From Octopus sinensis (Eukaryota): a stretch of DNA of 10,903 bases. The stretch covers positions 1-10,903 of the forward strand of contig NW_021827213.1 in the NCBI RefSeq assembly GCF_006345805.1. The letters are read 5' to 3'. Shown here one piece after another: positions 1 through 10,903 of the stretch. The notes under the pieces were generated by a model. That model did not search any database, was not told where the DNA came from, and worked only from the letters and a program-made list of their open reading frames with translations. Both the position numbers and the translations under genes were made by a program. Each line of letters opens with the position of its first letter. Position 1 is the first letter of the stretch.

Positions 1-82
1 ATAATGTAAAATTGTTACTTTTCAAAAAGTCCAATTCTACAGGGTCGAATCAAACCCGAGCAACGCCGGGCGAGACTGCTAG
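1..82 (+). mobile_element. 3' end of a non-autonomous Helitron (copy 1, truncated by the window edge)
   Basis: Subterminal GC hairpin CCCG-A-GC-AAC-GC-CGGG (55-70), then CTAG (79-82) 8 nt later, followed by T. Aligns with 442-509. Confidence 0.75.
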
Positions 83-131
83 TAATAATAACAACGACGG
101 CGATTATAGCAACGCCGGGCGATACTGCTAG

Positions 132-509
132 TCTATATATATAAACCTGATGTTGTCTGTGTGTGGCAGGTTTGGTAGCCTTCAACTAACTCTATCTCCT
201 CCGAGACCCTGCGGCGTAAGTTGACCAAAATTGAGAGTATCATAGAAGAAGGCTTACTCTTCCTTTAGTAATAGAAAAAATTCAAATCGGACCTTGTTAA
301 AACCAAAAATTATTTACATCTAAAAGGTGCTTCTTTTTTCTATGAAAATCCTTACTTTTTACGATTTTTTGACTGCTGTGTCGCCAGTTTTCGGTGTATT
401 TCAACCAGAAAAATGTTCCCTTAAAGAGAATAACAAGCTACATAATGCAAAATTTTTACTTTTCATAAATTCCAATTCTAACCCGAGCAACGCCGGGTGA
501 TACAGCAAG
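132..509 (+). mobile_element. Non-autonomous Helitron, about 378 bp (copy 2)
   Basis: Starts 5'-TCTATATATATAAA, a typical Helitron 5' TC end. Ends with hairpin CCCGAGCAACGCCGGG (482-497) and CAAG (506-509, decayed CTAG) followed by T. No TIRs. Lacks 14 bp (40-53) present in copy 1. Confidence 0.75.
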
Positions 510-583
510 TAATAATAACAACGACGTCGATTATAACAACGATGTGAGCAATAACTACGCCGACGATGATGATAGGAGCAATA

Positions 584-676
584 ATGATGCCATAGTCTCC
601 TTTACAGAGATTTAGAAATAACAGACGCACAGAAGCGTCCCCTGGCGTGCTAACGCTTCTGCCAGCTCGCCGACTT
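584..676 (-). mobile_element. Decayed 5' part of a tRNA-derived SINE (family with head GGCGGCGAGCTGGCAGAA)
   Basis: Minus strand reads GTCGGCGAGCTGGCAGAAGCGTTAGCACGCC, with an A-box-like TGGCAGAAGCG. Matches my recollection of a common octopus SINE head. Confidence 0.55.
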
Positions 677-695
677 AAAAAGAAATTTTAGTTTA

Positions 696-830
<135 letters not shown>

Positions 831-838
831 TGTTATTA

Positions 839-956
839 TTTTGCCTTTCATCGTTTCAGTACTGACAAAAATAAGTACCAGTGATACACTGGAGCCGATA
901 TCATTGACTTAGCTCCTTCCCGAAATTACTGGCCTTGTGCCGAAAAACTTGAAATA
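839..956 (+). mobile_element. 3' half of the same SINE family as 584-676, in opposite orientation
   Basis: TTTGCCTTTCATC..AAATAAGTACCAGT..CACTGG..GATATCATTGACTTA..CCTTGTGCC..GAAA resembles the recalled body of this octopus SINE. Confidence 0.55.
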
Positions 957-1019
957 CTTCTTCTTCTCCTTCTTCTTTCTCCTCCTCCTCCTCCTCCTCC
1001 TCCCCTTTTTCTTCTTTTT

Positions 1020-1050
<31 letters not shown>

Positions 1051-1059
1051 TTCTTCTTC

Positions 1060-1094
<35 letters not shown>

Positions 1095-1125
1095 TTTATT
1101 ATTTTTATTAATATTATTATTATTA

Positions 1126-1208
<83 letters not shown>

Positions 1209-1385
1209 TTCATTACTATTATTATCATTATTATTATTATCATTATTATTATATCATTATTATCATATATTATTATTATTATATTATTATTATTATTATC
1301 ATCATCATCATTATTATATTATTATTATTATATTATTTTATGATTATATTATTATCATTATTATTATTTTTGTTATTATTATTAT
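957..1385 (+). repeat. Compound microsatellite (CTT/CCT)n then (ATT)n
   Basis: CTT/CCT about 957-1060; ATT with ATC variants about 1061-1385. Confidence 0.97.
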
Positions 1386-1534
1386 GACGAGGTTATTTTT
1401 GTATGAAATTCCTAAACGTTCACGGTGTATATATATATGTGTTATTGACGCCTGAAGACATGGATGCAAACGACAGAAAGGCGTAAACAAACCATCAATG
1501 TATCCATCCTTCAGTCCCACATGCCATCGACGAA

Positions 1535-1810
1535 ACACACCCACGCACACACACACACACACATACACACACATACACACCGACACACACGCACACACAC
1601 ACATATATATATCTATGTGTGTGTGTGTCAGAGTGTCAGTGTTTGTGTAGGAAGTGTGTATATGAGAGGACGTATATATATACACACATAAACACGCACG
1701 TCTGTGGGTGGGTGTAGATAGCCAAGAGGAAACGCCTGTGGAGCATTGATACAAATTGTCGATATTTTAATATATTTTTACCACACTTGTATTTTCCGGT
1801 GTTTATTGTG

Positions 1811-1845
<35 letters not shown>

Positions 1846-1942
1846 ATATATATATTAAAATATATATATACACACATATATACATACATGTGTGTGTATA
1901 TATGTATATATATATATATGTAAATATATACATATATACACG

Positions 1943-1973
<31 letters not shown>

Positions 1974-2737
1974 ATGTATATATGTATGCATATTTATATA
2001 TATATATATATATGTTTAGACGTACGTCTGTATGTGTGCATGTATGTGTAATATGTATATATATATATCTATATCTATATCTATCTCTCTGTCTGTCTGT
2101 CTCTCTCTCTCTCTGTCTCTCTCTTTATATATATAGTGCTTCTGTGTGTATTTCTCATACATTGTCATTAAGGTGTATATACACAGGTAGAAATGTACCT
2201 GAATACTCCAGGAAAATTCACACTCACATACACACACACACATACACACACACATACACACACACACACATACACACACACATACACACACACACACATA
2301 CAACACACACACACACATATACACTCACATACACACACATACACACACACACATACACACACACATAACCACACACACACATACACACCACATACACACA
2401 CACACATACACACACACACACACATACACCACCATACACACACACCATACACAACACACATACACACACACACACACACACACATACACACCATACACAC
2501 TCACATACACACACACATACACACACACACATACACACACACATACACACACACACACACACACACATACACACACACACACACACATACACACTCACAT
2601 ACACACACACATACACACACACACACACACATACACACACTCCCGAGCCTTGCGAATTGGTATGCAAGTGTTTATATAAACACACAGAATAGTATGTATG
2701 CCTTATACATACATACATAAAACCACTAACAGACATA

Positions 2738-2776
<39 letters not shown>

Positions 2777-3310
2777 CACTAAGACAAAGTGGAAACAATC
2801 AGACATGCTGACATGCAAAAGTGCTTATATACACGCAAACACACTCGCACACGCATACTTCGAAACAGCCGTGGAAACATAAATGCGTACACATATACAC
2901 GCATAGCATTCCCAACAACGTATGTATACGCATATATGTGTATGTGTGTATGTACGTATATATATTTGTGTGTGTATGTGTATATATATATATACATTTA
3001 CAGAGAGACGCACAAACATATAACCACCATGTTTATATATATCTGTGTGTGTTTGTGAGTGTGTAAATATACATGCATATATGCAAATATACATGCAGAT
3101 ATGCATATATATATATATACGTAGGTGTACATATATGTGCATGTATGTATATGAATATATAAATTACATATATATCCCCTTACACACAAGCACAGTATAT
3201 CTACAGATGCACACATACGTAGCTACACACATAATCGCACACGCAATCACAAATAACCGTGTACACACACACACATGCCCATTTGCAAATACACATACAC
3301 ACACCCAACC
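1535..3310. repeat. Degenerate CA/TG/TA/CT dinucleotide microsatellite field
   Basis: Alternating purine-pyrimidine tracts, including (CA)n with CATA interruptions at about 2220-2640, (TA)n at about 2740-2775 and (CT)n at about 2080-2125. Confidence 0.93.
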
Positions 3311-3571
3311 ACACACATATATATATATAATATACATACAACTACGTACATTACACTCGCGTACACATACATCCCCTCATACATCTATACACACACACAC
3401 ATATATAAATATACACATATACAACTACGTACATTACGCTCGCGTACACAAGCATCCCCTCATTCATCTATACACACTCACACATATATATATATACACA
3501 CATACAACTACGTACATTACGCTCGCGTACACATACATCCTCTCATACATCTACACACACTCACACACACT
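3311..3571 (+). repeat. 83-bp minisatellite, about 3 copies
   Basis: ACAACTACGTACATTAC(A/G)CTCGCGTACAC..CATCC(C/T)CTCAT(A/T)CATCTA recurs at 3338, 3421 and 3504 (period 83). Confidence 0.92.
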
Positions 3572-4019
3572 CTCGTAAGAACATAATCAAGTTAGGCCGT
3601 TAAATTCTGAAGGCGGCCATTAAGAGAATCGCCATTTTCTTTACAAGCCATTGATGTTGGCAGATATCTGAGCAGTCTTTTAATCTTTTAGACTCTTTTG
3701 GCTTCGATTTAACCATTCCACATTGTTGGGAGGTTATTGTCCAATTCTTCAGCCGTGTGGAAAGCCAGATAGTTAGCTACAGCTGTGCCGCGCCTTCTGC
3801 GTTTTGCTCTTTTTGCTTTGAAACCTTCCATTTTTTTTTTTATTTATCTATTTTTTTCTTGTATTTTTATTTTAATTTCTTTTTGCTTTTTTTTTCTGTA
3901 TGTATGTGTTGTATTTTGTGAGCTTTTCCAAAATCTTTCCATGTTACGATATACCTGAAACAGCGAAAAGGGGGGGGGGGAAGAAAAGTCCCGCATTTGT
4001 GCGCATGTGCGTAGGTTCC

Positions 4020-5270
4020 TCTATTTGTGAGTGTGTGCCTTGTATATATATATAATATATATGTATATATATGAATGCGTGTGTGCGTCTGTGTACATCT
4101 GTACAAACGTATGCGTGTCTTCGCTGCTGATCTGGATGAAAGTATGTATACATGTATGTGTATGCGTATATATATAAATATATATATAAATATATATATA
4201 TATATACACATATATATATATGCACGCACACATATATATATGTATATGTTGGTGTGTCTATGTGTATATATGAATGTATTATATCATATATATACGCATA
4301 TATATATATATATATAATATATGTATATATATCTATCTATATATATGCATATATATATATATATACGTGCTACATTAAAGCATATAGGGATGTATATACC
4401 TATGTGTATGTGTGTATGTCTGTGTGTTAGAGTGCTAGATGATCGTATATATATACATATATGTATATAAATATGTGTGTGTGTATTTTATGTAAATGCG
4501 TACATGTTTGTGAGCGGCATAAAGATATATAGGCTTGTACGTATATGCAGATATATATTTGTGTGTGTGTCTGAATTTGTGTATGTGTGTGTATGTTACT
4601 GTTGCCATCTCTGTGTATTTCTATACTTATTAGTATGTTACATCCGTGCGTGTGCTGGATGAAGATACGTATTTGAGTATGAGAATATATGGTGTAAACA
4701 TACATATATATGTATATATATATATACATAATTATATATACACATATGCATTCATATATATATATATTATGTATATATGCATTCATATATATATAGATAC
4801 ACAAGCATACATATATAAATATACACACATATATACATGTATATACACATAATTATATATATATTCGTGTCCATATGTATGCATGTTTATGTGGTGTATA
4901 AAGATCTATACGCCTGTATCTAGATATGTACGTATGTACATTAATGAAAGTATGCAAGCATACATACTTGTATATATATATATTTGTGTGTGTGTGTGTG
5001 TGGTGTCTGTGTATGCGTGTGTGTGTATTTGTATGTGTATATATATATATATGTGTGTGTGTGTAGAGGGGGGGTGTATCTACATATGTTCTAACTTGTG
5101 GATATGTGAGCGGATGTATGTGTACGGAAGAGTAACGTGCGTCGTTGTATGCCTGTACACACATACACATGCACACACACACATGCACACACACAAACAT
5201 GCACACACACACACACATATATATATTTAGTGAGTGTGTGTGTATGTTTCTGTTTGTATGTATGTTTATT
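4020..5270. repeat. Degenerate TA/TG microsatellite field
   Basis: Low-complexity TATG/TGTG/TATA sequence with short unique interruptions. Confidence 0.9.
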
Positions 5271-5429
5271 TGCAAGTGTGCATGGATAAACATTAGAACA
5301 TTGGCGAAGAACATCAAAATCAATTTAATAGAAACTGCACTCAATACGTGTTACGATGTGGATTACACATAATATTTATTTAAATATATGAATATATATT
5401 TCACATCTACGAGAAACCTTCATGTTTTT

Positions 5430-5538
5430 TTTCAGAACGCTTCTCAACGATTTGCATAATCGTGGATAGGGTTTGAACCCCACAGGTTTTGGGTCCAATC
5501 CCAAAGTTTCTAGCTCTAAGGATATCGCAAAACCCCTG
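5430..5538 (-). mobile_element. Possible terminal fragment of a hAT-like DNA transposon
   Basis: Minus strand begins CAGGGGTTTTGCG, a CAGGGG start typical of hAT termini, where the mariner homology stops. No partner TIR seen. Confidence 0.3.
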
Positions 5539-5544
5539 GCTGGA

Positions 5545-5691
5545 TTTCTTTTACAAGGCTTAGAAAAGCTGAGGGATCGGTGTAATAAGTGTGTGAATCT
5601 AAGAGGGGAATATTTTGAATAAAATCATGATTAGCTAGTCCTTCAGTCTTTTCTTTTACTCCAAAGCCAGGAACTTTTCAGCAGGCCCTCA
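5545..5691 (+). mobile_element. 3' end of a mariner (Tc1/mariner) transposon: transposase C-terminus remnant and 3' TIR
   Basis: 5545-5622 translates FLLQGLEKLRDRCNKCVNLRGEYFE*, matching the mariner C-terminal pattern G..KL..RW.KC....G.Y.E*. It is followed by TIR-like AAAGCCAGGAACTTTTCAGCAGGCCCTCA ending in TA. Confidence 0.85.
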
Positions 5692-5744
5692 TATATATGT
5701 ATATATAATATATTTATATATATATATATATATAATAATATATA

Positions 5745-6363
5745 ATTGAAATTCGGGGTGAGTACTTGATAATTGTAAGCACCTGTATATACCGTTTGGT
5801 GTTTGGTCCGTAACTACTATATATCCCTTATCCTTATATTCTTTTACACTTTTTATTTTTATTTTTATAACTTTATACCTTTATATTCACTTATATCTTT
5901 TTATATTTTTTATATCTGTTTATATCTTTATACTCTACATTTTATATTTTCTATACTTACACTTTTTATATATTTTTTATCCTTCGTCCTGAATTCACGC
6001 CCCTCCATCTTTATCTCTATTTGCTCTTATTACCAGGTCCTTCACGTCTGTCTGTATTTATATATTTATATATGTATATATTTATTTATTTATTATTTAT
6101 ATTACTTCAACATCCAAACTTCCTCATTCTATTGAGAGAAGAACGAGATGGACGCTTCATTTTTATGCTGCTGCCGCATTACATCGTACGCGAATGAGAG
6201 ATTTGCATCCCCAACCAAGAATTTTTGATGTAATACATGTCCTTGAAGAAGTAGTTGTGCGCGGCTGAAGAAGGCCACAGCGCACATTATGCACTGTTAT
6301 AAATCCGTCTATAAAAGCCCGAAACATATTACCGCTGAATCCTTGGCATCATTTTTTATTTTA

Positions 6364-6367
<4 letters not shown>
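5745..6367 (+). mobile_element. Putative non-coding Penelope-like/retrozyme remnant bounded by (TA)n on both sides
   Basis: Unique T-rich unit between TA tracts, with a hammerhead-like motif about 30 nt before its 3' end. Confidence 0.45.
6261..6335 (+). ncRNA. Minimal type I hammerhead ribozyme-like motif (degenerate stem III, branched stem II)
   Basis: GCGG-CTGAAGA-AGGC..[two internal hairpins]..GCCC-GAAA-CATAT-TA-CCGC. Stem I is GCGG/CCGC. Confidence 0.55.

Positions 6368-6426
<59 letters not shown>
6368..6426. repeat. (TA)n microsatellite
   Basis: About 25 perfect TA units plus a degenerate end. Confidence 0.97.
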
Positions 6427-6526
6427 CTACTACAATATAGGATGAAGTCCCTTTCTCTACAGAAAAAGATTCCATCAAAAAGCGTTGCAGTATATTAAAA
6501 AACCCCTTTACGGTTGAAGTATAAAC

Positions 6527-6862
6527 ATCTTATAATTAAGGGCTAAAGAAGGTTATTCTAAAGCCAAATACACTGATTTATCCACTTATAATCCACTTGT
6601 TACAGGAAAATTGAACTGAAAGCGGGCAACTAACCTTTAGAAAATTTAAATTTCGTTATCTCTATATTGAATCAATTTCGGAATTAATCTATAAATGATA
6701 CATTCTTCTTCAGTAGAGCTTACGAGGGAACATAAATAAAATACTCACATGTGATCATGGAAAAAGCAGAAACTAAAAACACAACTATATTTAAGTACAT
6801 ATATAAGTGGATAAATCAGTGTATTGGTTATAGAATAACCTTCTTTAGCCCTTAATTATAAG

Positions 6863-6864
<2 letters not shown>
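6527..6864 (-). mobile_element. Element with 63/64-bp inverted repeats enclosing a hammerhead (Penelope-like pLTR with inverted 5' piece, or MITE)
   Basis: 6527-6590 is the reverse complement of 6802-6864, with 2 mismatches and 1 indel. The right end abuts (TA)n. A further 100 bp or so of unique sequence (6427-6526) separates the left arm from (TA)n. Confidence 0.75.
6653..6725 (-). ncRNA. Type I hammerhead ribozyme
   Basis: Minus strand: TCGTaagCTCTA-CTGAAGA-aGAAT..ATTCc-GAAA-TTGAtTCAA-TA-TAGAGataACGA. All core nucleotides are present. Stem I is 5+4 bp, stem II is 4 bp with an A.C at its base, and stem III is ATTGA/TCAAT. Confidence 0.8.
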
Positions 6865-6895
<31 letters not shown>

Positions 6896-6896
<1 letters not shown>

Positions 6897-7087
6897 ATCA
6901 AAATAAGCAACAAGGATATCCAGAGGTAATGCCGTACGATCGTTTCATGCAACTCCATTTAATTGATTGTAATCACTTTACTTTGAAATTGTATGGATAA
7001 TACCGTACTAAATTCTGGTGCCTCAACTTAAGTACCATATTCATCTGAATCTCAATTTTTGATGAACTCATCTACCATACCCAATAT
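6896..7087 (-). mobile_element. Truncated Penelope-like remnant carrying a hammerhead 3' half
   Basis: Minus strand GAAA-CGATCG-TA (6946-6935) lies about 40 nt from (TA)n. The upstream side is cut by the SINE at 7088. Confidence 0.4.
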
Positions 7088-7343
7088 GGAGGTGTGTCTC
7101 CTAGTGGCTAGTGTGTCAGCATAATGATCGTAAGATTGTGGTTTCGATTCATGGACCGGGCGACGCGTTGTGTTCTTGAGCCAAACACTTCATTTCACGA
7201 TGCTCCAGTCCACTCAGCTGGCAAAAATGAGTAACGCTGCGATGGACTGGTGTCCCGTCCATCTGGGGAACACATACGCCATAGAAACCGGAAAACCGGG
7301 CCCATGAGCCTGGCTTGGCTTTAAAAGGGCGCATTTATTTATT
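7088..7343 (+). mobile_element. tRNA-derived SINE, full length (second family)
   Basis: A-box-like CTCCTAGTGG, B-box-like GTTTCGATTC, central CTGCGATGGACTGGTGTCCCGTCCA (resembles recalled Meta/V-type SINE domains) and (TTTA)n tail. A second copy lies at 7446. Confidence 0.85.
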
Positions 7344-7445
7344 ATTTAAAGAAATTGGTAATTAAACATTTTACGCTTATCAACTTGAAACGACTTTTAA
7401 CTCTTGGCTAATTTAATTTAAATTGATAATAAATTTCACCATCCA

Positions 7446-7648
7446 AAGATTGTGGTTTCGATTCCTGGACCGGGCGACGCTTTGTGTTCTTGAGCCAAAC
7501 ACTTCATTTCACGTTGCTCCAGTCCACTCAGCTGGCAAAAATGAGTACGCTGCGATGGACTGGTGTCCCGTCCAGCTGGGGAACACATACGCCATAGAAA
7601 CCAGGAAACCGGGCCCATGAGCCTGGCTAGGCTTTAAAAAGGGTACAT
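7446..7648 (+). mobile_element. 5'-truncated copy of the SINE at 7088
   Basis: Direct repeat of about 7132-7334 with roughly 10 differences in about 200 bp (by eye). Confidence 0.88.
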
Positions 7649-7663
7649 GTGATATTTTTTAAA

Positions 7664-7710
7664 CAGCGGCGCATCAGCATGACTGCAGCTCTGAGCTGAA
7701 ACTAGAAATA
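7664..7710 (+). mobile_element. Decayed 3' tail fragment related to the tail of the large SINE
   Basis: GCGGCGCATCAGCATGACTGCAGC..CTGAAACTAG versus GTGGTGCTCCAGCATGGCCGCAA..CTGAAACAAG at about 10038-10078. Confidence 0.5.
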
Positions 7711-7965
7711 TATATATATGAACAACAAGAAGGAAAATGCTACTTCCTTAAAATTGGGCACATTTTAATTTTCTTTTTACATGTTTCGGCTTTTGAAAAA
7801 AACTTATTATAAAAAGTATGTGCTAAAATGGAATATGTAAAAGAAAAGAACTATTACAAAAATTAAATTTAAATTAAGATTAAGATTAACATCCATAGTT
7901 TACTTTCCTTTTTCCTGCAAGAACACGTGATAGTATCCTTTGGTCCTGGTAGCATGACAAGTCTT

Positions 7966-8015
7966 TTGTGTGTCTGTGTTTGTCCTCCCAACATCGCTTG
8001 ACACCCGATGCTGGT
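7966..8015 (+). mobile_element. Internal fragment of the large SINE family
   Basis: TTTGTCCTCCCAACATCGCTTGACACCCGATGCTGGTG matches about 9899-9936. Confidence 0.7.
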
Positions 8016-8082
8016 GCCTATGATGTAGTTATATTTGCTGCATCTTGTTTCATTCGTAATTCTTATTCATCATTGCTCTATA

Positions 8083-8291
8083 TCTTTTGCTCTCTTTTAC
8101 TTGTTTCAGTCATTTGACTGCGGCCATGCTGGAGCACCGCCTTTTAGTTGAGCAAATCTACCCAGGGACTTATTCTTTGTAAGCCCAATATTTATTCTAT
8201 CGGTCTCTTTTGCCGAACCGGTAAGTGACGGGGACGTAAACACACCAGCATCGGTTGTCAAGCAATGCTAGGGGGACAAACACAGACACAC

Positions 8292-8339
<48 letters not shown>

Positions 8340-8502
8340 CTAGGGGCTTCTTTCAGTTTCCGTCTACCAAATCCACTCACAAAGCATTGCTCGGCCCGGG
8401 GCTATAACAGAAGACACTTGCCCAAGGTGCCACACAGTGGGACTGAACCCGGAACCATGTGGTTGGTTAGCAAGCTACTTACCACACAACCACTCCTGCG
8501 CC
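8083..8502 (-). mobile_element. Large tRNA-derived SINE with internal (TA)(TG) microsatellite, copy 1
   Basis: Head GGCGCAGGAGTGGTTGTGTGGTAAG, B-box GGTTCAGTCCC, (AGTAAAAG)-type tail. Highly similar to 9227-9617 and 9682-10102. Confidence 0.92.
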
Positions 8503-8796
8503 ATATATATTTAAATTAATTGAAAAACCTACAATAGTTTTCAAAATAAGAATCGGGCGAAACTTTTTATACACCCAGTGTATAAATGAGTAAAAAAGAT
8601 ATACAGGTGTCAGTAGCTTACGGCCGTTTCAAGCGACTTCTTTAATTTATTAATGAAAATATTACATCATTTGAGGGAAACCGTTCTCGGAAGACGACCG
8701 CATAGTCTTCAGACAAAGAATATAACCCTTTCCATAACATATTCACATCAATAATAGAACTCTAAAAAATTGTTTCTTTTCATCGGAACCTTTATT

Positions 8797-8827
8797 ACAC
8801 ACACACACACACACACACACGCGCGCG
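8797..8827 (+). repeat. (CA)n(CG)n microsatellite
   Basis: CA run followed by CGCGCGCG. Confidence 0.9.
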
Positions 8828-8829
8828 GG

Positions 8830-8898
8830 CACACGTTGATGGAATGACGTCATCAGTTTTTAAGTTACAATTTCATAAATGGCAACAGGAAAACCAGG

Positions 8899-8934
<36 letters not shown>

Positions 8935-8978
8935 GAAAGAAAATAGAAAAGGAGAAGAGCGCGATAACGATTAAGTTT
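8830..8978 (-). repeat. Left arm of a ~140-bp imperfect inverted repeat (partner 10167-10304)
   Basis: CACACGTTGATGGAATGACGTCATCAGTTTTTAAGTTACAATTT versus the reverse complement of the right arm, CACACATTGATGGAATGACATCATCAGTCTTCAAGTTTCAATTT. Similarity continues through the purine-rich stretch. Confidence 0.85.
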
Positions 8979-9226
8979 TTTACCTGATAAAAATGTCGAT
9001 ATCTTATTTTCTGATTCGTGTTCGAATGGTGCAAAATCCACTGGCCCAGGATTGAGCCCTACACTGGGGCCTAGCGAAACTAACAGGGCTGACGAGCCAA
9101 CCGTAAGAAGTAGTAAAATGCAAAAGCCGTAATTTACGTTACGATTTACCTTAGCCACCCGGATGTTTTGGTAATTTCCAGAATTTTTTAATATTCCGTT
9201 TCTTATTCGGTGTAACATAAAATCAA

Positions 9227-9617
9227 TCTCTTTTACTTGTTTCAGTCATTTGACTGCGGCCATGCTGGAGCACCGTCTTTAGTCGAGCAAATCGACCACG
9301 GGACTTATTCTTTTGTAAGCCCAGTACTTATTGTATCGGTCTCTTTTGCCGAACCGCTAAATGACGGGGACATAAACACACGAGCATCGGTTGTCAAACA
9401 ATGCTAGGGGGATAAACACAAACACACAAACACACACATGTATATATATACATACGAGAGGCTTCTTTCAGTTTCCGTCTACCAAATCCACTCACAAGGC
9501 TTTGGTCGGCCCGAGGCTATAGTAGAAGACACTTGCCCAAGGTGCCACGCAATGGGACTGAACCCGGAACAATGTGGTTGGTAAGCAAGCTACTTACCAC
9601 ACAGCCACTCCTGCGTC
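9227..9617 (-). mobile_element. Large tRNA-derived SINE, copy 2
   Basis: Full-length match to copies 1 and 3. Possible short TSD AATCT (9225-9229 / 9620-9624). Confidence 0.92.
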
Positions 9618-9681
9618 TTAATCTATTTGATTTTGTTATTTTAAAAGGATTGATGTAAATCCTCATAAAGGTAAACAGACA

Positions 9682-10102
9682 GGCGCAGGAGTGGCTGTGT
9701 GGTAAGTAGCTTGCTTACCAGCCATATGGTTCCGGGTTCAGTCCTACTGCGTAACATATTGGGCAAGTGTCTTCTGCTATAGCCTCGGGCCGACCAAAGC
9801 CTTGTGGGTGGATTTGGTAGACGGAAACTGAAAGAAGCCTGTCCTATATATGTATATATATATATGTGTATGTGTTTGTGTGTGAGTGTTTGACTGTATT
9901 TGTCCCCCTAGCATTGCTTGACAACCGATGCTGGTGTGTTTACGTCCCCGTCACTTAGCGGTTCGGCAAAAGAGACCGATAGAATAAGTACTGGGCTTAC
10001 AAATAATAAGTCCCGGGGTCGATTTGCTCGACTAAAGGTGGTGCTCCAGCATGGCCGCAATCAAATGACTGAAACAAGTAAAAGAGTAAAAGAGTAAAAG
10101 AG
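9682..10102 (+). mobile_element. Large tRNA-derived SINE, copy 3
   Basis: GGCGCAGGAGTGGCTGTGTGGTAAG head, B-box GGTTCAGTCC, tail (AGTAAAAG)3. Possible TSD AGACA. Confidence 0.92.
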
Positions 10103-10166
10103 ACAAGACGAACACCGCGATGCGATTGTAATAGATATTTTATTCGATGAGCGGTATTTCGACTGC

Positions 10167-10304
10167 AAGACTTTCGGTTTCGTGCCTTTCTTCTTTTTCC
10201 TTTTATTATTTCTTTCCTTTTTTCCTCTCATTTTTTTCTTTTTCTTTTCGCCAGTTATAAAAATTGAAACTTGAAGACTGATGATGTCATTCCATCAATG
10301 TGTG
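10167..10304 (+). repeat. Right arm of the inverted repeat (partner 8830-8978)
   Basis: About 8 differences over the outer 56 nt, weaker inward. Confidence 0.85.
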
Positions 10305-10369
10305 GACACTGGTTGCTCTCGTTCATACTCTACGTTTGAATTTCTTATTATTTTCATCTCTTTTTTATT

Positions 10370-10413
10370 TTGAACTCGACAAAGACAGGCTTGCCTCTCG
10401 AAATATCGTTCAA
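10370..10413 (+). ncRNA. Minimal type I hammerhead variant (U3-A8 core)
   Basis: TTGAAC-TCGACAA-A-GACAGGC-TT-GCCTCTC-GAAA-TA-TC-GTTCAA. Stem I is 6 bp, stem II pairs at 6 of 7 positions and stem III is palindromic ATAT. The core has U3/A8 in place of C3/G8, plus U4>C. Confidence 0.6.
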
Positions 10414-10437
10414 CCAATGAAATATCATTCCATTCGC

Positions 10438-10616
10438 AATAATGATTATGATAATAATAATAATAATAATATAATAATAATAATAATATAATAATAATAA
10501 TATATAATAATAATAATGATAATGATAATAATAATAATACTATAATAATAATAATACTAATAATAATGAATAATAATAATAATAATAATAATATAATAAA
10601 TTATAATAATAATAAT
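10438..10616 (+). repeat. (AAT)n microsatellite, imperfect
   Basis: Long AAT run with GAT/TAT/ACT interruptions. Confidence 0.96.
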
Positions 10617-10618
10617 GC

Positions 10619-10653
10619 GATAAGGAAGAAAGAAAACTCGATAGATACGATAG
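10619..10653 (+). pseudogene. Short forward fragment of an RLE-type non-LTR retrotransposon ORF
   Basis: Translates DKEERKLDRYD, matching the KE..K..(K/R)Y motif that precedes the fragment found on the minus strand. Confidence 0.6.
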
Positions 10654-10655
10654 CA

Positions 10656-10802
10656 CTCCACCCTTATTGCAGCCCCTATTTCTTCCATGTACTTCTCAAG
10701 ATTTTTACTAACTTTTCCTAGGGCTCTGACGATTATTGGCTCTACTGCTACCTTTTTCATTGATCACAACTGCTTAAACTCCTAAGCTAACCTCTCATAT
10801 CT
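10656..10802 (-). pseudogene. Decayed C-terminal restriction-like endonuclease region of an R4/Dong-like non-LTR retrotransposon
   Basis: Translates RYERLA*EFKQL*SMKKVAVEPIIVRALGKVSKNLEKYMEEIGAAIRVE, fitting the Y..L..E...LW....V.V.P...GALG pattern. Both stops are one substitution from Trp. Adjacent to (AAT)n. Confidence 0.8.
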
Positions 10803-10903
10803 CATGGTAACACTTTCAATCAGTTAAGACCAGAAGCTATGAGAGGCCATTTACAATTATATGAATAAGCACATGTTCAGCACGTGATAGGGTTGGATGT
10901 AAT

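Follow-up and report, generated by a model that had tools for sequence, protein, structure and literature searches.

Introduction

Hammerhead ribozymes at the ends of Penelope-like elements (PLEs) are a known arrangement, described as minimal type I hammerheads in pseudo-LTRs (Cervera & de la Pena 2014, PMC4209133). ORF-less non-LTR retrozymes carry such motifs too (Cervera & de la Pena 2020, PMC7229834; Li, Clavereau & Pollet 2026 preprint), and the movement of animal retrozymes is still a matter of hypothesis, that of mobilisation by PLEs through circles. The supplement to Craig et al. 2021 (PMC8557442) already lists Hydra and Naiad PLEs of octopus that have (TA)n targets, Hydra-1_Obim among them, and the count of recently active Penelope-like families in O. 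vulgaris stands at 31 (PMC13282606). A literature search found no cephalopod retrozyme; the supplements to PMC7229834 and the 2026 preprint, which lay outside that search, may list some. A preliminary description of the locus studied here suggested that such elements may be poorly catalogued in cephalopods, which agrees with our search for retrozymes but not with the record for PLEs.

Results

Six hammerhead motifs belong to six repeat families

The window is a 10,903-nucleotide stretch of Octopus sinensis DNA (contig NW_021827213.1). Six GAAA-stem III-UH motifs had been reported within it, and all were confirmed at the positions given. The units that carry them, U1 to U6, and their associated pieces are as follows.

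5745-5801, minus strand: inverted 'tail' piece of U1 (5' junction), adjoining (TA)n 5691-5744
5800-6366, plus strand: U1, 5'-truncated 3' UTR/pseudo-LTR of a putative Hydra-type PLE, ending in (TA)n 6367-6426
6261-6335, plus strand: U1 hammerhead (stem I GCGG/CCGC, core CUGAAGA, stem III CATAT)
6425-6800, minus strand: U2, truncated at its 5' side (about 110-483 of the 486-nt ORF-less repeat of retrozyme type)
6660-6718, minus strand: intact U2 hammerhead (CTCTA/TAGAG, CUGAAGA, GAAT/ATTC, stem III TTGA-T-TCAA, AUA site)
6802-6871, plus strand: inverted piece of U2 ending at the family's short 3' end, adjoining (TA)n 6863-6896
6897-6965, minus strand: U3, 3' half of the hammerhead (GAAA CGATCG TA) and 3' end, the 5' half lost through truncation
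6963-7084, plus strand: inverted tail piece of U3
7706-7962, minus strand: U4, putative 3' end of a Neptune-like PLE
7815-7770, minus strand: decayed U4 hammerhead (family core UUGAUAA, the known U3-A8 variant; stem III CATG)
8581-8780, minus strand: U5, putative 3' end of an old, U3-related PLE
about 8697-8610, minus strand: decayed U5 hammerhead (family core CUGACGA, stem III CGGCCG; window core CTTCCGA)
8830-9228, minus strand: inverted copy of U6, far part, element 5' body joined to a pseudo-LTR piece
9620-9681, minus strand: inverted copy of U6, tail part flanked on either side by a SINE-like insertion (about 9230-9617 and 9681-10102)
10098-10175, minus strand: inverted copy of U6, 3' half of a second, decayed hammerhead
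10185-10438, plus strand: U6, putative Neptune-like PLE 3' end, running into (AAT)n 10438-10616
10370-10413, plus strand: minimal U6 hammerhead (TTGAAC/GTTCAA, core UCGACAA, minimal stem III, AUC site)

All six hammerhead motifs are real; each lies in a multi-copy family (at least 40 scored matches per unit, the best 40 of 183-2300 first-look candidates each), and a full type I hammerhead is seen in the family's other copies. Family alignments restore core and stems, as the preliminary description had proposed to check. Stems pair in the type I order I, II, III in every family, with a different sequence in each, and the core C3/U3-U4-G-A-N-G8/A8-A, the GAAA and the UH site are present at family level, U6 deviating at position 4. 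Within the window the core is retained, together with stem I, only in U1 (6261-6335), U2 (6718-6660) and U6 (10370-10413, variant core TCGACAA), as many motifs as had been credited with both 5' core and stem I; the window copies of U3, U4 and U5 are broken. The window units are 82-96% identical to their own families, and thus differ in age. Across the families we observe restored hammerheads, links to ORF remnants, inverted companion pieces, at least two fixed 3' ends per family, and family-specific microsatellite neighbours. On this evidence the six families are predicted to encode type I hammerhead ribozymes.

A strict type I descriptor, which undercounts U3, U4, U5 and the array subfamily of U2, gives one match in the window (U2) against a mean of 0.007 in 300 shuffles. 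The bare GAAA-stem III-UH signature matches 13 times in 6261-10413, five of these being previously reported motifs, against 7.8 in shuffles (p 0.08). When arms of at least 3 bp are required there are six matches against 0.63, a number reached in 0 of 300 shuffles and 1 of 120 random genome windows, though three of the six are AT-rich decoys. The proposed comparison with shuffled sequence shows an excess for the longer arms but not for the bare signature. An evenly spaced genome sample of 600 kb contains two loci matching the six reference units and five motifs found by the strict descriptor. Folded singly, the window's motifs are no more stable than shuffled sequence (z -0.9 to 0.1), and no hammerhead family is among the 150 of 179 matches listed from an Rfam scan of the window. 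The Rfam matches listed are mostly miRNA-like and lie on microsatellites. The window's ORFs are low-complexity or repeat frames only, and no host gene was seen among them.

Insertions adjoin TA and AAT microsatellites

The first tract beyond the 3' end is TA in 28/32 copies of U1, 39/43 of U2, 27/29 of U3, 15/23 of U4 and 27/46 of U5, and AAT in 19/23 copies of U6; the background frequencies of these tract types are 10-18% for TA and 3-6% for AAT. This bears out the earlier proposal that ribozyme-bearing retroelement families here target TA/AAT tracts. The microsatellite boundary said to follow every motif is present for U1, U2, U3, U4 ((TA)4 only) and U6, but between the end of U5 at 8581 and the next tract, (TA)4, lies a 78-nt piece of unrelated sequence. 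Inverted companion pieces accompany U1, U2, U3 and U6, and had escaped the preliminary description. In flanking sequence elsewhere, nesting with a second of these families is uncommon (one clear case in about 386 kb), so a preference for such targets cannot by itself account for six units in 4.2 kb. The pile-up is likely to reflect repeated use of one microsatellite-rich, repeat-tolerant stretch rather than a functional cluster.

Five units are probable ends of coding PLEs

Contrary to the suggestion of several non-coding families, five of the six units appear to derive from coding PLEs as truncated ends, and U2 is the one ORF-less unit; the sequence argument is strong for U1, U4 and U6 and comes from one locus each for U3 and U5. 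The links that had been sought, to RT and GIY-YIG ORFs or to tandem arrays, were both found, the first in these PLEs and the second in U2. Since hammerheads at PLE ends are already described and (TA)n-targeting PLEs of octopus are on record, U1, U3, U4, U5 and U6 are ordinary.

Full-length copies of U1 consist of a hammerhead, an 842-codon frame and a second hammerhead (at 1341 and 6110 in locus L153), with a 3' UTR of about 2 kb. The predicted structure of the L153 protein (pLDDT 85.8) has the TERT structure 3du5 as its top fold match (E 6e-9); the single ORF, telomerase-like RT (by predicted fold) and C-terminal GIY-YIG are those of an EN+ PLE. Pfam and PDB sequence searches with this ORF gave no RT call, and a profile search from it reached a retron RT at E 0.01. 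No Pfam match reached a cut-off for six ORF fragments, and among 68 relatives four match RVT_1 and four match GIY-YIG, weakly. Pseudo-LTRs with hammerhead, tandem or inverted insertions and a tail are seen at four U1 loci (L151, L153, L154, L155). The ORF contains DKT, CxCX5C and CxxC/CxH and lacks CCHH, the target is (TA)n, and RWK reads RWA; by these motifs, set against the clade description in PMC8557442, U1 is probably a Hydra-clade PLE. Its core is CUGAAGA in 31/32 copies. Stem III, reported as the degenerate CATAT, has that form in the window copy, but is the palindrome CATATG in 29/32 family copies. The window copy has seven deleted bases; 19 other top matches have none, so these deletions may be assembly errors.

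The U3 core is CUGANGA in 25/29 copies and that of U5 in at least 32/46. Flanks of the motifs had been said not to align, yet those of U3 and U5 do so at 73-87% over about 50-65 nt. A GGTGCYT..AAGTACY tail hairpin is common to U1 (15/32), U3 (15/29) and U5 (12/46), with no instance in U2, U4 or U6. Hydra-like remnants lie upstream of U3 in one locus (L294), with a deletion at the junction, and of U5 in another (L292), as a short match (E 2e-6).

For U4, three loci have an RT thumb, a CxxC-x-CxxC-like linker and GIY-YIG upstream, namely L077, L066 and, in its inverted copy, L064; for U6, RT thumb and GIY-YIG lie upstream in L102, L103, L107, L111 and L116. The Neptune clade is marked by a CX2-5CxxC linker and, beyond the RT, a GIY-YIG of CCHH type; linker and internal cysteines are visible in broken frames of U4 and less clearly U6, as fragments only, and from such remnants both units appear Neptune-like. 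GIY-YIG is C-terminal in U1, U4 and U6 and hammerheads are present, which sets these units apart from Naiad PLEs, where GIY-YIG is N-terminal and a canonical hammerhead is lacking. U4 has U3 and A8 in 23/23 copies and a family stem I of only 3 bp; its window core is decayed (TTATAAT region). U6 has U3 in 23/23, C4 in 19/23 and A8 in 22/23, a U3-A8 plus C4 core that would escape standard descriptors; the window copy has a damaged stem II and reads TCGACAA. We discounted an upstream CTGATGA (10278) as a candidate for the U6 core, its stem having no closing GAAA.

U2 is an ORF-less repeat with tandem arrays

The window copy of U2 is a truncated monomer of a head-to-tail unit of 486-495 nt (GC 34%); 24/24 loci wrap onto their own 3' end, and the core CUGANGA is present in 38/43 copies. 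A sister subfamily, 86-87% like that of the window, forms 18 dispersed arrays with 90 hammerhead matches (2-9 per locus, spacing 487-499 nt). All 18 end in (TA)n at fixed positions, they are 5'-truncated at scattered points, and 7/18 contain inversions. The longest stop-free frame of U2 is 98 codons, with no PLE protein match inside the arrays and no LTR. Substitutions between units average 1.66 within arrays and 3.69 between arrays; units of one array mostly share alleles, as expected from rolling reverse transcription of one circle. An identical 495-nt unit is present in arrays on two contigs, and the predicted circular fold is more stable than expected (z -4.7 to -5.4). The core survives in 88/90 array hammerheads, a figure from a search pattern biased towards intact motifs, and also in L200 and L328, diverged relatives whose stems have changed. 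In the array subfamily stem II consists of only three straight pairs and then an A.G mismatch, and 3/90 passed the strict descriptor. Judged by sequence, U2 is a non-LTR retrozyme bearing PLE insertion marks, and it forms young tandem arrays in TA microsatellites that were likely copied from circular RNA by Penelope enzymes.

In the loci compared, none of the PLE ends matched U2, which is also without the Hydra tail hairpin; a 20-nt motif search for its partner gave one diverged relative, without an ORF. Nearby Hydra-like ORFs were set aside as partners, those in L012/L137 because TA tracts and a SINE intervene, and those in L162 and L317 because the ORF lies 0.8-1.8 kb past the (TA)n boundary. 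Contigs from runs presumed to be RNA cover parts of the U2 unit and are uninformative on strand, ends or circles.

Discussion

The locus very probably records six independent insertions, five of them 5'-truncated PLE 3' ends with a hammerhead and the sixth, U2, an ORF-less tandem unit of retrozyme type that was likely mobilised by PLEs. By analogy with the anole PLE (PMC11167929), the GIY-YIG domain would nick a TA or AAT tract, and RT would start at internal sites downstream of the hammerhead, two such ends defining the 'tail'. It would usually stop early, leaving the 3' end with its hammerhead, and the inverted piece would come from a second priming. The short palindromic stem III may pair between two hammerheads, in which case cleavage would depend on dimers or on assistance from a protein. 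U2 transcripts would be multimers, cleaved into monomers of about 490 nt that would be circularised and then reverse-transcribed round the circle into arrays. Counting against this explanation, insertion of the anole PLE in vitro did not need hammerhead cleavage, as reported in PMC11167929.

That the motifs are chance matches in AT-rich DNA would fit the lack of enrichment of the loosest signature, but the family alignments refute it, with core, stems and palindrome kept in different sequences in every multi-copy unit, and we give it practically no weight. A selected RNA-processing cassette in a host transcript might be proposed from a density far above the genomic background; the motifs are divided between the two strands, truncation or decay has affected four of the six, their ages differ, SINEs interrupt U6 and the window shows no host gene, all of which makes such a cassette very improbable. 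It is scarcely more credible that all six are non-coding retrozyme-like families. U2 is indeed ORF-less, and most long copies of U3 and U5 have 1.7-2.6 kb of AT-rich, ORF-free sequence upstream, yet stretches of this kind are expected given the length of U1's own 3' UTR. This reading is already refuted for U1, by intact hammerhead-ORF-hammerhead copies, and for U4 and U6, which run into RT and GIY-YIG remnants in three and five loci.

How the U2 arrays arose is a closer question. The boldest reading, held at a little under even chances, is that U2 remains active as a circular-RNA retrozyme, each array being one rolling-circle RT event by a PLE enzyme in (TA)n, with the fixed 3' ends marking RT starts on the circle at unit positions of about 389, 396, 434 and 485, and that the U6 core is a working natural double variant. 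It is rather unlikely that the arrays came from PLE copying of linear multimers, or from DNA duplication after insertion, with no circle and an inherited, weak hammerhead. Gene conversion, or parent arrays that were already homogeneous, could also produce array-wide alleles, the array subfamily has few straight pairs in stem II, and PLE hammerheads are reported to cleave weakly in vitro (PMC4209133). DNA duplication, however, does not predict scattered 5' truncation together with fixed RT-like ends in (TA)n, and core retention in the arrays, allowing for the search pattern, and in the diverged relatives argues against an origin with no circle.

The gain of the analysis is U2. Arrays with PLE marks, an identical unit on two contigs and a genome with intact PLE frames make the mobilisation hypothesis testable at the bench; if the circular-RNA reading is true, U2 would provide direct genomic evidence and a ready test system for a PLE-retrozyme partnership.

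Comparison with known systems

As in PMC4209133, the hammerheads have type I topology and a short stem I, their palindromic stem III is short or absent, most copies are solo and truncated, and opposite-strand pairs occur. The U3-A8 core covariant is shared, as is, in U6, the extra nucleotide before G10.1-C11.1. Relative to that description, the loop 2 region is long in several of the families (about 27-75 nt from core to GAAA) and their first stem II pair is non-canonical, U6 combines U3-A8 with C4, and U2 stem III has 4-bp arms around one base.

U1 is like the Hydra clade as described in PMC8557442 in its C-terminal GIY-YIG without CCHH, DKT, CxCX5C linker, CxxC, CxH, hammerhead and (TA)n target, a likeness by described motifs and not by alignment to Hydra-1_Obim. 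It differs in RWA for RWK and in a unit of about 4.8-5.3 kb, including the long 3' UTR, where the clade is described as under 3 kb. U4 and U6 share RT thumb, cysteine linker, C-terminal GIY-YIG and microsatellite targets with the Neptune clade as described there, but are known here from broken fragments, and U6 targets (AAT)n. Poseidon of the green anole, in the account of Frangieh et al. 2024 (PMC11167929), likewise has two RT start sites defining a tail, AT-rich targets and a hammerhead just upstream; tails here are about 40-265 nt against 30-40 in Poseidon, and in U1 a considerable distance separates the hammerhead from the start codon downstream.

U2 is like the non-LTR retrozymes described in PMC7229834 and the 2026 preprint in its ORF-less head-to-tail repeat, one type I hammerhead per unit, GC content, stable circular fold and range from monomers to multimers. 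Its unit length is above the 170-400 nt of PMC7229834 and within the 51-972 bp of the preprint. In contrast to the retrozymes as described in those sources, the U2 arrays, for which the circle is predicted only, show PLE marks directly: fixed internal 3' ends, 5' truncation, inversions and a (TA)n target.

Hammerhead motifs and their families

The window is an apparently complete small contig (G000:C3684:1-10903) of a 2.72-Gb assembly, and all six hammerhead motifs of the preliminary description were found at the positions reported, spanning 6261..10413; we refer to the units that bear them as U1 to U6, from left to right. A strict type I descriptor matches only U2 in the window (1 versus 0.007 in 300 shuffles), and in a 600-kb genome sample drawn at even spacing it finds five, versus 0, 0, 1, 0 and 1 in shuffles. 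The bare signature GAAA-(stem III)-TH in its loosest form is not enriched (13 versus 7.8 in shuffles); of these 13 matches, eight are not among the motifs described. The genome sample also contains five more hammerhead families (L175, L200, L204, L205 and L212, with stem III palindromes CAATTG, TTGGTCCAA, CGTACG, CCTAGG and CATATG); at such a density the whole genome would hold some 20,000 strict motifs, as an order of magnitude.

No unit is single-copy, as had been anticipated: for each we scored 40 of 183–2300 candidates, with identities of about 78–97%, and because the loci retrieved are the best 20 matches per search, copy counts are biased toward window-like copies. Family copies restore the catalytic core as proposed, and over all distinct copies retrieved CUGANGA is present in 31/32 for U1, 38/43 for U2, 25/29 for U3 and at least 32/46 for U5. 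The U4 core is UUGAUAA (exact in 14/23, with core positions U3 and A8 in 23/23) and the U6 core UCGACAA (exact in 14/23, with C4 in 19/23). The U3-A8 core pair is a known natural covariant (PMC4209133; PMC3088659), and in the latter report the U4C change is described as reducing in vitro activity, yet sufficing in a viroid. The G absent from the window copy of U1 is one of seven deleted bases, and 19 other copies are without these deletions. Stem pairing is kept by different sequence in each family. The palindromes are predicted to pair intermolecularly (-4.6 to -14.1 kcal/mol for U1–U5, none for U6) and none of the six pairs as a hairpin in the same calculation, so that the stem III palindromes are compatible with a dimer model of cleavage.

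Insertion anatomy and coding links

Every family has two main 3' ends, and the first tract beyond them is TA (U1–U5) or AAT (U6), both far above background.

Main 3' ends, in nt past the reference hammerhead
U1: about 25/99
U2: about 123/222
U3: about 25/145
U4: about 46/89
U5: about 20-28/285
U6: about 37/77

The paired ends correspond to the pair of internal sites at which the RT of the green anole Penelope-like element (PLE) was shown to start (PMC11167929). Inverted companion pieces of U1, U2, U3 and U6 are present in the window, that of U6 interrupted by two SINE-like insertions.

The suggested link to RT and GIY-YIG coding sequence is seen most fully in U1, where one copy pointed to an ORF for which there are 23,761 first-look candidates and at least three frames of 842 codons. 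Locus L153 has the order hammerhead, ORF, UTR of about 2 kb, hammerhead, tail (the stretch delimited by the two main 3' ends) and (TA)n. The protein has DKT, YRDD, a CxCX5C linker, GIY-YIG without CCHH, CxxC and CxH, and TERT is the top fold match of its predicted structure. Remnants of the RT thumb, cysteine linker and GIY-YIG lie upstream of U4 at three loci (L077, L066, L064) and of U6 at five (L102, L103, L107, L111, L116), the linker being less clear for U6. Upstream regions of U3 and U5 are long and AT-rich, with a Hydra-like remnant in one locus each (L294 and L292); U3 and U5 sequences are alike, and U1, U3 and U5 have a tail hairpin in common.

Several peculiarities were also seen. 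At L287 and L288 a stretch of about 880 nt recurs within the non-coding region upstream of U3 (about 70% identity), and L151 1191-6627 holds a U1-family partial tandem in which, of three hammerheads, two are spaced by 891 nt. In the window U6 copy (8830-9228, minus strand) the 5' body is followed by a return to the pseudo-LTR, through an internal deletion observed a single time. The U6 ORF start, in this copy and downstream of the hammerhead in L103, has a hydrophobic stretch and an SVELNPG-like motif that may resemble 2A peptides.

U2 arrays

The 3' end of the U2 unit lies upstream of its own position 1 in 24 of 24 loci (19 called by BLAST, 5 by 5–20 matching bases). A query across two hammerheads gave U2-related arrays at 86–87% identity, from which we retrieved 18 loci selected for adjacent matches. 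They contain 90 matches to a mismatch-tolerant hammerhead pattern (2–9 per locus), 88 with CUGAAGA, at a spacing of 487–499 nt; four longer gaps skip one unit. All 18 arrays end 3' in (TA)n, at unit positions 389, 396, 434 or about 485; their 5' ends fall at scattered points, and 7 arrays have inversions. Units are 96–100% identical within and 96–99.8% between arrays (mean substitutions among 62 units, 1.66 versus 3.69), and one identical unit occurs in a pair of arrays from different contigs. Any given array has allele 381 in every unit or in none, allele 467 is absent from one unit of locus L310, and the distribution of alleles 178 and 402 over units is patchy. Judged from sequence, this pattern would fit copying from one circular monomer, although it also allows homogeneous linear multimers as the source. 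Folded as a circle, the unit has a predicted z near -5.

The U2 unit has no frame longer than 98 codons, and no partner PLE was identified among the loci retrieved. Diverged relatives keep the core and have changed stems. One such unit, at about 1500 (minus strand) in L328, lies a little past an ankyrin-like coding end on the same strand and is matched by contigs of several runs presumed to be RNA, and may therefore sit in a host 3' UTR. U2 is a testable, putative young retrozyme and carries most of the gain from these six units.

Clustering and other repeats

In the 600-kb genome sample the six unit references matched 2 loci, so that finding six families within 4.2 kb is unusual, an estimate on which the after-the-fact choice of the window bears. 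Of 60 random 10-kb stretches, 10 contain PLE-like protein remnants, and the flanks examined (about 386 kb) showed only one other case of nesting of these families. The cluster probably reflects targets that the families share within a stretch rich in repeats, which is the least supported step here.

Other repeats in the window
57-130 and 482-510: three incomplete copies of a short GC-rich repeat that bears an ACCCGAGCAACGCCGGG motif
3310-3567: tandem repeat of an 83-nt unit (3.1 copies with 90% identity)
7085-7330 and 7440-7635: SINE-like repeat with tRNA-like head, two copies 95% alike, also in other loci
8079-8516, 9230-9617 and 9681-10102: abundant SINE-like repeat, three copies, two head-to-head inverted

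A MIR530-like Rfam match (9581-9718) stems from the abundant SINE-like repeat. The 78-nt piece between U5 and (TA)4 (8503-8580) had no match in the other loci retrieved, and its end may resemble a DNA-transposon terminus.

Comparison with known elements

PLE hammerheads (PMC4209133), octopus Hydra elements (Hydra-1_Obim; PMC8557442) and PLE-derived non-LTR retrozymes of animals (PMC7229834) are already in print. No cephalopod retrozyme was found in the literature searched, its coverage of supplementary lists being partial. The U1-family protein motifs agree, by description, with those given for the Hydra clade in PMC8557442. U1–U6, five treated as 5'-truncated PLE 3' ends and U2 as an ORF-less retrozyme-type repeat, are further members of already described kinds of element.
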